Shown here in pieces: positions 1 through 64,000 of a stretch of DNA of 64,000 nt. Location of the stretch: positions 778 through 64,777 of the forward strand of contig JBJMGU010000120.1 of the NCBI GenBank assembly GCA_045807765.1. Direction: 5' to 3'. The DNA is from Blastocatellia bacterium (GTDB lineage Bacteria; Acidobacteriota; Blastocatellia; UBA7656). Under the pieces are notes generated by a model that saw nothing but the letters and a program-made list of their open reading frames with translations, was not told the DNA's origin and did no database searches. Every line of letters starts with the position of its first letter. The first letter of the stretch is position 1. A program made the translations under genes and the position numbers.

Positions 1-1
1 C

Positions 2-667
2 GGGCGCAAGCCTTTCCTGACCGAGTTGCGCGAAGGCTTGCGCTACATCCGCGCGACGCCGTTTGTGCGCGCCGTGATTCTGGTGAACATCGGCTGGGGG
101 ACGGGCGGCGGCATGAACAGCCTCCTCTTTGACCAGATCGGCGGTCACGTCTTCAGCGGCGGTGACCGCGGCGACTGGAACGTGGCGATGCTGTTTACGG
201 CGGGCGGTGCAGGCGTCTTCTTCGGGATGCTGCTATCGCGGCGCATCGCCGCCTGGGTGAGCGACGAACAGCGCGCCGGTCACTTCATCGGCTGGGCGCT
301 GCTGCTGCACGGCGTCTTGTTCGCTATGGGCGGCTGGATGCCGACGCTGCTGCTGATGTCGCTGTGGATTGCCGCCAGCCGCCTGGTGCTGGGCGCCGAG
401 TTCGGCGTTCAGGAGACGATGATGATGCGAGTGATCCCGGACGATTATCGCGGTCGGGTCTTCACCACCGACCGCTCGCTTGAGCTGGCAACGATGGCCA
501 TCTCGACCATCGTCGCCGGCTGGCTGCTGACGCACTTCAGCCCGCGCGTGATGATGGTCGCGTCGGGGCTGTTGTCGGCGAGCCCGGGCCTCTTCTGGTT
601 ATTGGCCATGTGGGCCGCGCGCTTCCGTGTACCGGCGCGCGCGGTGCGCGAAAGTTACGGCGACTAG
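2..667 (+). CDS. MFS-family transporter, C-terminal part (5' end outside window)
   Basis: The frame is open from nt 2, and the track's M at 26 is a TTG. The product is a run of hydrophobic helices (LLMSLWIAASRLVLGAEFGVQETMMMRVIPDDYRGRVFTTDRSLE) typical of MFS permeases. Confidence 0.6.
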   Translation, partial: GRKPFLTELREGLRYIRATPFVRAVILVNIGWGTGGGMNSLLFDQIGGHVFSGGDRGDWNVAMLFTAGGAGVFFGMLLSRRIAAWVSDEQRAGHFIGWALLLHGVLFAMGGWMPTLLLMSLWIAASRLVLGAEFGVQETMMMRVIPDDYRGRVFTTDRSLELATMAISTIVAGWLLTHFSPRVMMVASGLLSASPGLFWLLAMWAARFRVPARAVRESYGD

Positions 668-718
668 CCGCCTTCTTCGAGGAGCGTGGTGAGTCGCCAA
701 TGGAAAGGAGACGCAGCG

Positions 719-880
719 ATGAACATTCTCGCTTTGATACTGTTGGCGACGCTCAGTTGCGGCATCGTCGCAGTGTCGCTGCGCCTCCACGCAGGTTTCG
801 CGCGCCAGCGCGGCCTGCGCTCGGAGAGCCCAACCGATTGGGCGATGCGCAGCGGCGCGACGCAGCCGCTTGAATGGTAA
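719..880 (+). CDS. Small membrane protein (53 aa), hypothetical
   Basis: ATG at 719 with GGAGA 7 nt upstream. One hydrophobic helix (ILALILLATLSCGIVAVSL). Followed directly by a strong intrinsic terminator. Confidence 0.45.
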   Translation: MNILALILLATLSCGIVAVSLRLHAGFARQRGLRSESPTDWAMRSGATQPLEW

Positions 881-885
881 CCGAC

Positions 886-943
886 CGCCGCGAAAGTAGC
901 GGCTCCGACTCTGTGAGCTTCGCTACTTTCGCGGCGTTTTCTC
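886..943 (+). terminator. Rho-independent terminator
   Basis: 16-bp perfect stem CGCCGCGAAAGTAGCG / CGCTACTTTCGCGGCG followed by TTTTCTC. Confidence 0.8.
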
Positions 944-995
944 TGGTGCCGCCGCCTTCCACACACTTCCTGAAGTGATTCGATTCTGCGCTTGC

Positions 996-1025
996 TTGAC
1001 TCTCTATTCGCCGGTTTGCTCTAAT
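996..1025 (+). promoter_or_regulatory. Candidate sigma70-type promoter for the HMGL-like gene
   Basis: TTGACT at 996-1001, then a 17-18 nt spacer, then CTCTAA/TCTAAT about 20 nt before the ATG at 1045. Confidence 0.3.
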
Positions 1026-1044
1026 CCTCAAGGGAAGTCGCCGT

Positions 1045-2262
1045 ATGAATAAAGACGAATTGATTTATGATTGGAACGTTGTCGGACGCAAGGAGGCCGC
1101 AGCGCGCCGCGTCGAGCTGAATGACGAATCGTTGCGCGATGGCTTGCAGTCGCCTTCAGTGATTGACCCGCCCATCGAGCAGAAGATCAACCTGCTCCAC
1201 CTGATGGATTCGCTCGGCATTCATAGCGCAGACATCGGGCTGCCGGGCGCCGGGCCGCGCGCCGTCGCCGACGTGACGCGGCTCGCTGAAGAGATCGTCG
1301 CCTGTAAGCTCGACATCCAGCCGAACTGTGCCGCTCGCACAGTGCTTGCCGACATCATTCCCATTGTCGAAATCTCGCAGAAGGTCGGCATCCCCATCGA
1401 AGCCTGCACCTTCATCGGCTCAAGCCCGATTCGCCAATACGCCGAAGGCTGGTCGCTTGAGATGATGCTGACGGCGACCGAAGAGGCGGTGAAGTTTGCA
1501 ACCTCGCACGGGCTGCCGGTGATGTACGTGACCGAAGACACGACGCGGGCGCATCCCGACACCGTGCGCGCGCTCTATCGCACAGCCATCGAAGCGGGAG
1601 CGCGGCGCATCTGCGTCTGCGATACCGTCGGCCACGCCACGCCCGAAGGCGTGCGCGCCTTGATCGCCTACGTCAAAGAGATCGTTCGCGAGGTCGGGCC
1701 GGACTTCGAGATCAAGATAGACTGGCATGGCCACCAGGATCGCGGCCTCGGCGTCATCAACACGCTTGCCGCGTTTGAAGCGGGCGCCGACCGCTTGCAT
1801 GGCACAGCGCTCGGCATTGGCGAGCGCGTCGGCAATACGCCAATGGATCAATTGCTGGTCAACCTCAAGCTGATGGGCTACATCGATAACGACCTGACGA
1901 ACCTGACACGCTACTGCGAAGCGGCGAGCGCGGCCACAGGCGTGCCGATCCCTGTCAGCTACCCTGTCGTGGGCCGCGACGCGTTCCGCACGGCGACGGG
2001 TGTGCATGCGGCAGCGGTCATCAAAGCATTTCGCAAAGGCGACGACTGGCTTGCCGATGCCGTCTATTCGGGCGTGCCGGCGCGCGCCTTTGGTCGCGAG
2101 CAGGAGATTGAAATCGGCCCAATGAGCGGCAAATCGAATGTCATCTTCTGGCTCGAACGCCACGGCATCGAGCCGACCGCAGAGCGCGTCGAGCGTCTCT
2201 TTGGTCGCGCCAAACTGAGTGCCTCGGTGCTAACCACCGACGAAATTATGCAGAGCATCTGA
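1045..2262 (+). CDS. 2-isopropylmalate synthase / homocitrate synthase family (HMGL-like aldolase domain) protein
   Basis: N-terminal LNDESLRDGLQSP motif, later DTVGHATP and HGHQDRGLGVINTLAAFEAGA, typical of the LeuA/NifV/HMGL TIM-barrel. No long LeuA regulatory domain. Confidence 0.75.
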   Translation: MNKDELIYDWNVVGRKEAAARRVELNDESLRDGLQSPSVIDPPIEQKINLLHLMDSLGIHSADIGLPGAGPRAVADVTRLAEEIVACKLDIQPNCAARTVLADIIPIVEISQKVGIPIEACTFIGSSPIRQYAEGWSLEMMLTATEEAVKFATSHGLPVMYVTEDTTRAHPDTVRALYRTAIEAGARRICVCDTVGHATPEGVRALIAYVKEIVREVGPDFEIKIDWHGHQDRGLGVINTLAAFEAGADRLHGTALGIGERVGNTPMDQLLVNLKLMGYIDNDLTNLTRYCEAASAATGVPIPVSYPVVGRDAFRTATGVHAAAVIKAFRKGDDWLADAVYSGVPARAFGREQEIEIGPMSGKSNVIFWLERHGIEPTAERVERLFGRAKLSASVLTTDEIMQSI

Positions 2263-2411
2263 TTGCGGATTGCGGATTTAAGAGAGCGCGCCATTAACAA
2301 CGGACTACAGGTTGATTGGATTCTAATAGACCATCGTGAAAAATTTCATCAAGAGCGACACCCCCGAATCAACGGCGCGGGTTCCAGAATCCGCAACCCG
2401 CAATCCGCAAT
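2262..2411. repeat. Inverted arms made of tandem heptamers (ATTGCGG)n separated by about 110 nt
   Basis: Left arm ATTGCGGATTGCGGATT (2262-2278). Right arm AATCCGCAACCCGCAATCCGCAAT (2388-2411), which is the reverse complement with three units. Confidence 0.7.
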
Positions 2412-3601
2412 CGCGGGCTCTGCTCTACGCGCCGCAGGTGCGCCGCGCCTTCGCTTTCATCGAAGCCAGCGACAGCGAAACCCACGACGAGATGATGCGC
2501 ATCTGCGAAATTCCGGCACCGCCATTCAAAGAGCATGCCCGCGCCGCTTATCTCAAGCGCCGCTTTGAAGAGATCGGCCTCAAGCATGTGCGCACAGACG
2601 CCGAAGGCAATGTGATCGCCGAGCGACCGGGCCGCAGCGCCGCGCCTGCCATCGTCATCGCCGCGCACCTTGATACGGTCTTCCCCGAAGGCACAGACGT
2701 GCGCGTGCGCCGCGACGGCTCACGCTACTACGCGCCCGGCATCAGCGATAACACCTCAGGCGTTGTCAGCTTGATCGCGCTGGCGCGAGCGCTCGAAGCG
2801 GCACAGGTCGCCACCACCGGCACGATCCATTTCGTCGGCACTGTCGGTGAAGAAGGCGAAGGCAACCTGCGCGGCGTGCGTCACCTGTTCACGGCGGGCG
2901 ACTTTCGTGCCGATGTTGAAGCCTTCATCTCGATTGATGGGCCGGGGGTCGAGCGCATCACGACGCGGGCGCTCGGCTCGCGTCGCTATCGCGTGACGGT
3001 CACAGGGCCGGGCGGCCATTCGTGGGGCGACTTCGGCATCGTCAACCCGGTGCATGCGCTGGGCCGCGCGATTGCCCGCTTTGCCGCCTACCCGGCGCCG
3101 ATGGCGCCGCGCACCTCGTTCAACGTCGGCATCATCGAAGGCGGCAACTCGGTCAATTCGATTCCGCAGCGCGCCAGCATGATCGTTGACATGCGCTCGG
3201 TGTCGAGCGAAGAGATCGATAAGCTGGAAGTTTATTTGCGGCGCGTCGTCGAGCTAGGCTTGCGCGAAGAGAATGCGCAGCGGGCGATGAGCGGCACGAT
3301 GCTGGCCGTCGAGCTTGAGCAGATTGGCGACCGGCCTTCGGGCGAAACGCCGGTGAGCGCGCCCATCGTCCAGGCGGCGATTGACTGCTCGCGCGCCTTA
3401 GGCATCGAGCCGCGCCTCGACTGTTCTTCGACCGACTCGAACATCCCCATCTCGATGGGCCTGCCGGCCATCACGGTCGGCGCCGGCGGCCTGTCAAGCA
3501 ACTGCCACACACTCGGCGAATGGTATGAGCCGACGGGCCGCGAGCTTGGCTTAAAGCGACTGCTGCTGCTCACTGTCATGCTCGCCGGGCTGGTGAATTA
3601 A
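2336..3601 (+). CDS. M20-family metallopeptidase (peptidase T / ArgE-DapE-like)
   Basis: IAAHLDTVFPEG, PGISDNTSGVV and GTVGEEGEGNLRGVRHL motifs. The start (GTG 2336) is uncertain because it lies inside the repeat-flanked spacer. Confidence 0.8.
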   Translation: MKNFIKSDTPESTARVPESATRNPQSRALLYAPQVRRAFAFIEASDSETHDEMMRICEIPAPPFKEHARAAYLKRRFEEIGLKHVRTDAEGNVIAERPGRSAAPAIVIAAHLDTVFPEGTDVRVRRDGSRYYAPGISDNTSGVVSLIALARALEAAQVATTGTIHFVGTVGEEGEGNLRGVRHLFTAGDFRADVEAFISIDGPGVERITTRALGSRRYRVTVTGPGGHSWGDFGIVNPVHALGRAIARFAAYPAPMAPRTSFNVGIIEGGNSVNSIPQRASMIVDMRSVSSEEIDKLEVYLRRVVELGLREENAQRAMSGTMLAVELEQIGDRPSGETPVSAPIVQAAIDCSRALGIEPRLDCSSTDSNIPISMGLPAITVGAGGLSSNCHTLGEWYEPTGRELGLKRLLLLTVMLAGLVN

Positions 3602-3623
3602 TTCTGACCTGAACTGTAGACGA

Positions 3624-4178
3624 TCAAGGCTGTGACGACGTCGGTGGCTTATGCGGCGGTTGCTGGGCAGAGGGCTGCGGCGGTGGCGGCTCCTGTGACT
3701 TCGGCGTCTGCGCGGCATTGATGTAGGCAAGAATCTCTTTGCGCACTTCTGCGTAAGGCTTGTCTATCGGGTGGTTGTTGGCGTCGCGCCAGCCCCTGAC
3801 GATGTCGTTAACGATCAGGAACTGGCCGTATTGAAAATTGAGGGTGCGAAAGAGGCTGTCTTCCGGCTCCAGAAAGACGAGCATCTCCTGTTCGTTGGTG
3901 TAACTGTCTTCGGCGCAGCGCACAATCGAGAGCGCCAGGACGTTCAGCTCTTTCAGCGTGAAGTCGCCTTCGATGACATCAACCGGTTGCAGCAGCGCCA
4001 CCTGATTGTACGAGCCGCGATAGTTCGCCTTACTGGTTTTGCGAACTCGGACGCGCCCGATCCATGTGGCGTTGCGCGTCAACTCGTCGGCGGACATGAG
4101 GCGTAAACAATTGCGCGATTGCGCGAATCCTGGGAGCACCAGCAGGGACAGCGCGATAAAGACGATTGCGTTTCTCAT
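3624..4178 (-). CDS. Secreted hypothetical protein with Pro/Gln-rich C-terminus
   Basis: N-terminal signal peptide (MRNAIVFIALSLLVLPGFAQ). C-terminal QEPPPPQPSAQQPPHKPP tail. No recognisable domain. Confidence 0.5.
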   Translation of the reverse strand: MRNAIVFIALSLLVLPGFAQSRNCLRLMSADELTRNATWIGRVRVRKTSKANYRGSYNQVALLQPVDVIEGDFTLKELNVLALSIVRCAEDSYTNEQEMLVFLEPEDSLFRTLNFQYGQFLIVNDIVRGWRDANNHPIDKPYAEVRKEILAYINAAQTPKSQEPPPPQPSAQQPPHKPPTSSQP

Positions 4179-4276
4179 GTATGGGCCAGTTACTCCTCCC
4201 CAAAGTTACTAATGCTAACACACGCCTTGCGGCGGACGGAAGTTCCTTTTTATCCGCTAATTCATGAGCCCTACGA

Positions 4277-4954
4277 TTATTCGATTGGCGGCTGAAGCTC
4301 TGGAACCGTAAGGCCGCGAGCGCGGCGTGATCGTAGGATGTTGAAGACAATCAGCAGGGTTGCAACAATGGCAACCGCCAGCAGGACTTTCAAGCCATGC
4401 CGCTTGATCTGTTCACCCGCTCCCTCGCCACCAAGCCAGATGGCCAGCAAGCCTTCGATTGAGAAGCGCACCAGGCGGCCCGCGAAGACGGCGATGATGA
4501 AGCGCGACAGCTTCAGCTTGAAGACGCCCGCCGACAGCACAAACGGCTTAAAGGGAAATGGCGGCGGCAGAATCGCTGTCGCCATGATGGCCAGCATATC
4601 ATAGCGCCCGAGCAGGTTTTCGATGCGGGCGCGCCGCGCCGGCTCGATCTTGCGGAGTGCCAGCATACCGGCGCGCCGCGCCACCCAGTACATGAATGTG
4701 CAGCCGATGGTCGAGCCGAGGCTCGCGGCGACAGCGTAAAGCGGCATCAGCGCATGGCTTCTGGCGCTCAACAGAATCATCACGGCATCCGGCCCGCCCG
4801 GCAGCGGCAAGCCCGCCGAATCGATCAGCGAGATGGCAAACAGGCCGAGCGGCCCCAGCGTCACCAGCCATTCGCCGAACGTTTGCAAGCTCTGTTTGAT
4901 CCCCAGCAGGTTAAAGAGAAGTTTGTTCATTCGTCCGTCTATCTCGAATCGCAA
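4277..4954 (-). CDS. DedA/YqaA-type (VTT domain) membrane protein
   Basis: Multi-TM protein with LGLFAISLIDSAGLPLPGGPDAVMILL, typical of the SNARE-associated/DedA family. Confidence 0.65.
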   Translation of the reverse strand: MRFEIDGRMNKLLFNLLGIKQSLQTFGEWLVTLGPLGLFAISLIDSAGLPLPGGPDAVMILLSARSHALMPLYAVAASLGSTIGCTFMYWVARRAGMLALRKIEPARRARIENLLGRYDMLAIMATAILPPPFPFKPFVLSAGVFKLKLSRFIIAVFAGRLVRFSIEGLLAIWLGGEGAGEQIKRHGLKVLLAVAIVATLLIVFNILRSRRARGLTVPELQPPIE

Positions 4955-4972
4955 TTGCGCGATTGTATTCCA

Positions 4973-6184
4973 TCATTCAGCTTGCGAGCGGCTGCTAATC
5001 TGCGCCTGCGGAAAGTAGAAGCGCAGTATCTCTTCATAGCGCCGCCCGCTGCGCGCCTGCGCCACGGCGCCGGCCAGACACAAGCCGACCTGGCTGCCAA
5101 AGCCACGGCCACGAAAAATCATCTGAGCGCCGCGCCGCGTCACGATGAAGCTGCCGCTCAAGACCACGTTCCAGCCGAGCCGCCGCCCGGTGGCGCGGCG
5201 AAATTCGTCGCCGCTCATCGTCCACTCGCGCCCGCTGTCGCGTATGCTCACGGCGCGCACAAAGCCGGCGTCGTCGCCGTCAACCGCGATCTCTGTGCCC
5301 GGTGAAAGCGGCGCGCCAAGAGCCGCCGCCAGCGCGTTGATAATGGCTCGCGCGTCAATCTGCCGCGCCCAGCGGTAATGGCTCGAAGCGCGGCACCATT
5401 CACAGCGCTGCCGGCGGTAAGGATAAGCACACACGCCGCCCCAGACCATCTGCGGCGTCGCCGTCAGGCCGCCACACGAGGCGCTGAAGTAAGTTTCAAC
5501 CGGCTCGCCCGCAAAGCTCAGATGCTCACCGGCGGTTGCGGCAACGGCACTCAAAACCACGGGGCGCGCGGCTTCAGCAGCCAGATCGCTCTCGCCGCGA
5601 TAGAGCTGGCAGTGCGTCGTGTCACAAAAATCAAAGCCGTCGGCGGTGTGCCGGCTCGGATGCGAAAGCATATAAGTCCGCACGACGATGGCCAGCGCCT
5701 TTAAGGCTTCGGGCGCACGCGCCTCGGTCTCGGCGGCGACGATGGAAGCGACTGCCGCTTCGCGGTCGGTCGTCAGGATGATCTTCAACGCGCCGCGCAG
5801 ACTCTTGTCGCCTGCGGCGATCAATAGGTCGCCGCGCACCGTGCGGCGCAGCTTGCCCGGCAGCGTTAGCTCCAGCGTCGCCTCTGGACCGGCGTGCAGC
5901 CGCGCTTCTGCGGCGTTGAAAGTTTGACGGGTGCCGCCGCGCGCATCGCTTATGGTCACCTGCAACTGCTCGCCAACCAGTTGCAAGCGCACGCGGCTGC
6001 CGGCGCTGAGCTGGCGACTGCCGGTCAGGCGGTTAAGATCAATCGTTGCGCCGTCGCCCGAAACCACCCGCGCTTCGACGACCTGCGGCTTAAACAGGCT
6101 GAACAACCCCATGCGCACGGTCTCGGCGCGCGCATGGGGCGCGGCCAGGATCATCAAGGCAACGGCGGCAAGCAGTCTCGGCAT
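4973..6184 (-). CDS. SpoIID/LytB domain protein
   Basis: Signal peptide, ALKALAIVVRTYMLSH...FDFCDTTHCQLYRG and SASCGGLT motifs characteristic of SpoIID-type lytic transglycosylase/amidase enhancers. Confidence 0.8.
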   Translation of the reverse strand: MPRLLAAVALMILAAPHARAETVRMGLFSLFKPQVVEARVVSGDGATIDLNRLTGSRQLSAGSRVRLQLVGEQLQVTISDARGGTRQTFNAAEARLHAGPEATLELTLPGKLRRTVRGDLLIAAGDKSLRGALKIILTTDREAAVASIVAAETEARAPEALKALAIVVRTYMLSHPSRHTADGFDFCDTTHCQLYRGESDLAAEAARPVVLSAVAATAGEHLSFAGEPVETYFSASCGGLTATPQMVWGGVCAYPYRRQRCEWCRASSHYRWARQIDARAIINALAAALGAPLSPGTEIAVDGDDAGFVRAVSIRDSGREWTMSGDEFRRATGRRLGWNVVLSGSFIVTRRGAQMIFRGRGFGSQVGLCLAGAVAQARSGRRYEEILRFYFPQAQISSRSQAE

Positions 6185-6272
6185 GAGTGATGCATCAGCC
6201 CCGCAAGCAACAAGCCCGGCGAGATCACCGTCTGCCGGGCTTGACGCTTGCAGAAACGTTTGGTTATTCGGA

Positions 6273-7463
6273 TTACTTTTCGATGGCCTTCAGCGGCGCG
6301 GTGGTCAACCCGCCATCGCTGGCCGCGGCCTCGGCGGCGCGTTCGCCTTCTTCCAATTCCCACATCTCTTTGTAGCGCTCACGGTACGGATCAACCAGCG
6401 CCCCGCCTTCCTCTTTGGTGAAGACGAGCTTGCCGGTGGCGCCGTCGAAATCGATGACCACGAGGTCGCCGGTCGCCACCTGCTTGGTCGCCACCAGATT
6501 CGAGATCGGGTAGACCAGGAAGCGCTCGATGGCGCGCTTCAGATGACGCGCACCGTACTTGAAGTCTATGCCTTCGTCGAGCAGAAAGGTCTTAGCTTCG
6601 TCCGTGCAGTTGAAGACGAATTTATCGCCGGTGCCGCGCATGATGCGGCTCTGCACCTGCGACAGCTCAAGCTCAAGAATTTGCCGCAGATGATGTGCTT
6701 TGAGGCTGCGGAAGACCACCACTTTATCGATGCGGTTCATGAATTCGGGCGAGAACTTGCGCTTGGCGGCCTCCGAAGCGGTGCGATAGATCTTCTGATC
6801 AACGTCATCTTCGATCATGCCTTTGCCGCGCGCCGGCGCAAAGCCAATCGAGCCGGTGATCAATTCGCTCATCTCTTTCGCGCCCAAGTTCGAGGTCAGA
6901 AAGATCATGCAGCGCGAAAAGTCTACGCGGCGGTTGTCGCCTAAGGTCAGCGTCGCTTTGTCGAGAATGCCCAGGAGCAACTGCCAGAGCGCGTCGCTCG
7001 CTTTTTCGATCTCGTCAAACAGCACAAAGGTCAGCTTGTCGTTGTCCGTGTGGTATTTGTCGAGGTTTTCTTGCGTCAGCATCGGCGCAGTCTCGCGGTG
7101 GCCGAGGTAGCCTGGAGGCGAGCCGATCAGCTTGGCGATTTCGTGCGAGTGCTGAAACTCTGCGCAATCGATCTTGACGACGGCGTTGTTGTCATTGAAC
7201 AGCACTTCGGCTGCCGCTTCGACAACGCGCGTCTTGCCCGAACCGGTCGGCCCCAAAAACAGCATCGTGCCGATGGGGCGGCCAGGGTGCTGCATTCCCG
7301 CGAGGTAAATTTGATAGAGGCCGGAGATGCGGCGCACGGCGCGCTCCTGACCGACGATCAGCCCCGCCAGCTTGGTTTCGAATTCCTGCGCGCGGGGGCT
7401 TTTCAGATCGGGATTGAGCGGTACGCGATTATTTGTATTCGTTCTTAGTTCTTGCACGTCCAT
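6273..7463 (-). CDS. AAA+ ATPase, Clp/Hsp100 D2-type module only (AAA_2 plus ClpB_D2-small)
   Basis: Walker A GPTGSGKTRVVEAAAE, Walker B FVLFDEIEKA, sensor/ClpB-D2-small GARHLKRAIERF. The likely start is the internal ATG at 7463 with GGAG upstream. No N-domain or D1 module. Confidence 0.75.
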   Translation of the reverse strand: MDVQELRTNTNNRVPLNPDLKSPRAQEFETKLAGLIVGQERAVRRISGLYQIYLAGMQHPGRPIGTMLFLGPTGSGKTRVVEAAAEVLFNDNNAVVKIDCAEFQHSHEIAKLIGSPPGYLGHRETAPMLTQENLDKYHTDNDKLTFVLFDEIEKASDALWQLLLGILDKATLTLGDNRRVDFSRCMIFLTSNLGAKEMSELITGSIGFAPARGKGMIEDDVDQKIYRTASEAAKRKFSPEFMNRIDKVVVFRSLKAHHLRQILELELSQVQSRIMRGTGDKFVFNCTDEAKTFLLDEGIDFKYGARHLKRAIERFLVYPISNLVATKQVATGDLVVIDFDGATGKLVFTKEEGGALVDPYRERYKEMWELEEGERAAEAAASDGGLTTAPLKAIEK

Positions 7464-7933
7464 CACTCCGCAAACCAGACGAGAACTACCCTCGGCGACA
7501 CGCGCGGCAAACGACCGGCGGTAACCACAGGCGAGATTCTCGGTTGGCAAACAACGATTGATTCTTCTGGATGCGACACAGCTTTAAGACGCTGGAGTAT
7601 CGTCTCAGGAATAATTATAACCCTGGACTTGCACGGCCTGCCACAAACGATGTCGCTACGTTTTCGGGGCTACTCTCTCCCTGCCTTTTATGCCATTGCG
7701 TCGGGGTTTGTCAAGAAGATTGTGGAAGATATGCCCGGCGCTCTGTTTTGCTCGGATAGATTCGGCACAAATCAGCCCGCTTGAAACGTCTTCGCGCGAC
7801 AGACAACCTTGAACGGCCATCTTCGTGAATCGCCGCACGAATGACAGCGCCGCATCTCGCGCTTTGATGACGCGAGATGCGGTGCCACCTGCTTGCAGGC
7901 AGTCAAGACGGCTCGGCACAGTTCACGTCCTGC

Positions 7934-9001
7934 TTACGGGACGGATGTGATCTTGCCGAACAGCCCATGCTCTTCGTCGTCGATGCCGGCGGTGAAATAG
8001 AGCGTGGTTGTCGGCCCGGCGCTGCCCCCATTGCCGAAGCCCAGAGCCCAGAGCCCATCAATGGTTATCGGCTGGTTGCTGGTATCGAGCAGAAAGCCGT
8101 GGAAGTTTCCGGTCTTCAGATCGAAGACGGCAATCTGGCCGCTGCCGAACTGGCCGATCAGCACTTGGTTGCTGACGCCGAACGCACCGCCCGGCCCGCC
8201 GACGGCGGGGCCGCCGCTGAAACCCGGCGGTGGGATCACCACTCCCCACGGCGCATTCATCCACATGCCGGATTGCAGGCGCAGCAGCAGATTACCAGCC
8301 GAGTCAAAGGCATCAACATAGCCGAACCCCGGCCCGGCGACCTCGTCCTCTTTGTCGGCGTCTTGTTTGGCGTAGGCGACAAAGAGCATGCCGCCCGCCG
8401 CTTGCACATTGAAGGGGGCGAACCCTGCCGGCAGCGCCGGGTCGGAAAAGGCGCCCACCGGCAACGTCACCGGCATATAGTTTCTATCAAAGACTTCGAC
8501 CATGCCCGCGTAAAAATTGGCGGCATAAAGGTAGTTGGCGCCATTGATTTGCGCGATGGTGATCCCCTTATAGATCGCTGAACCGTTGCGGTTCACCCGC
8601 AAAACGGCGCTGGTGCCACTGCTCCAACCGGAGATCGTTCCCTCTTCGGTGTCAAAGATGAAGCGGTCGCCAAAGAAGTCTGAACCGCCGTTGAAGACGA
8701 CGCCGGTGGGCGCAGAAGGCGGCGTCCCTCCGGGCGGCACAGGGATCGTCACGACCAGCGGCACAATGCCGCCGGAGCCGTTATACAGCGTCGAAACACC
8801 GGTGCCATTATCGGCTACCCACCACGGGCTATTTGAGCTGCGGGCCAGTCCCCAGGGATTAACCAGATTCGGGTCGGTCGTCGGAGCAAGTCCCGGCACG
8901 TCCGACACCAGGTTGGTCTGTTGATAATGCTGCGCCGCGGCGCTGGTGGAAAGACAGAGGGTCATTCCAACAGTCAGCGCAAAGGTGATGACGGTCATCA
9001 T
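7934..9001 (-). CDS. Secreted beta-propeller-like protein (resembles the TIGR03118 uncharacterised family)
   Basis: The probable start MMTVITFALTVGMTLCLSTSAAAQ is a signal peptide. YQQTNLVSDVPGLAPTTDPNLVNPWGLA...WWVADNGTGVSTLY is the pattern I associate with TIGR03118. Confidence 0.6.
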   Translation of the reverse strand: MMTVITFALTVGMTLCLSTSAAAQHYQQTNLVSDVPGLAPTTDPNLVNPWGLARSSNSPWWVADNGTGVSTLYNGSGGIVPLVVTIPVPPGGTPPSAPTGVVFNGGSDFFGDRFIFDTEEGTISGWSSGTSAVLRVNRNGSAIYKGITIAQINGANYLYAANFYAGMVEVFDRNYMPVTLPVGAFSDPALPAGFAPFNVQAAGGMLFVAYAKQDADKEDEVAGPGFGYVDAFDSAGNLLLRLQSGMWMNAPWGVVIPPPGFSGGPAVGGPGGAFGVSNQVLIGQFGSGQIAVFDLKTGNFHGFLLDTSNQPITIDGLWALGFGNGGSAGPTTTLYFTAGIDDEEHGLFGKITSVP

Positions 9002-9187
9002 AAACCTTCGGGTCGAAGATAACCGATTGGCTTTGTGATCTACGGTAATTTGTTCAGGCGAGCGGAAAAGGTTGGTAAGCATGGGGGTCCCTCGACTTTC
9101 GATTAACGAAATCAAGCGTCCACCGATAGTGAGGATATAAAATTCTCCCGGAAACCCAATGGCAAGTCAATTGTAACTCGGAATTCT

Positions 9188-9448
9188 TTGCTGAAGCTGA
9201 AGTTCATCCTGGCCTCCTACAACTGCGGCCCCGGCCACGGCGACGACGCGCAACGCCTGACTGAAAAGTACGGCGGCAACCCGAAGTCGTGGGAAGATGT
9301 CCCTCACTGGCTGCTACAGAAGTCGTCGCATCAATACTCGACCGACCCGGTGGTGCGGTTCGGCTTCTGCCGCGGGCTTGAGCCGGTCAATTACGTGACC
9401 TTCATTCTCGAACGTTACAATCATTACAAACAGTTCGTCTCCGGCTGA
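9188..9448 (+). pseudogene. C-terminal remnant of an SLT/MltF-type lytic transglycosylase
   Basis: ILASYNCGPGHGDDAQRL...EPVNYVTFILERYNHY matches only the distal part of the SLT domain (the AYNAGPG region onward). The catalytic Glu region is missing and only a TTG start is available. Confidence 0.55.
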
Positions 9449-9486
9449 GACGTTCTTCTTCCATGCCGGCGGGCATTGTAGGCCGT

Positions 9487-12141
9487 CTACTCTGCCCGCA
9501 AGGTGATCGCCGGGTCAACGCGCGCCGCGCGCCACGCCGGCACCCAGCAAGCGACCGCCGATACGCTCGCCAGCAGCGCCATGACGCCGAGGTAGGTAAG
9601 CGGGTCGAGACGCGAGACGCCGAACAACAGCGACACCAGCGCCTGGCTGGCGGCCACCGCTCCGCTCACTCCGATGACCATGCCCAGCATGGTCATCGTC
9701 ATCCCCTGGCGAATCACCAGCGCCAGGATGTTGCCGCGGGTCGCGCCCAGCGCCAGCCGCACGCCGATCTCGCGCACGCGCTCGGTGACGCTGCCCGATA
9801 GCACACCGTAGATGCCCGTCGCTGCCAGCACCAGCGCCACGAGACCGAACGCTTCGAAGAGGGTCAGCGCGAAACGGCGCACGGCTGCCGATGCGGCAAG
9901 CAGGTCGTCCATCGTCGCGACTTTTACAATCGGCTGATCTTTATCCACAGACCAGATGGCTTTTCTGACGGCGGGCGCGAGCGCCGCCGCATCGCCGCGG
10001 GCGCGAACCACCAGCCACCGCGCCCTGTCTGCGAAAGGCTGCCACTGCGCGTTTGTAATGTAGACCGCATCCGTTTGATCGACCGCAAGCGATGTCTGTC
10101 TCACGTTGCCGACGACGCCGACGACCGTATTCCACGGTCCCGTGGTCGGGCCGATGCGCAACCGCTGGCCAATCGGGTCTTGATCGAGAAACTTGCTTTT
10201 CGCTAACGATTCGCTGATCAGCACCGCTGGCGGCGCCGCGGCGTTGTCGTGCTCGTCGAGCAAACGGCCACGGCGCAGCGGGATGGCCATAGCCTCGAAG
10301 TAGCCAGGGCTCACCGCATACCGCAAAGCGCCGTTATCGGCTTCGGAGCTACCCGTCGGGCTCGACTCGAAATGCACGCCATAGCCGTCTTCAAGATCGC
10401 CGCTCAGCGGCAACTGGCTGGTGAAAGCCGCCTCGGTAATACCGGGAAGCCGGCGCACTGCTTCCAGCGCCTGCGTGAAGAACAGATTGGTGGTTTCGTC
10501 GTTGAAGCGCTGTCCGGCGGCCTGCACTTGTATGGCGACCAGGTGCGACGTATCGAATCCGGGGGCAATCGCAAACAGACGTTGCATGCTGCGTAACAGC
10601 AGACCGGCGCCGACCAGCAGCACCAGCGCCAGCGCGACCTCGGCGACGACCAGCGTACGGCGCGTCAACTGATGCCCTCCTGTGCTGCGCCTTGAGCTTT
10701 GCTGCAAGCTGCCGTGCAGGTCGCTGCGCGAGGCGTCCAGCGCCGGAATCAACCCGACGACCAGCCCCATCACGGTAGTAATGCCGAAGGCGAAGGCGAA
10801 GACGCTGCCGTTGATGCCTATCGCGTCAGCGCGCGGCAGCCCCTGTGGACTGAGCGCCACCAATGCCTGTACGCCCATTACTGCCACCACCATGCCGAGC
10901 GCCCCGCCGATCACGGCAAGCAGCAAGCTCTCTGTGAGCAGTTGCCGCATCAATCTTTGGCGACCGGCACCGAGCGCGACGCGCACCGCGAATTCGCCGC
11001 GCCGCTGGGCGCCGCGAGCCAGCAGCAGATTGGTCACGTTCACGCAGGCAATCACCAGCACCAGCACAACCGCGCCAAGCACGGCGAGCAAGGCCGGTTT
11101 GACGCCGCCCGTGAGGTCGTCGTGCAGCGAATTCACCATCAAGCCATTACTGAGGTCGGCGTAGGGCGGCCTGGCGAATTCCGGCACAGGGTGTTGGGCG
11201 ATGGAATCAATCTCCTGGCGGGCTTGCTCGATGCCGACGCCCGGACGCAGCCGCCCGACCATGCGCAGGTGATGGCCCCACTCCCGGCTATCAGGTCGGA
11301 GCGTCGTGTCATACTGCAAGGGAGTCCAGACTTCCGCCGTGGGAGTCAGCAGATTCTCGAATGCCGCCGGCATCACGCCGATGACGGTATAGAGGTTGGC
11401 GTCGAGCGTGACTTGCTGGCCGACGATTGCGCGATCACCGCCGAAGCGCCGCCGCCACAGCTTATCGCCGAGAATGATCACGCGCGGGCCATTCAGTTGA
11501 TCGTCCGTCGCCTCGAAGTCTCTGCCCATCGCCGGCGTTACGCCGAGTGCGCGGAAGTACTCGGCGCTGACGCGCTGGCCATTGAATCGTTCAGGCTCGG
11601 TCGTGCCGGTCAAGGTCGGCTGCCAGGGCCGCATCACCGCCAGTTCATCAAACGAATGGCCGCGCTCGGCCAGCTCGCGATAGGTGCCGAAGGTGACGTA
11701 GAGGCGCGTGCCTTCGGCGCCGAAGTCCCAGAGCATTGCGATGCGGTCGGCTTGCGGATAGGGCAGCGGCTGAAACAGGATCGGATTGACGGCGCTGAAG
11801 ATCGCCGTACACGCGCCGATGCCGAGCGCCAGCGTCACGACCGCCACCGCCGTAAACCCCGGCGCTTTTCGCAGCATGCGCCGCGCATATCGCAGGTCTT
11901 TGAGCGTCGTTTCAATGAACGGCAGGCCGCGCCGGTCACGGTAGCGCTCTTTTACCTGCTCGACGCCGCCGAACTGGCGCAGGGCGGCGCGGCGCGCTTC
12001 GACGGGACTCATCCCGCGCCGCAGGTTCTCTTCGGTTTCCATCTCCAGATGCGCGCTGATCTCTTCGTCTAGCTCGCGCTCCAGCCGGCTCGTCAATAGC
12101 ACCGCCCGCAGACGGTGAAAGAAGATGCGCAGTCCGTTCAT
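9487..12141 (-). CDS. ADOP-family duplicated FtsX/MacB-type ABC permease
   Basis: 884 aa. Conserved ADOP N-terminus (FFHRLRAVLLTSRLERELDEEISAHLEME...RRAALRQFGGVEQVKE) and two MacB_PCD/FtsX modules. Confidence 0.85.
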   Translation of the reverse strand: MNGLRIFFHRLRAVLLTSRLERELDEEISAHLEMETEENLRRGMSPVEARRAALRQFGGVEQVKERYRDRRGLPFIETTLKDLRYARRMLRKAPGFTAVAVVTLALGIGACTAIFSAVNPILFQPLPYPQADRIAMLWDFGAEGTRLYVTFGTYRELAERGHSFDELAVMRPWQPTLTGTTEPERFNGQRVSAEYFRALGVTPAMGRDFEATDDQLNGPRVIILGDKLWRRRFGGDRAIVGQQVTLDANLYTVIGVMPAAFENLLTPTAEVWTPLQYDTTLRPDSREWGHHLRMVGRLRPGVGIEQARQEIDSIAQHPVPEFARPPYADLSNGLMVNSLHDDLTGGVKPALLAVLGAVVLVLVIACVNVTNLLLARGAQRRGEFAVRVALGAGRQRLMRQLLTESLLLAVIGGALGMVVAVMGVQALVALSPQGLPRADAIGINGSVFAFAFGITTVMGLVVGLIPALDASRSDLHGSLQQSSRRSTGGHQLTRRTLVVAEVALALVLLVGAGLLLRSMQRLFAIAPGFDTSHLVAIQVQAAGQRFNDETTNLFFTQALEAVRRLPGITEAAFTSQLPLSGDLEDGYGVHFESSPTGSSEADNGALRYAVSPGYFEAMAIPLRRGRLLDEHDNAAAPPAVLISESLAKSKFLDQDPIGQRLRIGPTTGPWNTVVGVVGNVRQTSLAVDQTDAVYITNAQWQPFADRARWLVVRARGDAAALAPAVRKAIWSVDKDQPIVKVATMDDLLAASAAVRRFALTLFEAFGLVALVLAATGIYGVLSGSVTERVREIGVRLALGATRGNILALVIRQGMTMTMLGMVIGVSGAVAASQALVSLLFGVSRLDPLTYLGVMALLASVSAVACWVPAWRAARVDPAITLRAE

Positions 12142-12144
12142 CGC

Positions 12145-12486
12145 TTAGCCCTCCGACGGCGCCAGGAACCGTTCGATAATGTCCGCCGCCCGCCGCCAGG
12201 TCTTCTCTTCTTCGGCAAGCTGTTTACGCCCGGCGCGGGTGATCGAGTAATACTTCGCCCGGCGGTTGTTGTCTGAAACGCCCCACTCAGTAGCGATCCA
12301 GCCCATCTGCTCCAATTGCAAGAGCGCCGGGTAGATCGTTCCCTGGTTGAGCTGCAAGAGGTCGCCGCTGGTCTGCTCGATGCGCCGGGCGATGCCATAG
12401 CCGTGCAGCGGCCCGAGGCTATCGAGCGTCTTCAGCACCATCAGGTTGAGGGTGCCCGGCAGAATGTCGTGCTTGTCCTGTCCCAT
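12145..12486 (-). CDS. PadR-family transcriptional regulator
   Basis: [28 protein letters not shown]...GTIYPALLQLEQMGW winged helix. ATG 12486 is preceded by AGGAGA. A 4-nt gap separates it from the downstream ADOP gene. Confidence 0.85.
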   Translation of the reverse strand: MGQDKHDILPGTLNLMVLKTLDSLGPLHGYGIARRIEQTSGDLLQLNQGTIYPALLQLEQMGWIATEWGVSDNNRRAKYYSITRAGRKQLAEEEKTWRRAADIIERFLAPSEG

Positions 12487-12501
12487 ATGTCTCCTGTTGA
12501 T

Positions 12502-12545
12502 AAGCAACACGAGTCTACACTATTTCCTGTAGGCAAGCAACACGA
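12502..12545 (-). promoter_or_regulatory. Candidate promoter/operator of PadR-ADOP operon 1 (direct repeats TCGTGTTGCTT x2)
   Basis: On the minus strand: TTGCTT, 17 nt, TAGACT. The 11-nt repeat occurs at 12502-12512 and 12535-12545, one copy over the -35 and one just downstream of the -10. Confidence 0.45.
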
Positions 12546-12581
12546 AAACGAAGGTCACGGCGAACGTCCGCCCGCCAAGCC

Positions 12582-12630
12582 TTGACATTCTAGGCATCCC
12601 TTTCTATGATGCTTTGGCATTCTAGGCATC
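12582..12630 (+). promoter_or_regulatory. Near-consensus sigma70 promoter plus direct-repeat operator of PadR-ADOP operon 2
   Basis: TTGACA (12582-12587), 17-nt spacer, TATGAT (12605-12610). The 13-nt repeat CATTCTAGGCATC occurs at 12586-12598 (over -35/spacer) and 12618-12630 (just after -10). Confidence 0.6.
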
Positions 12631-12655
12631 AACGAATCGGAGAGGAGAACGGCGA

Positions 12656-12988
12656 GTGACACAACAGAAGGCCGACCTGTTACAGGGCACACTCGACATG
12701 CTGATCCTGAAAGCTGTCAGCCTCGGGCCGCTGCACGGCTATGGCATCATCCAGCGCATCCGTCAGATGTCGGGCGAGATGCTCCACGTCGAGCAAGGCT
12801 CGCTCTACCCGGCGCTCTACCGCATCGAGCAGAAGGGCTGGGTCACTTCCGACTGGGACACGCACGAGACTGGTCGCCGCGCCAAGTTCTACAAGCTGAC
12901 GCGGGCCGGGCGCAAACAGCTCGAAGCCGAAGAGGCAAGCTGGGATCGTCTTGTGCTGGCCGTCACCAAAGTGCGGCAGGCCACCTGA
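12656..12988 (+). CDS. PadR-family transcriptional regulator
   Basis: [27 protein letters not shown]...[18 protein letters not shown] start with GGAGAGGAG upstream. Confidence 0.85.
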
Positions 12989-13001
12989 AGGGCAGACGCA
13001 G

Positions 13002-15662
13002 ATGAAGTGGTTCAATATTCTTTCAGCCCGTTTGCGCGCGCTGCTCGGGCGCGAGGCGCTGCTCAGCGACATTGACGAAGAGATGCGCCTGCACGTCGAG
13101 ATGGAAGTCGAGGCCAACATCGCGCGCGGCATGGCGCCGGACGAAGCGCGCCGCGCCGCGCTCAGAGCTTTCGGCAACCTCGGCGTCATCAGAGACACGG
13201 CTTACGAGATCAGGGGAGGGGGCTTTATGGAAACGCTATTGCAAGACATTCGCTACGGTGCGCGCGTGCTGGTCAAGCACAGAGGGTTCACGGCAGTCGC
13301 CGTGATCACGCTCGCTTTAGGCATCGGTGCGAACACGGCAATCTTCTCTGTGGTCAACGACCTGCTCTTGCGCCCGCTGCCCTTTCGCGAAGCTGACCGG
13401 CTGGTGATGCTGTGGGAGGTCACGCCGGAAGGCCGGCACCAGAACACCACTTCGCGCGCCAACTTCCTCGGCTGGCGCGAGCAGAACACCGTCTTCGAAA
13501 GCATGGCGGCGTTTTCGGATCAGCGGGTCAGCCTGACCGGCAATGGCGAGCCTGAAGAAGTCGCATTGCAGCTCGCCACGCCTGAGCTGTTCAGCGTCTT
13601 AGGCGTCGAGCCCGCTCTCGGTCGCGGCTTTACAGAGGAGGACGGGCGCGAGCAAGCGCCCAACGTCGCGGTGCTGGGCTATGGCATCTGGCGGCGGCGC
13701 TTCGGCGGTGATCCGCAGATCGTCGGCCAGAAGATCATGCTCAACACCGTGCCTTGCACAGTGATCGGTGTGCTTCCTGCGCATTTTGAGTGGCACATTC
13801 GCAAGCGCTCGGGCACGGGCAAGCCCGCAGAAATCTGGACGATCCTGGCGATGCCGAAGGAGGGGCCGGCTCTGCTTGGCCGCTTTCTTTCGACCGTGGC
13901 GCGCTTGAAGCCCGGCGTCACGATGGCGCAGGCACAGGCCGAGATGACGACCATCGCCGCCCGCCTCGAACAGGATAACCGCTACAACAAGGGGTTCACC
14001 GCGGAAGTCGTGCCACTGCGCGAGCAATTTGTCGGCAATGTCCGGCCCGCTCTCTTAATCTTGCTCGGCGCGGTGGCTTTTGTATTGTTAATCGCCTGCG
14101 CCAACGTCGCCAATCTGTTGCTCGCCAGAGCCGCGGCGCGCGAGAAAGAGATTGCCGTGCGCACGGCGCTCGGCGCCGGTCGCCGGCGCATCGTCCGACA
14201 GTTGTTGACTGAAAGCCTGCTGCTCGCCTTGATGGGCAGCCTGCTCGGACTGGGGCTGGCATGGTGGGGCACAGGGGCGCTGGTGGCAATCAGCCCGCGC
14301 GACGTCGTCAACCTGCAAGGCGTCGGCATCAATCTGACGGTGCTGCTCTGGACGCTGCTGGTTTCGCTTTTGACCGGCATCATCTTCGGCCTGGCGCCGG
14401 CGATGGAAGCGACGCGCCTGAATCTCAACGACGCGCTTAAAGAAGGCGGCAAGGGGGCTGAAGGACAGGGCACCCGCAGCCGCCGCCTGCGCAGTGCGCT
14501 GGTGATTGCCGAAGTCGCGCTGGCGCTCGTGCTGTTGGTGAGCGCCGGATTGCTGATAAAGAGCTTCACCCGCCTGCGCCAGATTGACACGGGCTTCGAC
14601 ACCAACAACGTCTTGACGATGGTCGTCAACCTGCCGGCCCGCAAGTACAAGGAAGACCCGCAAGTCGTCACCTTCTTCCAGCAAGCGATGGAGCGCATAC
14701 GGGCGCTGCCCGGCGTGCGCGCCGCCGGCATGGTGAACTACCTGCCGTTGTATGGAGGGCTGGGTACGACGACCGACTTCACCATCGAAGGTCGGCCCGC
14801 CCCGCCGCCGGGCGAAGAACCCGCGACCAACGTGCGCGTTGCGGATTCTGGTTACTTCGGCGCGATGAATATCCCCTTGCTGCGCGGTCGCAACTTCAGC
14901 GAGGTTGAAGACAGCCAGTCGCGCCACACGGTCATCATCAGCGAATCTATGGCGCGGCAGCACTTCCCTGGCGAAGACCCCATCGGCAAGACGATCACCG
15001 TTGATATGTTCGAGAAGCCGAACCCGACGCAAATTATCGGCGTCGTCGGTGACGCGCGCTACGACAGCCTGACCGACGCGGCGGAGCCGATGGTCTATTT
15101 TCCGCTCCCAGAGCTTACCTACTCGTTTATGACGCTGGCCATTCGCACCGACAACGATCCGGGGGCGATGACTGCGGCGGTGCGCGACGTGATCCACGCT
15201 ATAGACGCGGACCAGCCGATCTCTGACGTGCGTACAATGAATCAAGTGATGGCTACCACACTGGGCCGTGCCCGCTTTAACACGCTGCTGCTCGGATTAT
15301 TCGCGGGGCTGGCGACGCTGCTCGCAGGAGTCGGCATCTTCGGCGTGATGAACTACTCGGTGACGTTGCGGACGCGCGAGATCGGCATTCGCATGGCGCT
15401 CGGCGCACAGCCCGGCCAGGTGCTGATGCTCGTGCTCAAGCAAGGTCTTCTGCTTACGACGGTCGGCATCGGCATCGGACTTGGCGGCGCGCTGTTGCTG
15501 ACGCGGCTGATATCGGGATTGCTTTTCGGAGTAGCAGCCACCGACCCGATGACCTTTGCCGCCATCGTGCTGCTGCTCGCGGTCGTGTCACTGATAGCCT
15601 GCTACATCCCGGCGCGGCGGGCGACGCGCCTCGACCCACTGATCGGCTTGCGCTACGAATAA
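13002..15662 (+). CDS. ADOP-family duplicated FtsX/MacB-type ABC permease
   Basis: Likely start [35 protein letters not shown] at 13002. Two FtsX permease modules. Paralogous to 9487-12141. Confidence 0.85.
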
Positions 15663-15664
15663 GG

Positions 15665-15739
15665 AACCACAGATGAACACAGATAAACACAGATAGAAAA
15701 TCTTCTCTTATCCGTGTTCATCTGTGTTCATCTGTGGTT
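15665..15739. terminator. Long hairpin whose arms are tandem 10-mers (ACAGATGAAC-like), probable terminator
   Basis: Left arm AACCACAGATGAACACAGATAAACACAGATA. Right arm TATCCGTGTTCATCTGTGTTCATCTGTGGTT, followed by TTCATTT. Arms are about 31 nt with 2-3 mismatches, immediately after the ADOP stop. Confidence 0.6.
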
Positions 15740-15822
15740 TCATTTCCTGCCGTCGTTTCGCTATACTCCTCTTTCAAAGAAATCCCGCAAGATGTGCTCC
15801 AATACTCCTGTGAGGTAAGACT

Positions 15823-18800
15823 GTGTTGCGCAAGATAGCCGTCTGTCTATTGATTCTTTCATTCGCGTTCTCTGTTCAAGCTCAACCACCGCAGGCGAAG
15901 CCTGACGCGCCGAAAGACGCGGCAAAGAAGCCCGAAGCCTGGGACGTCGAAGGCGACCACGGCCCCTCGACGCTCGTCGAATTCGACACCGACGAAGGCA
16001 CCTGGATGAGTTGCGACGTGTCGCCCGATGGCCAGTGGATCGTCTTCGACCTGCTGGGCGACATCTACAAAATGCCGATTGCCGGCGGCAAGGCCGAGCT
16101 GCTCGCGGGTGGCCAGTCGTGGGAAGCGCAGCCGCGCTTCAGCCCCGATGGTCGCCTCATCGCCTTCACCTCGGACCGCGACGGCGGCGACAACATCTGG
16201 GTGATGGACAGCGACGGCAAGAACCGCCGGCAGGTAACGAAAGAGACTTACCGGCTGGTCAACTCGCCTGCATGGACGCCCGACGGTCAGTACCTCGTCG
16301 TGCGCAAGCACTTCGTCGATCAGCGTTCGTTGGGCGCGGGCGAAATCTGGATGTATCACGTCACCGGCGGCAATGGGGTTCAGCTCACAGAAAAGCCGAA
16401 CTGGACGGCGAACGGCGGCGAGCCGGCGGTTGACCCCAAAGGCCGCTTCGTCTACTTCGTACAGAGCACGGCCTTCGATTACAACAAGAACGTCTATGAT
16501 TCGATCTACTGGATCGAGCGTTACGACACGACCAACGGGCGACGCGCGGTCTTCGTGCGCGGCTCGGGCGGCGCGATCCGCCCGCAGGTTTCGCCCGATG
16601 GCCGCTATCTCTCGTTCATCCGCCGCGACGGCTTGAAGACCGCACTCTACCTGCGCGAGATCAGTAGCGGGCGCGAGTGGCCCGTCTACGACAACCTGAC
16701 GCGCGACCAGCAGGAGACCTGGGCGGTCTTCGGCACTTACCCCGCTTACAATTGGACGCCCGACGGTCAGAGCATCATTATCACCGCGCAAGGCAAGTTC
16801 GTGCGCGTTGACGTGAACCGCAAGCAGGCGACGCCGATTCCCTTCACGGCGCACGTCGCGCAGAAAGTTACAGAGGCCGTGCGCTTCGCACAACCAGTCG
16901 CGCCCGACCGCGATAACGCCAAGCTGCTGCGCTGGGCGAAAAAGAATAACGACCGGATCATCTACAGCGCGCTCGGCAAGCTCTACGTCAAGGAAGGCGA
17001 TGCCGCGCCGCGCCGCTTGCTTAACACGGCGGCTCTCGAATATGCGCCGAGTTTCAGCGCCGACGGCAGTAAGATCACCTACGTTACCTGGACGGACGCC
17101 GACAAGGGCGCGGTCTGGGTGGCGAACGCCGACGGCTCGAACGCCCGCAAGATCACGACCGTCGGAGATCAGTACGCGAATCCGGTTTTCTCGCCCGACG
17201 GCGCGAAGGTCGCGTACCTGAAAGGTCGCGGCAGCGTTTACCACGAGGAAGACCTGGCGAGCGAATCCACCTTCGAGATTCATTACTGGGACGGCAGCGA
17301 GCACCATTACGTCATTGACGTCTTCAGCCGCGGCTCGAACGCGCGCATGCCCATCCTGAGCTTTGACCCGACCGGCGAGCGCATTCATTTCATGGAGTCG
17401 AAGCCTGTGCCCACGGGCGGCGCGACCACTTATCTGAGCAGCGTCAAGCTCACGGGCGACGATTACAAACAGCACATCGAATCGAAGTACGCGGCGGAGC
17501 TCATCCCGTCGCCGGATGGCCGCTGGGTGGCGTTCAAGGAACTGCACAAGCTCTACGTCGCGCCGCTGCCGCAGACCGGCAAGCTACTGAAGCTGTCGGC
17601 GACCGAAACCGTCGTGCCGGTAAAGACGCTATCGAATGCTTCGGGCGATTGGCTCGCGTGGTCGCGCGACAGCCGCAGCGTGCAGTGGACGGCGGGCGAG
17701 AACTTCTTCGAGCAATCGCTTGAAAACGTCACGCGCCCGCTGGCCAAAGATGAGAAAGCGCCGGAGCCGCGCGCCGTGAAGATCGGCTTCGAGTTCGAGA
17801 CGGCGCGCCCGCACGGTTTGGTGGCGCTGACGAACGCCCGCCTCATCACGATGAAAGGCGACGAGGTCATCGAGCGCGGCACCATCCTCATCGAAGACAA
17901 CCGCATCAAGGCCATCGGCGCGAACGTCAACCTTCCGGCCAATGCGCGGCGCATTGACATGGCCGGCAAGACCATTCTGCCCGGCCTGGTAGACGTACAC
18001 GCGCACATGGGCTACAACACGCTCGACATCATGCCCGAACGCCAGTGGCCGTATTACGCCAACCTCGCCTATGGCGTGACGACGACGCACGACCCGTCGG
18101 CCTCGACGCAACTGGTCTTCGCGCAGTCCGAGATGGTCAAAGCGGGCGCGATGGTCGGGCCGCGCGTCTTCTCTACGGGGTATATCCTCTACGGCGCGGA
18201 GAACGTCGAGAAGACGGTCATTAACGGCTACGACGACGCCAAAGCGAGTCTCGAACGCATGAAGGCGGTCGGCGCATTCAGCGTGAAAAGCTACAACCAG
18301 CCGCGCCGCAACCAGCGGCAGCAGATCATCAAGGCGGCGCGCGACCTCCAGATGATGGTGGTGCCCGAAGGCGGCTCGACTTACTTTTACAATATGACCG
18401 AGATACTCGATGGCCACACCGGCATCGAGCATGCCTTGCCGGTCGCGCCGCTCTACAAAGACGCGATCCAGCTTTTCGCCAAGAGTAAGACGGGCTACAC
18501 GCCGACTTTGATCGTCGGCTACGGCGGCATCTGGGGCGAGAACTACTGGTATCAGCACTCGAACGTCTGGGAGAACGAGCACCTGATGCGCTTTACGCCG
18601 CGCGCTGTCATTGACGAGCGCGCCCGCCGCCGTCTGATGGTGCCCGAAGACGACTTTTACCACTTCGAGCTGGCGAAGTCTGCCAAAGACGTGCTGCGCG
18701 CCGGCGGCCATGTGCAACTCGGCGCCCACGGCCAGCTTCAAGGATTGGGGGCGCACTGGGAGTTGTGGATGTTGCAGCAGGGCGGCATGACGCCGATGGA

Positions 18801-19041
18801 GGCGATCCGCTGCGGCACCCTCTACGGCGCGCAGTACCTCGGCCTTGATAAAGAGACCGGCTCGCTCGAAGCCGGCAAGCTCGCCGACCTGATGGTGACG
18901 GATAAGAACCCGCTCGACAATATCCGCAACAGCGAAACGATCCGCTTCGTGATGATCAACGGCGTGCTCTACGACACAGGCAACATGGACGAGGTCTATC
19001 CCGAAGCCAGGCCGCGCGCCAGATTCTTCTGGGAGCGTTAA
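15823..19041 (+). CDS. TolB-like beta-propeller (PD40 repeats) fused to amidohydrolase-family domain, secreted
   Basis: Signal peptide. FSPDGRLIAFTSDRDGGDNIWVMDSDG-type PD40 repeats. C-terminal ILPGLVDVHAHMG metal-binding motif of the amidohydrolase superfamily. Confidence 0.8.
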   Translation: MLRKIAVCLLILSFAFSVQAQPPQAKPDAPKDAAKKPEAWDVEGDHGPSTLVEFDTDEGTWMSCDVSPDGQWIVFDLLGDIYKMPIAGGKAELLAGGQSWEAQPRFSPDGRLIAFTSDRDGGDNIWVMDSDGKNRRQVTKETYRLVNSPAWTPDGQYLVVRKHFVDQRSLGAGEIWMYHVTGGNGVQLTEKPNWTANGGEPAVDPKGRFVYFVQSTAFDYNKNVYDSIYWIERYDTTNGRRAVFVRGSGGAIRPQVSPDGRYLSFIRRDGLKTALYLREISSGREWPVYDNLTRDQQETWAVFGTYPAYNWTPDGQSIIITAQGKFVRVDVNRKQATPIPFTAHVAQKVTEAVRFAQPVAPDRDNAKLLRWAKKNNDRIIYSALGKLYVKEGDAAPRRLLNTAALEYAPSFSADGSKITYVTWTDADKGAVWVANADGSNARKITTVGDQYANPVFSPDGAKVAYLKGRGSVYHEEDLASESTFEIHYWDGSEHHYVIDVFSRGSNARMPILSFDPTGERIHFMESKPVPTGGATTYLSSVKLTGDDYKQHIESKYAAELIPSPDGRWVAFKELHKLYVAPLPQTGKLLKLSATETVVPVKTLSNASGDWLAWSRDSRSVQWTAGENFFEQSLENVTRPLAKDEKAPEPRAVKIGFEFETARPHGLVALTNARLITMKGDEVIERGTILIEDNRIKAIGANVNLPANARRIDMAGKTILPGLVDVHAHMGYNTLDIMPERQWPYYANLAYGVTTTHDPSASTQLVFAQSEMVKAGAMVGPRVFSTGYILYGAENVEKTVINGYDDAKASLERMKAVGAFSVKSYNQPRRNQRQQIIKAARDLQMMVVPEGGSTYFYNMTEILDGHTGIEHALPVAPLYKDAIQLFAKSKTGYTPTLIVGYGGIWGENYWYQHSNVWENEHLMRFTPRAVIDERARRRLMVPEDDFYHFELAKSAKDVLRAGGHVQLGAHGQLQGLGAHWELWMLQQGGMTPMEAIRCGTLYGAQYLGLDKETGSLEAGKLADLMVTDKNPLDNIRNSETIRFVMINGVLYDTGNMDEVYPEARPRARFFWER

Positions 19042-19176
19042 GCAGCGGGACCATTCTTCACGGCAAAGGCGGGCACTTGGGGTTTCCCCTAATGGGATGG
19101 CGCGGCGCGCAAATTCCTATTGCATAAAGCCTAAACGCTATGTCAGCATTATCCAGGCTCTCTCAGGTCTGGAGGT

Positions 19177-19581
19177 TTGACGATGGAGACCGAGTCGGCT
19201 ACGGTGCTTCTGATCGAAGATCATGAAGACACGCGTAAGATGCTTTCACTGCTGTTCGACGAATGGGGCTATCGGGCGACAATCGCGCCGACTGCCACCG
19301 AAGGTTTGAAACATCTGCTCGAACAACGCTTCGACCTGATTATTCTCGACAACTGGCTTCCCGACCTCGACGGCGTCGAGCTTTGCCGTCAGGTGCGCGC
19401 CGATGACCGGCAGACGCCTGTCATCTTTTACTCGGCCTCCGGCATGGGCAGCGAAGACCGCGAGGCGATGGATGTGGGCGCCAACGCCTTCGTCTCGAAG
19501 AGCGGCAGCCTCGGCGAGCTGCGCGAGACCATGACCGCACAGCTAAAGAAGATCAACGGCAAAGCCTTCAAACACGCTTGA
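19177..19581 (+). CDS. Stand-alone response-regulator receiver domain protein
   Basis: LLIEDHEDTRKML...FDLIILDNWLPDLDGVELCRQVR...VIFYSA (CheY-like acidic pocket and phospho-acceptor Asp). An ATG at 19183 is an alternative start. Confidence 0.8.
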   Translation: MTMETESATVLLIEDHEDTRKMLSLLFDEWGYRATIAPTATEGLKHLLEQRFDLIILDNWLPDLDGVELCRQVRADDRQTPVIFYSASGMGSEDREAMDVGANAFVSKSGSLGELRETMTAQLKKINGKAFKHA

Positions 19582-19707
19582 GCCTTTACGGCGAACACGC
19601 GATCTGAAAAGAAAAAAGTAACCGGCGGCATTGCCCGCCAGTACATGAAGCTTCCAAGCCTTGCACGCACGATTGCACGAATACCGCATCTACTTAGGAG
19701 GACAGCT

Positions 19708-21408
19708 ATGCAAAAACATCGATTCATGACGCTGCTGCTTGTCATCAGCTTGCTGACAACCGGCACGGCGGCGCTCGCCCAGCCGCCGCAAGAAAAGTTT
19801 GACGAAGCGGCGATCAATAAGATCAGGGAAGAAGGGTTAAAGCACTCGCAGGTGATGGACACGATCAGCTATATCACCGACGTGACGGGTGCGCGCCTGA
19901 CCGGCTCGCCCAACCTCCGCGCCGCGCAGGAGTGGGCAAAGAATAAGCTCGCCTCGTGGGGACTGGCGAACGCTCACCTCGAAGCCTGGGGGCCGTTCGG
20001 GCGCGGCTGGTCGCTGGAAGGCTTTGCCGCTAATCAGGTGAAGCCGTATTACGCGCCGCTGATCGCTTACCCGAAAGCCTGGTCGCCTTCGACCAACGGC
20101 GCGGTGCGCGGCGAAGTCGTCTATCTGAACGCCGCGAGCGCCGACGATCTTGAAAAGTACAAGGGCAAGCTGAAAGGCGCCATCGTCCTGATCGATAAGC
20201 CGCGCGAAGTCAAAGCGCACTTCGAGCCCGAAGGCCACCGCCTGAGCGACAGCGACCTGTGGAAGCTCGCTAACGCCGAGCCGCAGGGCAGCGGCGGGCC
20301 GGGCCGTCGTTTCGAGCTCACCCCCGAACAGCGCACTGCAATGGAGATGAGCAATAAGAAATGGCAGCTCGTCGCCGCCGAAGGCGCCGCCGTCGTGCTG
20401 GAGCCAGGACGCGGCGATGGCGGCAACATGATCGTCAGCGCTGTGAACATTCCCGCGCCGGTTGATACGCCATTTGACCGCCGCCCGCGCGCCTGGGCCA
20501 AAGACGTCACAGGCGTCGTGCCGCAGGCCGTCGTCGCCGCCGAGCATTACAACCGGCTGGTGCGCATGATCGAGCGCGGCGCGCGGCCCGAGCTTGAGAT
20601 CAACATCAACACGCGCTTTCTCGATCAAGACTTGATGAGCCACAACGTCGTCGCCGAAATCCCCGGCACCGATCTGAAAGACGAAGTGGTCATGCTGGGC
20701 GCGCACTTCGATTCGTGGCATTCGGGCACTGGCGCGACCGACAACGCTGCCGGCTCGGCGGTCATGATGGAAGCCGTGCGCATCCTGCAAACCCTCGGCC
20801 TGAAGCCGCGCCGCACGATTCGCATTGCGCTGTGGAGCGGCGAAGAGGAAGGGCTGTTAGGCTCGCGCGCTTACGCCGGCGAACATTTTGCCAAGCGCGT
20901 CGACACCAATCCGCAACCGGGCAGCAATGCCACGCCGCAGTACGAGTTCAAACCGGAGTGGGACAAGGTCGCGGGCTACTTCAACATTGACAACGGCACG
21001 GGCAAGATTCGCGGCATCTACCTGCAAGGCAACGAAGCGGTGCGCCCGATCTTCCGCGCATGGTTTGCGCCATTCAAAGACCTGGTCGGCACAACCAAAG
21101 AGAACAGCATCGCGACGCTGTCAATCGCCAACACCGGCGGCACAGACCACCTGTCGTTTGACGCGGTCGGATTGCCAGGCTTCCAGTTCATCCAGGATAC
21201 GATTGAATACGACTCGCGCACGCACCACTACAACATGGACGTGTACGACCGCATTCAAGAAGACGACATGAAACAGATGGCGACAATCGTCGCCGCCTTC
21301 GTTTACAACACGGCAATGCGCGACCAGAAGCTGCCGCGCAAGGCGATGCCGGGCCAGCCCAACGCCCGCGCCGGACAGAAAAACAGGGGGCTAGGGACTA
21401 GGGGCTAG
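19708..21408 (+). CDS. M28-family aminopeptidase with PA domain, secreted
   Basis: ATG 19708 with AGGAGG upstream, then a signal peptide. GAHFDSWHSGTGATDNAAGSAVMMEAVRIL and LWSGEEEGLLGS motifs. Confidence 0.85.
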   Translation: MQKHRFMTLLLVISLLTTGTAALAQPPQEKFDEAAINKIREEGLKHSQVMDTISYITDVTGARLTGSPNLRAAQEWAKNKLASWGLANAHLEAWGPFGRGWSLEGFAANQVKPYYAPLIAYPKAWSPSTNGAVRGEVVYLNAASADDLEKYKGKLKGAIVLIDKPREVKAHFEPEGHRLSDSDLWKLANAEPQGSGGPGRRFELTPEQRTAMEMSNKKWQLVAAEGAAVVLEPGRGDGGNMIVSAVNIPAPVDTPFDRRPRAWAKDVTGVVPQAVVAAEHYNRLVRMIERGARPELEININTRFLDQDLMSHNVVAEIPGTDLKDEVVMLGAHFDSWHSGTGATDNAAGSAVMMEAVRILQTLGLKPRRTIRIALWSGEEEGLLGSRAYAGEHFAKRVDTNPQPGSNATPQYEFKPEWDKVAGYFNIDNGTGKIRGIYLQGNEAVRPIFRAWFAPFKDLVGTTKENSIATLSIANTGGTDHLSFDAVGLPGFQFIQDTIEYDSRTHHYNMDVYDRIQEDDMKQMATIVAAFVYNTAMRDQKLPRKAMPGQPNARAGQKNRGLGTRG

Positions 21409-21485
21409 GGAAGAGAGTAAGGCTCATGCAATACAGCATGCCATTTCTCTAGTCCCTAGCCCCTAGTCCCTAACCCCTAGCCCCT
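21387..21485. terminator. Hairpin with tandem-repeat arms (CTAGGGR units) between convergent genes
   Basis: GGGGCTAGGGACTAGGGGCTAGGG (21387-21410) against CTAGTCCCTAGCCCCTAGTCCCTAACCCCTAGCCCCT (21449-21485). It overlaps the 3' ends of both convergent ORFs. Confidence 0.55.
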
Positions 21486-22887
21486 ATTCCGTCTTGCTGC
21501 GATTGCGTCCCGCCGCTTCGTTCTCTTTGATCCACACGGTCTTGATGTTGACGAATTCGCGGATGCCGAAGACGCTCAACTCGCGCCCGTAGCCGCTACG
21601 TTTGACGCCGCCAAATGGCAGGCGCGGGTCGCTCGCCACCATGCCGTTGATGAAGACACATCCTGCCTCCATCTCTTCGATAAACCGCTGCCGCTCGGCT
21701 TCATCATTCGTCCAGGCACTGCTGCCGAGGCCGAACTCTGTGGTGTTGGCCAGGCGAATCGCTTCGTCAATGTCGCGGGCTTGAAACAATGAAGCCACCG
21801 GGCCGAAGAGTTCTTCGTAATAAGCCGGCGCGTCTTCAGGGATATCCGCCAGCGCCGTCGGCGCGTAAAAGTTGCCGAGGCGATCCAGCCGCTTGCCGCC
21901 GGTCAAAATCCGTGCGCCGGCTTCGACCGATTTGCGCACCTGCGCGTTAAGGTCTTCGAGAATGTCAGCCGTCGCCAGCGGCCCGATGTCGGTCGCTTCA
22001 TCAAGCGGGTCGCCGATTATGAGCGATTCCATTTCGCGGACGAAGCGCTGCTCGAATTCATCAGCAATCCGTTCGTGAACGATGAAACGTTTCGCAGCGA
22101 TGCAGGACTGGCCGTTGTTGATGGTGCGCGCCTTGACGGCGGTGGTCGCGGCTTCGTCAAGGTCGGCGCTCGGCATGACGATAAACGGGTCGCTGCCGCC
22201 TAGCTCAAGCACCGTCTTCTTGATGCGCTTGCCGGCACGTTCGGCGACGCGGCTGCCCGCAGGCTCGCTGCCGGTCAACGTCGCCGCCACGACTCGCGGG
22301 TCATCGAGCAGCCGCGCCACCTGATCCGCGCCGATGAGCAAGGTTTGAAATGTGCCTTCGACGAAACCGGCGCGGCGAAAAATCTCTTCAATGGCCAGCG
22401 CGCATTGCGGCACGTTCGAAGCGTGCTTGAGCAATCCGACATTGCCGGCCATCAAGGCCGGCGCGGCAAAGCGAAAGACCTGCCAGAAGGGAAAATTCCA
22501 CGGCATCACGGCCAGCACCGGCCCAAGCGGCTGGTAATGAATATAACTTTTGCTCGCGTTGGTCGCGACCATTTCATCGGCAAGAAACGCCTCGGCGTTT
22601 TCGGCGTAGTAGCGACAGACCCAGGCGCATTTTTCGGTCTCAGAGATGGCCGCCTTAATAGGTTTGCCCATCTCGATGGTCATCACGCGCGCGAAGCGGC
22701 CTTTGTCCGATTCAAGCACCTCGGCGGCGCGCATCATCTTCTCGCGGCGTTCTTGAAACGGCGTGCGCCGGTGGGCGCGGAAGGTGTCGGCGGCGAGTTG
22801 CAGCTTGCGCTCGATATCTGCGTCAGTCAGTGACTCGAAGGACTTCAAGGTTTCGCCGGTCGCGGGATTGATCGTTGCGATTGCCAT
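21484..22887 (-). CDS. NAD(P)-dependent succinate-semialdehyde / aldehyde dehydrogenase
   Basis: Start [12 protein letters not shown] at 22887. ALDH signatures [10 protein letters not shown] and [12 protein letters not shown]. Confidence 0.85.
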
Positions 22888-23002
22888 GAGAATTAACCTC
22901 GTAGGAATGGGGTAGAGCAAGCAGCGACTCACAGCAAAAGCCTAGCACATTCGTCAGTCGTCAAGCATTGTGGCTTGGTGGCGGTTTTATTGATTTGCTA
23001 CG

Positions 23003-23884
23003 ATGGCGCTAGATTTTCCGACAAAGGATCAAGCAATGGCGAAAGCGATTGACATGCATGTGCATCTGCCGACGGCGAGCTTTCTCGATGGCGCGATCAA
23101 ACCGTTTCGCGCCGCCGCCGAGACCTTCTTTCGCACGGCGGTGCCGGTGCGCCAGATGGACGAGGTCGCCCGTCTCTACGAAGAACTCGATATCATCGGC
23201 GTGCTCCTGGCCTGGGACGCCGAGACCGCTACGGGTATGCCGCCGCTGACGAATGACGAAGTCGCCGAGGTCGTTAAAGCCTATCCGGGCCGCTTCATCG
23301 GCTTCGCCTGCGTTGATCCGTGGAAAGGCGAGCGGGCGATTGACGAGATGGAACGCGCGATCACCGAGCTAGGGATGAGCGGCGCGAAGTTTCATCCCGG
23401 CGTGCAGGCGTTCTATCCGAACGACGCGCGCTTTTATCCGCTCTACAAAAAGATCACCCAGTTGAAAATCCCTGCGCTCTTTCACACAGGCACAAACGCT
23501 CTGGGCGCGGGCACCCCCGGCGGCCTCGGCGTGCGCATGGATTACACGCGTCCGATCTATCTCGATCACGTTGCCGTGGATTTTCCCGAGCTGACGATCA
23601 TCGGCGCGCACCCGGCATGGCCGTGGCACGAAGAGATGCTGGCGATCATCGCTCACAAAGCGAACGTCTTCATGGATCTATCGGGCTGGTCGCCGAAATA
23701 CATTCCGAAAGCGATCATGGACGAAGCGCGCACGCGCTTGCAGGATCGCATCCTCTTCGGCAGCGATTACCCGTTCATCACGCCGTCGCGCTGGCTTGCG
23801 GATTTTGATTCGTTGGAAGGATTCAAGCCGGAAGTGCGGCAGAAGATTTTATACGACAACGCCGCACGCCTTTTGAAGCTGTAG
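23003..23884 (+). CDS. Amidohydrolase-2 (ACMSD-like, PF04909-type) family protein
   Basis: IDMHVHLPT..., HPGVQAFYPND..., GAHPAWPW..., FGSDYPF motifs. The start could be 23036. Confidence 0.75.
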   Translation: MALDFPTKDQAMAKAIDMHVHLPTASFLDGAIKPFRAAAETFFRTAVPVRQMDEVARLYEELDIIGVLLAWDAETATGMPPLTNDEVAEVVKAYPGRFIGFACVDPWKGERAIDEMERAITELGMSGAKFHPGVQAFYPNDARFYPLYKKITQLKIPALFHTGTNALGAGTPGGLGVRMDYTRPIYLDHVAVDFPELTIIGAHPAWPWHEEMLAIIAHKANVFMDLSGWSPKYIPKAIMDEARTRLQDRILFGSDYPFITPSRWLADFDSLEGFKPEVRQKILYDNAARLLKL

Positions 23885-23892
23885 CGTCTCCA

Positions 23893-23933
23893 CGAATGAG
23901 CGCGAATTTCATTCCCCCATCCGCGCTCATTCG
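23893..23933 (+). terminator. Stem-loop after amidohydrolase gene
   Basis: 12-bp perfect stem CGAATGAGCGCG / CGCGCTCATTCG with a 17-nt loop. No U-tract. Confidence 0.4.
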
Positions 23934-23955
23934 CAGAGAGTAAGAAACTTTACAA

Positions 23956-24438
23956 TCAATGGTTGAACAGCCACTCCTCGAAGATGCGTGACTCTTCCTT
24001 CTTGCCGCTGAAGCGGGCGCGGTTGCGACCCGTCAGCGCCAGGACCTCGGCGTGGTGCTGGCCGGCGCGGTCACCGATGCGCTCAAAATACTTGTAGAGC
24101 CGCGCAATCTGCTCGACCGATTCCTGCGCCGCTTCGACCGTCTTAAAGCTCAGGACGTTGCGAAAGAAACGGCTGTAGGTGTTCTGGTCGCGCGCCGTCG
24201 TCGTGTACAGGTCGAAGTAGCCTTGAATCAATCCGGCGCTCTGCAAAACGCCGGCGACGTAGCTCGGACGCGTGCCGACCTGGCGGGCGATTTCGCCGAT
24301 GTCTGCGGTGCCCGCGCGGTGCAATTCGAGAATGCGGTTCTTCTTTGAGTCCTTGCGCGTCGCGCGCTTCGGCTGCCGATCTTCGACCGGCGGCACAAAC
24401 GGCAGCGGCGCGGTTTCGTTAAACAATATTTCCTGCAT
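23956..24438 (-). CDS. Hypothetical HTH-containing protein (phage-like module, last gene)
   Basis: Predicted HTH ILELHRAGTADIGEIARQVGTRPSYVAGVL. No family recognised. Confidence 0.5.
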   Translation of the reverse strand: MQEILFNETAPLPFVPPVEDRQPKRATRKDSKKNRILELHRAGTADIGEIARQVGTRPSYVAGVLQSAGLIQGYFDLYTTTARDQNTYSRFFRNVLSFKTVEAAQESVEQIARLYKYFERIGDRAGQHHAEVLALTGRNRARFSGKKEESRIFEEWLFNH

Positions 24439-24484
24439 GGTTAATCCTCCTACGGCTCACAGGAAAGCGATAGCGACATCACCT

Positions 24485-25471
24485 TCAGCCGGCGTGGCGG
24501 ATCTCCACCTCGTCAGGCGTCTTCGATTTCAGATAATCGATGAAGGTGCTGGCCGCCTTGCGCGACAACTCTTCGGGACGGCACTTCAACTGTTCAAGGC
24601 ACTGCGCCTCGGCGTTGATGCCGTGCGCGTTGGCAATCGCGCGAATCGCTACGAGTTGCTTGGGCGTCACCAGATCGGCCATAGTCTTCGCCACCGGGTC
24701 GCGCGGGAATTGCGACTGCGCCAGCGCGGCGTTCGGCTTCTTCTGCGATGCCGCCTCTTCTTCCTTGCGATAGAGCTCGCGGGCGATGCCGAATTTGACC
24801 GCGGCGCGCTTCAACGCATCATGCTCGGCCTTCTTGATTCCCTTCTCGTCATAAGCCGAGCCGGTGCCGACGCCCTGGCGGGTGACGCCTTGAATGGTGA
24901 TCGAAGCCGTCACCGCGACGAAATCGCCGATCTGCTTGATCGAAATCACCTCGTGCGACCAGTCGGGGCAGATGCGGTCGAGCAAGTCTGCGACGACATG
25001 CCACTCGACGTAATCCACTTCATGCTCGCGGCCCGCGCGGTCCGTCCAGCCGACGCGCTGGCGAATCAATTCCGGCGACAGGGCATGTGACAGCTCTTTC
25101 AAGGTTTCGGCAAACGGCATCGCGATCACCTGTCCGCCATCGCCGTTGCGGTGATCCGCGTCACTGACTTCAATTTCAGGCTGCGACTCGGCAGTCACTT
25201 CGCCGGTGAATTCGTCCGGCGGCTCAAGGTGAAACTTCACCGCCAGAATATGCTCACAACGGTAGCGCGGCTCCGTTTCGACGCGCCCTTCATAATCGGC
25301 GCAGGAACAGCGCACGCGGCCCTCTTCGTCGCGCCAGACGCGGAACGTCTCTTTGTGGATGCCGGGGCTGGTGACGTTAAAGCCTTCGTAGTCGCGCTCG
25401 ACCATGCCCATTGCGGCAATCGTCTTGGCGCGATTCATTGCCAGATTGGTTTGCTCAACTGCTGCGCTCAT
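24485..25471 (-). CDS. SWIM zinc-finger / Rad52-Rad22-type single-strand annealing protein fusion
   Basis: CSCADYEGRVETEPRYRCEH fits SWIM CxCxnCxH. The central VDYVEWHVVADLLDRICPDWSHEV...GVGTGS...KKAEHDALKRAAVKFGIARELY matches the Rad52/Sak core signature. Confidence 0.7.
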   Translation of the reverse strand: MSAAVEQTNLAMNRAKTIAAMGMVERDYEGFNVTSPGIHKETFRVWRDEEGRVRCSCADYEGRVETEPRYRCEHILAVKFHLEPPDEFTGEVTAESQPEIEVSDADHRNGDGGQVIAMPFAETLKELSHALSPELIRQRVGWTDRAGREHEVDYVEWHVVADLLDRICPDWSHEVISIKQIGDFVAVTASITIQGVTRQGVGTGSAYDEKGIKKAEHDALKRAAVKFGIARELYRKEEEAASQKKPNAALAQSQFPRDPVAKTMADLVTPKQLVAIRAIANAHGINAEAQCLEQLKCRPEELSRKAASTFIDYLKSKTPDEVEIRHAG

Positions 25472-25650
25472 CTTCCGACCTCGCTTTCGTAAATCGCTTT
25501 TGCTCGTTGCTGGCTGGCGACAACGGCGGCCCGTGATTCAGATTCAACGGCCCCGAGCCGCGCTTCCAGCTCGCGCACCTGGCGACTCAGCTCCTGCACC
25601 CGCCGCCACAGCGCCTCAAAGTCTTCCCATACTTCAGAATGGCAGGACAT
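25468..25650 (-). CDS. Small coiled-coil protein, hypothetical
   Basis: MSCHSEVWEDFEALWRRVQELSRQVRELEARLG. Its stop overlaps the start of the SSAP gene by 4 nt. Confidence 0.4.
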   Translation of the reverse strand: MSCHSEVWEDFEALWRRVQELSRQVRELEARLGAVESESRAAVVASQQRAKAIYESEVGR

Positions 25651-25870
25651 CGCTTTTGCCTTCCTGCGCCGGCAATGGCGCGGCGCCAATCGCTTCCTGC
25701 ACTTCGGAGAGGAACTCCATCTCCGCTTCTAACTGCGCCGACCAGAACTCGTAGCCCTGCCAGGCGCTCCAGTCGGCCCACTCATCCATCTCTATGCGAT
25801 AGCTCGTTTTTTCTTCCTGGTTCTTCATGGCTATCCCCTTCTCTGTTTCATACGTGAAACATTGTATCAC
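25634..25870 (-). CDS. Small acidic hypothetical protein (first gene of leftward operon)
   Basis: 78-aa ORF with a GTG start, divergent from the XRE gene. No family recognised. Confidence 0.4.
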   Translation of the reverse strand: MIQCFTYETEKGIAMKNQEEKTSYRIEMDEWADWSAWQGYEFWSAQLEAEMEFLSEVQEAIGAAPLPAQEGKSDVLPF

Positions 25871-25921
25871 GGTTCCGAAATTTGTTTCAAGTGTAAAATA
25901 ATATGTTGCATCCGTGATACA
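25845..25921. promoter_or_regulatory. AT-rich divergent control region with inverted repeats (candidate XRE operators)
   Basis: Palindrome GTTTCA-TACG-TGAAAC (25845-25860). 10-bp inverted repeat TGTATCACGG (25863-25872) / CCGTGATACA (25912-21) between the divergent operons. Confidence 0.4.
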
Positions 25922-25962
25922 GGCTATGTTATAAGTATGATAGGTAAGGAGGGTCTTATCCG

Positions 25963-26391
25963 ATGACCGAACCCGCGTTGAACATTGTTGAGTTAGGGGA
26001 GTACGTGAAGCGCAAGAGGTTGGAAGAGAAGCTATCGCTGCGACAGGTGGCGACCAACATCAGTGTCAGCGCCTCGACGCTTTCGCGAATTGAGAATGGC
26101 ATTGGCGTGCCCGACAGCGCGACGCTGGCGCGGCTGGCGGCGTGGCTGGGCATCCCGCTTGAGCGGCTGATGCGCGGCTCGCTGGTCGAGACCGGCGAAG
26201 CCGCCACCGCGGCCTACATCGAGCCGGTGATCTATTATCCGACCGAGTCCATGCCGAGCATCGTCGAAGCCCACCTCAGGGCCGACCGCAATCTGAAGCC
26301 GGACATGGCGAAAGCCCTGGCCGAGCTGTTCCGCGTCGCTTATACTCAATTCGCTACGAAGCCAAACGAGACGACTGAGACGAATGAATAG
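25963..26391 (+). CDS. XRE-family HTH transcriptional regulator
   Basis: LGEYVKRKRLEEKLSLRQVATNISVSASTLSRIENG is a classic Cro/C1 HTH. Confidence 0.8.
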   Translation: MTEPALNIVELGEYVKRKRLEEKLSLRQVATNISVSASTLSRIENGIGVPDSATLARLAAWLGIPLERLMRGSLVETGEAATAAYIEPVIYYPTESMPSIVEAHLRADRNLKPDMAKALAELFRVAYTQFATKPNETTETNE

Positions 26392-27016
26392 TCAAGAGCC
26401 GCAGCCGACTCAACCAATAGATGAGCTGCTACCGCCGACGGCCAAGCGCCGCGTCTATGAGCGCATCGCGCTCAAGGTGCGCGAATTCGCCGGCGCCCCT
26501 CTGGATCAGCCGCTCGACCCCTGGAAACTGGCGCCCTTCGTGAAGATTCGCGTGATGAGCCTGCGCGACGTGCAGGGCTTATCGATGGAGAGCCGGCGTG
26601 TGCTGTTGGGCGATAACGGCAAGGCGTGGTCGGGCGGTGCCAGCCGTCCGCTGCCCGACGGCTCGCGGCTCGTCTTCCTGAACCCGAATCACACACGCGA
26701 GCGCCAGGCGGCGACCTTGATGGAAGAGATTTGCCACGTTCTGCTCGGCCATTCGCCGACCCGATTGATGCACGAAGAGGAGACCACCAAGGGCGTGCGC
26801 TTCCGCAACTTTGACAAGAACCAGGAAGAGGTCGCTTATGCGGTTGGCGCGGCGTCGTTGATTCCCTACTTTCCGCTCAAGCACGCGGTGCTGGCCGGTC
26901 TGACCTCTGACGTCATCGCGCGGCGCTTCGGGGTCAGCCGCGATCTGGTCGAATACCGCATCAAAGTCTGCCGCCTCTGGACCGAATACAAATCCCGCCG
27001 CGTCCAGGCCAGCTAA
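26384..27016 (+). CDS. ImmA/IrrE-like (DUF955/M78-type) protein with variant metal motif
   Basis: Overlaps the XRE gene by 8 nt. TLMEEICHVLLGH aligns to the family's aHELGHllLH, and QEEVAYAVGAASLIP aligns to E-x-EAN-x-FA. The first His of HExxH is Glu here. Confidence 0.6.
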   Translation: MNSQEPQPTQPIDELLPPTAKRRVYERIALKVREFAGAPLDQPLDPWKLAPFVKIRVMSLRDVQGLSMESRRVLLGDNGKAWSGGASRPLPDGSRLVFLNPNHTRERQAATLMEEICHVLLGHSPTRLMHEEETTKGVRFRNFDKNQEEVAYAVGAASLIPYFPLKHAVLAGLTSDVIARRFGVSRDLVEYRIKVCRLWTEYKSRRVQAS

Positions 27017-27055
27017 CTAAGCGTTCGGCCCCTGCGCGCCGGTAGTAAGGAAGCC

Positions 27056-27529
27056 ATGAAGAGGATGCTCTATAGAATCACCTTCTGGTGTCTGGTTTTT
27101 ACCTTTAGCTGCTCGACTGCTGCCCACAAGCCAACCGACAAAGATACGGCTGAGATCATCAGGCTCACTCTGGAACGTGCAATCGTCGCAGGTGAGGCTC
27201 CCGATTACCACATGATCAAGGATAGACCCCCTATTGTCATATCATCAGAGAATCTCAATCCGAACTGGCTGCCTCAGTTTCCAGGGCTTGAATTAACAAT
27301 GCTCGATCAGCAGCAAATACAAGAGAGGGCTGACGCAAGCCCACTTTTCTTATATCTGAGATTCAGAAGCATTCAGATAAAGGGGGAACAAGCAGAAGTA
27401 GTTTTGGATGTGGTCCAAGCCAGGGGGAAGCAAACTAAGGAGATGGGCTTCGGCGGTAGTCTGACAATCGAGTATCGGAAGGAAAATGGGAAATGGATAG
27501 GAGAGGTGAAGGAAAAGGTGATAGCCTGA
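27056..27529 (+). CDS. Cassette ORF 1: putative lipoprotein, hypothetical
   Basis: Signal peptide with Cys (VFTFSCS). AT-richer codon usage than the flanks. attC-like site starts 6 nt after the stop. Confidence 0.55.
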   Translation: MKRMLYRITFWCLVFTFSCSTAAHKPTDKDTAEIIRLTLERAIVAGEAPDYHMIKDRPPIVISSENLNPNWLPQFPGLELTMLDQQQIQERADASPLFLYLRFRSIQIKGEQAEVVLDVVQARGKQTKEMGFGGSLTIEYRKENGKWIGEVKEKVIA

Positions 27530-27534
27530 CAGTG

Positions 27535-27627
27535 GCCGAACAAGGCGTTGCAGCGGAGGCCGTGAAGCGCAGTTCTTATCGTGACTTGTGAGGCCGCTCA
27601 CGGCCCCGCTGAACGCGGGCGTTAGAC
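27535..27627 (+). repeat. attC-like site 1
   Basis: GCCGAAC-AA-GGCGTT-G-CAGCGG-A-GGCCGTG...variable...CACGGCC-CCGCTG-AACGC-GGGC-GTTAGAC. The 3' box fits GTTRRRY; the 5' box is one mismatch from RYYYAAC. Confidence 0.65.
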
Positions 27628-27666
27628 CTGCCAACGAGTACCGGGGGTTCAAAGAGCGGGGGTAAA

Positions 27667-28050
27667 TTGCGCAGAACTCTAATATTGCTTTCAACCTGCA
27701 TCACCCTCAGCTACATCCTGGCACTTGCTGGCTATCGGCTCTTATACTCGCTTTTCGCTGGAAGAGGAGCCAACGATAAAATCGACTTCATCCTGATCAC
27801 TGCCGTGGGTATCTTCCTTCTACTCCCGGCTACCTCTGTATTAAACGGCATCGTGGTCGGTTTGCTGGAAAAGAGTCAGCGATGGTGGCTATCTGGAATT
27901 TCAATAGCACCTTTACTGCTCTACCTGATCTATCAAATGCCAGCCGGGCCAGTGATGATCTTATGCATCATCTACGAGGTGATAAGCTTGGCTACAGGTT
28001 ATATAGCTATGAAGCTGAGATACCGGTATAGCCAACTAAGGCAGGTCTAA
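27667..28050 (+). CDS. Cassette ORF 2: small polytopic membrane protein, hypothetical
   Basis: 127 aa with about 4 hydrophobic helices and a TTG start. Its TAA stop lies inside the GTCTAAC box of attC-like site 2. Confidence 0.5.
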   Translation: MRRTLILLSTCITLSYILALAGYRLLYSLFAGRGANDKIDFILITAVGIFLLLPATSVLNGIVVGLLEKSQRWWLSGISIAPLLLYLIYQMPAGPVMILCIIYEVISLATGYIAMKLRYRYSQLRQV

Positions 28051-28136
28051 CAAGCCGTTGCGGCGGAGGCCGTGCCGCGAAGTTCACATAGTTCCCGAAA
28101 TGCCGCTCACGGCCCCGCTGAACGCGAGCGTTAGAC
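28045..28136 (+). repeat. attC-like site 2
   Basis: GTCTAAC (RYYYAAC) ... GTTAGAC (GTTRRRY), exact reverse complements. Same paired blocks and two unpaired 5'-arm bases as site 1, with a different central 27 nt. Confidence 0.7.
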
Positions 28137-28434
28137 ATCCTTGCTCGACAGAGACGTAATTGTTCGTCAGCGCCTACGAGCCCACTTCGCAGGCAAGCGC
28201 ACAACCACGAGTTGGTTGTGCGGTGGCGCAGCTCGCTGGCGTATGCCGTCACTTGCTTCGTTGCGTGGTCGTTGCGCTACTCGCTGGCGCATGTTTCGAT
28301 GTGGCCGCCCGCCGCGCCGCCGCTTCGCGGCAGTGCTTCAGCAGGCGCGGCTATGTCGTCAGTGTGCAGCATGCACAATCGGGATGCCGCACAGGCGCGT
28401 TGACTACGGCGATGCGTCAAATTATCGTTCAGAA

Positions 28435-28632
28435 ATGAAGGTGCGCGATGTGTTAAAATTGCTTAATGATGATCGCTGGTACTTGGTCGCGACCGAAGGC
28501 AGTCACCGTTAGTACAAGCACGCGACCAAGCCAGGACGTGTAACTGTACCAGGTAAGCCAAATGATGACCTTCCACCTGGAACCTTGAATAGTATATTGA
28601 AACAAGCTGGACTGAAGAAGTCGGGGGATTAA
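28435..28632 (+). pseudogene. hicA: hicA-type toxin gene interrupted by in-frame TAG
   Basis: MKVRDVLKLLNDDRWYLVATEGSHR*YKHATKPGRVTVPGKPNDDLPPGTLNSILKQAGL. The HicA signature GSH(R/K)x(F/Y)KH is split by an amber codon at 28510-28512 where family members have a sense codon. Confidence 0.7.
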
Positions 28633-28635
28633 AGC

Positions 28636-28848
28636 ATGCGCTACGCTATCGTCATCGAGAAAGCAGAGAATAACTATGCGGCCTATGTTCCTGACCTGCC
28701 AGGCTGCGTGACAACTGGGCAGACGATAGAAGAGACCGAAGAACAGATTCGTGAGGCTATTGAGTTTCATCTTCGGGGGCTACGAGAGGATGGCCTGCCG
28801 ATACCAGAGCCATCCAGCAAGGTGAACTACGTCGAAGTTGCTGCCTGA
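28636..28848 (+). CDS. hicB: HicB-type antitoxin (N-terminal RNase-H-like fold only)
   Basis: MRYAIVIEKAENNYAAYVPDLPGCVTTGQTIEETEEQIREAIEFHL is the typical HicB/UPF0150 N-domain. It starts 4 nt after the hicA reading frame ends. Confidence 0.75.
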   Translation: MRYAIVIEKAENNYAAYVPDLPGCVTTGQTIEETEEQIREAIEFHLRGLREDGLPIPEPSSKVNYVEVAA

Positions 28849-28897
28849 AAGCTGAACCCGGTAAGGCGTCAAATAGATTTGGCTGCGAGTCAGGTGC

Positions 28898-28990
28898 GTC
28901 TAACAAGGCGTTGCAGCGGAGGCCGCGCAGCAAATTTCGCGTGGCTTATCGGAGTACTTCAAGCGGCCCCGCTGAACGCAGGCGTTAGGA
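28898..28990 (+). repeat. attC-like site 3 (array end)
   Basis: GTCTAAC...GTTAGGA. The inner stem is GGCCGC/GCGGCC where sites 1-2 have GGCCGTG/CACGGCC, a compensatory change. It ends 3 nt before the convergent oxidoreductase stop codon. Confidence 0.65.
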
Positions 28991-28993
28991 TGA

Positions 28994-30370
28994 TTAACGC
29001 GCACGCTCCCAGCGACCGCGCGTAAAGTCGGGAAACTTCACCGGCACACTGCCGCGCGCCACAGACATCTCGCTGAGCGGGCCGGGGACGCTCCACGAGG
29101 CGGCGTCATACACATCCATGTCCGGCGCTAAACCCTGACGCATACATTCCGTTAGCCGGTAACACATGATGTAATCCATACCGCCGTGGCCGCCGGTCTT
29201 GCGCGCCATCTCGCCTTCTTTCTTCCAGAGCGGCGGCTCGTGTTGCGCCTGATACTTGTCGAGCGTCGCCCAGTTGTGGCCCTCGCCCTGACCGTCAAAG
29301 AAAAGGCGCGGCGGGTAGTCGCGGAAGATGCCCTTCGTGCCTTGAATCAGGTTGATGCGGTCGTAAGGGCGCGGCGTGCTGACGTTGTGTTGCAGCATGA
29401 TGGTGCGCCCTCTGGCAGTCTTGATCAGGCTGGTGTTGTAATCACCGCAGCGGTAGACCTCTTTCCACTTCGGGTCGCCTGCCGGCACATGATCTTTGCG
29501 GTAGGCTTCCAATCCGAGATGCGCCGAACTCATCGACACCAGATAATCGAAGCGGTCACCGCGATTGATGTTCATGTAGTTAGCGACCGGACCGAGGCCA
29601 TGCGTCGGGTAGAGGTTGGCGTCGCGCCGCGTATGATGCGCTCGCCGCCATAAGCCTTCGTCCTTATCTTCGAATAGAATCTCGCGCAGGTCGTGATTGT
29701 AAGCACACTCGCCGTGAACCACCTCGCCGAACAGGCCGGCGCGCACCATGTTCAGCACCATCATCTCCGTGTAGCCGTAACAACAATTCTCCATGATCAT
29801 GCAGTGGCGGCGGTTCTTCTCTGACGCCTCGACCAGTCGCCAGCAATCTTCGACGGTGTAAGCGGCGGGGACTTCCGTGCCGCTGTGCTTACCATTGCTC
29901 AAGGCGGCGAGCATCACAGGGACGTGCCATTCCCAGGGCGTCGCGGTGTAGACGAAATCGATGTCGTCGCGCTTGCAGAGGTTTTCAAAGTCATGGTCGC
30001 CGTTAGCATAAATGGCCGGCGACTTCTGGCCTTTGGCTTCGATCATCTTTGCGGCGCGCTGGCACTTCTCTTTGACGGTGTCACAGACGGCTGTGATTCG
30101 GACATTGTCGATGTTGAGAAATTCTCCGAGAACGCTGGTGCCGCGCAGACCGACGCCGACGATGGCGAGCCTCACGATGTCGCGCGGCTCGAACCGCACG
30201 CCGATCATCGTGTCGTAACGGGCCTGCGGCTCTGGCGTTGTCGCATCACCGGCAATCGCCTCTCGTTCATTGCCCGGCCCATAGCTCGTCAGGCCCAACG
30301 CCGCGCCGGCCATACTCGCGCTTTTCAGCAAGTCGCGGCGCGATAGCTTCTTCTCTTCCCCGCTCATAGT
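28994..30370 (-). CDS. Gfo/Idh/MocA-type NAD-dependent oxidoreductase with Tat signal (GH109-like)
   Basis: Twin-arginine signal SRRDLLKSASMAGAALG. Rossmann segment VRLAIVGVGLRGTS. The length and pattern resemble GH109 enzymes. Confidence 0.7.
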   Translation of the reverse strand, partial: TMSGEEKKLSRRDLLKSASMAGAALGLTSYGPGNEREAIAGDATTPEPQARYDTMIGVRFEPRDIVRLAIVGVGLRGTSVLGEFLNIDNVRITAVCDTVKEKCQRAAKMIEAKGQKSPAIYANGDHDFENLCKRDDIDFVYTATPWEWHVPVMLAALSNGKHSGTEVPAAYTVEDCWRLVEASEKNRRHCMIMENCCYGYTEMMVLNMVRAGLFGEVVHGECAYNHDLREILFEDKDEGLWRRAHHTRRDANLYPTHGLGPVANYMNINRGDRFDYLVSMSSAHLGLEAYRKDHVPAGDPKWKEVYRCGDYNTSLIKTARGRTIMLQHNVSTPRPYDRINLIQGTKGIFRDYPPRLFFDGQGEGHNWATLDKYQAQHEPPLWKKEGEMARKTGGHGGMDYIMCYRLTECMRQGLAPDMDVYDAASWSVPGPLSEMSVARGSVPVKFPDFTRGRWERAR

Positions 30371-30410
30371 CTTCACCCCTCTGAATTTCAAATCGCCGAG
30401 CCCCAGTCAA

Positions 30411-31475
30411 TCACGCTCGCGGCAGTAGCCGCAATGCATTCTCGCGATAGACCAGCCGCAACACTTCATCCGGCAGGTGCAGGCCGTAAATCTTCCAGCG
30501 CCCCTGCCGCGAAGCGTGCGATGGGTAATCAAAATACTCATCCGTGGTTTCGAGAAAGCGGTAATGTAGCCGATACATCTCGACTTCCGGAATCAGGTCG
30601 GTGCCGAAGAGAATGCGGCGGGCGTGCTTCAGAAAAAACTCGCGTGCCGCATAAGGCTGGCGGCCAAGCTCCGCCGTCCGCGCCGCGATGTCTACATAAA
30701 GATTTTCATGTGCCGCAAGCAGACGAATGACATACGCCAGATGTTCGGGCCGCTCGGCGACGTGCGCCGCCACGAAGGTCGTCTTCGGGTGACGCGCAAA
30801 GACGCGGTCGCGTTGCCGTAGCAGCTCATCTTTCGAGTACCGCGCGCCGTAAAAGCTCCAGTCTGGATGCGCCGCCAACTCTTCGTAACGCTCGTTGAAG
30901 CGGTCAATGGGCAGAAAGAACGCGTCGGGGTCGGCGATGTGAAACATCACCGGCACGCGCAGCTCGGCGGCCTTTTCAAACAGCGGCGCGAGCCGCTCAT
31001 CGTCTACAGGCAGCAATTCGCCGTTCGCCTCGCGCAGCGTCAGTCCCAGGTCTTTCCAGATTTTGATTCCACAAGCGCCGTGCTCGACCAGCCGTTCGAG
31101 CCGCTCTGCTGAGCGCGTAAAGAATCCTGGCTCGTGTAAGTCGCGCCAGTCCATCCACGCAATCGTCGCAAAGCGGTCGGGCGCGGCGCGCTGAAAGCGC
31201 TCCATCACCGCCAGCGCTTCATCTTCCACACGCATCGTGATGTTGACCAGACGCTCAATGCCACATTCGTCCATGATCTCTAACACGGTACGCGGCTCCT
31301 GCGCGTCGAGGTGGTTGTGATAATCGATCACCGGAAAGCGCGGACGGGCAATTTCATGCTCATCTGTGACCAGCATCGAGCGCGGCGCAAAATCGCTCAA
31401 GCGCAAATCGGTCTCGGCCCGCGCCGTCACCATCGCGATGAACTTGTCGGCCTCTTCGGGTGTGCGATCTTCCAT
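30411..31475 (-). CDS. Amidohydrolase-2 family protein
   Basis: PVIDYHNHLD..., VPVMFHIADP..., FGTDLIP motifs (PF04909-type metal-dependent hydrolase). Confidence 0.7.
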   Translation of the reverse strand: MEDRTPEEADKFIAMVTARAETDLRLSDFAPRSMLVTDEHEIARPRFPVIDYHNHLDAQEPRTVLEIMDECGIERLVNITMRVEDEALAVMERFQRAAPDRFATIAWMDWRDLHEPGFFTRSAERLERLVEHGACGIKIWKDLGLTLREANGELLPVDDERLAPLFEKAAELRVPVMFHIADPDAFFLPIDRFNERYEELAAHPDWSFYGARYSKDELLRQRDRVFARHPKTTFVAAHVAERPEHLAYVIRLLAAHENLYVDIAARTAELGRQPYAAREFFLKHARRILFGTDLIPEVEMYRLHYRFLETTDEYFDYPSHASRQGRWKIYGLHLPDEVLRLVYRENALRLLPRA

Positions 31476-31527
31476 AGACGATTGATGTAGCGCAAGCTAA
31501 CCGCCTTGCGCTAGATTGAGCCGCCGA

Positions 31528-31680
31528 TCATTCGGAATTACTGTCGCGGCGTCGGCTTAACCGCCCGAACATCTCGCGCAGGTCTTTATATCCCCGGATG
31601 GTCACGACCACCGTGATGAACGCGAAAGAGATGCCGGCCACAATCAAGCTGATTGTCCAGAACATCTGCCAGTATTTCAT
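31528..31680 (-). CDS. Small single-TM protein (50 aa) translationally coupled to the symporter
   Basis: Not in the ORF track (shorter than 60 aa). MKYWQMFWTISLIVAGISFAFITVVVTIRGYKDLREMFGRLSRRRDSNSE. Its ATG overlaps the symporter TGA (ATGA at 31677-31680). Confidence 0.45.
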   Translation of the reverse strand: MKYWQMFWTISLIVAGISFAFITVVVTIRGYKDLREMFGRLSRRRDSNSE

Positions 31681-33179
31681 TTCGCCTCCTGTACGGCCTG
31701 CGGCGCGGTCGAGGGCCGCCCGACGAGCGACCCGACCACCAGGCCAAGCGCTGCCAATCCGAAGGCCGCAAAGCCGGTGACGTTCTCGCTCCAGTGGAGA
31801 AAAAAGAACGGGATGATCGCGCCCGTTGCGCCTGCAATCATCGCCAGATAACCGCCCGTGGTGTTGGCGCGTCGCCAGTAGAGCCCGCCGACTACACAGA
31901 CGAAAGCGCCCGCCAGAAAGATCGTCCCCGTGATGTTCAGGTAGAGATAGACCGCGCCGGGCGGCGTGTAGTACAAACCCCAGAACATCAGGAATAGGCT
32001 GACGAAGAGATTGCTGATGCGGTTGACGAGAATCTGGGCGCGCGAATCGAGCGGCGGCTTCTTGAGCACGCGGCGCAGCGGCAGAATGATGTCTTGCGAA
32101 ATGACCGCGCTCCAGCCCAGCAGGTAAGAGCTATTTACAGACATGGTCGCCGCCAGCATGCCGGCAACCACCAGTCCTTTTACTCCCGGACGCAGAATGG
32201 TCGCCAGCATCGCCGGCATCGCATCAATCGGCGCGAGCGTCTGACCATCAACCACCGGCGCCGGCACGCCGTGATCGGTTGCGCCGGTGCCGAACATCGT
32301 CAACGCGGCAATGCCCCAGAGCATCGGCAGCATGCCGCGACCGAGGAAGATAAAACCTGTCCAGGTCATTACTCGCTTCGAGGTTTCGGCGCTGCGCGTC
32401 GCAAACATGCGCATGGCGGTCGTCTGCCAGCAGGTATGCACTGAAAACCAGAGCAGCACTTGCCAGATCAAAAAGGTCAGGCCGAATTTCGGATTGGCAA
32501 TCGGGTTGAAGCCGGCCTCGCCCATTGTCGCCGTCACCTTATCAACAATGTTGCCCCAGCCGGCGTGAGCGACGGCATAGATCGTCACCAGGATGGTCGC
32601 GACCGACAGCAGTACGTATTGAACGAAGTCCGTGATGACGACGGAAACCATGCCGCCCAGCACCGTGTAGAGCAATTCGAGCAGCAGGATGACGGTCATC
32701 GCCGCCACGAGGTAGCGCGAAGGGATGCCGCTCACGATGGTCAGGAACTCGCCTTCGATCTTGAGGAAGACGCCCATGTTGAGGATGCCGCCGAGGGCTA
32801 CGAGCACTCCGGTCACCAGGCGCAGCCCGCGACTATACTTGACCTCGAAGAACTCCGGCACGGTCATCAGGCGCAGCTCGCGCAGGCGGCTGATGACGAA
32901 GCCCGTGCGCCCGACGAAGATCATCACCAGGCCCGATATCAGCGCCGCCGCAAACGCCGCGAAGCCGTATTTGTAGCCCAGCTCGCCATTGTACATGTAG
33001 GTGATTGTGCCGATCTCTGTGGCCGCCAGCGTCGCGATGCCGACGTACAGGCCCAGCTCGCGGCCCGCCACCAGGAAGTGCGAGACGTTGCCGACGAAAC
33101 GTTTGCCGATCAAGCCAACGGCGACCGAAACGATCAGATAGACGATGACGATGAGCCAGTCAATCCCTGTAAACCCCAT
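31677..33179 (-). CDS. Sodium:solute symporter family (SSF) transporter
   Basis: 500 aa with about 13 TM helices. N-terminus MGFTGIDWLIVIVYLIVSVAVGLIGKRF... is typical of SSF proteins. Confidence 0.8.
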   Translation of the reverse strand: MGFTGIDWLIVIVYLIVSVAVGLIGKRFVGNVSHFLVAGRELGLYVGIATLAATEIGTITYMYNGELGYKYGFAAFAAALISGLVMIFVGRTGFVISRLRELRLMTVPEFFEVKYSRGLRLVTGVLVALGGILNMGVFLKIEGEFLTIVSGIPSRYLVAAMTVILLLELLYTVLGGMVSVVITDFVQYVLLSVATILVTIYAVAHAGWGNIVDKVTATMGEAGFNPIANPKFGLTFLIWQVLLWFSVHTCWQTTAMRMFATRSAETSKRVMTWTGFIFLGRGMLPMLWGIAALTMFGTGATDHGVPAPVVDGQTLAPIDAMPAMLATILRPGVKGLVVAGMLAATMSVNSSYLLGWSAVISQDIILPLRRVLKKPPLDSRAQILVNRISNLFVSLFLMFWGLYYTPPGAVYLYLNITGTIFLAGAFVCVVGGLYWRRANTTGGYLAMIAGATGAIIPFFFLHWSENVTGFAAFGLAALGLVVGSLVGRPSTAPQAVQEAK

Positions 33180-33478
33180 GCGCGGCGCTCCCGATTGTTG
33201 AATTTATCTGGCGAAATGCATAGACGCTGCCAATCACTTCTGCGCCGCAATGTATCGCATAGATCATCGGATAAGATCAACAGCGATTTGCGAATTTACC
33301 GGCAGTGCATGACTTGCCGATCACGCAAGCTTTAATCCGACCGAGCCATATCGAAGAACTCGATTGGCCTGCGGGCGACCAACTCATCTATGATCGCTTG
33401 GAGCAGGGCGAGCGTCATTGCGCCCGGCAAACCGCTTGATCTGATTAGCGGCATATTTAAAACCCGAGGAGTTTTCGA

Positions 33479-34546
<1,068 letters not shown>

Positions 34547-34654
34547 CCGCCAACAATCGCTGTGGTGGTCGCGGCGCGAGCCGGGCGTTTGCTTGACTTA
34601 TATTGGGCTTTGCAATAAACCTCTTTTAAAGGTGTTGGAAAAGGAGGCCGCGCG

Positions 34655-35059
34655 ATGGCAGGCCAGGCCGAAAGTACGAATTCCGCTTCGACAATCCAGA
34701 CGGAGCAACAACTGCGGCACATTAACGATGAGTGGGTGGCGGCACTGGTCGGCGGCGATACCGCAACCCTCAACCGCCTGATGGACGAAGGCTGCATCTT
34801 CAGCTACGTCCTTGACGGCGACGACCGAGCGCAGTTCATTGCCGATATCGAATCCGGCGACCTGCGGGTCGCTTCGCTCGTCCGCGATCACCTTGAAGTC
34901 TGCATCTTTGGCGCGACCGGCGTGCTGATCGGCTTTGACACCGCCGACTGGCGCTACAAAGGCCAGCAGATGCAGCGCCATTACCGCACCATACACGTCT
35001 ACGCCGAGCGCGACGGCGAGTGGCTGATCGTCGCCATCCAGGCCAGCCCTATCGGATAG
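34655..35059 (+). CDS. NTF2-like / SnoaL-DUF4440 family protein
   Basis: 134 aa. QLRHINDEWVAALVGGDTATLNRLMDEGCIF...YAERDGEWLIVAIQASP is typical of the DUF4440 fold. Confidence 0.6.
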   Translation: MAGQAESTNSASTIQTEQQLRHINDEWVAALVGGDTATLNRLMDEGCIFSYVLDGDDRAQFIADIESGDLRVASLVRDHLEVCIFGATGVLIGFDTADWRYKGQQMQRHYRTIHVYAERDGEWLIVAIQASPIG

Positions 35060-35082
35060 TGACAAGTGGCCGGGTAAGTATT

Positions 35083-35191
35083 CAGGAGTCAGAAGTCAGG
35101 AGTCAGAATAAAAGTGGAAGGCGCGAAAAGTGTACGCACTGCCGCCGACTTCCTTCTTCATTCTGTCTTCTGACTTCTGACTCCTGACTCC
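35083..35191. terminator. Hairpin with tandem-repeat arms (AGTCAGR units) between convergent genes
   Basis: CAGGAGTCAGAAGTCAGGAGTCAGAA (35083-35108) against TTCTGTCTTCTGACTTCTGACTCCTGACTCC (35161-35191). Confidence 0.55.
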
Positions 35192-35197
35192 CTTCCT

Positions 35198-38100
35198 TTA
35201 GTAGTACAGCTTCAGAGCAAATTGAATCAGCCGCGGGTCGCGCGTGCTGGTGATCTGCCCGAAGGTGGTGCTGCCAAAGACCGTGCTGACGCCCAGGAAG
35301 TTGGTATGGTTCCAGATGTTGTAGGCTTCGGCGCGGAATTGCAGGTTGACGTTCTCGGTGAACTTCCAGCGCTTGCTCAACGTCATGTCCCACTTCTGGT
35401 AGCCCGGCCCGATGACGACGCCGCGCGGCGCGTTGCCGGGCCGCGTCACGCCTGCCGGCACGAGCTGGAAGGCGAACGGGTTGAACCACTGGAAGCGCGT
35501 GCGGATAGCCGACGTCTGGTTCGGGTTGGCTACCTGATCCGGGCGGCCTGAAGACGGGCTGGTGCCGAGGAAGCCGAGGGCTCCGGGATCGGTGCCGGTC
35601 GTCGTCACCGTCAGCGGCGAGCCGCTGGCGGCGCTGGTGATTCCCGACAGCTCCCAGCCGCCAAGCACGTGACCGAGGAAGCCCTTCTGATCACGGAAAA
35701 ACGGCAACTGGTAGACGTAGTTGATGGATAGGATGTGGCGGCGGTCGAGTTGCGACGGGCCGTAGTCGGCGGCGCGGTTGTACAGGCTCTGCGGTGCGCT
35801 GCTGCGGTCGGTCTGGTTGTCCGTGAGCGCCTTCGACCAGGTGTAGGAGAGCCGCACCAGCGAGCCTTCCCTGAAGGTCTTGTCCGCCGACACCTGCATC
35901 GAGTTGTAGTTCGAGTTGAACCAGTTCTGGATGCTGCCAATCGAGGAAAAGCCCTTGTAAGGGCGCACGGCATTCAGCCGCGGCGTGAGGGCGGTGGTCA
36001 CTTGCGTGCCCGCCGTGATGATGCCGGCGGCAACCGCTGCCCCCGGCGGCACTTCGTTGAGGTCAACGATGCCCGGCAGGTGCGTGCCCTTCGAGCCGTA
36101 GTAGCCGACCGCGACGACGAAGTTCTTCGTCACTTCGCGCTGCACATCGAGGCTCCACTGCTGGACGTAAGGCATGTCACTGTTGTTGGGTGTGCCGCGG
36201 ATGGCTTTCGGCGCTGCGGAGATCGACGGCAGCACCGAGGCCGGGTTGTTCAGCACCGTGTTGCTGATCGTCACATTGTTGACGTAAGGCGGGTTGCCGA
36301 AGATGTTCTGCTCAAGAATGCCTACCAGCGTCACGTCATAGCTGATGCCATAGCCGCCGCGAATCGCCGTCTTGCCATCCTTGTACGGGTCCCAGGCGAA
36401 GCCGAAGACCGGCGCGAAGTCGCTGTTGCTTTCCGGCGACACTTTGTCGCCAAATGGCGAGTTCTGGCCGGCGATGACGATGCCGTTGAGCGGGTCGCCG
36501 GTGCCCGGAATGATGTTGCCGGTCGTCGGGTTGATCTGCACCGCTTTGGCCGGGTCGTAGGCCGCCGGATCAAAGTTCGTCAGCTTGCCCGTCTTGTCAA
36601 TCGGCTGGCGGAAAAGCGAATAGCGCAAGCCGAAGTTGAGCGTCAGGTTCGACTTCCAGCGGAAGTCGTCCTGGATGTAGAACTCGAACTGGCGGGTGCG
36701 AATGTCGGGCGTCAGGTCCTGATCGGCCTGCGCGAAGGTCGAGACATTGCCAAGCAGGAAGTTGGCCCACGCCTGCTGGGTGGTGGTCGCCGTAGAACCG
36801 GTCGGACGCGGCGAGGTGGCAAAGGCGAACGACCCGACGTTGTTGCCGCCGGCGTTCTCCGTCTTCTGGTAAAAGTTCATGCTGGTGCCGACCTTGAAGG
36901 TGTGCAGGCCGTGAATCCAGGTGACATTGTCAAAGATGTTGTGGTTGCGGTTGAAGTCGTCATACGGGCCGAAGCCGGCGACGCCTGCATATCCCGGCGA
37001 GATGCTCGGGATGCGGTCGAGCGTGACCGCGAACGGCAGCTTGACCGCCGAGGTGACGTTCGGCGAGTTCTCGCTCAAAGCCAGGCCGATGGGTCGGCTG
37101 ACGATGGCGCCGTACGAGAAGGCATAGCCCAGTTCGTTGAGCAGCGTCGGGCGCAGGGTCTGAACGCTGCGCGCTACCCAGGAGTAGCCGGGCGAGTCGG
37201 TCTTGGTCGTCGCCACGCCGGGCACCGTCAGGCCGGTGAACAATCCGCCCGGCTCTTCAGTCGGTATGGTGTCGTGCAGGTAGCGCACGGCGAGGGTCAC
37301 CTTGCTGCTGAAGTTGTGATCAACGCGCGCCAGCTCCTGGCGGTGATTGAAGACGTTGCGCACGTTGCTGATCAAGGTGTTGGTGCCCGAATTCGGCAGC
37401 GGGATGTTGGCATAGATGTCTTGCAGGTAAGCCCGCGCCGCCGGGTTGATGTTGGTGATCGTTGTCGCCGACTGCGTACAAGCAGTGCCGGCAGCGTTGG
37501 TCGCCACGCAGATGGGCGCTGAGAAGATGCCCTGGCGCTCGGCAGCGCTCGGCACCGTGGCGTTAAAGGTCGAGTAGGTGATGACGCGGCGGAATTCCTG
37601 CGAGAAGAAGAAGAAGGTCTTGTCCCGCTCCTTGTTGTAAAAGCCGGGAATGGTCACAGGGCCGCCGATGGTGTAGCCGAAGTTGTTGTAGCGCAGGATG
37701 GGGCGCGGCGTGCGCAGCGTGCCGGCGCGCGGATCATTCGCCGCAACGATGACATCGGGCGCCAGCGCCGTCGGGTCGGTCGTGAAGCGGCCCGTCAGGT
37801 TGTTGAAGTAGGGGTTGGCGTTCAGCTTGTCGTTGCGGAAGAACTCGTAGAGGTTGCCATGAAAATCATGGCCGCCCGACTTGGTGATGACGTTGACGTG
37901 GCCGCTGGCGTTGCGCCCATACTCGGCGCTGTAGTGATTGCGCAGCACCTTGAACTCGGCAATGGCGTCAATGCTCGGATAGTTCAACAGCGTCAGGTTC
38001 GAGCCGCGGTCAACGTTGTCTGCGCCGTCAATCGTCCAGCTATTCTGGCTGGTGCGCCCGCCGTTGATCGAGATTGACACGGTGTTAGTCTGGCCGAACG

Positions 38101-38644
38101 GGTTGGTCGTGCCGATGTAAGCCTGGTCGGTCATCGTCGAGCTGACGCCCGGAAGCAACGTGACCAGTTGCACGAAGTTGCGGTTATTGAGCGGCAGCTC
38201 GCGCACCTCGATGTTCGAGACCAGGCTGCCGGCGGTTGCCGTCTGCAACTCGACCTGCGTAGCGCTGGCTTCGACATGCACCTCTTCGGTGATGGCGCCG
38301 GCTTCGAGCGCCACGTCAACCGACAGGCGGTCGTTGACGTTCAACTGAATGTCGGTCTTGGTGTATTTCTTGAAGCCCGCGGCTTCGACGGTGACCGCGT
38401 AGCTGCCGGCTTGCAAGAGCGGCGCCGAGTAAGCGCCTTCCTCGTTGGTCGACAGCGTGCGGGCGACGATGTTTTTCGTCGTTTCTCTGATTGTCACGGT
38501 GGCGCCGGCGACCGCTGCGCCATTGGCGTCGCGGACAATGCCGACGATGCTGCCCGTGATGTCCTGCGCGCGGGCCGGGATCGCCATGACGGCGAGGCCC
38601 ACAAGCAGCAACAGACTGACTGCTTTCCTGATGATCGGTGACAT
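35198..38644 (-). CDS. TonB-dependent receptor with CarboxypepD_reg-like N-domain
   Basis: Signal peptide. ITGSIVGIVRDANGAAVAGATVTI (carboxypeptidase regulatory-like fold), plug region, long beta-barrel ending ...FALKLYY. Confidence 0.85.
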   Translation of the reverse strand: MSPIIRKAVSLLLLVGLAVMAIPARAQDITGSIVGIVRDANGAAVAGATVTIRETTKNIVARTLSTNEEGAYSAPLLQAGSYAVTVEAAGFKKYTKTDIQLNVNDRLSVDVALEAGAITEEVHVEASATQVELQTATAGSLVSNIEVRELPLNNRNFVQLVTLLPGVSSTMTDQAYIGTTNPFGQTNTVSISINGGRTSQNSWTIDGADNVDRGSNLTLLNYPSIDAIAEFKVLRNHYSAEYGRNASGHVNVITKSGGHDFHGNLYEFFRNDKLNANPYFNNLTGRFTTDPTALAPDVIVAANDPRAGTLRTPRPILRYNNFGYTIGGPVTIPGFYNKERDKTFFFFSQEFRRVITYSTFNATVPSAAERQGIFSAPICVATNAAGTACTQSATTITNINPAARAYLQDIYANIPLPNSGTNTLISNVRNVFNHRQELARVDHNFSSKVTLAVRYLHDTIPTEEPGGLFTGLTVPGVATTKTDSPGYSWVARSVQTLRPTLLNELGYAFSYGAIVSRPIGLALSENSPNVTSAVKLPFAVTLDRIPSISPGYAGVAGFGPYDDFNRNHNIFDNVTWIHGLHTFKVGTSMNFYQKTENAGGNNVGSFAFATSPRPTGSTATTTQQAWANFLLGNVSTFAQADQDLTPDIRTRQFEFYIQDDFRWKSNLTLNFGLRYSLFRQPIDKTGKLTNFDPAAYDPAKAVQINPTTGNIIPGTGDPLNGIVIAGQNSPFGDKVSPESNSDFAPVFGFAWDPYKDGKTAIRGGYGISYDVTLVGILEQNIFGNPPYVNNVTISNTVLNNPASVLPSISAAPKAIRGTPNNSDMPYVQQWSLDVQREVTKNFVVAVGYYGSKGTHLPGIVDLNEVPPGAAVAAGIITAGTQVTTALTPRLNAVRPYKGFSSIGSIQNWFNSNYNSMQVSADKTFREGSLVRLSYTWSKALTDNQTDRSSAPQSLYNRAADYGPSQLDRRHILSINYVYQLPFFRDQKGFLGHVLGGWELSGITSAASGSPLTVTTTGTDPGALGFLGTSPSSGRPDQVANPNQTSAIRTRFQWFNPFAFQLVPAGVTRPGNAPRGVVIGPGYQKWDMTLSKRWKFTENVNLQFRAEAYNIWNHTNFLGVSTVFGSTTFGQITSTRDPRLIQFALKLYY

Positions 38645-38756
38645 AGGTTGCCTCCATTCCTTATTAGTAAGCGAAACTACCGTAGCGCGCCGCTCGTGGC
38701 GGGCGCTTCTCTGTTATCGTTGCGCGGCGCTCGCTCCGCTGTCGCGTCGCGCCTTC

Positions 38757-41213
38757 TCAATACAGCAGATACTTCTGCCTGATGCGAGCAAACTCCGCCA
38801 GCCCGCCTTGCCAGACGCCGGCCAGGTCGGCGGGGGCCTTCCCTTCTTTCAATGCCGCCAGCGTCGCGCGATTGGCGAGCAGGCGCAAGTAATCGTCAAC
38901 TTTCCAGGTGCCTGAATAGAGTCGGTTCAACTGGTAAGCGATCTCTAAGCCAACGATCACTGGTCGCAGCGTGGCGCGATCTGTGAGGACGAGGTTAACG
39001 CCGCCGCACTCTTCGCCGGCGAACTTCGATGACTTAGGCTTAAATCTTACGGGCACAAAGCGCACTCCGGCAAGCCCTGCGCGGTTGAGCGCATCGCTCA
39101 ATTTCTGCGGCTCGATCCACGGCGCGCCGATGATCTCGAAAGGCGTATCGGTGCCGCGCCCGACCGAAAGATTGGTGGTCTCAAGTAAGCCGATGCCGGG
39201 ATACAACATGGCTTCGGTCAGGCTGCGCATGTTCGGCGACAGGTTGACCCAGGTAAGCGATGTGCCGTCATAGTAATCGGCCCGCCGCCAGCCTTCCAGC
39301 TTGATGATCATCAGGTCAGCGCCAATCTTGCGCTCGCCGTTAAAGAGCATGGCCAGCTCGCCCATCGTCATGCCGTGGCGCACAGGCAGACGGTAGGGCA
39401 CGGTGAACGACAGCAGATCGGCGTCGGCCACAGGGCCTTCGATGTCGTAGCCGTTAATCGGATTTGGACGATCCAGGACGACGAACTTGAGCTGGCGGCG
39501 GGCGGCCTCTTCCATCGCGTAGAGCATCGTCGTCGTGTAGGTGTAGAAGCGCGCGCCGACATCTTGAATGTCGAAGACCAGCGTGTCTATGCCTTTCAGC
39601 ATGTCGTCGGTCGGGCGCTTGGTGGCGTTGTCATACAGGCTATAAACCGGCAGGCCGGTCTTCTCGTCGTGGCTGTTGCTGATCGGCGCGTCTTCGATGC
39701 CGCGCAAGCCATGTTCGGGCGAAAAGAGCGCGACGAGCTTGAAGTTGGTCGCCGCCGCCAGCCGGTCTATCGTCGAGTGGCCGTCGCGGTCGCGCCCTGT
39801 GTGATTGGTAATCAAGCCGACGCGGCGGCCTTCGAGGGCTTTGAAGGCGTCGCGCGCCAATACATCGATGCCGGTCAGCACCGGGTGGAGCGGCGTGGCC
39901 TGCGGCCCCGCTCGATTGACCGAAGCGCGCGGCGCTTCGACAACCGACACAGGTGAGCCGAGCGAGGCAAAGACCGGCGCGTAAGGCGGCGCGGTAATCG
40001 CCCCGGCGACGATGGAGGCGACGAACGAGCGCAGCCGCGTCACGTCGCCGTGGCCGGTCGGGTGGACGCGGTTCGTAAGCAAGACCACAAAGGTTTCGCT
40101 CGCAGGGTCCATCCACAGGCTGGTGCCGGTGAATCCGGTGTGGCCGAAGGTGCCGACCGGGAAGAGGTCGCCGCGATTGGATGAAAACGATGTGTTGACA
40201 TCCCAGCCGATGCCGCGCATTTGCGCCGTCGGCAAGGTGTGCGCGCTCAACATTCGCTCGACAGTGTAAGGCGCGAGCAAGCGCACGCCGTTCAGCTCGC
40301 CTTTGTTCAAGATCATCTGGCAGAAGATGGCCAGATCGTCGGCGGTTGAAAACAGGCCGGCGTGACCGGCGACGCCGCCCATCTCGTAGGAGCGCGGGTC
40401 GTGGACTTCGCCGCGCATCCAGCGCCCCTCGCGCATCTCGGTCGGCGCGATCCGCGATGTGTCGCCGTGTTGCTGCTCGCCGCTCGCCGGCTCAATCGGC
40501 AGATACGCGGTGTGCGCCATGCCGAGCGGCGCGAAGATGTTTTCGCGAGCGAACGCATCAATGCGCTTGCCCGAGACGCGGCGGACAATCTCGGCGGCGA
40601 CGATGAAGCCGACATCCGAATAGACGAAGCGCGTGCCCGGCTCGTATGCAGGCTTCAGCTTGTAAATCTCTTCGAGCGGCTTGATCGTGACGCCGACATA
40701 ATCGGCTATCTCGTTGTCGGGCGGCAGCCCGGCGCGGTGCGTCATCAGTTGCTCGATGGTGATGCGCTCCTTGCCGTTTGCGGCGAACTCAGGGATGTAG
40801 AGCGACACCGGATCGGCGAGGCTCAAGCGACCGCGCTCGACCAGCATCATCACCGAGGTCGTCGTCGCCACGACTTTGGTGAGCGATGCAAGATCGAAGA
40901 TCGTATCCACGGTCATGGCTTCGCGCTGCGGCTGAAGGGCGCGGTCGCCGAAGGCTTTGCGATAGACGATGCGGCCACGCCGCCCGACCACGACGACCGC
41001 GCCCGGCGTCTCTTTGCGCTCGACTGCGGCGCGCACCGCGTCATCAATGCGGGCGAGCCGCTCGCTCGACATGCCGACGGTTTCGGGCGCGACTTCAGCG
41101 AGCGCTGATGATGGGTGCGCGGCGCGACGTTGCGCCAGCAGTGACGGCGACAGCGAAGAGACAGCAAGGATTGCAATGATGAAATAAGCGAATCGGCGTC
41201 GGACATTCGTCAT
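38757..41213 (-). CDS. Fusion protein: serine beta-lactamase-fold hydrolase (AmiE/PBP4*-like) + DUF1343 (NamZ-type exo-N-acetylmuramidase family)
   Basis: N-half: SxxK motif FDLASLTKVVATT and YSDVGF. C-half: GLITNHTGRD...FSPEHG...DIQDVGARFYTY...LDRPNP, characteristic of DUF1343. Probable start MTNVRRRF at 41213. Confidence 0.8.
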   Translation of the reverse strand: MTNVRRRFAYFIIAILAVSSLSPSLLAQRRAAHPSSALAEVAPETVGMSSERLARIDDAVRAAVERKETPGAVVVVGRRGRIVYRKAFGDRALQPQREAMTVDTIFDLASLTKVVATTTSVMMLVERGRLSLADPVSLYIPEFAANGKERITIEQLMTHRAGLPPDNEIADYVGVTIKPLEEIYKLKPAYEPGTRFVYSDVGFIVAAEIVRRVSGKRIDAFARENIFAPLGMAHTAYLPIEPASGEQQHGDTSRIAPTEMREGRWMRGEVHDPRSYEMGGVAGHAGLFSTADDLAIFCQMILNKGELNGVRLLAPYTVERMLSAHTLPTAQMRGIGWDVNTSFSSNRGDLFPVGTFGHTGFTGTSLWMDPASETFVVLLTNRVHPTGHGDVTRLRSFVASIVAGAITAPPYAPVFASLGSPVSVVEAPRASVNRAGPQATPLHPVLTGIDVLARDAFKALEGRRVGLITNHTGRDRDGHSTIDRLAAATNFKLVALFSPEHGLRGIEDAPISNSHDEKTGLPVYSLYDNATKRPTDDMLKGIDTLVFDIQDVGARFYTYTTTMLYAMEEAARRQLKFVVLDRPNPINGYDIEGPVADADLLSFTVPYRLPVRHGMTMGELAMLFNGERKIGADLMIIKLEGWRRADYYDGTSLTWVNLSPNMRSLTEAMLYPGIGLLETTNLSVGRGTDTPFEIIGAPWIEPQKLSDALNRAGLAGVRFVPVRFKPKSSKFAGEECGGVNLVLTDRATLRPVIVGLEIAYQLNRLYSGTWKVDDYLRLLANRATLAALKEGKAPADLAGVWQGGLAEFARIRQKYLLY

Positions 41214-41239
41214 CTTGTCTCGATTGCAGATCATATTGA

Positions 41240-42760
41240 TTAATCGTTCGCAGCGCTGCTCACTGTCTCAACCACTGGCTGCGGCGAAGGCTTGCTAAGC
41301 AGGCTGACGCTGTAACCAACGGCCAGACAAACCGCCGTGCCTATCAGCACATACCAGGTCCATGCCACCGCTGTGTAGAGTTTAATCAGCAGCATGAAGA
41401 CCAGCGAGACAGCCATGCCCGTCATCACCCCTGTCTGATTGGCGCGACGGCTCAGAACGCCGAGCAGGAATGCGCCGAGCATCGGGCCATAGACCAATGA
41501 CGCAATCGTCAGCCCCACCGTGAAGACCGAGCCCCAACCGCTCGCCAGCACCGCAATGGCGATCAGCACGATGCCCCACGCGGCGGTGAACCACCGCGAC
41601 AGCTTCAACAAGCTCTCATCGCTCTTGCCGCGACCCGCAAGCGGCTTATAGAAATCGATCACGCTGGTCGAGGCCAGCGAGTTGAGCGAGCCGCTCAGGT
41701 TCGACATCGCCGCCGCAAAGATCGCCGCGATGACCAGTCCCGATATGCCGTGCGGCAACCGCTCAACGATAAACAGCGGGAAGACGTCATCGTTGCTCGG
41801 CGATTGCGGGTTGAGCGGATAATACCTGGCATAGGCGAACAGCATCACGCCGATCACCAGAAAGAGCGCGAACTGAAAGAGCACAACGAAGCCGCTCAAG
41901 ATGATCGCCTTCTGGCTGTCGCGCTGGTCGCGGCAGGTGAGCAATCGCTGCACGAGTAGTTGATCTGTGCCGTGCGAAGCCATCGTCAAACAGGTGCCGC
42001 CGAGCAGGCCGGCCCAGAACGTGAACGGCAGCTTGAAATCCCAGGAGAACGAGAAAATCTGAAATTTATTGGCTTCTCGACCTACGGCAACGACCGTGTC
42101 CCAGCCGCCGGGGATCAGCCGCAGCAGCATATACGCCGCCAGCAGCGAGCCGGCTACATAGATCACCAGTTGAATCAAGTCCGTCCAAATCACCGCCGCG
42201 ATGCCGCCTTCGAAGGTGTAGATCAGCGTCAGCAAGCCGACGATGAAGATTGAAATCAGCCAGAGGCGCGGCAGGCCCGGCAGGCTCACGCTCAAGACCG
42301 CACTCAGCACCAGCGATGCCGCGTAGACGCGCACGCCTTCGGCGAGCGCCCGCATGATTAAAAACAGGGATGCGGCGAAATTCTTGGTTTGCGGCCCGAA
42401 GCGTCGCTTGAGCAGCTCGTAGGCGGTCAGCAATTCGCCTTTGAAATAAGCCGGGATGAAGAGCAAGCTGATGATGAAGCGCGCGATGATGTAACCGAAG
42501 ACGACTTGCAGATAGGCGAGGCTGCCGCCCTGCTCTGGCCGCCCGTAGACGGTGTAGGCCAGGGCCGGCACACCGATCAGCGTCAGTGTGCTGGTTTCGG
42601 TGGCGACAATCGACAGGCTGATGACCACCCACGAGGTGTTCTTTGAACCGATGAAGTAGTCTTTGACGGTGCGCTGCGAGCGGCGAAAGCGCATACCAAA
42701 GACAGTGATGCCCACAAGGTAAAGCAGCAGGACGATGTAATCTATCGCCGAGAATCCCAT
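41240..42760 (-). CDS. Sodium:solute symporter family transporter
   Basis: Polytopic. The probable start MGFSAIDYIVLLLYLVGITVFG is at 42760 (the track ORF extends to 42841). A 5-nt gap separates it from the downstream fusion gene. Confidence 0.8.
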   Translation of the reverse strand: MGFSAIDYIVLLLYLVGITVFGMRFRRSQRTVKDYFIGSKNTSWVVISLSIVATETSTLTLIGVPALAYTVYGRPEQGGSLAYLQVVFGYIIARFIISLLFIPAYFKGELLTAYELLKRRFGPQTKNFAASLFLIMRALAEGVRVYAASLVLSAVLSVSLPGLPRLWLISIFIVGLLTLIYTFEGGIAAVIWTDLIQLVIYVAGSLLAAYMLLRLIPGGWDTVVAVGREANKFQIFSFSWDFKLPFTFWAGLLGGTCLTMASHGTDQLLVQRLLTCRDQRDSQKAIILSGFVVLFQFALFLVIGVMLFAYARYYPLNPQSPSNDDVFPLFIVERLPHGISGLVIAAIFAAAMSNLSGSLNSLASTSVIDFYKPLAGRGKSDESLLKLSRWFTAAWGIVLIAIAVLASGWGSVFTVGLTIASLVYGPMLGAFLLGVLSRRANQTGVMTGMAVSLVFMLLIKLYTAVAWTWYVLIGTAVCLAVGYSVSLLSKPSPQPVVETVSSAAND

Positions 42761-42883
42761 ACCGATCAAGCCTGCCGAACGAACCGCTATCGGAAGTGAT
42801 GGAGGAAACGTGAGACTGCCTGACTTCAAACGCCTGAGCAACTCAGCCCGACTGGGTAATGATAAAACGGTGATGCTGCAATT

Positions 42884-43073
42884 GCCGCGTCGCGGCAGTT
42901 GAATTTAGGCAGGTACTTCAGTGCCTGTGTGCGCCAGCCCGATTGCCGCCGCGTCGCGTCAGCGATGATTGAATGCCCGCTGACTCAGGCGTCGCTACGC
43001 GACGCGCGTTGATCTGTCGCTCGCACCCCAGGCGTTGAAACGCCTGGCTAAATTCAACCCGCCGCTACGCGGC
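42884..43073. repeat. REP/MITE-like structured element with ~30-bp terminal inverted repeats
   Basis: GCCGCGTCGCGGCAGTTGAATTTAGGCAGG (42884-42913) against CCTGGCTAAATTCAACCCGCCGCTACGCGGC (43043-43073). Internal GC hairpins include GCGTCGC-TAC-GCGACGC and CCAGGCG-TTGAAA-CGCCTGG. Confidence 0.55.
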
Positions 43074-43121
43074 GCGATCTCATCGCCTGAGCCGTGAATG
43101 GTCCCCGAGTTACGAACCGCT

Positions 43122-44168
43122 CTAATTTTCCACTGCGGCCTGCGCCAGCTTGACCGCGCCGATCTCGGGCGGGCGCAGCGGCGGCCCGACTTCGGCGCGC
43201 GGCGCTATTTCGCGCACGGCGGCGCGCAAAGGGTCAAGCACGCAATCGCCGGCCTTAAAAACGCTGCCAACGTAGGCGACGCGAAACGTTTGTGATTCGA
43301 ACCCCAGCTTGCGAATCACCGAAACGGCCAGCTCGCCGAGGTCGCGACCGGCCTGCGCCAGAATGGCGCGCGCCACGGCGTCGCCTTCGGCGGCGGCCTC
43401 AGCGACCAGCCGCGCCAGCGAAGCGATCTCGGTGGACTCTTCGGCGTCGTTATTATAGATGACGCCCGGCAGATCCTTGGCACTCATGATGCCAAAACGG
43501 CGGCAGAGGCGCTCGGTCAAGACGGTGCGCGGGGCGCGGCCATCGAACGACGCGGCGACGGCTTTCAGCGCCTGCCGCGCAATGTCGTAGCCTGAGCCTT
43601 CGTCGCCCAGCGTCGGCCCCCAGCCGCCTGAGCGCTCGACGGTGCGCGCGTCGTTGATGCCCATGGCAATCGAGCCGGTGCCGGCAATCAGCACCACGCC
43701 GGACTTGCCATCAAGCGCCCCTTCGAGCGCGGCGCGGGCGTCGGTGACCAGTTCCAGGTGATCGATGCCGAGACGGCGGACGAGTCCTTTCTTCATAGTG
43801 TGATAATGAATCGGGTGGCTGATGCCGGCGATGGCGGCGCAGCCGGCGGCGAGGTCTTGCGGTGCCAGATGGGCCTGCTCACAGGCTTGTTTGACGGTTT
43901 CGCTGACATGCGCGACCGCCAGATCAAAGCCGACGCGCACCGGGTTGGAAGCGCCGCTGAAGCCTTCGCCGATGATCTTGTATGAAGCAGTGGTAATGAC
44001 GGCGTGGGTCTTGGTGCCGCCGCCATCTATGCCGAGAAAGCATGGCGGTTCGGTGAACCCTTCACCCAGGCGTTGCGCGAAGCGTGTTGCTGCCGCAGGG
44101 CCTGACGAAGAGTGCGAGGTGAGGGTCTTCGACATAAGTCTCCGGGGCTCTCTGACCGTTGTCGGCAA
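43122..44168 (-). CDS. BadF/BadG/BcrA/BcrD-type ATPase: N-acetylglucosamine / MurNAc kinase-like
   Basis: FLGIDGGGTKTHAV (phosphate-1), LIAGTGSIAMG and GGWGPTLGDEGSGYDI motifs of the NagK/MurK-like sugar kinase family. Confidence 0.75.
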   Translation of the reverse strand: MPTTVREPRRLMSKTLTSHSSSGPAAATRFAQRLGEGFTEPPCFLGIDGGGTKTHAVITTASYKIIGEGFSGASNPVRVGFDLAVAHVSETVKQACEQAHLAPQDLAAGCAAIAGISHPIHYHTMKKGLVRRLGIDHLELVTDARAALEGALDGKSGVVLIAGTGSIAMGINDARTVERSGGWGPTLGDEGSGYDIARQALKAVAASFDGRAPRTVLTERLCRRFGIMSAKDLPGVIYNNDAEESTEIASLARLVAEAAAEGDAVARAILAQAGRDLGELAVSVIRKLGFESQTFRVAYVGSVFKAGDCVLDPLRAAVREIAPRAEVGPPLRPPEIGAVKLAQAAVEN

Positions 44169-44431
44169 ATGTGGAAGCTTGGCACTTCATTATGCCGGCA
44201 GACCGGCTGGCCAAGAGTGCGGACTATCGCATCATCTGACCATAGGAGCCTTAATCACTGTTATAAGCGACTACCCGGAGCTTGTAAAACGAATTGTTTT
44301 TATAGTAACTATAACAAATTCTTTGGCTTGCCCTCTGACGGCTTCGACTTAGCTTATCTTCAGTCTCAGAGTTTTCAGAGGTTTCACGGTGTTCCTCGGT
44401 TGATCATCGCCCGCGCCAGGCGCACAGCGGG

Positions 44432-44986
44432 CTACGCCGTTTTATCGGCGCGGGCACTTTCCAGGAAGAGGTACTTTCTCCACTCCGGCCTTGATGTCGA
44501 CTCATGGCAGAGGATCGAACGGTCAATACCGTAAGTCAACGCCGCCGGGTTCTTCAGCAGCGGCATGCGCGACTCTTCCGGCGTGCGGTCGCCTTTTCGC
44601 TGATTGCACGCAAAGCATGAAGCCACCAGGTTATCGGCAGATGTCGAGCCGCCGCGAGACGCCGGCAGGATGTGATCGATAGTCAACTCGAACATGCCGC
44701 CGCGCTTGCCGCAGTACTGGCAGCAGAAATGGTCGCGCGCCAGAATCCGCGCGCGCTTGCTTGATGATTTGCGCTGCCTGCCGCGCACGTCGATGTATTC
44801 GATCAAACGAATGACTGACGGCTGCGGAAATTCAAAGCGCAGTGAGCGTAGCATGCGGTCGCCGTCTGCCTCGACCATCTCGGCTGACTCCTTCCAGATC
44901 AGACGCACCGCTCGCGGCACAGCAATCGTCCCCAGCGGTTCGTACGAAGCGTTCAACAGCAATACTTTTCGCGTCAGCAGATTCAT
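44432..44986 (-). CDS. HNH endonuclease (McrA/COG1403-like)
   Basis: CQYCGKRGG...LTIDHILPASRGGSTSADNLVASCFACNQRKGDR (HNH with two CxxC pairs). The ATG lies 7 nt after the encoded CCA of the last array tRNA. Confidence 0.85.
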   Translation of the reverse strand: MNLLTRKVLLLNASYEPLGTIAVPRAVRLIWKESAEMVEADGDRMLRSLRFEFPQPSVIRLIEYIDVRGRQRKSSSKRARILARDHFCCQYCGKRGGMFELTIDHILPASRGGSTSADNLVASCFACNQRKGDRTPEESRMPLLKNPAALTYGIDRSILCHESTSRPEWRKYLFLESARADKTA

Positions 44987-44993
44987 AACGTCC

Positions 44994-45070
44994 TGGAGCC
45001 GATGGAGAGAATTGAACTCACACTCTGCGACTTACGAGGCCGCCGCTTTATCCGTTTAAGCTACATCGGC
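44994..45070 (-). tRNA. tRNA-Thr(CGU), CCA encoded
   Basis: Hand fold: acceptor GCCGATG/CATCGGC, anticodon loop CTCGTAA, T-loop TTCAATT, 3' TCCA. Confidence 0.8.
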
Positions 45071-45073
45071 AAA

Positions 45074-45147
45074 TGCCCGATGGAGGAATCGAACCCCCGC
45101 ATGGCCACTTTGTAAGAGTGGTGCTTTCCCGTCTTAGCTAATCGGGC
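45074..45147 (-). tRNA. tRNA-Val(UAC)
   Basis: Acceptor GCCCGAT/ATCGGGC, anticodon loop CTTACAA, T arm GGGGG-TTCGATT-CCTCC. Confidence 0.8.
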
Positions 45148-45152
45148 AAAAG

Positions 45153-45225
45153 AGCGAGCGACGGGATTCGAACCCGCTCGGTCCAGCTTGGAAGGCTGGC
45201 GCTCATCCACTTGAGCTTCACTCGC
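45153..45225 (-). tRNA. tRNA-Gly(UCC)
   Basis: Acceptor GCGAGTG/CGCTCGC, U73, anticodon loop CTTCCAA, T-loop TTCGAAT. Position 8 is A. Confidence 0.8.
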
Positions 45226-45228
45226 CTG

Positions 45229-45301
45229 AGCCGATGACGGGCCTCGAACCCGCAGCCTGGGCATTACAAGTGCCCTGCACGTCCGCTTGTGCTTCATCGG
45301 C
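45229..45301 (-). tRNA. tRNA-Thr(UGU)
   Basis: Acceptor GCCGATG/CATCGGC (identical to Thr-CGU and Ile-GAU), anticodon loop CTTGTAA. Position 8 is A. Confidence 0.8.
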
Positions 45302-45304
45302 GAA

Positions 45305-45378
45305 TGGGGATAGGAAGAGTCGAACTCCCGGCCTCACCTTTCGGAGAGGTGCGCTCTCTCCGTCTGAGCTATATCCCC
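45305..45378 (-). tRNA. tRNA-Arg(CCG)
   Basis: Acceptor GGGGATA/TATCCCC, anticodon stem CACCT/AGGTG, loop CTCCGAA, T-loop TTCGACT. Confidence 0.8.
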
Positions 45379-45383
45379 GGAAC

Positions 45384-45455
45384 TTAGAATTGCAGCGGGC
45401 ACTTCAAGCAATACCGCTTGCCGTGCGCCTTACAGACTTTCTTATAACGATGCAT
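45384..45455 (-). CDS. 23-aa basic Cys/His microprotein embedded in the tRNA array
   Basis: MHRYKKVCKAHGKRYCLKCPLQF* (not in track). GGAGG at 45465-45469 lies 9 nt upstream of the ATG. It fills the only long (93-nt) spacer, between tRNA-Gln(UUG) and tRNA-Arg(CCG). Confidence 0.5.
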   Translation of the reverse strand: MHRYKKVCKAHGKRYCLKCPLQF

Positions 45456-45471
45456 GGCGATCTACCTCCGA

Positions 45472-45545
45472 CTGCGGGGGCGGGCAACGATTCCGCAACC
45501 TCCACTTTCAAAGAGTGGCGCTCTGCCTGCTTGAGCTACCCCGCA
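45472..45545 (-). tRNA. tRNA-Gln(UUG), irregular T arm
   Basis: Acceptor TGCGGGG/CCCCGCA (U1-A72) with G73, as in bacterial tRNA-Gln. Anticodon loop CTTTGAA. The T arm GCGGA-ATCGTTG-CCCGC lacks the canonical TTCGA loop and the G53-C61 pair. Confidence 0.65.
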
Positions 45546-45549
45546 TCAG

Positions 45550-45622
45550 TGGTTGGGGTGAGGGTCGAACTCACCGCCTCTGGTGCTTCAAACCAGCGCT
45601 CTTCCTGATGAGCTTCCCAACC
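45550..45622 (-). tRNA. tRNA-Phe(GAA)
   Basis: Acceptor GGTTGGG/CCCAACC, anticodon loop TTGAAGC (G37), T arm GTGAG-TTCGACC-CTCAC. Position 8 is A. Confidence 0.75.
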
Positions 45623-45626
45623 ATAA

Positions 45627-45699
45627 AGCTGCCGGCGAGACTCGAACTGGCGCGGATAGGTTCAGGAAACCTGCGCCTCATCCGCTCGGCCACGGCAGC
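45627..45699 (-). tRNA. tRNA-Arg(CCU)
   Basis: Acceptor GCTGCCG/CGGCAGC, anticodon loop TTCCTGA. D arm TGGCCGAGCGGATGAGGC resembles class II D arms. One T-stem mismatch. Confidence 0.7.
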
Positions 45700-45706
45700 A
45701 AAAAAA

Positions 45707-45784
45707 TGGTGGAGAGTATGGGGCTCGAACCCATCCATCGAGTTTGCAGGACTCGCATGCCGCCAACAACACCTTGCCGACCGA
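45707..45784 (-). pseudogene. Degenerate/chimeric tRNA-like unit (Ala-UGC-like 3' half with CCA)
   Basis: Canonical 3' part: T arm ATGGG-TTCGAGC-CCCAT, then ACTCTCC-A-CCA. Anticodon arm CGAGT-CCTGCAA-ACTCG. The 5' end (GGTCGGCAAGGTG...) cannot pair with the 3' acceptor strand. Confidence 0.5.
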
Positions 45785-45857
45785 TGGGCCGCGTGGGAGT
45801 CGAACCCACTACCACCCGATTAAAAGTCGGGTACTCATCCTGATGAGCTTGCGGCCC
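45785..45857 (-). tRNA. tRNA-Lys(UUU)
   Basis: Acceptor GGGCCGC/GCGGCCC, anticodon stem CCCGA/TCGGG, loop CTTTTAA, T arm GTGGG-TTCGACT-CCCAC. Position 8 is A. Confidence 0.8.
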
Positions 45858-45858
45858 G

Positions 45859-45949
45859 TACTCCCGCCGGGACTCGAACCCGGATCACGCACCAATCTAG
45901 TGCTTGCAGGGTATAAGCCTGCTGTTTTATCCAATTAAACTACGGGAGC
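45859..45949 (-). tRNA. Class II (long variable arm) tRNA with anticodon UAU
   Basis: Acceptor GCTCCCG/CGGGAGT, A73. Anticodon stem GCAGG/CCTGC with loop CTTATAC. 22-nt variable arm AAGCACTAGATTGGTGCGTGAT (stem GCAC/GTGC). T arm CCGGG-TTCGAGT-CCCGG. Confidence 0.7.
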
Positions 45950-45953
45950 GCGA

Positions 45954-46025
45954 TGAGCCCGACAGGAATCGAACCTGCTTTTCCGGTTTAAGAGACCGGC
46001 ACTTCGCCAGCAAAGCTTCAGGCCC
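45954..46025 (-). tRNA. tRNA-Lys(CUU)
   Basis: Acceptor GGGCCTG/CGGGCTC (two G-U pairs), anticodon stem CCGGT/ACCGG, loop CTCTTAA. Position 8 is A. Confidence 0.75.
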
Positions 46026-46028
46026 AAA

Positions 46029-46103
46029 TGCTCCCGGCAGGACTCGAACCCGCATCGCCAACCTTAGAAGGGTTGTGCCTTAATCCAGTTAGACCACAGG
46101 AGC
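46029..46103 (-). tRNA. tRNA-Arg(UCU)
   Basis: Acceptor GCTCCTG/CGGGAGC, anticodon stem CAACC/GGTTG, loop CTTCTAA, T-loop TTCGAGT. Confidence 0.8.
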
Positions 46104-46108
46104 AAAAG

Positions 46109-46182
46109 CGAGGTGTAGGGGAGTCGAACCCCTCTCTTCACGATAGACAATCGTGCGCCTCAAGCCGCTCGGCCAACACCTC
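46109..46182 (-). tRNA. tRNA-Asp(GUC)
   Basis: Acceptor GAGGTGT/ACACCTC, G73, anticodon stem CACGA/TCGTG, loop TTGTCTA (pyrimidine at 37). D arm TGGCCGAGCGGCTTGAGGC. Confidence 0.7.
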
Positions 46183-46186
46183 GAAA

Positions 46187-46259
46187 TGCCGATGTCAGGA
46201 TTCGAACCTGCATCGCGCGGTTATCAACCGCGTGCTCTGCCTGCTTGAGCTACATCGGC
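46187..46259 (-). tRNA. tRNA-Ile(GAU)
   Basis: Acceptor GCCGATG/CATCGGC, anticodon stem CGCGG/CCGCG, loop TTGATAA. D arm GCTCAAGCAGGCAGAGC is identical to that of Gln(UUG). Confidence 0.75.
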
Positions 46260-46260
46260 A

Positions 46261-46337
46261 TGGCTCCGGGACAAGGATTTGAACCTTGAATCTCCTGAGT
46301 CAGAGTCAGGCGCGATAGCCAGTTTCGCCCTCCCGGA
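46261..46337 (-). tRNA. tRNA-Gln(CUG), CCA encoded
   Basis: Acceptor TCCGGGA/TCCCGGA (U1-A72), G73-CCA, anticodon loop CTCTGAC, T arm CAAGG-TTCAAAT-CCTTG. Position 8 is G. Confidence 0.75.
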
Positions 46338-46342
46338 ACACG

Positions 46343-46417
46343 TACGGGCGGTTGGAGTCGAACCAACGATCTCCTGATCCACAATCAGGCGCTCTTGACC
46401 ATCTGAGCTACGCCCGC
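46343..46417 (-). tRNA. tRNA-His(GUG), without encoded G-1:C73
   Basis: Acceptor GCGGGCG/CGCCCGT, anticodon loop TTGTGGA, T arm GTTGG-TTCGACT-CCAAC. Position 73 is A and the base 5' of G1 is U. Confidence 0.75.
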
Positions 46418-46422
46418 ACAAG

Positions 46423-46495
46423 CAGGGATGGCGAGACTCGAACTCGCTAAAACTGGTTTGAAAAACCAGGCGCTCGGCCCTTTGCATTCATCCCC
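46423..46495 (-). tRNA. tRNA-Glu(UUC)
   Basis: Acceptor GGGGATG/CATCCCT, G73, anticodon stem CTGGT/ACCAG, loop TTTTCAA. The D loop contains AGGGCC as in Glu tRNAs. Position 8 is A. Confidence 0.75.
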
Positions 46496-46515
46496 ATTAA
46501 AGCCAAAGATCACCA

Positions 46516-46589
46516 TGCGCGAGGGGAGAGTCGAACTCCCAAGACTTCGGGTTTAAGCCGAAGATGTCTGCCGCTTGCATCACTCGCGC
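46516..46589 (-). tRNA. tRNA with Leu anticodon UAA but class I (short variable loop) architecture
   Basis: Acceptor GCGCGAG/CTCGCGC, A73, anticodon stem TTCGG/CCGAA, loop CTTAAAC, 5-nt variable loop. D arm TGATGCAAGCGGCAGACATC. Confidence 0.7.
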
Positions 46590-46594
46590 AAGAT

Positions 46595-46670
46595 TGGTGG
46601 CAGGGCCGGAGTCGCACCGGTGATTTCCTGGTTATGAGCCAGGCGAGCCTGATTCCTGCTCCACCCCTGC
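46595..46670 (-). tRNA. tRNA-Met(CAU)-like, CCA encoded, irregular T arm/acceptor register
   Basis: D arm GAGC/GCTC, anticodon stem CCTGG/CCAGG, loop CTCATAA. T-loop TGCGACT (G at 55). The acceptor pairs only as GCAGGG/CCCTGC, consistent with a 1-nt loss. Confidence 0.55.
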
Positions 46671-46675
46671 ATCAG

Positions 46676-46748
46676 AGCGCGCGGTCAGACTCGAACTGAC
46701 ACGTTAGCGGTTTTGCAGACCGCCGCCTTCCCTTTTGGCTACGCGCGC
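46676..46748 (-). tRNA. tRNA-Cys(GCA)
   Basis: Acceptor GCGCGCG/CGCGCGC, U73, anticodon stem GCGGT/ACCGC, loop CTGCAAA, T arm GTCAG-TTCGAGT-CTGAC. Confidence 0.8.
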
Positions 46749-46754
46749 GAAAAG

Positions 46755-46825
46755 AGCTTCGTATGGGACTCGAACCCATGTCTGCGACCTGGCAAGCCGC
46801 CGTCTTTCCTCTGGACCAACGAAGC
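46755..46825 (-). tRNA. tRNA-Gly(GCC)
   Basis: Acceptor GCTTCGT/ACGAAGC, U73, anticodon loop TTGCCAG, T arm ATGGG-TTCGAGT-CCCAT. Confidence 0.8.
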
Positions 46826-46829
46826 CGTA

Positions 46830-46903
46830 TGGGAGCAAAGAGATTCGAACTCTTATGACCGGCATTTTGAGCGCCGGATGTCTACCACTTGCATCATGCT
46901 CCC
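46830..46903 (-). tRNA. tRNA with Leu anticodon CAA, class I architecture
   Basis: Acceptor GGGAGCA/TGCTCCC, A73, anticodon loop CTCAAAA, 5-nt variable loop. D arm TGATGCAAGTGGTAGACATC. Confidence 0.7.
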
Positions 46904-46907
46904 GCAG

Positions 46908-46981
46908 TGCGGACGGAGAGATTCGAACTCTCAAAACGTCGCCTCTGAAACGACGATGTCTGCCGCTTGCATCACGTCCGC
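46908..46981 (-). tRNA. tRNA with Leu anticodon CAG, class I architecture
   Basis: Acceptor GCGGACG/CGTCCGC, A73, anticodon loop TTCAGAG, 5-nt variable loop. D arm TGATGCAAGCGGCAGACATC. Confidence 0.7.
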
Positions 46982-47077
46982 AGCAGTGTGGGCGACCGGA
47001 GTCGAACCCACAACGGATTGGTTACCGCTACTTGTTTTCAAGACAAGCTGACATTCCAGCATCTACTCTTCCACGAA
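46982..47077 (-). pseudogene. Degenerate class II tRNA-Ser(UGA)-like unit
   Basis: Good anticodon arm CTTGT-CTTGAAA-ACAAG and variable arm AGCGG/CCGTT. The T region reads GTGGG-TTCGACT-CCGGTCG-CCCAC (7 extra nt). The 5' GGAAGAG has no complementary 3' strand. Confidence 0.45.
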
Positions 47078-47161
47078 CGGAGATGAGAGGAGTCGAACCT
47101 CCACGGGATATTTCACCCGGCGGCTTAGCAAACCGCTGCCATACCTTTAGGCGACATCTCC
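47078..47161 (-). tRNA. tRNA-Ser(GCU), class II
   Basis: Acceptor GGAGATG/CATCTCC, G73, anticodon loop TTGCTAA, long variable arm CGGGTGAAATATCCCGT, T arm GGAGG-TTCGACT-CCTCT. Confidence 0.8.
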
Positions 47162-47167
47162 ACAAGG

Positions 47168-47237
47168 CAGGAGTGACAGGAATCGAACCTGTTCTGCTGG
47201 TTTTGGAGACCAGTTGGCTGCCTTAGCTCTCACTCCC
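47168..47237 (-). tRNA. tRNA-Trp(CCA), irregular D region
   Basis: Acceptor GGGAGTG/CACTCCT (G1-U72), G73, anticodon stem CTGGT/ACCAG, loop CTCCAAA, T arm ACAGG-TTCGATT-CCTGT. The D stem is only 3 bp (GCT/AGC) with extra linker nucleotides. Confidence 0.65.
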
Positions 47238-47242
47238 AAGCA

Positions 47243-47328
47243 TGCCGGCGGGAGGACTCGAACCTCCGAAGTCCACAAAGGGACGCCTGTTCTACAGACA
47301 GGAGCGATTGCCGCTACGCGACGCCGGC
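47243..47328 (-). tRNA. tRNA-Tyr(GUA), class II (first gene of array)
   Basis: Acceptor GCCGGCG/CGCCGGC, A73, anticodon stem CCTGT/ACAGG, loop CTGTAGA, long variable arm with GTCC/GGAC stem, T arm GGAGG-TTCGAGT-CCTCC. Confidence 0.8.
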
Positions 47329-47880
47329 GTACGGACAACTTATTGTCAAAGAGCGCAGCATGGCGGCTTCAGCCATCGGCCATCGCTCCTTGATCTCTAG
47401 CTTTTGTGGATTGCTTGGGATTTCGGGAGCGAGAGGACGCTCCCGCTACGATTAGTTCAGACTACCCAAATCTATAAAGCGCCCTTGCAGGACGACCGTC
47501 GATTCGAGCATCCGATTAGACGTATAGACACACGTCGGCTGGTTCGCCGTGCGTGGGTGCCATTTTGTGGATAACCGTCTAATCATTTGAACTACCTTAA
47601 CCTCGTAGCCAGTTTGCCGGAAGCTAAATCCGGCACCGCTCATTGTAGGCCATACGGCAGACCAGATCAATAAGTTCTTCTCACTTCACTTTTTTTTCGT
47701 TTGCGACTGCCAATCCCAGCGCGATGCCGATCAACGCCATGCGAATCCCCTGTTGCACTACCAGAGTCCGACCCGTCGGCTCAACTTTGCAAGCCGGTCG
47801 GACGCGTAGTAAATTGTTGTCGTCTTGCGGCCCCGAAAGTTGACCGTCTTTTAAATTCATTTGTGAAGGAAAAACGCGTT

Positions 47881-48912
47881 ATGAATCTCTGCCACCAACA
47901 CCGTCTTTTCATACTTACGGTTGCGCTATTCATCTTTTCATTCCCCGCCCTTGCCGCGCAGACCAAGAGCAAGCCGCCCGCGAACACCAATGCCGCCAGA
48001 TCACAGTCGAAGCCCGCTGCAAAGCCGAAGCGCGAAACGGCGGAAGCGAAGCGCGAGGCGGCTGAGGCAAAAGCCAAAGCGGCGCGCGCCGGCGTAACCC
48101 TGTTCGTCGTGGCGCAAGACCGCGGCGGCAGCCACATCGAGCCGCTCGTCGGCATCATCGAAGGGCGTTACCTTGAGCCGCCCTCTGCCGAGTCTGAACA
48201 ATTCTCGGCCTTCGCGGCGCGCTACTATCACGTCGGCCAGAGATACCGCCTGCTGTTCGGTGGCGGCGATGCCGGCACGGCAACCGTCAGGGCCAAGCCT
48301 GATAAAGACAGCGACTGCGCTCGCGCCCTGGCCAGCGTCGAGTTGCAGACCGCCGCACGCATCAACGGCCTGGTGATGGGGCTGGCGACAAACTCAGAAA
48401 CGCTGGGCCGGCGCGCCGCAACGCGCCGTTTCCCTACCCCTGCCGAGCGCACGGCGGCCAATGATCTGGCCGGGCGCATCTTTCGCCAGAAGGGCGCTGC
48501 CGCCGCCGCCGTGCAAGACATGAAGACGATTAACATGACGGCGGCCGACCTGAACGGCGACGGCAAGTGGGAGATCATTGCCAGCTTCATCGTCCGCACG
48601 CAATCGCGCAATGAAGCCGTCCATCATCTCTTTCTCATTGCCGCGCCTGACGCCGATGGCTTTGACATAGACCTGATGCGCTATGCCCGCACGGCGAAAG
48701 GCGACCTGCCCGAAGGCGCCAGCCTCGACGATGTGCAGGAAGCGTTATTGAGCGAAGTGCTGGTTGATCACGTTGATCTGGATAGCGATAAGATGAGCGA
48801 AGTCGTCACCATGACGACCAACTTCGAGGGCGCGACCTACAAGATTTATCACAAGCAGAAGAATCGCTGGGCGAACATCTACGAATACTACAGCTACCGC
48901 TGTGCCTATTGA
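47881..48912 (+). CDS. Secreted hypothetical protein with Lys/Ala-rich linker and FG-GAP-like motif
   Basis: The probable start MNLCHQHRLFILTVALFIFSFPALAAQ is a signal peptide. AKPKRETAEAKREAAEAKAKAA low-complexity segment. DLNGDGKWEIIA motif. Confidence 0.5.
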   Translation: MNLCHQHRLFILTVALFIFSFPALAAQTKSKPPANTNAARSQSKPAAKPKRETAEAKREAAEAKAKAARAGVTLFVVAQDRGGSHIEPLVGIIEGRYLEPPSAESEQFSAFAARYYHVGQRYRLLFGGGDAGTATVRAKPDKDSDCARALASVELQTAARINGLVMGLATNSETLGRRAATRRFPTPAERTAANDLAGRIFRQKGAAAAAVQDMKTINMTAADLNGDGKWEIIASFIVRTQSRNEAVHHLFLIAAPDADGFDIDLMRYARTAKGDLPEGASLDDVQEALLSEVLVDHVDLDSDKMSEVVTMTTNFEGATYKIYHKQKNRWANIYEYYSYRCAY

Positions 48913-48954
48913 TCCAGCGGCATGGACACAATCGCCAGCCAGAAAACGGGCGGC

Positions 48955-50649
48955 TCAAATATCAAAGCCGCCGAGGCGTCCGCCGCTCTTGGGCTGCGGC
49001 TTGACCAGCACGGCGCGCTCCTCGTCGCGGCGTGCGCGGCTCTGCTCGCTGTGCCAGCGCGCCCACTCCAGCGGCGCATCGATGGTTTCGCCGCCGTGGC
49101 GCGTCAGCCGCTTGCGCACCTGACACATCACCGGCGTATTGATCGCCACGCCTGACACGATCAACTGCCCCTTGGTCAGCGCCGGCAATTCATCAAGCAT
49201 GCGTCGGCCTGCGCCTTCGACCGTTTTAGCAATGGTGTCCTGATCTATTGGGTTGACGATGCGCATGATGAACTGCGTCATGCATTGCGACAGCACATCG
49301 GCGTCGAGCTTGCCCGGTCGCTGAGTAATCAGGCCGACGCCGACGCCGAATTTGCGCCCTTCGGAAAGAATCTGCTTTAACACATTCGTAGACACGACCG
49401 TTTGTCCGGCGGGCGCGAAGCGGTGCGCTTCTTCGAGCAGAACGAACATCGGGAACGGCAGGTATCGCTCGTTGGTTGGGTCGGTGACTTCGCCCTTATG
49501 CGTCGCCATGCGGCCCAGGATCGCCCGCCGCAAAAGCGTCGCGACGATTACCTGCTGCTCGTTCTGCTCGATGTCTACGAGTTGCAGCACGGTACATTGA
49601 CCGGGCTGAAACAGCTCGGTGAGCAGGTTATGTTCGTGGTCGGAAAAAATCTGATGCTTGCTGTAGCCGCGAAAGCGCCCTTCGAGCCGCCACGTCAGCC
49701 CGTCAATCGTGCTGATGTTGCCGGCGCGGTTGCCTTCGTCGTCGCCATAACGCTGCTCTTCGACGGCGTCGAGCAAGTCCTGATAGATGTAGTGGCCGTG
49801 CTTGCCGGCGCGCTCGCGCATGGTGCGAAAGGCGTTGCCGAGAAAGTGGCGCATCTTGTCGGTCATCTCCGGCAGCAGGTAGCAGATGTCGGCGAACTCC
49901 AAGGTGTCGAATCTGACTTTCACCTTTTCGGGCCGCAGAATCTTAACCTCCGGCGTATAGCCGTCGGCGGTGAATTGAGTGCGAAACTTTTCGCCTTTGA
50001 TCTCCTGTAACGTATCATACTCGCCGTGCGGGTCAACGATCAGCACCGCCGAGCGGTTCTGTGGGCGCATCAGCTCTTCGATCAGCACAGACGCCGTGTA
50101 GCTTTTGCCCGCGCCGGTCGAAGCCAGCACCGCCAGATGTGTCGATACGACATCCTTCACAGACAGGACCACCGGGACGTCGCCGGCTTCGCGGGTCAGC
50201 AGACTGCCGACGTGCGCCGCGCCACGCTCGCCCGGCTGCTTCGGCGACAACACGCGCGCCAACAATTCAGAGGGCGCAAGGTAGACAGGTTGGCCGGGCA
50301 TTGGCGGGATGCGCGGGTTGACGAAGTCTTTCAGCTCGTCGTCATAGTAACCAATCAACGAGACAACGATCTCGAACAGCTCGGCGCTGTCGTCGTCAAA
50401 GCCGATCATCGCGGCGACCGCCGCCGGCGGCGTTTCGGGATCGGCAAGAAAGCTGTCCGGCAGCGAGCGCGCCAGCCGTCGCTCGGTGACATTGCCAAGA
50501 ATGCGGCGCTCGCTGCGGGCCGCATCGCGCACGTAGTAGACGAACTCGCCGACGCGCGTGTGGTCGTTGTCTGTGGTGATGAAGACAAACTCGCTGGGCT
50601 TTTCGCCCGGCCCCTTGACTGTGCCTACCAGTGTGTCGGACATTTCCAT
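48955..50649 (-). CDS. HerA-like (DUF87) hexameric ATPase/helicase
   Basis: N-terminal HAS-barrel-like GTVKG...EFVFITTDNDHTRVGEFVYYV. Walker A VLASTGAGKSYT. Walker B MFVLLEEAHRFAP. Confidence 0.75.
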   Translation of the reverse strand: MEMSDTLVGTVKGPGEKPSEFVFITTDNDHTRVGEFVYYVRDAARSERRILGNVTERRLARSLPDSFLADPETPPAAVAAMIGFDDDSAELFEIVVSLIGYYDDELKDFVNPRIPPMPGQPVYLAPSELLARVLSPKQPGERGAAHVGSLLTREAGDVPVVLSVKDVVSTHLAVLASTGAGKSYTASVLIEELMRPQNRSAVLIVDPHGEYDTLQEIKGEKFRTQFTADGYTPEVKILRPEKVKVRFDTLEFADICYLLPEMTDKMRHFLGNAFRTMRERAGKHGHYIYQDLLDAVEEQRYGDDEGNRAGNISTIDGLTWRLEGRFRGYSKHQIFSDHEHNLLTELFQPGQCTVLQLVDIEQNEQQVIVATLLRRAILGRMATHKGEVTDPTNERYLPFPMFVLLEEAHRFAPAGQTVVSTNVLKQILSEGRKFGVGVGLITQRPGKLDADVLSQCMTQFIMRIVNPIDQDTIAKTVEGAGRRMLDELPALTKGQLIVSGVAINTPVMCQVRKRLTRHGGETIDAPLEWARWHSEQSRARRDEERAVLVKPQPKSGGRLGGFDI

Positions 50650-50733
50650 CTGCCTTTGCCGGTGTTTTATTGTGACCTATGAAGGACGCGTCGTGACTAT
50701 AACACATGGCGAATGCGCCGTGTAACTGCAACG

Positions 50734-52017
50734 ATGAGCAATGAACTTCTGATTACCAACGCCGCGCAACTGGTGACAATGGCCGGGCCTGAGCGCCCGC
50801 GCCTGGGCGCGGAGCTGGGCGAGCCGGCAATCATTACAGATGCCGCCCTGCTCGTTCGCGGCGACACCATAGTGGCTGTGGGAGCCAGTTCCGAGGTCGA
50901 AGCCCTGGCCGCTGTCGACGCCATGCGCCTCGACGCCGAAGGGCGAGTGGTCATGCCCGGCTTCGTTGACGCGCACACCCATCCGGTCTTTGCCGGCACA
51001 CGCGAAGACGAATACGAGATGCGCGCCGCCGGTCTCACCTATCAAGAGATCGCCGCGCGTGGCGGCGGCATTCGCGCCACCGTGCGACGGACGCGCGCCG
51101 CAAGCGAAGATGAACTCTTTGACATGGCGCTGCCGCGCGTCCGCTGGTTGCTTGAGCATGGTACGACGACCGTTGAAGCCAAAAGCGGTTACGGCTTGAC
51201 GCTCGAAGACGAGTTAAAAATCCTGCGGGTCATCCGCCGCTTGAATCAAGAGACGCCGCTCACCCTGGTCCCGACTTTCCTCGGCGCGCACGAAATTCCT
51301 GACGAGTATCGCGGCGCGGCAGAGGGCTCGCGGCGCGCTGATTATCTCCGCCTGTTGATGGACGAGATGCTGCCGCGCGTCGCCTCGGAACGGCTGGCGC
51401 GCTTTGCCGACATCTTCTGCGAATCGCATGTCTTCACGGTCGCCGAATCGCGGCACATCTTATCGCGGGCCAAACAACTGGGGCTTGGCCTGCGCCTGCA
51501 CGCCGAGCAATTGACGCTTTCGGGCGGCGGGCGGCTGGCGGCAGAGCTTGGCGCCGTGACCGCCGACCACCTGGAATGGATCGATGATAACGGCATCCGT
51601 TTGCTTGCCTCTGCAAATGTCACGGCAGTGTTGCTGCCGGGAGCGGTCTTCAATCTTGGGCTGACGCGCTATGCGCCGGCGCGGCGAATGATCGAAGCCG
51701 GCGTAGCCGTCGCCATCGCGACAGATTTTAATCCCGGCAGCTCGCCGACCGCTTCGATGCAGATGGCGCTTTCAATCGCCTGCACGCAGATGCACATGAC
51801 GCCTGCGGAAGCCATCTCAGCAGCGACCATCAACCCGGCTTACACGCTCGACCTCGGCCAGCGCGTTGGCTCGCTCGAAATCGGCAAGCAGGCGGACGTG
51901 GTTGTTTTCGAGGTTCCCGATTATCGGCAGATTCCCTACTTTTTCGGCATGAATCACGCGTTGGTGACGATCAAAGCAGGCCGCGTCGTGAGCGACCGCC
52001 GCGACCGCCGCGCTTGA
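50734..52017 (+). CDS. hutI: Imidazolonepropionase
   Basis: PGFVDAHTHPVFAG, KSGYGL, TFLGAHEIP, ADIFCE, LRLHAEQL, ADHLE and ATDFNPGSSP motifs in HutI order. Probable start MSNELLITNAAQL. Confidence 0.85.
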   Translation: MSNELLITNAAQLVTMAGPERPRLGAELGEPAIITDAALLVRGDTIVAVGASSEVEALAAVDAMRLDAEGRVVMPGFVDAHTHPVFAGTREDEYEMRAAGLTYQEIAARGGGIRATVRRTRAASEDELFDMALPRVRWLLEHGTTTVEAKSGYGLTLEDELKILRVIRRLNQETPLTLVPTFLGAHEIPDEYRGAAEGSRRADYLRLLMDEMLPRVASERLARFADIFCESHVFTVAESRHILSRAKQLGLGLRLHAEQLTLSGGGRLAAELGAVTADHLEWIDDNGIRLLASANVTAVLLPGAVFNLGLTRYAPARRMIEAGVAVAIATDFNPGSSPTASMQMALSIACTQMHMTPAEAISAATINPAYTLDLGQRVGSLEIGKQADVVVFEVPDYRQIPYFFGMNHALVTIKAGRVVSDRRDRRA

Positions 52018-52129
52018 AAAAGGGAATTGCGCAAGCCTGCCGCGCTCTGTATAATCCGCCTGCTGCATTGGCCTCTCTCATTCGCAATCAATGTAAAGCA
52101 GCGATTCAGGAATCTAGGAGGAAGCGTTT

Positions 52130-52747
52130 ATGTCATACGGAGGGAATCAACCGCCCGGTGGTTATCCGCCATCAGATTATCCGCCCGGCTATCCGCCGCC
52201 CGGTTACCCGCAGCCCGGCGGCTATCAGCCGGGGAGCTATCAGCCCGGCGGTTATCCGCCAGGCGGTTACGGAGCCATGCCGGCGCCGCCTTATGCCAGC
52301 ATCGGCAAGCGCTTCGGCGCATGGTTTTGTGATGCGCTGATCGGCTTTGTGGCGACCATCCCCGGCTGGGTGGTTTTCGGCATCTCCATCGCCATCGCCG
52401 CCGCTAACACCGACTCGCAAGGCAACGTCCGCGGCAACGAAGCCGGTGCGGTATTCGGCTTGATGTTTCTTGGCTACGGGCTGCTGTTTCTCGGTGTGCT
52501 GGCCGTCGGCATCTACAACATCTATCTGCTCGGCAAGACCGGCTCGACGCTCGGCAAGCGCTGGATGAAGATCAAAGTGCTCGACCCGTCGGGCCAGCCA
52601 CTCGGCTTCTGGAAAGCCTTTGCGCGCGAGCTGGTCAAGGGCCTCATCGGCAACGTCTGCTTCATCCTCTGGCTGTGGCCGCTGTGGGATGAGCAAAAGC
52701 AGGGCCTCTATGACAAAGTCTTCAACACGCACGTCTACGAGTCGTGA
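52130..52747 (+). CDS. RDD-family membrane protein with N-terminal Gly/Tyr/Pro-rich repeats
   Basis: GGYPPSDYPPGYPPPGYPQPGGYQPGSYQPGGYPPGGY low-complexity region, then the RDD-type domain (GKRFGAWFCDALIGFV...GKRWMKIKV...WDEQKQGLYDKV). Confidence 0.75.
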   Translation: MSYGGNQPPGGYPPSDYPPGYPPPGYPQPGGYQPGSYQPGGYPPGGYGAMPAPPYASIGKRFGAWFCDALIGFVATIPGWVVFGISIAIAAANTDSQGNVRGNEAGAVFGLMFLGYGLLFLGVLAVGIYNIYLLGKTGSTLGKRWMKIKVLDPSGQPLGFWKAFARELVKGLIGNVCFILWLWPLWDEQKQGLYDKVFNTHVYES

Positions 52748-52834
52748 TCGGTAATAGAGACTTCAAAGCGCCGGGCGGCGCGCTCGCTGCCGTGCCGCCG
52801 GCGCTATAACGCTCTCCCCCAAAACTCATCACCC

Positions 52835-52866
52835 GGCGCGCCCGCATCGCGCGCCACGATTTTTTG
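52835..52866 (+). terminator. Candidate intrinsic terminator after RDD gene
   Basis: Stem GGCGCGC/GCGCGCC (7 bp), then ACGA and a T6 run. Preceded by a second 12-bp GC hairpin at about 52771-52808. Confidence 0.5.
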
Positions 52867-52897
52867 CTTACCAAGCAATTTCCAACAAGGAGAAGGA

Positions 52898-53392
52898 ATG
52901 TATTTTCGATTCGCAAAAACCCTCGGCCTCGTCATCGCTTTGACCATGCTGGCGTCTTTCGCTTCGGCGCAGGATCATGTACTGACTCACAAGGAAGGCG
53001 GCATTCGATTCGCGCTGCCCGCCGGCTGGACATCAGACGCTGAAGGCGACCGCCTGCTCGTCCACTCACCCGACAATAGCGTGGCCATTGTTTTCTTTGT
53101 CGCTACCGAAGACAACTTCGAGGCCGCCATTGACGCCATGACCGGCGAAGTCGACAAGATTATCGATAACGTCAAAGTCACCAATAAAGGCAAGGAAGGC
53201 GAGCATAACGGTATGCCGATGTATTCGGTATCGGGCAACGGCACCATAGACGACAAGCCGGTTGCCTGGGACGTGACGCTGCTTGCGGCCAAGCGGCTCG
53301 TCATCGTCATGGGCTTTGCCGAGCCGGCAAGCTTGAAAAAGAACGCCGCCGCTTACCTCCAGCTCGTCGAGAGCATCCACAAAACCGAGTAA
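52898..53392 (+). CDS. Secreted hypothetical protein
   Basis: Signal peptide (LVIALTMLASFASAQ). 164 aa. No recognised domain. Confidence 0.5.
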   Translation: MYFRFAKTLGLVIALTMLASFASAQDHVLTHKEGGIRFALPAGWTSDAEGDRLLVHSPDNSVAIVFFVATEDNFEAAIDAMTGEVDKIIDNVKVTNKGKEGEHNGMPMYSVSGNGTIDDKPVAWDVTLLAAKRLVIVMGFAEPASLKKNAAAYLQLVESIHKTE

Positions 53393-53503
53393 GCGCGCAC
53401 AGACCACCCGACGGCGAGCGGTGGGCGATGCTGCGATTGCCCGCCGCTTCTATTTTTGCCGCGCCTTCCGCACAACTCTGATTTCGCGCCGCCACGAAAG
53501 CGG

Positions 53504-53531
53504 TTGCCTTCGCCGACGGTGGTGATATAAT
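53504..53531 (+). promoter_or_regulatory. Candidate sigma70 promoter with ~190-nt leader before 53726 ORF
   Basis: TTGCCT (53504-53509), 16-nt spacer, perfect TATAAT (53526-53531). Confidence 0.3.
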
Positions 53532-53725
53532 CCGCGCGCCACGGCAATCCACTCTTATACCTCCGCCGTAGTGCAATACCGGGTATCATCGAATCGTTTT
53601 CACGGCTCCGCGGTTTTTCATCACCACCGAATTAGATCCACGGGTTTCTCGAAATCCGCGATGCCAGCCCGACGGCCCGGCCCGTCTGCATAGCTTGCTG
53701 TCAGCAGAGAATAGGAGAAAAGACC

Positions 53726-54622
53726 ATGAGAAAAAACCTGATGTTTCTGTTTGCTACCTGCCTGCTTGCCGCCCTGGCGCCGCAAGTCCTGGCTCAGACT
53801 CCCCCACCGCCACCGAAAGTCATGACCATCTTCCGCGAAGATGTGAAGCCTGGACGTGGCGCGGCCCATGAGAAGGTCGAAGCCGGCTACGTGGCGGCCA
53901 TGCGCAAGGCGAAATGGAACACATACTCGCTGGCGCTTTCGTCGGTGTCGGGGGTTGGCGACGCCTGGTTCCTGACCGGCTACCCGTCGCTCGAAGCAAT
54001 GGAAACCGACCGCCGTAACACCAACAAGAACGCGACGTTGAGCGGCGAATATGACCGCCTCGACGAAATGGACGCGCAATTCCGCACTAACCAGCGCCTG
54101 ATGATCGCTCGCTTGCAGGAGAACCTGAGTTATCACGAGAACATTGATGTCGCCCATATGCGCTACTTCGATGTCATCACCTTCCGCGTACGGCCCGGCC
54201 ACGAGGCGCAGTTTGCCGAAGCCGCCAAGCTCCTGAGCAGCGCTTACGACAAGGCCAAGGCGGATGTCCACTGGGCGACTTACGCGGTGATGAGCGGCGC
54301 GCCCGCCGGCACCTATCTCGTCTTTCTGCCGCTGAAATCGCTCAAGGAAATGGACCCAAACCCCGATGTCGAGAAAGCGATGATGGCGGCTATGGGCGAA
54401 GACGGCGGCAAGCAGATGGACAAGATCGCCAGCGAAGCGTACATCTCGATGGAAAGCACGATCTACGCCTTCAGCCCGCGCATGAGCTACGTCCCCAAAG
54501 AATGGGAAGACGCCGACGCGGCCTTCTGGAAACCGAGGCCGGCGACGGTCGCCAAAGCGCCGATCAAGAAAGCGCCCGCCAAGACCGCCAGCGCCAAGAC
54601 CTCGACCGAAACCAAGCCGTAA
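53726..54622 (+). CDS. Secreted hypothetical protein
   Basis: Signal peptide (MRKNLMFLFATCLLAALAPQVLAQ). C-terminal KAPIKKAPAKTASAKT tail. No recognised domain. Confidence 0.5.
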   Translation: MRKNLMFLFATCLLAALAPQVLAQTPPPPPKVMTIFREDVKPGRGAAHEKVEAGYVAAMRKAKWNTYSLALSSVSGVGDAWFLTGYPSLEAMETDRRNTNKNATLSGEYDRLDEMDAQFRTNQRLMIARLQENLSYHENIDVAHMRYFDVITFRVRPGHEAQFAEAAKLLSSAYDKAKADVHWATYAVMSGAPAGTYLVFLPLKSLKEMDPNPDVEKAMMAAMGEDGGKQMDKIASEAYISMESTIYAFSPRMSYVPKEWEDADAAFWKPRPATVAKAPIKKAPAKTASAKTSTETKP

Positions 54623-54760
54623 GCAACGATTGCCCGAACAGTCGTGATGCAGACCGCCGCTTGCCGTATGATTGCAAGCGGCGGTCTTATTTGTTCGGCA
54701 GGTGATTTTCGTCGCCGCCGCAAGTTCTGGAACTTTTATGGTCGCTCAAGCGAATCCTCA

Positions 54761-55402
54761 ATGTCAGCCGTCGGCTGGCCGTTGCCGATGATGAACCTCG
54801 ATGCGCTCAACGACGAAGACTTGCTGCGGCTGGCGCTGGCCGGCGACGAAGCTGCGTTCACGGCGCTCTACCGCCGGCGGCAGCCGAGCGTCTACCGCTT
54901 CGCTTTGCAGATGTGCGGCTCGCCGTCGGGCGCCGAAGATGTGACCCAGGAAGCCTTTCTGACGCTGGTGCGCGACGGCCAGCGCTTCGACCCGGAGCGC
55001 GGACGGCTGCTGGCGTTTCTCTTCGGCATTGCGCGTAACCATGTGCTGCGCCGCCTGGCACGCGAGCGCTCTTTCATTCAGATGGGCGAAACCGACGACG
55101 AGAACCCGCCCAACATGGCCTTGACTGCTGAAGGCGACCCGCTCAGCGAGCTGACGCGCGGCGAGATGATCGAGCGGGTGCGCGCCGCGGTGCTGGCGCT
55201 GCCGGCGCATTATCGCGAAGCCGTCGTGCTATGCGACCTGCACGAGATGAGCTACGCGGAAGCGGCGGAAGTTATCGGTTGCGCTATCGGCACGGTACGC
55301 TCGCGGCTGCACCGCGCACGGCTGATGTTGATTGACAAGCTGCGCGGCGCACAGGACGAGACGGCTTCGCAGGCCGTCAACCCGACGGGGTGTTTCGCAT
55401 GA
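54761..55402 (+). CDS. ECF-type RNA polymerase sigma-70 factor
   Basis: Region 2 (FTALYRRRQPSVYRFALQMCGSPSGAEDVTQEAFLTL) and region 4 (LPAHYREAVVLCDLHEMSYAEAAEVIGCAIGTVRSRLHRAR). The start may be 54788/54791. Confidence 0.85.
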   Translation: MSAVGWPLPMMNLDALNDEDLLRLALAGDEAAFTALYRRRQPSVYRFALQMCGSPSGAEDVTQEAFLTLVRDGQRFDPERGRLLAFLFGIARNHVLRRLARERSFIQMGETDDENPPNMALTAEGDPLSELTRGEMIERVRAAVLALPAHYREAVVLCDLHEMSYAEAAEVIGCAIGTVRSRLHRARLMLIDKLRGAQDETASQAVNPTGCFA

Positions 55403-56205
55403 ACTGCAATGACTTTGAAACGAGAGTGACCGATCTGGCGCGCGGCCAGATGATGGATGCCGACGCACGCGACCGCGCCCTGGCGCACGCCGCCGGCTGT
55501 CGGCGATGCGCCGCGCGTCTCGAAGACGAGCAGCGGCTGAGCGCGGGGCTGAGCGCACTGGCTGGGACCTTCGACCATGAGCAGATGCCTGCACGCGCCG
55601 AAGCGCAACTGCTCGCCGCATTTCGCGCTGCGAACCAGCTTGCGCCCGCGACCAAATCTGCGCGCCGCAGGCTCGCATGGGCAGCAGCGGCGGCGATCCT
55701 CATCGCGCTGGCAGCGTTTGCCGCCGTGCGCTTTGTCGAACGCGACAAGCCGCAGCCCATAGCCGAGCGCCAACCGGCGACACCACAAGAAACAACGCCG
55801 TCGCCGGTTGCGCCTGCCGTGCCACAGCCCGCTAATCAACCTTCGGCACCGCCGGTGCAAGCCGTTGCGACGCCGCATCACAAGCGGCCTGCGCATAGGG
55901 CGACGCCGCAAGCAGTGGCTCAGAAGCCCGCCGGCGTCGCTAGCCCGACAACTCCGCCGGCGCTTAATGCAGAGGCGGCGAGTGGCGATGAGCAGGCGAG
56001 TGAGATCGCCACGTCATTCATTCCGCTGTCGGGCGCGCGCGGTCTGGATGCCGACAATCTGCAACTGGTGCGCGTCAAGCTGCCACGTTCGGCGCTCCTG
56101 TCATTCGGCTTGCCGATGAATGTCGAGCGCGCCGACGAGCGGGTCAAAGCCGACGTGCTGGTCGGCAACGACGGCGTCGCACGCGCCATTCGCTTCGTGC
56201 GCTGA
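55399..56205 (+). CDS. Anti-sigma factor (zf-HC2 type) with TM and Pro-rich periplasmic region
   Basis: Its ATG overlaps the sigma stop (ATGA). HAAGCRRCAARL zinc motif. One TM (LAWAAAAAILIALAAFAAV). Confidence 0.75.
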   Translation: MNCNDFETRVTDLARGQMMDADARDRALAHAAGCRRCAARLEDEQRLSAGLSALAGTFDHEQMPARAEAQLLAAFRAANQLAPATKSARRRLAWAAAAAILIALAAFAAVRFVERDKPQPIAERQPATPQETTPSPVAPAVPQPANQPSAPPVQAVATPHHKRPAHRATPQAVAQKPAGVASPTTPPALNAEAASGDEQASEIATSFIPLSGARGLDADNLQLVRVKLPRSALLSFGLPMNVERADERVKADVLVGNDGVARAIRFVR

Positions 56206-56288
56206 ACCGGGTTGGTGATTGCTGGCTGGCCCTGGCCAGAGATCAGGAACCCGGAACGAGAAACCTATAGCGGTAATCAATTGGGCTC

Positions 56289-56338
56289 GCGCAATCTAAC
56301 AGATTGCGCACTGGCTCACGCAATCTGTTAGATTGCGC
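56289..56338. repeat. Twin palindromes in mutual inverted orientation
   Basis: GCGCAATCTAACAGATTGCGC (56289-56309) and ACGCAATCTGTTAGATTGCGC (56318-56338). Each is a 7-8 bp hairpin, and copy 2 is the reverse complement of copy 1. Confidence 0.6.
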
Positions 56339-56391
56339 TACAGGGCAAACTCAATTGAAATCCGCTCTAAAATCAAACTTCGGAGGAACGT

Positions 56392-57471
56392 ATGAAATCT
56401 TACAGACGATGGATGGTGGTATCGATGCTGCTGGCGCTGGTGGCGACCGGCGCGGTCGTTTCGGCCCAGGACAAACAATTGGACAAACAATCGGATAAGC
56501 AGTCGGAAAAAGCGGCCAAGGCCGGCAAGCTGGATCGCGATGTGCTCATACAGCACGGCAGCCAGTTCATGTTTGACGGCCAGGACGGCGGCCCCGGCGG
56601 GCGCGTCTGGTTCGGCGATTCCGACACCTCGCTTTTCGTCTCTTCAGAGATGCTGAACGGCGACCATGCCATCAAGGGCGCGCCGTATTCGGCGCAGGCA
56701 GTGAGCGAATCTATCCAGACGCTCTCGGATGGCAACCGCATCGTCCGCCGCACGACGGCCAGCGTTTACCGCGACGGCGAAGGCCGCACGCGCCGTGATC
56801 AGAGCATCGGCGATATCGCTCCGTACGCCACCGCTATGGGCGAGCCGTCGCAGGTCATCAGTATCAGTGACCCCATCAGCGGCACCCATTACATGCTCGA
56901 CCCACGCTCGAAGACGGCGCGCAAGATGACCTTCACCTTCACCAAGTCCTTGAACGGCAAAGACGTGGTGACGGTTCAATCCGCGCCGGTGCTGGCCACT
57001 GAGCCGATGGCCGATGGGGCGGTGAAGAGGCACATCGAAGTCCACGCCGCCAACGGCGACCTCCTGACCGATAACATCGTAGGTGATGTCGGCACGTTCA
57101 ATACCAAAGTCCGCGCGCCGAAGATCGAGCAACTGGGCAAACAGATGATCGAAGGTGTCGAAGCCGAGGGCCGGCGCGCGACCATTACCATCCCGGCAGG
57201 CGAGATCGGCAACGAGCAGCCCATCTCGATTGTTTCCGAGAGCTGGTACTCGCCCGATCTCAAGGTGACGGTGATGACCCGCCAAAGCGACCCGCGCATG
57301 GGCGAAACGATTTATCGGCTGACCAACATCAACCGCGCAGAGCCGGCGCACTCGCTCTTTGAAGTGCCGTCGGATTACACGATCAAAGAGAGCGTTGCGC
57401 CGAAGATGAGAATGATGGTCGAGCGCGAAAAGCAGCGCTCGGGCAAGCCTGCCGACAAGCAGGAGAACTAA
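56392..57471 (+). CDS. Secreted hypothetical protein downstream of ECF pair
   Basis: Signal peptide (MVVSMLLALVATGAVVSAQ). KQLDKQSDKQSEK repeat. No recognised domain. Confidence 0.5.
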   Translation: MKSYRRWMVVSMLLALVATGAVVSAQDKQLDKQSDKQSEKAAKAGKLDRDVLIQHGSQFMFDGQDGGPGGRVWFGDSDTSLFVSSEMLNGDHAIKGAPYSAQAVSESIQTLSDGNRIVRRTTASVYRDGEGRTRRDQSIGDIAPYATAMGEPSQVISISDPISGTHYMLDPRSKTARKMTFTFTKSLNGKDVVTVQSAPVLATEPMADGAVKRHIEVHAANGDLLTDNIVGDVGTFNTKVRAPKIEQLGKQMIEGVEAEGRRATITIPAGEIGNEQPISIVSESWYSPDLKVTVMTRQSDPRMGETIYRLTNINRAEPAHSLFEVPSDYTIKESVAPKMRMMVEREKQRSGKPADKQEN

Positions 57472-57518
57472 CGCCTGCGGCCTTGCGCCGGCAGCGCCAC
57501 CATTCATCCTTGCGCTAG

Positions 57519-57562
57519 ACAGCGCGGAGCCTCACACGTGTGAGGCTCCGCGCTGTTTTTTC
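57519..57562 (+). terminator. Strong rho-independent terminator
   Basis: Perfect palindrome ACAGCGCGGAGCCTCACA-CG-TGTGAGGCTCCGCGCTGT followed by T6. Confidence 0.85.
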
Positions 57563-57581
57563 TTTACTCGGCTGATGACGC

Positions 57582-58427
57582 TTAATCCTTCAGGTAGGGT
57601 TCAAGCAAGCGGCCCCAGCTCTTGCTAATCTTTTCATACTCGTCAGCGCAACGCGCGCCGCGCTCTTTCGGCAGGTATCCCTTATTCACCAGGTAGGCAT
57701 ACTTGGTTTCGTCGTGGCCGTAGACCCAGCAGAGCAGGTTGTAAAATCGCTGCGGATCGAGCGAATGCTCATCGGCGAATTGCGTCCTGGTAAAAGGATT
57801 CTTGCCCTGCGCTTTATACTCAGACAGGTATTGGATGGAAGCATCGAGCACAGCCTTTTCTCCATCTTCACCGCTCTCGACCAGGATGACGGTTGCGAGC
57901 TGATCGACGGCATCCTCTTCCTTGCCGGTCACCGGCAGATCGAGGACATGGGTGAGCGCGTGGCCGAGCTCATGAAAGAAGATATGCATGATCGCCCCGC
58001 TCAGCTTGGTGCCCAGCTCGTCATCGGTCTTAGCGTGCGGCGCGTAGGTTTCTGCAAGCTCTACAAGGAACTCATAGCAGAAGATGATGCGTTGTTTTTC
58101 CGGGTCGTAGAAGGCATTGGCCTCGCCGCATTCGCCGAAGCTCAACGTCACATCAACCGGCAGGGCGATGGTCTTGTTCAAATCGTCGGCGATCTCTTCG
58201 AGCAGGCGCTCGGAAGTCACCAGTTGTTGAAGCTCCTTATAGTCCTTGTTCTTCACCGGGATATAGGCGACTTTGAAGCGGCCTTTGCCCTGTGGCGTGC
58301 GGTGTTGCGGCTGCGGCCTGCCGGCGCTGACCGACGAGCCGCCGATCAAGGCGATGCCGATCAATATGATGACGGCGGTGGCCATATGCAACTTCAATCT
58401 CTGGCGAGAAGGACGCGAACGGTTCAT
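57582..58427 (-). CDS. DUF4344-like putative metallopeptidase
   Basis: ATG 58427 with GGAGG upstream. TM/signal segment. HELGHAL zinc motif within FFHELGHALTHVLDLPVTGKEEDAVDQLA. Confidence 0.7.
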   Translation of the reverse strand: MNRSRPSRQRLKLHMATAVIILIGIALIGGSSVSAGRPQPQHRTPQGKGRFKVAYIPVKNKDYKELQQLVTSERLLEEIADDLNKTIALPVDVTLSFGECGEANAFYDPEKQRIIFCYEFLVELAETYAPHAKTDDELGTKLSGAIMHIFFHELGHALTHVLDLPVTGKEEDAVDQLATVILVESGEDGEKAVLDASIQYLSEYKAQGKNPFTRTQFADEHSLDPQRFYNLLCWVYGHDETKYAYLVNKGYLPKERGARCADEYEKISKSWGRLLEPYLKD

Positions 58428-58654
58428 GCTTTTCCTCCAAGGTTGCTGGATGATGTGGCGCAAAGGGTACACTGCCGCCTTGACACACAACCTGGTCGGC
58501 GTCTGAAGGTGGCTTAAATCTGACTCGTTAATTTCCCCTGAGTCCCTGAGCTGCCCCGCGCCGCATTATAGCTGGCCGGCGTTATTGCAACAAACCAATT
58601 ATCGCTAAAAATGTCGGCGATTTACGAACCATAACCTGATTTACAAAACTCACG

Positions 58655-61102
58655 TCAACGCCCGCGCAGGTATTCGAGCGCCGCCATCTGCCGAGGGCTC
58701 GGATAAGGCACATCGTCGCCTTTGATCGCGCGCCAGAGGACGCGGTTGAACAGCGCCATGTCGGCCCGGTCTTCTTTGCTGAAGTCGAGCCGCAGCGAAT
58801 CCTGCGCGTTATGACCATGCGCAGGGTTCAGCTCGTCGAGCGGTTGCGCCGGCTTCAAGACTTCGTAAGGCCGCAGGTCAGGCTCTGCCGCGAAAATCTC
58901 GCGCAGCGGTCGCCCGTAATAATCAAACTGCGAGAGCGGCGCAAGCCCAAGAATCTCTTCCATCGTCGCAATCACGTCGGTGGTGTTGACGAAGCGGTGT
59001 AGCGTGCCGGTGCGATTGTACGGCGAGATGACCATCAGCACAGAGCGGTGCGAATCCACATGGTCTGGGCCGTCCTGTGCGTCGTCTTCGAGAACGAAAA
59101 AGACCGTGTCTTTCCAGAAAGCCGATTTCGACACCGCCTCGACCATGCGCCCAAGCGCGAAATCATTGTCGGCGACGTAAGCCGCAGGCGTGCGCCACCA
59201 CGGGCGCGCGCCGCCTGTGTGATCGCACGGCAGATGGACGATCTCCAGCGCCGGCAGCCTCCCTTTGGCGGCGAACTCCTGAAACTCTTTAAGCCAGACC
59301 TCGACGCGCTTCTGATCCGTAATCGCCATATCAAACGACGGATAATTGGGATTGGTGTGCGGGGCCAACGCCTTCTTCACAGCGCCATAGCGCGGCGCCG
59401 CCTTAGACTTGCCTTTAGGCGCTTCGACCGGCAAGGCGAACTCGCCATAGTTGCGCAGCGTGATGCCTTTGCGCAAAGCGGCGTCCCAGAGATAGCCGTT
59501 GACCGGCTCGTCTACCTCGCCAGCGTCGTCCGGGTCGGCGCGGCGTTGCGAGTAGGTCGAGGGCACGACCTTCTCCGTGTAGTCGGTCGAGTAGGCGGAC
59601 GTAGACCACTGGTGGCCCTGCGAGCTGACCTCTGCGGTGACGAAGAAACGGTCGAAGAGTCCGAAGCGCTCGGCCAGCGCCCGGTGATTCGGGGTCACTC
59701 TTTGCGGAAAGAACAACAGCGCCGGGTCGCCATCGCCGGCTTTCAGGTCGCCGAATATCTGGTCATAGGTGCGATTCTCTTTGATGACATAAATCACATG
59801 CTTGAACGGTGGGTAGCGCGGGGCGGCTGGTCGCCGGCTCCAGTTATTCAATTCGGCGACGTGCGCCGTCAGCCGATTCAACTTGGCGGCGGCTACGGGC
59901 AATGTCAGCTCGGTGATCGTGCCGTTGAGCTGGCCGAGCACATAACTGGTCTTCGGGCCTTCGGCATTCGTGCCGGGCTTGCGCCGGTCGGGGTTGGCCA
60001 TCGTTCCGCGCCCTTTGCCGTTCAGCACCCAGAGCGCGTTGGGCGAAGCGACCAGCGCCGTCGGATACCAGCCAACCGGGATGCGACCGGCAAGGCGATC
60101 CTGTGCGCGCTTGGTCGGCTGCCCCGCGGTCGCGCTGCTGAGGTCAAAGACCGCGACGGCGTTGTTATCGGCTTCGGCGACAAACAACTGCCCGCCGCCG
60201 GGCGACAGCGACAGCGCGTCGGGCGTGCTGCCTTCGCGCGGCCCGGCGGGCGGCGCATCCAACAGCTCTTTGATGACCCGGCGTTTTGTCGTGTCAACTA
60301 CAATCACCCGATCGTTGCTCGCCGAGGCGATAAAGAGTCTTGTGCCCTGTGTGTTCAACGCCAGCGCCGACGGGTGGCGTCCAACGGCAATCTTGCCGGC
60401 GTCTGTAAGCCCGCCGCTCGCCGCGTTAAAGACGGAAACGCTGTCGCCGCCCCACGCCGAGACGTAGACTCTGGCATCGGCGGCAACCGCAACATTGTAC
60501 GGGTAATGATCGGTCTTCAATCGCTGTACGATGCGATGGCTCGCCGTATCTATGACGGCGAGCGAGTCAGCGAGATTTTCGGCGACATAGAGATAACGGC
60601 CATCGCGCGACACGGCCAGCCCTGCGGGAAAGCGCGTGCCATCTTTCTTCGGCGCTTTCTCGGCCAGCGCGATGTGGTCGATGAGTGTGGCGCGGCCATC
60701 GCGCCAGCTATAACAATAGACGGCGTCTTCGTTGCCGCCCGACGCATACAGCGTCTTACCATCGGGCGAAAAGACGAGGCCGAGAAAGGCCGCCGGCTGC
60801 GTAAGCGTTTGCACGACGCGGCCAGTGGCGCGCTCGACCACTTGCACGCCCTGTTCGCGCCAACCGTTGAGCGACAGGATCAAGTGATCGCCTTCGGGCG
60901 CGAGCAGCATCCCAAGCGGCATGTTGCCGACATCGAACGAGCGCCCCTCAGGGTCGAGCCGCGCCCCCGTAGGCAACCGCGGCGACGCATCCGTGTCATC
61001 GGCGGCGCGCGAGGCCGGCAGGCTAGTATTCAATGTCACAAAGGTTAGAGTGATCGCAATACAACAAGGGGTCAGGCAAGCGAGCAAGGTCTTGATGTGC
61101 AT
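58655..61102 (-). CDS. Secreted beta-propeller (YVTN/lactonase-type repeats) fused to phosphoesterase (PLC/AcpA, PF04185-like) domain
   Basis: N-half has repeats such as LYVAENLADSLAVIDTASHRIV. C-half has HVIYVIKENRTYDQIFGDL and VLEDDAQDGPDHVDSHRS motifs. Confidence 0.75.
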   Translation of the reverse strand: MHIKTLLACLTPCCIAITLTFVTLNTSLPASRAADDTDASPRLPTGARLDPEGRSFDVGNMPLGMLLAPEGDHLILSLNGWREQGVQVVERATGRVVQTLTQPAAFLGLVFSPDGKTLYASGGNEDAVYCYSWRDGRATLIDHIALAEKAPKKDGTRFPAGLAVSRDGRYLYVAENLADSLAVIDTASHRIVQRLKTDHYPYNVAVAADARVYVSAWGGDSVSVFNAASGGLTDAGKIAVGRHPSALALNTQGTRLFIASASNDRVIVVDTTKRRVIKELLDAPPAGPREGSTPDALSLSPGGGQLFVAEADNNAVAVFDLSSATAGQPTKRAQDRLAGRIPVGWYPTALVASPNALWVLNGKGRGTMANPDRRKPGTNAEGPKTSYVLGQLNGTITELTLPVAAAKLNRLTAHVAELNNWSRRPAAPRYPPFKHVIYVIKENRTYDQIFGDLKAGDGDPALLFFPQRVTPNHRALAERFGLFDRFFVTAEVSSQGHQWSTSAYSTDYTEKVVPSTYSQRRADPDDAGEVDEPVNGYLWDAALRKGITLRNYGEFALPVEAPKGKSKAAPRYGAVKKALAPHTNPNYPSFDMAITDQKRVEVWLKEFQEFAAKGRLPALEIVHLPCDHTGGARPWWRTPAAYVADNDFALGRMVEAVSKSAFWKDTVFFVLEDDAQDGPDHVDSHRSVLMVISPYNRTGTLHRFVNTTDVIATMEEILGLAPLSQFDYYGRPLREIFAAEPDLRPYEVLKPAQPLDELNPAHGHNAQDSLRLDFSKEDRADMALFNRVLWRAIKGDDVPYPSPRQMAALEYLRGR

Positions 61103-61144
61103 GCGCTGATTGAATCAAAACGCGCACATTATGGCAAAGGATTC

Positions 61145-62773
61145 TCAAGCTTTCATGGATTTTTCCGTATTTTCCTGCTGGCGCGTTTCCATGACGTTTT
61201 CGAGCGTTTCGCGCACCTGCGGCAGGTAAGCCGTCAATAATCCAAACTCGCGCTTCGGCAGCGAGATCGTGTTCATCGGCGCAACACAGCGCACGGTCGC
61301 GCCGCGCGTCGTCTGCTTGAGCAAGGCCATCTCGCCGAAGTATTCGCCCGCCCCGAGCTGCGCCAATATATTTTCTGCGCCCTCGACTTCGCGCACGACT
61401 TCGGCCTGACCGCTGACGATCATGTAGATTCGATCACCGAGGTCGCCTTGATGGAAGACCTCTTCGCCCGGCTCGAAGTGTTCCTGCGTGATGCCCATCG
61501 AAGAGTTGAGCTTTAACTGCACCAGCTCTGCCGGCAATAGCAGGTCGAGCGTCCATGACGAAGCGACCTTGAGGCGGCGGCCCCAGCCCGGCAGCTTCAT
61601 CAGATAGATCGTTCGCCATATCCACCAGGCGAGGAATCCCGAAAGCTTGATGCCGAAAATCTGCGCTACCGCCGAGCGGTGACCGAGCGCGCCCATCTGG
61701 CCAAGCTCATTAAACGCAAAGGTCTTCTTGGCGCCGCCGCGAATGTCGGCGAGGATATTCTCAGCGGCAACCTTTGCCTGCCGGGTGGCATACTGCGCGG
61801 TCGGCGGGCTGACCGTGCCGTCGGGCGTCGGAATCTGGCCGCAGTCGCCGACGGCGTATAGTCCCGGTACGCCTTCGACTTCGAGCTGGCCGTTGCAGAT
61901 CAAGCGCCCGTTCTTGCCTTTCGGCAGATCGAGCCCATCAATGATCGGATGCGGCGAGCTGGGCACGGTCGAAACCAGCGTGCGCGTCGGGATGCGCCTG
62001 CCGTCTTTGAGGATGGCTTCCTCGCCGGTGGCGGCAGCGAGCCGCACGTTGAGCAAGACCTCGACGCCGCGCTTCTGCAAAATCTTTTGCGCGAAGCGCG
62101 CCAGGTCTTCGGGCATTTCGGGTAGGATGCGGTCTTGCGAATGCACCAGCACGACGCGAATCTCGCGCGGGTCAAGGCCGCGATAGCTCTTCGCTACTTC
62201 GCGCACAAAGTCGTTCAGCTCGGCGACGACTTCGACGCCGGAAAAGCCGCCGCCGGCAACGACGAAGGTCAGCAGTTGCCGCCGCAAATCCATATCGTGA
62301 TCTTCGATTGCTGCTTCTTCGAGGGCACGGATGACGTGGTTGCGCAAGTAGAGCGCGTCGGCCAGGTTCTTGAACGGCAGCGCATGCTCGGGCAACCCAG
62401 GCATGCCGCGAAAGTCTGTCACATTGCCGAGCGCGAAGACGAGGCAATCATAATCAATGACGTGCGGGTGCGGGCGAAAGCCGGGACTGGTCGTCACCGT
62501 TTTGTTCTGAAGATCGATGGCTTCGATGTCGCGGACATGCAGGTTGGTGCGCGGCAACAATCGGCGAATCGGGCTGACGGTGTCGAGCAGGCCGATGGTT
62601 CCCGAAATGACTTCCGGCAACATCGGCTGAAAGACGAAGTAATTCTCTTTGTTGATCAGCGTGATCTCGTAATCGTCGCGGCGACCGAGCGCTTTTTCCA
62701 GGTACGTGGCAGTGTAGACGCCGGCAAAGCCGCCGCCGAGAATAACGATGCGTTTGCGCGTTTGCTTGCTCAT
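61145..62773 (-). CDS. Type II NADH dehydrogenase (NDH-2)-like flavoprotein fused to C-terminal cyclic-nucleotide-binding domain
   Basis: IVILGGGFAGVYTA and FVVAGGGFSGVE dinucleotide folds, then GDCG. A hydrophobic segment (FLAWWIWRTIYLMKL). cNMP signature GEYFGEMALL...RGATVRC. Confidence 0.8.
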   Translation of the reverse strand: MSKQTRKRIVILGGGFAGVYTATYLEKALGRRDDYEITLINKENYFVFQPMLPEVISGTIGLLDTVSPIRRLLPRTNLHVRDIEAIDLQNKTVTTSPGFRPHPHVIDYDCLVFALGNVTDFRGMPGLPEHALPFKNLADALYLRNHVIRALEEAAIEDHDMDLRRQLLTFVVAGGGFSGVEVVAELNDFVREVAKSYRGLDPREIRVVLVHSQDRILPEMPEDLARFAQKILQKRGVEVLLNVRLAAATGEEAILKDGRRIPTRTLVSTVPSSPHPIIDGLDLPKGKNGRLICNGQLEVEGVPGLYAVGDCGQIPTPDGTVSPPTAQYATRQAKVAAENILADIRGGAKKTFAFNELGQMGALGHRSAVAQIFGIKLSGFLAWWIWRTIYLMKLPGWGRRLKVASSWTLDLLLPAELVQLKLNSSMGITQEHFEPGEEVFHQGDLGDRIYMIVSGQAEVVREVEGAENILAQLGAGEYFGEMALLKQTTRGATVRCVAPMNTISLPKREFGLLTAYLPQVRETLENVMETRQQENTEKSMKA

Positions 62774-62855
62774 GAAATTATCCTGACCAGCAAATCAGAT
62801 CGGCTCACAGGCCCGCTCATCTCTCTTTATGCCGAACGCGGCGCGGCTTATTCCC

Positions 62856-62969
<114 letters not shown>

Positions 62970-62970
62970 G

Positions 62971-63999
62971 CTACGCGGTGGCGCGGTCGAGCGGCGGCCC
63001 CGTCGTAAAGAAATCTTCATAAAAGCGGCGGTTGTACTGGTCGAGCAGCTCTTCGATGCGCTCGGGGTTGGGCGAGCCGAAGACCAGCCCGGCGTGATAA
63101 CGCTTGTGCAAACGATAAGTGATCTCCGAATCCGTATAAGCCGACAGGTCGGGATATTCCTGCCGCGCCAGCGAGATCACCACGCCGGCATAATTGTCGC
63201 GGTGCGGCGGCAGCTCGTACACCGAGTCTTCGCCGGCCACTTCGATGCGCGCCCACTCGGCCCAGAGGTTGAGGCCCGACGAGGCTTCGACGCACTCGGC
63301 GATGTTGGCGCCGCCGACGCGCGCGGCGATTTCCAGAAAGTAGAAGCGCCCGTCGTCGCGCCCCTTGATGAATTCGGCATGGGTGACGCCGCGCACCAGC
63401 CCGAGGGCTTTGATGACATCGCGGTTCAACAGCTCAAGCGCCTGCGCGTCAGCACTCTCGTGCGGAATCTTGCGCGTCGAGAAGATGCCGCCCGCCGACA
63501 CTTCCATCGGCGGCTTGCCATACTTGTGCGCCACGGTGAACTTCACTTCACGGTCAAAAACAATCGAGTCGAGATGGTAGATGTCGCCGGGAATGAAATG
63601 TTCGAGGACGTAGTAAGACTGGCGGTCACCCATCGCGTCGAGCAGCGGCCATAGCTCGTCGGAGTTGTGCAGCTTCTTGATGCCGATGGCGGCAGCTTCG
63701 GCGCGCGGCTTCAAGACCCAGGGCGGCGGCACCCGCGCCATATAATCGCGCAGCCGGTCGTAATTCAAGACGTGAACGAACTCGGGAACGAGCAGGCCAG
63801 AGTTGTGCGCCTTGACGCGCATGGCAAGCTTGTCGCGGAAGTAGCGCGCCGTGGTCTCGCCCATGCCGGGCACCCGCAGGTGCTCGCGCAGCATGGCGGC
63901 GGTCTCCTGGTCAAATTCGTCGAGCGGCACGATGCGATGAATCTCACGCGAGCGCGAGAGGTAGCTGATGCCTTTGAGCACGTCGTCGTTGCTGTGCTG
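62971..63999 (-). CDS. ATP-grasp domain protein (5' end outside window)
   Basis: [13 protein letters not shown]..., ATP-grasp core [18 protein letters not shown]..., [13 protein letters not shown]. The frame stays open upstream of the track's GTG at 63981, to the window edge. Confidence 0.7.
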
Positions 64000-64000
64000 G

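Follow-up and report, generated by a model that had tools for sequence, protein, structure and literature searches.

The 64-kb stretch of DNA analysed here, in the following called the window, carries a genuine small array of three integron cassettes, a CALIN, on the chromosome of a soil acidobacterium of the Blastocatellia type (Table 1). Every unit follows the same plan, with a short AT-rich cargo preceding an attC site of 92-93 nt. All three sites, which had been correctly located in an earlier note made from the sequence alone, are oriented on the plus strand and follow each other at spacings of 510 and 853 bp. Upstream of cassette 1 lie genes for ImmA, XRE and SWIM-Rad52 proteins and then metabolic genes. 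Together with a 160-aa ORF the former three make up a non-metabolic, phage-like module that directly abuts the left boundary of the array. The SWIM-Rad52 protein (PF04098, E = 2e-13) is the product of the nearest recombination gene, as the earlier note had recognized. No terminator-like site is found between 26900 and 27056, a region that takes in the 3'-terminal part of the ImmA gene together with the 40-nt gap separating it from the ORF of cassette 1.

Table 1. Features of the cassette array and its borders. Bit scores of attC sites are from covariance model R1, whose training set included the window sites.
Feature	Position	Strand	Remarks
Phage-like module	23956-27016		160-aa ORF, SWIM-Rad52, XRE, ImmA
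Stop codon TAA of ImmA-like gene	27014-27016		
Left boundary half-site G|TTCGGC	27022-27028	+	overlaps end of ImmA-like gene region
Cassette 1	27023-27621	+	599 bp; ends set by the G|TT rule
ORF of cassette 1	27056-27529		157 aa
attC 1	27535-27627	+	R'' GCCGAAC (27535-27541), R' GTTAGAC; 102 bits
Cassette 2	27622-28130	+	509 bp; start TTAGAC, 7/7 complementary to own R'' box
ORF of cassette 2	27667-28050		127 aa
attC 2	28045-28136	+	R'' GTCTAAC, R' GTTAGAC; 98.9 bits
GC-rich ORF-less element, 5' part of unit 3	28131-28413	+	nhmmer 193 bits (profile built from 7 full copies and this copy)
Promoter-like TTGACT-17-TATCGT	28400-28428		
hicA toxin pseudogene	28435-28632	+	PF07927 with TAG read through
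In-frame TAG of hicA	28510-28512		codon 26
hicB antitoxin gene, intact	28636-28848	+	70 aa; PF15919, E = 2.8e-14
attC 3	28898-28990	+	R'' GTCTAAC, R' GTTAGGA; 90.1 bits
Right array junction	between G 28984 and T 28985		
Convergent oxidoreductase gene	28994-30391	-	array ends 3 nt before its stop codon

Absence of an integrase from the window

Probing the window by tblastn with IntI1 and Blastocatellia IntI sequences yields a best E value of 0.6, and PF00589 has no match among its approximately 58 ORFs, in line with the earlier claim that no integrase is encoded here. Neither intI, an intI remnant nor any other tyrosine recombinase is present in the window, which extends 27 kb upstream and 35 kb downstream of the array. 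A homologue of the p116 gene, which precedes attI in two related loci (L001 and L023), is also absent from the window, as is the combination of intI and attI beside the array that characterizes a complete or sedentary integron. IntegronFinder defines a CALIN by at least two attC sites with no intI nearby (PMC4889954). The array in the window has three attC sites on the same strand, spaced less than 4 kb apart, with no integrase within 4 kb and no integrase pseudogene within 10 kb. Given the lack of intI, remnant and tyrosine recombinase, the array is therefore classified as a CALIN.

Cassette cargo

The ORF of cassette 1 encodes a protein with a signal-like N-terminus, without a canonical lipobox and without any match in Pfam or NCBIfam; the earlier description of this protein as a small lipoprotein is therefore at most tentative. 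Cassette 2 codes for a hydrophobic protein that likewise matches no family; its TAA stop codon is embedded in the R'' box GTCTAAC, as had been noticed from the sequence. The third unit had been read as a hicAB toxin-antitoxin pair. This holds for the antitoxin gene, while hicA is interrupted immediately after its GSHR motif by an in-frame TAG; when this codon is read as Q, the toxin family PF07927 is matched with E = 3.5e-22. With HicB whole and HicA interrupted, the unit is not an intact HicAB type II toxin-antitoxin system. HicB homologues are found as cassettes in two related loci (L017 and L033). The sole matches of the cassette proteins and DNA to all loci (tblastn, blastn) are distant homologues of HicB and the GC-rich element described below, and exact-protein look-ups of the cassette 1 protein and HicB give no record. 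The cargo contains no resistance genes.

The cassette ORFs, including that of cassette 1, have a GC content of 0.48 compared to 0.60-0.63 in the flanks. The proposal that the cassette DNA is AT-richer than its surroundings is thus valid for the ORFs and fails for the initial 280 nt of unit 3, which are GC-rich and devoid of ORFs. This element recurs as a cassette: 18 copies reside in arrays, all of them co-oriented, and all except the window copy are bounded by attC sites wherever the contig allows. Within the element, CTCGCTGGCGCATG is repeated three times and a hairpin is conserved. Non-triplet indels make a coding function unlikely. We do not claim a structured RNA, as the covariation term is unfavourable on both strands (+0.83, +2.03); a compensatory pair occurs in one hairpin only, and there is no Rfam match. 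Cassette 3 is a fusion of the hicAB unit with this recurrent GC-rich cassette, whose own attC has been lost here. This loss, together with the stop codon in hicA, may indicate that the array is decaying rather than active.

Anatomy of the attC sites

The three elements share conserved arms and a common imperfect hairpin. Upon folding as single-stranded DNA, each site forms a 5-bp helix, a bulged G, a 6-bp helix (CAGCGG/CCGCTG), a bulged A and a 6-7-bp helix, which bears out the structure put forward in the earlier note. Counted from the outer end, the bulges occupy positions 16 and 23, both on the AAC arm (top strand), and the unpaired spacer is short. RYYYAAC and GTTRRRY boxes delimit the sites. 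The pair GTCTAAC/GTTAGAC, which had been assigned to all of them, is realized in site 2, whereas sites 1 and 3 each deviate in one box, i.e. the 5' and the 3' box, respectively (Table 1); the outer R-box helix forms only where the boxes are complementary. Published attC sites have their extrahelical bases on the AAC arm, a 6-bp stem between these bases and a length of 57-141 bp (PMC5027507), a range that includes the window sites. The centre of the latter differs from site to site.

An alignment of 59 sites of the family extends this picture. The arms are nearly invariant, with a mean column identity of 82%, and the AAC and GTT triplets hardly vary at all across the family. The conservation of the arms is thereby corroborated; the centres, previously described as unrelated, are semi-conserved across the family and only partly unrelated. 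The compensatory change of the last helix is confirmed and is seen repeatedly across the family, with CG in 42, UA in 12 and UG in 3 sites at one pair and GC in 54 and AU in 4 at the next. On the bottom strand, position 16 is a C in 57 of the 59 sites and a G in the other 2, and position 23 is a T (top-strand A in at least 90% of the sites). For attC bottom strands a G at position 16, a tendency and not a requirement, and a conserved T at 23/24 have been described (PMC5027507). Folding with DNA parameters reveals no advantage of the bottom strand (-23.6, -21.0 and -20.5 kcal/mol) compared to the top strand (-24.3, -23.6 and -20.9 kcal/mol).

With covariance model R1 the best unrelated match in the 64 kb reaches 14.9 bits, far below the window sites that contributed to its training (Table 1), and the other matches above this value (16.8-22 bits) are solely minus-strand images of the same three sites. 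In other loci, approximately 90 sites that do not belong to the training set reach 50-107 bits. Rfam searches with the window and with the array region give no attC family and no meaningful match; Rfam 15 contains no attC family.

The attC family in related genomes and its link to IntI

Exact matches to the 3' arm map to 36 genome loci, which derive almost entirely from Blastocatellia MAGs; within each locus all such matches are on the same strand. As the family is found almost only in such MAGs, the assignment of the host to an Acidobacteriota-like genome is upheld. The covariance model and nhmmer recover some 150 sites from roughly 216 kb of related loci; the sites are co-oriented apart from two local exceptions in the 36 loci, and the median distance between them is 725 bp. 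Of 104 cassettes in these loci, 89 have a co-oriented longest ORF, and the median cassette GC content is 0.48.

In relatives, and not in the window, the family is associated with IntI. A divergent intI gene is located beside family arrays in three loci. The IntI proteins of L001 and L008 score 466 and 504 bits with TIGR02249 (cutoff 265), while intI of L023 is known by tblastn only, being 53% identical to the IntI1 probe and 68% to the IntI of L008. Overall, the IntI proteins of the relatives are 52-54% identical to the IntI1 probe and contain the ALE(R/K)KY insertion motif. An intI remnant is present in a further locus (L003). Related MAGs harbour long sedentary arrays of this homogeneous attC family next to intI.

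Cassette boundaries and a shared chromosomal junction

Each R'' box was compared with the R' boxes on either side. In 55 of 63 cassettes the R'' box is complementary in 7/7 positions to the R' box of the preceding site, in contrast to 14 of 63 for the adjacent R' box of the same site; random controls average 13.7 and never exceed 24 in 2000 draws. This complementarity is the circular-permutation signature of a crossover at G|TT. All three window cassettes match their own 5' half-site in 7/7 positions. This includes the atypical pair GCCGAAC/GTTCGGC, i.e. the odd R'' box of site 1 is explained by its exact complement at the start of its own cassette. By our estimate, an exact 7-mer would occur by chance in the 40-nt gap with a probability of about 0.002. 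From the left flank, only this 7-mer is retained as boundary. A degenerate fourth attC at 26980-27060 was rejected, since its gap-tolerant alignment to the consensus is matched by 35% of background windows.

A contig of a sister strain (L088), with 95.8% nucleotide identity in the flanking gene, is 100% identical to the window from G|TTAGGATGATTAACG on and into the host gene, while the attC centre and the cassettes upstream differ. The right-hand half-site at this shared junction reads G|TTAGGA, and at least three cassettes end there in the sister strain. At the corresponding position a more distant relative (L037) lacks an array. If joined, the flanks of the array would read AGCTAAC-TAAGC-GTTAGGA, a compact palindrome of attI-like form. 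At its left junction, CTAAC-N5-G|TT, the array has a loose CTAAY-N5-G|TT likeness to the attI regions of L001 and L023, and this junction may resemble their attI junctions.

The view that the three elements are true attC sites, already advanced in the earlier note, is thus supported by four independent lines of evidence, namely the site geometry, the occurrence of the family beside IntI, the circular permutation at G|TT and the different cassettes of the sister strain.

Discussion

Taken together, we interpret the array as a CALIN in the chromosome of a Blastocatellia-like acidobacterium, comprising three attC sites and what were once four gene cassettes, of which two have become fused (probability about 0.9). 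The scheme that we propose for it is the canonical integron mechanism. When single-stranded, the bottom (minus) strand would fold into a hairpin with its two extrahelical bases on the arm that faces the AAC triplet. An IntI encoded elsewhere, of the kind that accompanies this attC family in relatives, would bind this hairpin and cut between G and TT of the core box (top-strand reading). Recombination between two attC sites would then excise a cassette as a circle, with the predicted circles corresponding to 27023-27621, 27622-28130 and 28131-28984, and could also swap cassettes in. We infer that an IntI is present somewhere in the host genome and that the array is still recombining. Cassettes 1 and 2, which appear to be promoterless, are probably read through from the co-oriented XRE-ImmA operon, while hicAB, unlike these two, seems to have its own promoter-like site.

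Palindromic repeats of the REP or MITE type, unconnected to integrons, could in principle produce imperfect palindromes of about 92 nt with conserved arms and many copies per carrier genome. This explanation is highly improbable. The window contains just three copies in 64 kb, clustered and co-oriented, copies in relatives occur only in co-oriented arrays with ORF-sized spacing and adjoin a true IntI, and an exchange at G|TT boundaries is not expected for either repeat type. The scattered distribution in both orientations that the earlier note had named as the pattern of such a family can be dismissed for the window as well as for the related loci, which span roughly 216 kb.

Two further readings accept the cassettes as genuine and differ in their history. 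The array may be a relic, with cassettes now immobile in a genome without IntI and being domesticated or eroded, a possibility that we regard as less likely than not. It would agree with the loss of one attC and the fusion of the GC-rich cassette to hicAB, the premature stop in the toxin gene, the lack of intI or a remnant within 27 kb upstream or 35 kb downstream and the finding that many CALINs sit in genomes without intI (PMC4889954). However, the remaining three attC sites score like the intI-adjacent sites of relatives (90-102 versus 99-112 bits) and all have kept perfect circular R''/R' complementarity. Moreover, the sister strain carries other cassettes at the same junction, which argues for a recent turnover. 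The other reading, a detached distal part of a sedentary chromosomal integron that was parted from intI and attI through a rearrangement or through insertion of the phage-like module rather than arising by secondary-site insertion, is in our view somewhat unlikely. The long sedentary arrays that this attC family forms beside intI in related MAGs, the at least three cassettes ending at the same junction in the sister strain, the module abutting the left boundary and the possible attI-like character of the left junction point in this direction. On the other hand, the covariance model detects no further attC anywhere upstream in the window, intI and p116 are missing from it, and an upstream attC remnant lacks statistical support given the background matches. 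The attI-like palindrome of the joined flanks would fit a single-site insertion by the attG route equally well (bioRxiv 10.1101/2022.09.11.507474). Of the two options offered in the earlier note, CALIN is therefore retained, whereas a distal end of a sedentary integron as a contiguous structure conflicts with the 27 kb of non-cassette genes upstream; the array may nevertheless have been split from an integron in the past.

For the CALIN interpretation, one extension is speculative and rather improbable: rather than a dead fragment, the array could be a second, integrase-less cassette platform that is anchored at an orphan attI-like core (AGCTAAC-TAAGC-G|TTAGGA) right behind a housekeeping gene and is served in trans by an IntI encoded elsewhere, and the GC-rich cassette could be a functional non-coding cassette of Blastocatellia integrons. 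If true, such a platform would explain the base-exact junction with different cassettes in the sister strains.

The locus is an element of a well-known kind and leaves the current picture of integrons unchanged. It provides a clean natural example of a CALIN outside Proteobacteria, with an attC family tied to IntI in relatives and a G|TT crossover that is legible directly from box complementarity. CALINs are common, and their origin and activity are debated (PMC4889954; bioRxiv 10.1101/2022.09.11.507474). A chromosomal junction shared by two sister strains that do not share the cassettes argues that integrase-less arrays can turn over. The Blastocatellia attC type documented here, whose first extrahelical base is a C on the bottom strand, could also serve to test the role of this base in recognition by IntI.

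Comparison with known systems

The array corresponds closely to described CALINs, 83% of which have fewer than six attC sites (PMC4889954): it is small, consists of at least two co-oriented attC sites less than 4 kb apart without intI or a recognizable pseudogene nearby, and its cargo is of unknown function and free of resistance genes. There is no essential difference, and the particular feature here is that two sister strains with different cassettes have the end of the array at an identical chromosomal point. A taxon-specific Acidobacteria attC type has been modelled by Ghaly et al. 2021 (PMC8352920). With this type and with the attC families of sedentary integrons such as the VCRs of Vibrio cholerae, the present family shares high attC identity within a lineage, long arrays in related genomes and toxin-antitoxin cassettes (hicAB here, a PIN-type pair in the sister strain), and it differs by the C instead of the usual G at the first extrahelical base of the bottom strand and by a spacer of about 3 x 4 nt.

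The R'' box GTCTAAC of the family is presumably identical to that of attCaadA7. Further common features with this site are an R' box of the GTTAGAY type, bulges at 16 and 23, the 6-bp stem, the bottom-strand T at 23 and the G|TT crossover (Nivina et al. 2016, PMC5027507). In contrast to attCaadA7 and other attC sites of mobile integrons, the family has a bottom-strand C at 16, shows no in-silico folding advantage of the bottom strand and, with 92-93 nt instead of 57-70 nt, possesses a larger variable terminal structure (PMC5027507). As in secondary-site insertion at attG (Loot et al., bioRxiv 10.1101/2022.09.11.507474), the array is small, intergenic and integrase-less with G|TT at both ends, and the cut site in the window fits the 5'-GWT-3' consensus, whereas the joined flanks resemble an attI-like inverted repeat and not the described attG motif.

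Hairpin elements and their distribution

An earlier note had proposed three attC-like elements ending three cassettes, and their boundaries and strand proved exact. Alignment of the three confirms that about 30 nucleotides are conserved at either end and that the centre varies more. Folded as single-stranded DNA all share one imperfect hairpin, comprising helix 1 (GCGTT/AACGC) followed by a bulged G, helix 2 (CAGCGG/CCGCTG) followed by a bulged A, and helix 3 (GGCCG(Y)G/C(R)CGGCC). The outer helix between the inverse-core box (R'') at the 5' end and the core box (R') at the 3' end is present only where the two boxes of an element are complementary. Two boxes had to be corrected: site 1 has GCCGAAC instead of GTCTAAC as its 5' box, and site 3 has GTTAGGA as its 3' box. 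Fold z-scores of -2.0 to -3.8 are modest, and the weight of the observation lies in the comparison with other sequences, not in folding energy.

As Rfam holds no attC family (and gave no match to the cassette region), we searched for exact copies of the 3' arm CCCCGCTGAACGCNNGCGTTAG in a genome set with one representative per species. They occur in 36 loci, almost all of which come from Blastocatellia MAGs, and where a locus has several matches these invariably lie on the same strand. A 59-site alignment is almost gapless. A covariance model built from it, with the window sites in the training set, scores these at 102, 98.9 and 90.1 bits; the remaining hits above background (16.8-22 bits) are only minus-strand images of the same sites, and the best unrelated match in the whole 64 kb reaches 14.9 bits. 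The model also detects about 90 additional sites in the loci that lay outside the training set. Covariation shows clearly in helix 3 (CG 42, UA 12 and UG 3 at one pair; GC 54 and AU 4 at the next) and limited overall, since the arms are nearly invariant and the search pattern fixed the 3' arm.

In these loci the median spacing of consecutive same-strand sites is 725 bp (nhmmer, n = 104), the longest inter-site ORF points the same way as the site in 89 of 104 units, and the median unit GC is 0.48. The family therefore forms co-oriented arrays of ORF-sized units, which rules out a scattered REP/MITE family.

Breaks in co-orientation are rare, namely two opposite-orientation pairs (L027 and L015) and a site in L008, near its attI region, that is almost symmetric and has similar scores on the two strands (68 and 61 bits). 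Seventeen of the 36 loci belong to one MAG, SMAG_U8699, in a bin labelled 'Candidatus Saccharimonadales'; its contigs are almost all short (1.5-14 kb), packed with Blastocatellia-type attCs and most likely mis-binned cassette-array fragments. L036, a 41-kb contig labelled Heliomicrobium, carries two sites.

Coordinates of features in the window and in related loci (L)
Feature	Location	Strand	Remark
attC-like element, site 1	27535-27627	+	sequence
attC-like element, site 2	28045-28136	+	sequence
attC-like element, site 3	28898-28990	+	sequence
Predicted circle, cassette 1	27023-27621		599 bp, G|TT rule
Predicted circle, cassette 2	27622-28130		509 bp, G|TT rule
Predicted circle, cassette 3	28131-28984		854 bp, G|TT rule
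3-kb module	23956-27016		160-aa ORF, SWIM-Rad52, small ORFs, XRE, M78/ImmA peptidase
GC-rich ORF-less cassette copy, window	28131-28413		own attC lost, runs into hicAB
GC-rich ORF-less cassette, other copies include	L007 160-437; L029 1468-1746; L024 1203-1477; L025 4631-4908
Very short ORF-less cassette	L001 1334-1678, 2463-2805; L002 2056-2642, 5584-5925, 7134-7478
116-aa ORF	L001 3060-3410	-
116-aa ORF	L023 2364-2714	+
116-aa ORF homologues	L036 4765-5076; L016 496-840
Opposite-orientation pair	L027 4437-4535; 4803-4901	-; +
Opposite-orientation pair	L015 379-477; 1866-1964	-; +	first site a covariance-model hit only
Near-symmetric site	L008 3022-3122	both
SMAG_U8699 loci	L005, L007, L009-L014, L018-L020, L024, L025, L029, L032, L034
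tRNA array	44994-47328	-	26 genes (ARAGORN)
HNH endonuclease ORF	44432-44986		PF14279/PF01844

Integrase genes in related loci

An IntI1 sequence, used purely as a search probe, matches ORFs in three loci (L001, L008 and L023; 52-54% identity over 314-328 residues) and an intI remnant in L003. Against TIGR02249 ('integron integrase', NCBIfam; cutoff 265) the proteins of L001 and L008 reach 466 and 504 bits, and each carries PF13495, PF00589 and the segment specific to IntI, which includes ALEKKY or ALERKY. In all three loci with a matching ORF intI lies upstream of and divergent to the array, as in canonical integrons. The window gave no match to IntI1, a best match of E = 0.6 inside another gene to a Blastocatellia IntI probe, and no PF00589 in Pfam scans of about 58 ORFs, in line with the claim that it holds no integrase. 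With attC-type sites in co-oriented arrays, intI linked to them in relatives and none in the window, the interpretation as a CALIN (an attC cluster lacking intI) is upheld.

In two complete integrons a 116-aa ORF (MRIGLNIKAGRSGTKKLV...) without Pfam match lies in the interval from intI to attI and reads in the direction of the cassettes (69% identity between L001 and L023), and may be an integron-associated accessory gene.

Crossover points and array junctions

In integron cassettes the cut falls between the G and the TT of the core box. The TTRRRY after each attC thus belongs to the next cassette, so that R'' should match the cassette's own 5' half-site and not the adjacent box. Among 63 cassettes bounded by strong sites, R'' is perfectly complementary (7/7) to the upstream R' in 55 and to the adjacent R' in 14, while 2000 draws of random pairing gave a mean of 13.7 and a maximum of 24; of the two boxes, the upstream one matches better in 43 cassettes and less well in one. 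This explains the seemingly wrong box of site 1. Its sequence, GCCGAAC, is exactly complementary to GTTCGGC at 27022-27028, and this half-site hence defines where cassette 1 begins on the left. In cassettes 2 and 3, too, R'' is complementary to the cassette's own start at 7/7 positions.

For a comparison of strains, metagenome contigs were searched with the oxidoreductase gene abutting the array. Contig L088 (95.8% identity over 840 nt of this gene) is 100% identical to the window from G|TTAGGATGATTAACG into the gene, and its last differences lie 3-4 nt ahead of G|TT. Directly upstream, attC centre and cassettes differ from the window; L088 holds a PIN-toxin pair, a 199-aa ORF, an HNH_2 protein and two more attCs. 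L037, a more distant relative (84% nucleotide identity), has no array past the stop codon. Thus, the array ends at one fixed chromosomal point, with turnover of its cassettes between sister strains.

At the left junction, GCTAAC-TAAGC-G|TT, there is a loose resemblance to the attI junctions of L001 (CCTAAT-TAATA-G|TT) and L023, and the two flanks joined would read AGCTAAC-TAAGC-GTTAGGA. These observations are compatible both with insertion at one site of attI-like or attG type and with a split from a larger integron. A degenerate attC upstream of 27022 was also considered and is without statistical support.

Cassette cargo and flanking genes

The cassette ORFs are AT-richer than their surroundings (GC 0.48 versus 0.60-0.63 in the flanks), in line with what had been noticed, and the ORF at 27667-28050 indeed terminates inside GTCTAAC. 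Cassette 1 encodes a 157-aa protein with a signal-like N-terminus, for which the proposed label of small lipoprotein is putative; cassette 2 encodes a 127-aa hydrophobic protein, and no family matches either of them. Unit 3 is a composite of a GC-rich ORF-less cassette and hicAB. Of the suggested toxin-antitoxin pair hicB is intact, while an in-frame TAG at codon 26 of hicA (28510-28512) truncates the toxin after 25 residues, reflecting either inactivation of the toxin or a sequencing or assembly error. A promoter-like TTGACT-17-TATCGT precedes hicA.

The GC-rich cassette (about 265 nt, GC about 0.6-0.66) is present in 18 copies in Blastocatellia arrays, all co-oriented with the attCs and, outside the window, attC-bounded where the contig allows. 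It begins TTAGACATCCGTGA and ends GGATGTC, thereby extending the R-box pairing to 11 bp, and contains CTCGCTGGCGCATG as three direct repeats at intervals of about 50 nt and a conserved GC hairpin, with a 54-nt loop insertion in two copies. It has no Rfam match and weak covariation support. A second recurrent ORF-less cassette is very short (attC-to-attC spacing 243-246 bp, about 175 nt between sites, GC about 0.59), and a single 43-kb contig holds several copies of it.

Upstream, the array abuts a 3-kb module located between two amidohydrolase/metabolic gene clusters. It encodes the annealing protein SWIM-Rad52 and a divergent XRE repressor and M78/ImmA peptidase, with no integrase and no homologues in any of the related loci compared; ordinary metabolic genes lie beyond module and array on both sides (Pfam scans). 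Because 26900-27056, from the 3' end of the ImmA gene to cassette 1, contains no terminator-like site, read-through expression is possible. Elsewhere in the window 26 tRNA genes are packed into 2.3 kb, directly adjoining an HNH endonuclease gene; 24 exceed the Rfam gathering threshold, and they cover 19 amino-acid specificities with none for Ala, Asn, Glu or Pro.

Comparison with known attC sites

According to Nivina et al. (PMC5027507), attC sites are 57-141 bp long with extrahelical bases in the AAC arm of the top strand, a 6-bp stem between the first and last of these, usually G at bottom-strand position 16, a conserved T at position 23/24 and an unpaired spacer of usually 5-6 nt. The present family agrees in its bulges at positions 16 and 23, the 6-bp stem between them and T at bottom-strand position 23. 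It departs from these rules in two respects: position 16 of the bottom strand is occupied by C (just 2 of 59 sites have G), and the unpaired spacer, at about 3 x 4 nt, is short. In silico, folding does not favour the bottom strand. Such variation within the family contradicts no defining feature, and Acidobacteria-specific attC models already exist (PMC8352920). The three-attC array is a further example of a well-known kind; useful additions are the G|TT crossover read out directly, the sister-strain turnover at a fixed junction and the C16 variant of the attC site.

Follow-up and report, generated by a model that had tools for sequence, protein, structure and literature searches.

The 64,000-nucleotide stretch of a Blastocatellia bacterium contig analysed here (the window) carries on its minus strand a run of tRNA genes, ending in an HNH endonuclease gene and preceded by a leader with a single promoter-like site. 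The initial annotation had described a tRNA array at 44994-47328, with its units listed by anticodon, and both the array and the order and content of that list proved correct. ARAGORN placed 26 minus-strand tRNA genes within 44994-47328 and none in the rest of the 64 kb. With the Rfam tRNA model (cut-off: 29 bits), 24 units reached the gathering score in a search of the whole window and 25 in a search restricted to the array region; Rfam added tRNA-Glu UUC (46423-46495, 42 bits), which ARAGORN had missed.

Composition of the tRNA array

The array and the downstream gene are listed below in the order of transcription. Calls are from ARAGORN with the Rfam score in bits, unless stated otherwise.

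44994-47328, minus: tRNA array, 28 units, Tyr GUA to Thr CGU (ARAGORN and Rfam)
47243-47328, minus: tRNA-Tyr GUA, 86 nt, long variable arm (52.5)
47168-47237, minus: tRNA-Trp CCA (39.2)
47078-47161, minus: tRNA-Ser GCU, long variable arm (53.5)
46988-47074, minus: Ser UGA-like, aberrant, acceptor and T stems mismatched (ARAGORN)
46908-46981, minus: tRNA-Leu CAG, 74 nt, no long variable arm, A73 (40.2)
46830-46903, minus: tRNA-Leu CAA, 74 nt, no long variable arm, A73 (43.6)
46755-46825, minus: tRNA-Gly GCC (54.9)
46676-46748, minus: tRNA-Cys GCA (60)
46599-46670, minus: Met CAU, marginal, imperfect acceptor stem (28.5, cut-off 29)
46516-46589, minus: tRNA-Leu UAA, 74 nt, no long variable arm, A73 (43.9)
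46423-46495, minus: tRNA-Glu UUC (Rfam only)
46343-46417, minus: tRNA-His GUG, no encoded G-1 (position -1 is T), G1-U72, A73 (69.9)
46264-46337, minus: tRNA-Gln CUG, CCA encoded (59.3)
46187-46259, minus: tRNA-Ile GAU, acceptor stem as in both Thr units, D arm as in Gln UUG (61.4)
46109-46182, minus: tRNA-Asp GUC (50.6)
46029-46103, minus: tRNA-Arg UCU (54)
45954-46025, minus: tRNA-Lys CUU (52.7)
45859-45949, minus: UAU tRNA, 91 nt, long variable arm, 7-bp acceptor stem, 5-bp T stem, A73 (Rfam, 61.2)
45785-45857, minus: tRNA-Lys UUU (57.6)
45710-45778, minus: Ala UGC-like, degenerate, acceptor stem broken, ACCA end (Rfam, 21.3, E = 0.43)
45627-45699, minus: tRNA-Arg CCU (41.4)
45550-45622, minus: tRNA-Phe GAA (57.1)
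45472-45545, minus: tRNA-Gln UUG (49.3)
45379-45471, minus: 93-nt spacer with GGAGG, then a 23-codon ORF
45305-45378, minus: tRNA-Arg CCG (64.3)
45229-45301, minus: tRNA-Thr UGU (52.5)
45153-45225, minus: tRNA-Gly UCC (54.6)
45074-45147, minus: tRNA-Val UAC (58.8)
44994-45070, minus: tRNA-Thr CGU, CCA encoded, final unit (63.6)
44432-44986, minus: HNH endonuclease gene, 184 aa (Pfam HNH_5 and HNH, E = 1e-15)

The 28 units (25 solid, 2 marginal and 1 degenerate) occupy 2,335 bp, i.e., about 12 per kb. The Ser UGA-like unit was missed by the Rfam tRNA model, and its top match was tRNA-Sec with 30.4 bits (cut-off: 47 bits). Measured between Rfam unit boundaries, the spacers are 1-10 nt long with two exceptions (20 and 93 nt); the two long gaps had thus been described correctly, and the range of 1-7 nt given for the others was too narrow. 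Encoded CCA, previously ascribed to four units, is clear in three (Gln CUG, Ala-like and Thr CGU) and ambiguous in Met. We also saw the sequence sharing reported within the array: the acceptor stem GCCGATG is common to Thr CGU, Thr UGU and Ile GAU, and a 20-nt D arm (repeat family D13) is identical between Gln UUG and Ile GAU. The HNH start codon ATG lies 7 nt past the last tRNA. We conclude that the array is real, a tightly packed operon in which some 28 spare tRNA genes are linked to a gene for an HNH nuclease. The initial annotation had not covered this nuclease gene, the leader upstream of the array, the Leu units without a variable arm or the long-armed UAU unit.

ARAGORN and Rfam agreed that Asn and Pro units are missing from the array in the window and that Ala is present only as a broken copy, as had been noted. 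A comparison of gene order placed the Ala UGC-like unit at the position of the Asn-Pro-Ala block of relatives. The copy in the window is partly eroded, with this block lost, one unit broken and two marginal. Such unit loss is compatible with relaxed selection.

Two tRNA types in the array are structurally unusual. Most Leu units have no long variable arm, whereas the UAU tRNA has one. In an alignment of 36 orthologues of this tRNA of about 90 nt, 98.9% of cells were paired, and 18 of the 25 pairs showed compensatory changes, including three of the four pairs in the stem of the variable arm. The ORF in the 93-nt spacer (45455-45384, minus strand, 3' of GGAGG) would encode MHRYKKVCKAHGKRYCLKCPLQF, followed by a stop codon. 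Sequence comparison revealed no likeness of this spacer to any tRNA or other locus, and none of the 301 intra-array gaps in relatives contained a counterpart.

A leader that resembles an attenuator

The features upstream of the array are as follows.

47642-47670, minus: sigma-70-like promoter, TTGATC-17 nt-TACAAT, A-rich tract upstream (consensus match only)
47452-47586, minus: leader ORF, 44 codons and TAA, MIRRLSTKWHPRTANQPTCVYTSNRMLESTVVLQGRFIDLGSLN (translation; frame open in 45 loci)
47425-47446, minus: hairpin 1 (segments 1 and 2), GCGGGAGCG-TCCTCT-CGCTCCC (alignment of 36 loci)
47394-47424, minus: linker with the middle helix (AAAUC.. with ..GAU), bringing segment 2 beside segment 3 (covariation)
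47346-47393, minus: hairpin 2 (segments 3 and 4), terminator-like, then CUCUUUGACAA (predicted fold)

The candidate promoter is the only promoter-like site in 44300-47900, and in relatives, equivalent sites (TTGACA/TTGTAA-17/18-GATAAT/TATAGT) precede the leader ATG by 55-85 nt. Across the 45 leader-bearing loci, including that of the window, the frame that leads into the conserved stop was open for at least 44 codons without a single stop in any locus, while the other two frames contained 118 and 126 stops and were open in only 6 and 3 loci. TGA, TAA and TAG were all used at the stop position, which was never occupied by a sense codon. Substitutions in the leader ORF showed no excess at third positions (415:476:494 for the three codon positions). 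Taken together, these observations indicate that the leader is translated but unconstrained in sequence.

The leader stop is located 6-8 nt 5' of hairpin 1, and in the window the first base of the stop codon and the start of the hairpin motif are 8 nt apart. Hairpin 1 (8 pairs, predicted energy -13 to -19 kcal/mol) is nearly invariant in 36 aligned loci, with one compensatory change from GC to AU in three of them. RNAalifold recovered hairpin 1 and nothing else from the full leader alignment. Its invariance leaves almost no covariation, and hairpin 1 could equally be a protein-binding site.

The attenuator reading also draws on the downstream elements. The base of hairpin 2 (GGAGCG/CGCUC) repeats the sequence of hairpin 1, and most of the 45 loci have a hairpin of -16 to -42 kcal/mol and a T-rich tract 70-100 nt past hairpin 1; the T tract 3' of hairpin 2 is weak in the window (CUCUUUGAC). 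The partners of the middle helix covary between subfamilies (UCUC/GAGA versus AUCC/GGAU), and the mean duplex energy was -5.4 kcal/mol with the own partner compared to -2.5 kcal/mol for cross-type pairs and -2.5 ± 1.9 kcal/mol for shuffles. In the window this helix is weak and irregular. Nascent-RNA folds predicted pairing of segment 2 with segment 3. Since hairpin 2 is thermodynamically far more stable than this pairing, antitermination would have to be kinetic. The leader and its hairpins look like an attenuator, and the conserved translated leader may be a switch.

Promoter, leader, array and HNH gene lie on one strand, with the single promoter-like site upstream of the leader. We consider it reasonably probable that promoter, leader ORF, two hairpins, about 28 tRNAs and HNH gene form one minus-strand operon working as an accessory, attenuator-controlled set. 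The order of these parts is observed directly; their operation we infer as follows. Transcription would start at the sigma-70-like promoter near 47642-47670, and the 44-codon leader would be translated, the position of its stop codon being important and the peptide sequence not. A ribosome on or near the leader stop would cover segment 1 of hairpin 1, leaving segment 2 (CCGCUCC) free to pair with the identical-sequence segment 3 (GGAGCGG), so that the terminator-like hairpin 2 would fail to form. Read-through into the tRNA genes would thus depend on the activity of ribosomes on the leader, whichever way the response goes. RNase P and a 3' processing enzyme would release the tRNAs from the long transcript, and nearly all of them would receive their CCA post-transcriptionally. 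These tRNAs may add to or take the place of housekeeping tRNAs that are damaged or limiting, and the co-transcribed HNH nuclease may help the module to spread or to be retained.

A probably old and accessory array family in Blastocatellia

Counting an array when at least 10 tRNAs adjoin an HNH gene, we found one with conserved order in 51 of the 80 Blastocatellia species genomes (one locus per species). These arrays have a median of 28 and a maximum of 40 tRNAs and end at the HNH gene, a homologue (51-90% identity) of the one in the window. Another 15 of the 80 species have the HNH gene without an array, in some cases at the same HNH-tRNA-Val(GAC)-thrS site that bears an array in other species. 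In two relatives (L032 and L036), the Val(GAC) within the array shares only 65-67% identity with the conserved stand-alone Val(GAC) at that locus. Array tRNAs diverge faster (mean pairwise identity 85% versus 95% for the stand-alone gene) and have a median Rfam score near 60 bits, compared to 67-74 bits for stand-alone tRNAs. The absence of Asn, Pro and functional Ala, the presence or absence of the array among relatives and the divergent duplicates support the earlier view that the array is accessory and not the housekeeping set.

The proposed horizontal acquisition, in contrast, is not supported in its stated form. In the window, the flanks of the array contain neither an integrase gene nor att-like repeats or phage genes, and because array, gene order and leader are common to 51 of 80 genomes down to 51% HNH identity, the comparison points to an array family that is old in the class, with relocation and loss, rather than to a recent acquisition. 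In relatives, RtcB, RtcA and RNA ligase genes are next to or inside the arrays, and PrfH-like and Ro60-like genes occur at one locus (L086); within the 64-kb window, the flanks of the array contain no RNA-repair genes. The suggested back-up role under stress draws its support only from analogy (homology to all8564, see below) and from this context in relatives. What is new is that arrays with conserved order and an HNH end are widespread in Blastocatellia soil bacteria, along with the RNA-repair and rescue gene neighbors, the attenuator-like leader and the Leu and UAU oddities.

Comparison with known long tRNA arrays

L-arrays provide a genome with a second tRNA set besides the housekeeping one. 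The locus belongs to these long tRNA arrays (L-array, "tRNA array unit"), a kind known from cyanobacteria and mycobacteria, and shares with them the HNH link. The HNH protein shows 32% identity over 153 aa (E = 7e-24) to All8564, encoded in the Anabaena trn operon, and 40% identity to its counterpart embedded in the Mycolicibacterium pCBMA213_1 array; it is also homologous to the array-linked HNH of Synechococcus phage S-CBWM1 and of the acidobacterial jumbo phage Tunturi_5. Judged by homology, its partnership with such arrays is conserved across three phyla and phages. As this HNH gene also occurs without arrays, and adjoins terminase in Gordonia phages, its link to tRNA function is one of association only. 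In Anabaena, translation inhibitors induce the L-array, 23 of whose 26 tRNAs are charged in vivo; the array is co-regulated with the HNH gene all8564 and rtcB (PMC8421152) and is repressed by TrcR (PMC10272220). The arrays of M. avium are redundant with chromosomal tRNAs and have a conserved HNH gene embedded in them (PMC12803027).

The tRNA array, its HNH gene and their distribution

The tRNA units of the window stand on the minus strand, between a leader region and the gene of an HNH protein.

Features of the locus
47670-47642, minus strand: promoter-like site, TTGATC-17-TACAAT
47586-47452, minus strand: leader ORF
47425-47446: hairpin 1 of the leader
47346-47393: hairpin 2 of the leader, terminator-like
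44994-47328, minus strand: tRNA array, from Tyr GUA to Thr CGU
46423-46495, minus strand: Glu UUC unit
46343-46417, minus strand: His unit
45379-45471: 93-nt spacer
45455-45384, minus strand: 23-codon spacer ORF, MHRYKKVCKAHGKRYCLKCPLQF
44432-44986, minus strand: HNH gene

Using ARAGORN on the 64-kb window, we found 26 tRNA genes, all on the minus strand within 44994-47328, and no further tRNA gene in the rest of the window. At its gathering score, the Rfam tRNA model recognized 24 units over the whole window and 25 with the search confined to the array region. With the Glu UUC unit, which was matched by Rfam and missed by ARAGORN, the tally is 27 by one program or the other, or 28 if a broken Ala-like unit is counted; the density is about 12 per kb (28 units in 2,335 bp). 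A tRNA array unit has been defined by a minimum of 20 tRNA genes in a region and of two such genes per kb (Tran et al. 2016, PMC4758250), and the window array lies above both thresholds. The unit order and the anticodons listed in the initial annotation agree with the ARAGORN and Rfam calls, and sequence comparison confirmed the acceptor stem that it had described as common to Thr CGU, Thr UGU and Ile GAU, as well as the D arm, 20 nt long, in which Gln UUG and Ile GAU are identical. Its spacer lengths of 1-7 nt have to be widened to 1-10 nt, with the two exceptions of 20 nt and 93 nt standing as described; of the four units said to encode CCA, three clearly do so and the fourth is ambiguous.

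Some units are of low quality. Met CAU, at 28.5 bits, stayed just below the Rfam cut-off of 29, the Ser UGA-like unit was called by ARAGORN with mismatched stems and had its best Rfam match with tRNA-Sec (30.4 bits, far under the cut-off), and the Ala UGC-like unit (21.3 bits in Rfam) has a broken acceptor stem. When the marginal Met unit is included, 17 amino acids are covered by the array; Asn, Pro, functional Ala and many anticodons are absent according to ARAGORN and Rfam.

The 93-nt spacer is the sole long one and contains GGAGG followed by a Cys/His-rich ORF of 23 codons with a CxxH...CxxC pattern. It resembled neither a tRNA nor any other locus compared. Its interpretation as a decayed tRNA-Arg(UCG) was rejected because its tRNA resemblance was no better than that of shuffled sequences, and the ORF was rejected as a conserved part of the array, as it had no counterpart in 301 intra-array gaps of relatives.

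Long arrays of one orientation that are co-transcribable and not periodic have been described as L-arrays; their tRNAs are supernumerary, and they spread by horizontal transfer (Santamaria-Gomez et al. 2021, PMC8421152). They are patchy among related species, and a linked HNH homing-endonuclease gene is frequent but not strictly defining (PMC8421152). The window array has this geometry, with one orientation, short spacers, a non-repetitive order and a single promoter-like site upstream, and it also has the linked HNH gene: an ORF of 184 aa on the same strand begins 7 nt past the last tRNA. Its product is 32% identical over 153 aa (E = 7e-24, N-terminal domain included) to all8564 of Anabaena and 40% identical to the HNH protein embedded in the 29-tRNA array of the Mycolicibacterium plasmid pCBMA213_1. 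Over 1,800 relatives of it are in the databases, and among those with a source name the closest are from Blastocatellia. Sequence searches placed the HNH domain only, with IscB, Cas9 and group II intron nucleases as the nearest, and the AlphaFold model had a mean pLDDT of 58.5, with the N-terminal domain below 50.

We scanned one genome per species for this HNH gene and obtained 80 loci with HNH identities of 51-90%. Nearly all were labelled Blastocatellia, Pyrinomonadaceae, Chloracidobacterium or Acidobacteriota, and some Clostridia or Heliobacteriaceae. Arrays were present at 51 of these species loci and absent at 15, which is the patchy distribution of L-arrays.

Table. State of the sequence adjacent to the HNH gene in 80 species loci
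At least 10 same-strand tRNA genes: 51 loci (median 28, maximum 40)
3-7 tRNAs: 2 loci
0-1 tRNA despite at least 3 kb of upstream sequence: 15 loci
Too truncated to judge: 12 loci

Arrays thus occur in about two thirds of the sampled HNH-carrying species of an abundant soil group and are not a rarity there. The 2021 survey had placed Acidobacteria among the phyla with short accretive arrays only and without L-arrays (PMC8421152), and we found no description of tRNA arrays in Blastocatellia in the literature. The prevalence in this class is far above the "sprinkled" pattern given for other phyla (PMC8421152).

The gene order is conserved: Tyr-Trp-Ser-Ser-(Arg)-Leu..-Gly-Cys-Met-Leu-Glu-His-Gln-Ile-Asp-Arg-Lys-[long UAU]-Lys in the first half, then ..-Asn-Pro-Ala-..-Phe-Gln-Arg-Thr-Gly-Val-Thr, with the HNH gene last. 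This conserved last position calls into question the usual reading of such a gene as a selfish homing nuclease. Genes of RNA metabolism recur around the arrays. In seven loci the genes for RtcB and RtcA immediately precede the array, two loci have RtcB within it, and five arrays contain a gene for an RNA ligase. In one group, the HNH gene is followed by one to three odd tRNA-like units of 71-73 nt and then by a gene for a Ro60-like vWA protein. An array of the window's type is also present on a 54-kb contig listed as viral (L086, IMG/VR UViG 3300005617_000340), with an embedded 190-aa ORF containing RF-1 and PCRF domains (PrfH-like) and, within or beside the array, genes for a DUF5662 protein, a second HNH protein and a Ro60-vWA protein; the last is a homologue of the F26-type genes found just downstream of the odd units, and it matches the Ro60 vWA domain. 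RtcB, RtcA, RNA ligase, Ro60-like and PrfH-like genes belong to RNA repair and ribosome rescue. The odd units and the Ro60-like gene may form a Y-RNA/Ro-like RNA quality-control pair. With their common gene order and RNA-repair neighbours, the Blastocatellia arrays offer a large natural comparative set on the role of spare tRNA sets.

Features in related loci (L handles denote the loci compared)
L030 11390-11462: odd tRNA-like unit region, ORF family F26 just downstream
L031 11724-12099: the same
L034 11810-12209: the same
L086 4070-4642 and 11112-12692: features of the IMG/VR contig
L046 3443-3679: small ORF embedded in the array
L047 930-1166: small ORF embedded in the array
L051 6441-6671: small ORF embedded in the array
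L053 6314-6544: small ORF embedded in the array
L005 7014-7229: small ORF embedded in the array
L013 8314-8529: small ORF embedded in the array

The odd units past the HNH gene include a 73-nt Ser UGA unit and a "stop" unit with the anticodon UUA. In array subgroups, two conserved small ORFs with Shine-Dalgarno sequences lie between tRNA genes; they encode about 77 aa (M.LRT..RMTSRKL.DLE.ELKPLL...) and about 71 aa (MK.GARFRIVDL...).

Most window units are well formed, 25 of them over the Rfam cut-off, the array serves 17 amino acids with the marginal Met counted, its family is conserved throughout the class, and the 64-kb window contains no second tRNA gene, all of which would suit an array that provides the organism's main or only tRNA copies. 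We consider this highly improbable. Since Asn, Pro and Ala are not provided, other tRNA genes must exist elsewhere in the genome. The HNH gene stands without an array in fifteen related species, and within a single synteny group (HNH, tRNA-Val(GAC), thrS and common downstream genes) the array is present upstream of HNH in some species and absent in others. The number of units ranges from about 20 to 40 among relatives, and both the Leu units without a variable arm and the His unit without G-1 are unexpected in a housekeeping set. Moreover, stand-alone tRNA genes for Val(GAC), Val(UAC), Asp(GUC) and Gly(CCC) adjoin arrays in relatives and score higher in Rfam (67-74 bits) than array tRNAs (median near 60, range 33-77; window units 21-70). 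Stand-alone Val(GAC) has a mean identity of 95% over 11 array-bearing species, compared with 85% for the in-array Val(UAC) of the same species. In two relatives (L032 and L036), in-array Val(GAC) shares only 65-67% identity with the stand-alone gene of its own locus, and a third (L026) has stand-alone Val(UAC) and Asp(GUC) in addition to array copies. These comparisons, though indirect, support the view of the initial annotation that the set is accessory.

The comparison with the two relatives closest in the HNH protein (L004, 90% identity, and L003, 79%) showed that the window array has lost a Thr(GGU)-Met-Asn-Pro block and retains Ala only as a broken copy. Together with the marginal Met and Ser UGA units, the unexplained 93-nt insert, a hairpin 1 and a hairpin 2 T tract that deviate from the leader consensus, and the lack of RNA-repair genes near the window array, this could indicate a relic that worked in an ancestor and is now decaying, essentially silent. 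Such a state is rather unlikely, as twenty-five units form good cloverleaves, the leader ORF is intact with a start, a Shine-Dalgarno-like sequence and a stop, the HNH ORF is intact at 90% identity to its closest relative, and a promoter-like site is present. We conclude that the window carries a real tRNA operon of the L-array type, most of it intact and probably accessory, together with an HNH partner, in a somewhat eroded copy.

Leucine and UAU units with unusual variable arms

The three Leu units of the window are 74 nt long and have a variable region of 4 nt, while a Leu-like D arm and A73 are retained; the long variable arm and the length of about 85 nt of a canonical class II tRNA-Leu are lacking. 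Most Leu units of the Blastocatellia arrays (119 of 146) fall below 80 nt, and the other 27 keep the long arm, sometimes at orthologous positions. Short Leu genes are also found beyond the class: the array on the Anabaena plasmid pCC7120delta has four Leu units of 75-78 nt (L085 1554-2090), and the tRNA cluster of the Synechococcus phage S-CBWM1 has Leu genes of 74-81 nt (L089 8155-8911), in both cases without a long variable arm. These genes of the Anabaena trn operon and the cyanophage cluster received no comment in the cited literature. The variable arm is not known to be required by E. coli LeuRS, and for this reason the short units may, by analogy, still accept Leu.

The opposite deviation was found in the UAU unit, which is 91 nt long, occurs in nearly all arrays and scored 61 bits with the general tRNA model of Rfam. 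It has an acceptor stem of 7 bp, a T stem of 5 bp, a D stem of 4 bp and a 9-nt D loop containing GG, and its long variable arm (a stem of 4-5 bp with a loop of 5-7 nt) exceeds the 10 nt at which a variable stem-loop is assigned to class II. Among 36 sequences, 98.9% of cells were paired, with compensatory changes in 18 of 25 pairs; in the variable-arm stem, three of the four pairs had such changes (e.g. AU in 18 and GC in 17 sequences at one pair). None of 500 shuffles was as good, and slid controls were 34-45% paired. The loop of the variable arm is conserved as CAGAUYA, and in the window the acceptor and T arms of the unit are similar to those of the Arg UCU unit.

Two features define allo-tRNAs, namely an acceptor branch of 12 bp in an 8/4 or 9/3 arrangement and a D arm like that of tRNA-Sec (Mukai et al. 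2017, PMC5389517). The allo-tRNA(UAU) of Acidobacteria (PMC5389517) shares with the array unit the long arm, the UAU anticodon, the acidobacterial origin and the company of irregular tRNAs, but the array unit has canonical 7/5 stems and GG in the D loop. Its cloverleaf is backed by covariation, and we rejected its classification as an allo-tRNA on the arrangement of the stems.

In one subgroup, a second unit with a long variable arm (with GAU or AAU as its anticodon, or with an anticodon loop of 8 nt) lies directly upstream of the long UAU unit. Since GAU and AAU occur in these units, the long-arm type spans more than one Ile-box anticodon.

Second long-arm units in related loci
L042 7890-7981
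L055 7820-7911
L058 7287-7378
L063 452-544
L033 8061-8152
L032 8132-8224

The window His unit has no encoded G-1, A73 and a G1-U72 pair. His tRNAs without G-1 and with A73 are known from one alphaproteobacterial group and from some phages (Mukai et al., PMC5389517).

We conclude that the short-arm Leu and long-arm UAU tRNAs are traits of the family and not local decay. They bear on substrate recognition by LeuRS and by IleRS or another synthetase, and the unusual array tRNAs also bear on whether arrays cause controlled mistranslation under stress.

The leader upstream of the first tRNA gene

The initial annotation began at the first tRNA, and an element further upstream lay outside its coordinates. 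We aligned the sequence upstream of the first tRNA from the window and from 44 sites in relatives (n = 45). In all 45, a stop codon stands 6-8 nt (7 nt in 37) ahead of a nearly invariant motif; TGA is used 19 times, TAA and TAG 13 times each, and a sense codon never. The frame ending at this stop is open for at least 44 codons without a single stop in 45/45 sites, compared with 118 and 126 stops in the other two frames, which are open in only 6 and 3 sites. The resulting ORF of 42-96 codons has a good Shine-Dalgarno sequence and an ATG start, often as ATGATG. Substitutions are spread evenly over the codon positions (415:476:494), with 242 synonymous and 732 non-synonymous codon differences, and therefore the reading frame appears to be selected and the peptide not. 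A frame that is kept around a free peptide is the signature of a putative regulatory leader ORF. No Pfam or NCBIfam match was found for the ORF and no matching Rfam family for the leader. Sigma-70-like promoters, often with an upstream A tract, precede the leader ATG by 55-85 nt, and TTGATC-17-TACAAT is the only such site in the region in the window.

The motif after the stop forms hairpin 1, GGGAGCGG-N4-8-CCGCTCCC (-13 to -19 kcal/mol), in which one GC pair is replaced by AU as a compensatory change in three loci; otherwise there is little covariation. About 35 nt past hairpin 1, (A)GGAGCGG appears again, now forming the 5' side of the base of another hairpin, a variable one, which closes with CCGCTC(C) followed by a T-rich tract and thus resembles an intrinsic terminator (-16 to -42 kcal/mol); in the window this tract is weak. 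The first tRNA follows 20-100 nt past hairpin 2, and in many loci this gap is so short that a separate array promoter is unlikely to fit. The sequence TTGACAA after hairpin 2 was rejected as a -35 box because just 21-26 nt are left before tRNA-Tyr.

If the two strands of hairpin 1 are called segments 1 and 2 and those of hairpin 2 segments 3 and 4, then 1 and 3 have the same sequence and 2 and 4 its complement, so that segment 2 can pair with either neighbour. For a nascent RNA ending just past segment 3, the predicted fold was the 2:3 pairing. This pairing is extended by a middle helix in the linker, AAAUCUC/GAGAUUU, whose two sides covary between subfamilies. Since the middle helix was out of register in the MAFFT alignment, it was tested by duplex energies: the mean was -5.4 kcal/mol with the own partner, -2.5 in cross-type combinations and -2.5 ± 1.9 for shuffles. 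RNAalifold recovered hairpin 1 only from the 232-column leader alignment, and hairpin 2 is much more stable than the predicted alternative 2:3 pairing.

The layout is that of a leader-peptide attenuator, and from the conservation patterns we infer that the element is a putative attenuator. A ribosome at the leader stop codon would cover segment 1, and the leader hairpin would swap strands with the terminator ahead of the tRNA genes; the cell would in this way sense the state of its own ribosomes and decide on making a second tRNA set. If it works in this way, the mechanism would be without a described precedent among tRNA operons. The model is weakened by the far greater stability of the terminator, by the weak T tract of the window and by the scarce covariation in hairpin 1, which could be a protein-binding site.

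Two further sets of sequences show the leader in other arrangements. Second copies of the ORF end and hairpin 1 were found inside three arrays (L046, L047 and L053), before the Lys-UUU/UAU block, and reduced versions consisting of the leader, 1-3 tRNAs and the HNH gene occur at three loci (L072, L075 and L079). In Pyrinomonadaceae arrays (L064, L069, L077, L081 and L083), an extra conserved element, ..TAGGAGAAGTGTGCGCCGNAGTGTGTC.., follows the leader terminator and stands some 60-150 nt ahead of tRNA-Tyr, the first tRNA.

The upstream ORF might also be a fast-evolving gene for a small protein, with hairpin 1 as a stabilizer and hairpin 2 as its terminator, the array being transcribed separately or by leak-through without any switch. 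In favour of this, the 42-96 codons exceed what is usual in leader peptides, MMLKGQN recurs at the N terminus and F-x-D-Y close to the C terminus, hairpin 2 and its T tract could pass for an ordinary intrinsic terminator, and hairpin 1 has almost no covariation. However, the third-position bias of a protein gene is absent, and we rejected the ORF as a conserved protein on the codon-position statistics. The constant distance from stop to hairpin and the sequence shared by segments 1/3 and 2/4 also speak against this explanation, as does the duplication, immediately ahead of a tRNA block, of hairpin 1 with the end of the ORF. In addition, no promoter-like site was found between hairpin 2 and tRNA-Tyr, which in many loci are only 20-30 nt apart, too short for a promoter. 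We therefore regard a small-protein gene as unlikely, while giving it some weight.

Taken together, a spare tRNA operon found throughout Blastocatellia, a new translation-sensing attenuator in front of it, and short-arm Leu and AUA-reading long-arm tRNAs kept by selection make up a joint reading that we put forward tentatively, as plausible but short of probable. If it is true, the structural novelties, namely the short-arm Leu common to the Anabaena array and the long-arm tRNA reading the AUA codon, have been kept by selection.

Mobile elements and known systems

The genes flanking the module are ordinary chromosomal ones: a BadF/BadG-family ATPase, a sodium:solute symporter (SSF), a NamZ/beta-lactamase fusion, a TonB-type outer-membrane protein, a hypothetical protein, a HerA-like ATPase and an imidazolonepropionase. 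In about 10 kb on each side, we found no integrase, no phage structural or other phage genes and no att-like repeats at the borders, the repeat search yielding tRNA-internal repeats and one weak 21-nt pair inside ORFs; the locus thus lacks the marks of a prophage or integrative element. A tblastn search with the flanking proteins against 83 loci (80 of them the Blastocatellia species loci) revealed no shared neighbours, even at 90% HNH identity, and the insertion borders are therefore not definable by synteny.

Genes upstream of the array promoter
47701-48912: 403-aa protein, no family match
48955-50649, minus strand: HerA-like ATPase

The HerA-like ATPase, two genes upstream of the array promoter, is a stand-alone gene (Pfam DUF87, PADLOC HerA to E = 3e-44) without a recognizable nuclease partner adjacent to it. 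The best plasmid match of the HNH protein (43.7% identity) was found on Acaryochloris marina pREB6 (L001, 65449-81925), where it adjoins a plasmid-borne methionyl-tRNA synthetase and a YlxR-family gene; pREB6 was rejected as an array plasmid because no tRNA lies within 8 kb of HNH.

Relatives of the HNH gene do occur within phage tRNA clusters. In the 308-kb acidobacterial jumbo phage Tunturi_5 (L088, PP885688.1 234157-246663), a homologue with 38.7% identity directly follows tRNA-Thr(CGU), as in the window, in a cluster of 15 tRNAs, and its neighbours encode RtcB, RimK-type S6 modification and a CCA-adding enzyme. These phage clusters, the module's change of genomic context even between close relatives, the window-type array on the IMG/VR contig and the anti-defence role discussed for mycobacterial arrays (PMC12803027) would fit a cargo of phage or mobile-element origin with counter-defence as its main role, the tRNAs evading or outnumbering tRNA-cleaving toxins and anticodon nucleases, with the HNH protein as the homing endonuclease that moves the module. 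Against this stand the chromosomal flanks, the absence of phage hallmark genes from the 16.5 kb of the IMG/VR contig examined, a distribution of the family that looks mostly vertical in the class, and the tRNAs themselves: those of phages and the window are about 0.6 identical in any pairing, with nothing specific, and common descent with the Tunturi_5 cluster was rejected for lack of specific tRNA similarity. We assign this explanation a low probability. The initial annotation had considered horizontal acquisition probable; a recent one found no support. The array family looks old in the class, repeatedly relocated and lost, and an exchange of arrays between phages and chromosomes is possible.

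The purpose of long tRNA arrays is settled in one organism only, Anabaena. Its array comprises 26 genes; it stays silent during normal growth, and ribosome-targeting antibiotics induce it. Of its tRNAs, 23 are charged in vivo, and the HNH gene all8564 and rtcB are co-regulated with it (PMC8421152); its repressor is the RHH protein TrcR, which acts on direct repeats at the promoter (PMC10272220). From the homology and gene context, by analogy with this system, a role of the Blastocatellia arrays as a spare tRNA set under translational stress can be proposed. The array on plasmid delta of Anabaena/Nostoc sp. PCC 7120 (24 ARAGORN calls) is, like that of the window, long, confined to one strand and tightly spaced, with a linked homologous HNH gene, short Leu units and most units lacking an encoded CCA. 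The sub-blocks Thr(UGU)-Gly(UCC)-Val(UAC) and Arg(ACG)-Phe(GAA) are common to the Anabaena and Blastocatellia arrays, although the overall order differs, and the RNA-repair context of the latter parallels the rtcB linkage in cyanobacteria. In Anabaena, however, the array is on a plasmid, the HNH gene is upstream and separately transcribed, TrcR acts on promoter repeats, and the long-arm UAU tRNA is absent, whereas the window array is chromosomal, has HNH as the last gene of the operon and has a leader with hairpins, such repeats not being seen. We conclude that the Blastocatellia arrays are a new class-wide variant, probably distinct in regulation.

The phage tRNA clusters of Tunturi_5 and S-CBWM1 resemble the window in having an HNH homologue inside the cluster, and the Tunturi_5 neighbourhood echoes the TrcR regulon of Anabaena, but no phage genes surround the window array. 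In the segB region of phage T4, SegB belongs to the GIY-YIG family and not to HNH (PMC2330249). The arrays of M. avium are redundant with chromosomal tRNAs and occupy varied sites, and every one of them includes a single HNH gene (PMC12803027). Mycobacterial tRNA array units (PMC5966550, PMC12803027) are like the window array in having 26-32 tRNAs and one embedded HNH gene of the same family (40% identity). In contrast, they are carried by plasmids, giant linear plasmids or phages, are more loosely spaced with interspersed protein genes, differ in gene order and retain the long variable arm in Leu tRNAs (85 nt). A leader like that of the Blastocatellia arrays has not been described for them.

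The closest parallel to this leader is provided by attenuators of the trp, his and pyrBI type, in which a short translated ORF precedes four segments that pair as 1:2 and 3:4 or as 2:3, followed by a U tract. They share with the Blastocatellia leader, where the pairings are predicted, the four-segment layout and an ORF whose presence and stop position are kept while the peptide is free. The Blastocatellia leader differs from them in its longer ORF without a run of regulatory codons, in a stop that precedes segment 1, and in the genes downstream, which are tRNAs and not biosynthetic enzymes.

Follow-up and report, generated by a model that had tools for sequence, protein, structure and literature searches.

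A candidate orphan micro-gene fills a tRNA-tRNA spacer of a mobile tRNA array in a Blastocatellia genome

The window, the whole 64,000-nucleotide stretch of DNA that was analyzed, comes from a Blastocatellia-like soil metagenome-assembled genome (MAG) of 6.1 Mb in 280 contigs. It contains a dense tRNA array, with 27-28 units in 2.3 kb, that is followed by an HNH endonuclease gene (Table 1). The neighbors of the array are chromosomal genes for a TonB-dependent receptor, an AmiE/NamZ fusion, an SSF symporter, and a BadF-type kinase, and the array is absent from 60 of 60 relatives, the same genus included. Arrays of tRNA genes have been surveyed (PMC4758250), and the L-type is defined by at least 20 tRNA genes at a density of at least 2 per kb (PMC4758250, PMC8421152). 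Horizontal spread, HNH linkage, frequent insertions and deletions, and embedded protein genes characterize these long arrays, or L-arrays (PMC8421152, PMC4758250). The array in the window is an HNH-linked, horizontally acquired, L-type tRNA array. Its horizontal spread, more than 20 tRNA genes, HNH homing-type endonuclease, insertions and deletions, and mosaicism are shared with the L-arrays, as is, by our reading, the presence of protein genes between tRNAs with which they would be co-expressed.

Table 1. Features of the tRNA array and of the spacer between tRNA-Gln(UUG) and tRNA-Arg(CCG), in window coordinates.
Feature	Position	Strand	Remarks
tRNA array	44994..47328	(-)	26 ARAGORN tRNAs, 1 Rfam tRNA, and 1 weak tRNA-like unit
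HNH endonuclease gene	44432..44986	(-)	Pfam HNH_5 and HNH; directly past the last tRNA of the array
Block Gln(UUG)-ORF-Arg-Thr(UGU)	45228..45545	(-)	No close counterpart in 160 related loci
tRNA-Gln(UUG), 5' neighbor of the ORF	45472..45545	(-)	Rfam 49 bits; no encoded CCA
Inter-tRNA spacer, 93 nt	45379..45471	(-)	Between tRNA-Gln(UUG) and tRNA-Arg(CCG)
Shine-Dalgarno GGAGG	45465..45469 (45469-45465)	(-)	Unchanged in every haplotype covering GGAGG
SD-to-ATG linker, 9 nt	45456..45464	(-)	Sequence hypervariable, length constant
23-codon ORF and TAA	45384..45455	(-)	Translation MHRYKKVCKAHGKRYCLKCPLQF
ATG and TAA	45455 (ATG); 45386-45384 (TAA)	(-)	Ends of the 23-codon ORF
tRNA-Arg(CCG), 3' neighbor of the ORF	45305..45378	(-)	ARAGORN and Rfam
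Rfam tRNA in an ARAGORN gap	46423-46495		42 bits; Glu(UUC) type
Weak tRNA-like unit in an ARAGORN gap	45710-45778		Rfam 21 bits

One spacer of the array reads T-C-GGAGG-TAGATCGCC-ATG...TAA-GTTCC on the minus strand (45379-45471). Two bases (45471-45470) lie between the 3' end of tRNA-Gln(UUG) at 45472 and the Shine-Dalgarno (SD) motif GGAGG, and five nucleotides (45383-45379) lie between the TAA and the 5' end of tRNA-Arg(CCG) at 45378. Together, SD, ATG, open reading frame (ORF), and stop account for 86 of the 93 nt. The original prediction of a micro-gene nested between these two tRNAs described a GGAGG 9 nt ahead of an ATG, starting at the third base past tRNA-Gln(UUG), and a stop codon 5 nt ahead of tRNA-Arg(CCG), and the coordinates agree on both counts. 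The layout is that of a minimal SD-led cistron in which GGAGG, 9 nt, ATG, 23 codons, and TAA fill the spacer.

The encoded 23-residue peptide contains 5 Lys and 2 Arg, lacks acidic residues, and has its Cys and His residues arranged as C8-x2-H11-x4-C16-x2-C19, which bears out the predicted strongly basic composition and C-x2-H-x4-C-x2-C pattern. Two families of short, basic proteins with four Cys/His ligand candidates within 12-25 residues were compared with it. The CCHC zinc knuckle (PF00098) has the pattern C-x2-C-x4-H-x4-C, and bL36 (PF00444) is a protein of ~38 residues with the pattern C-x2-C-x12-C-x4-H. The order and spacing of the ligands in the window peptide differ from both, and the peptide is shorter than bL36. 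Searches of Pfam and NCBIfam with the 23-residue peptide gave nothing at E<=10. Both assignments were rejected, and the view that the peptide is not a known ribosomal protein, bL36 having a different Cys spacing, is upheld by the same searches.

The spacer had been described as the only long one in the array, and this statement needs qualification. ARAGORN leaves three gaps of 85-97 nt, and because units detected with Rfam occupy the other two (Table 1), the 93-nt gap is the sole one without a tRNA-like unit. The Glu(UUC)-type unit is 85-86% identical to tRNA-Glu(UUC) of related arrays. Gaps of 80-99 nt make up 188 of 564 other array spacers and are probably for the most part tRNAs missed by ARAGORN; no recurrent family of small Cys-rich ORFs was found among these 564 spacers.

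Related arrays were retrieved with the HNH gene as the handle, and more than 400 relatives were found. HNH homologues preceded by an array with the same order of tRNAs are common in Blastocatellia, in other Acidobacteriota MAGs, and in soil metagenomes, and the IMG/VR phage contig L030 is one further carrier of a homologous HNH-linked array. Between its tRNAs, L030 has an RF-1-domain gene, a CxxCxxCC-domain gene, a second HNH gene, and several small Cys-rich ORFs. Four other loci (L074, L075, L079, and L081) have a protein gene just downstream of tRNA-Gln(UUG), and changes in this gene by codon position (2/1/13 and 10/4/23) are biased to the third position; these counts come from the aligned C-terminal part of 47-55 residues, the true start lying further upstream. 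None of the embedded genes in L030 or in these four loci resembles the 23-residue peptide. Judged from such sequences, this array family does have genuine protein genes between its tRNAs. Cyanobacterial L-arrays also hold embedded protein genes (PMC8421152), and in the trn operon of Anabaena sp. PCC 7120, which has the HNH gene all8564, protein genes are embedded in or linked to an L-array (PMC8421152). The embedded genes of L-arrays are of ordinary size and have recognizable domains (RtcB, Dps, HNH), whereas the ORF in the window is a 23-codon orphan that exactly fills one spacer. A limited literature search found no published description of an orphan micro-ORF that exactly fills a tRNA-tRNA spacer.

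Comparison of the Gln-Arg junctions bears on the origin of the spacer. Across 162 related loci, 34 of 84 Gln(UUG) genes have an Arg tRNA next to them, 1-13 nt downstream, and the Arg tRNA is of the UCG type in 24 cases, ACG in 7, GCG in 2, and UCU in 1. In an alignment of 30 Gln-Arg junctions, the window spacer carries an insertion of ~82 nt right after tRNA-Gln, and the last ORF codons and the TAA are collinear with the short AT-rich pre-Arg linker of the relatives. At this junction, locus L136 carries an 87-nt GC-rich inverted-repeat insertion of unrelated sequence. Most other tRNAs of the window array are 0.84-0.99 identical to those of L032, L113, or other related arrays, and the array is mosaic. 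In the block that contains the ORF, the best identity of Thr(UGU), Arg, and Gln(UUG) is 0.77 at most, and the matches are non-cognate tRNAs. Because these tRNAs have no counterpart above 77% in an otherwise matched mosaic array, the block probably came in from a donor that has not been sampled. As a foreign unit of Gln(UUG), Arg, and Thr(UGU), it probably recombined into a mobile, HNH-linked, phage-derived L-type array, and the ~82-nt insertion in it carries a strong SD, an ATG, and 21-22 codons in a frame whose TAA belongs to the old pre-Arg linker.

The same junctions raise the possibility that the spacer is a decayed tRNA in the slot of Arg(UCG), a tRNA that 24 related arrays have between Gln(UUG) and Arg(ACG). 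The 'GGAGG-TA-G' would be the remains of an acceptor stem followed by U8, A9, and G10. The slot in the relatives measures 1-3 + 74 + 11 nt, or ~88 nt, close to the 93 nt of the spacer; the 5' end, CGGAGGTAGATC, looks tRNA-like by eye; and the array does hold another degenerate unit (45710-45778). The sequence comparisons, however, do not recover a tRNA. The spacer alone gives no match to the tRNA model (RF00005) at E<=10, its best Smith-Waterman score against 2401 array tRNAs is 23 compared with 21-27 for shuffles, MAFFT does not align it to Arg(UCG), and a complementary 3' acceptor strand is absent. Descent from a tRNA is extremely improbable.

The likelihood of the layout arising by chance was estimated from 100,000 dinucleotide shuffles of the spacer. 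A GGAGG, 5-10 nt, an ATG, and a closed ORF of at least 20 codons occurred with a frequency of 3e-5, and a relaxed layout (any 4-mer SD core with ATG, GTG, or TTG) with a frequency of 2e-3. The arrangement of SD, ATG, and ORF is too good for chance. Genome-wide there are 761 instances of GGAGG-N5-10-ATG, and 64% of them open ORFs of at least 100 residues compared with 23% of all ATGs, which indicates that GGAGG is used as an SD in this genome; at the 9-nt spacing found here, 67 of 123 sites open such ORFs. Short GGAGG-led ORFs are another matter. There are 65 of 15-29 codons and ~52 are expected by chance, so the motif alone is no proof that a short ORF is real.

The spacer and peptide were found in two metagenome contigs, L112 and L199, and in ~15 soil or rhizosphere sequencing runs from many studies, one of them a soil metatranscriptome (X13). 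The evidence from runs consists of Logan contigs, and L199 is a JGI contig that was reached through a spurious 124-residue plus-strand ORF. All copies (~17 contig observations) are at least 93% identical, and the HNH protein of L112 has 93% amino-acid identity to that of the window. The window's own genome has one copy of the spacer and peptide and no second. Peptide and spacer searches of 60 relatives and of 400 genomes each from the phylum and from the class returned noise only; blastn and tblastn searches of phage genomes gave no spacer or peptide match; and nothing matched among IMG/VR viral contigs searched with degenerate patterns and a Gln T-arm pattern. A six-frame search of related loci totaling 1.2 Mb for the C-x2-H-x4-C-x2-C motif found it in L112 only. 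The ORF is an orphan restricted to a narrow clade. The expectation that the peptide would recur beside other tRNA arrays failed in 160 related loci, 800 genomes, phage genomes, and viral contigs. Conservation of the frame had a divided outcome: it is intact in ~17 near-identical copies from independent soil samples, and the 34 related Gln(UUG)-Arg junctions lack the spacer, the result that the original prediction had named as counting against itself.

Variation among the copies is unevenly distributed. GGAGG, ATG, TAA, the frame, and C8, H11, C16, and C19 are constant in all copies, with no indels, frameshifts, or premature stops. Five of the 9 linker positions vary (45463, 45462, 45459, 45457, and 45456), compared with 6 of 72 in the ORF (synonymous changes at H2 and R3, Y4G by 2 nt, K9Q, and Y15H), a significant difference (Fisher p=0.0017). 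For divergence between the window and L112, the reference was the HNH gene, which may not share the history of the spacer because the array is mosaic and recombinogenic; 16 of its 90 four-fold sites differ (17.8%), compared with 4 of 72 ORF positions (p=0.029) and with 6 of 93 positions in the whole spacer (p=0.0014 against the expectation of 17.8%). Five downstream tRNAs each differ at 1-4 positions per ~75 nt and the inter-tRNA linkers at 0 of 17. Amino-acid divergence is similar in the peptide (2/23) and HNH (13/184). Third positions of the ORF changed at 1 of 24 compared with 16.8% in HNH (p=0.07). Synonymous changes number 2 over 13 sites and nonsynonymous changes 4 over 56 sites, giving a ratio of ~0.46 (p=0.31) in a test without power. 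By these comparisons, the rate of the ORF is about as low as that of the flanking tRNAs, and the linker alone behaves neutrally. A free linker in an otherwise slow spacer is the pattern expected of an SD-spacer-start region and favors a functional element. Low diversity may instead come from recent spread, and the low third-position change would also fit constraint at the RNA or DNA level.

Recent spread without selection is what would be expected if the ORF had arisen by chance in a junk insertion, for example filler DNA from illegitimate recombination at a block junction. About 50 GGAGG-led ORFs of 15-29 codons are expected by chance in this genome, the Gln-Arg junction does accept junk, as the 87-nt insertion in L136 illustrates, and pN/pS is indistinguishable from 1. 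Against this, the layout has a chance of 3e-5 to 2e-3 per spacer, variation is concentrated in the linker rather than the ORF, and divergence is lower than the neighboring neutral rate. A chance ORF is very improbable.

Another account of the ORF is that it is the stump of a larger gene. A phage-type array gene would have been mostly deleted, leaving its SD, its ATG, and ~21 N-terminal codons, and the pre-Arg linker would supply the TAA; such a remnant may be translated, functionless, and simply undecayed. Related arrays range from loose ones with interspersed ORFs (L030, L033, and L114) to compact ones, which points to repeated deletion, and several small Cys-rich proteins are encoded between the L030 tRNAs. 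The alignment of the last codons and stop with the conserved linker of the relatives, the substitutions without a coding signature, and the confinement of the ORF to a narrow, young clade are all in keeping with truncation. Against it, none of the sets searched yielded a longer protein that begins with this N-terminus. Neutral decay also does not predict an ORF that keeps to the slow pace of its flanking tRNAs and lags behind both the HNH four-fold sites and the linker, and no indel or stop occurs in ~17 copies. A gene stump is doubtful and retains appreciable weight.

The spacer could also be a functional noncoding RNA or DNA, either a released spacer RNA of the 3'ETS-leuZ kind or a processing or recognition site, in which the ORF is incidental. 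Conservation at the nucleotide level that extends to third codon positions is consistent with such an element, obligatory cuts by RNase Z or RNase E on one side and RNase P on the other would free the spacer, and a contig from the X13 RNA run covers it. The predicted fold, however, is insignificant (MFE -24.5 kcal/mol compared with -23.4 +/- 3.1 for shuffles, z=-0.34), Rfam has no match (the spacer alone at E<=10 gave only a meaningless miRNA match), and no promoter-like or terminator-like site is present. A noncoding function would leave unexplained both the co-occurrence of an SD, a properly spaced ATG, and an open frame that fills the insert (3e-5 to 2e-3) and free variation in exactly the SD-ATG linker, and it is distinctly unlikely. 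An attenuator leader peptide was rejected as well: there is no terminator-like site in the spacer, the stop lies 5 nt ahead of a tRNA, and the fold is insignificant.

The X13 metatranscriptome contains all sampled words of the spacer. Its contig of 201 nt covers 45377-45578, that is, part of tRNA-Phe, tRNA-Gln, and the entire spacer; no other substantial part of the 3.4-kb array and HNH region is represented in that metatranscriptome. The contig matches the window exactly in the ORF, carries two changes in the linker, and at its downstream end stops 2 nt into tRNA-Arg, beside the predicted RNase P site. The contig is suggestive of a processed precursor, as a single low-depth contig that may contain DNA.

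The best reading of the locus is that the ORF is a young, orphan, lineage-restricted, translated mini-cistron. It is the most economical one because of the SD-spacer-ATG layout, and it is put forward tentatively, with confidence a little short of even. The ORF would be transcribed within the array precursor and translated either on the precursor or on a 93-nt fragment. The boundary between tRNA-Gln(UUG) and the spacer reads ...GCAG followed by TCGG, so that CCA is not encoded, and for this reason cleavage just past the tRNA-Gln discriminator is expected of RNase Z or RNase E; the cut that forms the 5' end of tRNA-Arg would be made by RNase P. That RNase P and RNase Z would free the spacer, as the original proposal had it, is a reasonable inference. 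The released 93-nt RNA would have 16 nt ahead of the ATG and 5 nt past the stop. Alternatively, the ribosome would load on the precursor, with a footprint that spans both processing sites. The product would be a strongly basic Cys3His peptide of 23 residues. The most plausible role is a speculative one, that of a small peptide that is produced along with the tRNAs of the array, binds metal, and attaches to nucleic acid or the ribosome, and binding of zinc, RNA, or the ribosome is a guess from the composition and the Cys/His spacing.

A more elaborate form of the mini-cistron reading is bacterial or phage tRNA punctuation. Upon induction of the array, tRNA excision would define a 93-nt mini-mRNA for a metal-binding peptide that acts on the ribosome, on tRNAs, or on tRNA-targeting host defense. 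Translation would be coupled to maturation of the Gln and Arg tRNAs, because ribosome occupancy of the ORF would overlap both processing sites. This scheme, with all its parts, is unlikely.

Elements of the mini-cistron reading have parallels in other systems. The distal gene of the Escherichia coli tyrT operon, tpr, encodes a 'protamine-like protein' of obscure function and is located in a repeat region past the last tRNA, and tufB is a protein gene in the thrU-tyrU-glyT-thrT operon of the same species. In these cases, as proposed for the window, transcription runs from tRNA genes into a downstream gene for a small basic peptide or a protein, and tRNA processing separates the two. Unlike the window ORF, tpr does not lie between two tRNAs, and the two have no sequence similarity. 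The tRNA punctuation model of animal mitochondrial transcripts, reportedly set out by Ojala et al. in 1981, has in common with the proposed mini-mRNA that both ends would be formed by RNase P and RNase Z excision. The mitochondrial system is organellar, its mRNAs are leaderless, and their stops are completed by polyadenylation, whereas the window ORF is bacterial, SD-led, and has its own stop. The 3'ETS-leuZ sponge of E. coli, a regulatory RNA from a tRNA-precursor spacer, is said to have been described by Lalaouna et al. in 2015 and offers a case in which a spacer excised during tRNA maturation gains a function of its own. RNAs of this type are noncoding and act by base pairing, whereas the window spacer has a complete set of translation-initiation elements and is not predicted to form a stable structure.

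The tRNA array is itself of a known kind, and the candidate micro-gene within it is an orphan and restricted to its clade. Accessory tRNA arrays are regarded as cargo made up of tRNAs alone, apart from a few ordinary passenger genes. If the mini-cistron reading is true, bacterial and phage arrays can hide coding capacity below annotation thresholds, and the locus would show, in a natural bacterial setting, how tRNA excision can define an mRNA. It would also provide a very young orphan gene, whose acquisition can be dated and whose flanks are known, in which the emergence and persistence of mini-genes could be studied. Should the ORF prove to be a stump or junk, it would still caution that a perfect SD and an ORF in a tRNA spacer are no proof of a gene.

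The tRNA that follows the ORF is itself variable. Its anticodon is CCG in the window and ACG in all other haplotypes, and 45344 G>T is found in L112, in L199, and in every run covering this position.

The tRNA array is a mosaic. Most of its tRNAs are 84-99% identical to counterparts in L032, L113 or other related arrays; for Thr(UGU), Arg and Gln(UUG) (window 45228-45545), the best counterpart among 160 related loci has no more than 77% identity. This suggests that recombination replaced the block, the partner being an array or a phage that is absent from the sampled set. A high-depth contig of the same array type from soil sequencing run X12 has 552 additional bases at the tRNA-Tyr end (window 47302-47307) and several segments that are replaced relative to the window (45527-45626, 45702-45861). 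These differences are further evidence for fast array remodelling.

The tRNA-Arg (window 45305-45378) has a CCG anticodon in the window, whereas the anticodon is ACG in two metagenome contigs with the 23-codon ORF (L112 and L199) and in all soil-run contigs that cover window 45344. The two forms differ by one plus-strand change, G>T, at this position. This genome thus has a one-base anticodon switch that turns the inosine-type Arg tRNA into a CGG reader. In a different array, the same Gln(UUG)-Arg junction is interrupted by an unrelated insertion of 87 nt (L136:589-675), a GC-rich inverted repeat (hairpin) that is neither a tRNA nor an ORF. The junction therefore takes insertions repeatedly.

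Protein genes are also embedded in related arrays. The phage form of the array (IMG/VR phage contig L030, positions 1-6000) is loose, with protein genes and several Cys-rich small ORFs interspersed among its tRNAs. A conserved protein gene is found in four loci of another sub-lineage of these arrays, and its substitutions have a strong third-position bias (e.g. 2/1/13). The coordinates listed for this gene correspond to the aligned 47-55-residue C-terminal part only, and the start is further upstream. The diverged arrays L153 and L056 have hydrophobic ORFs of equal length and similar character at the same site, which may encode small membrane peptides; tblastn found no significant similarity between the two.

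Features in and around the window array and related arrays
Feature	Position	Strand	Remarks
Truncated class-I release-factor-like protein	L030 2070-2642		RF-1 and PCRF domains
CxxCxxCC metal-chelating-domain protein	L030 3221-3655
Second small HNH	L030 5218-5508
Embedded conserved protein gene	L074:2163-2303; L075:993-1133; L079:2504-2668; L081:2377-2541		Directly downstream of tRNA-Gln(UUG)
SD-led hydrophobic ORFs, 34 codons	L153:2938-3042; L056:2626-2730		Between tRNA-Cys and tRNA-Glu in both
Sigma-70-like promoter match, TTGATC-17-TACAAT	window 47642-47670	-	Sole match in region

The sigma-70-like match, a candidate array promoter, precedes the array's first tRNA by approximately 310 nt; the match count is not above that of shuffled sequences. 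Intra-array gaps of 80-99 nt account for 188 of the 564 gaps of 45-450 nt in related loci L030-L191, and most of them are probably non-canonical tRNAs missed by ARAGORN, comparable to window 46423-46495.
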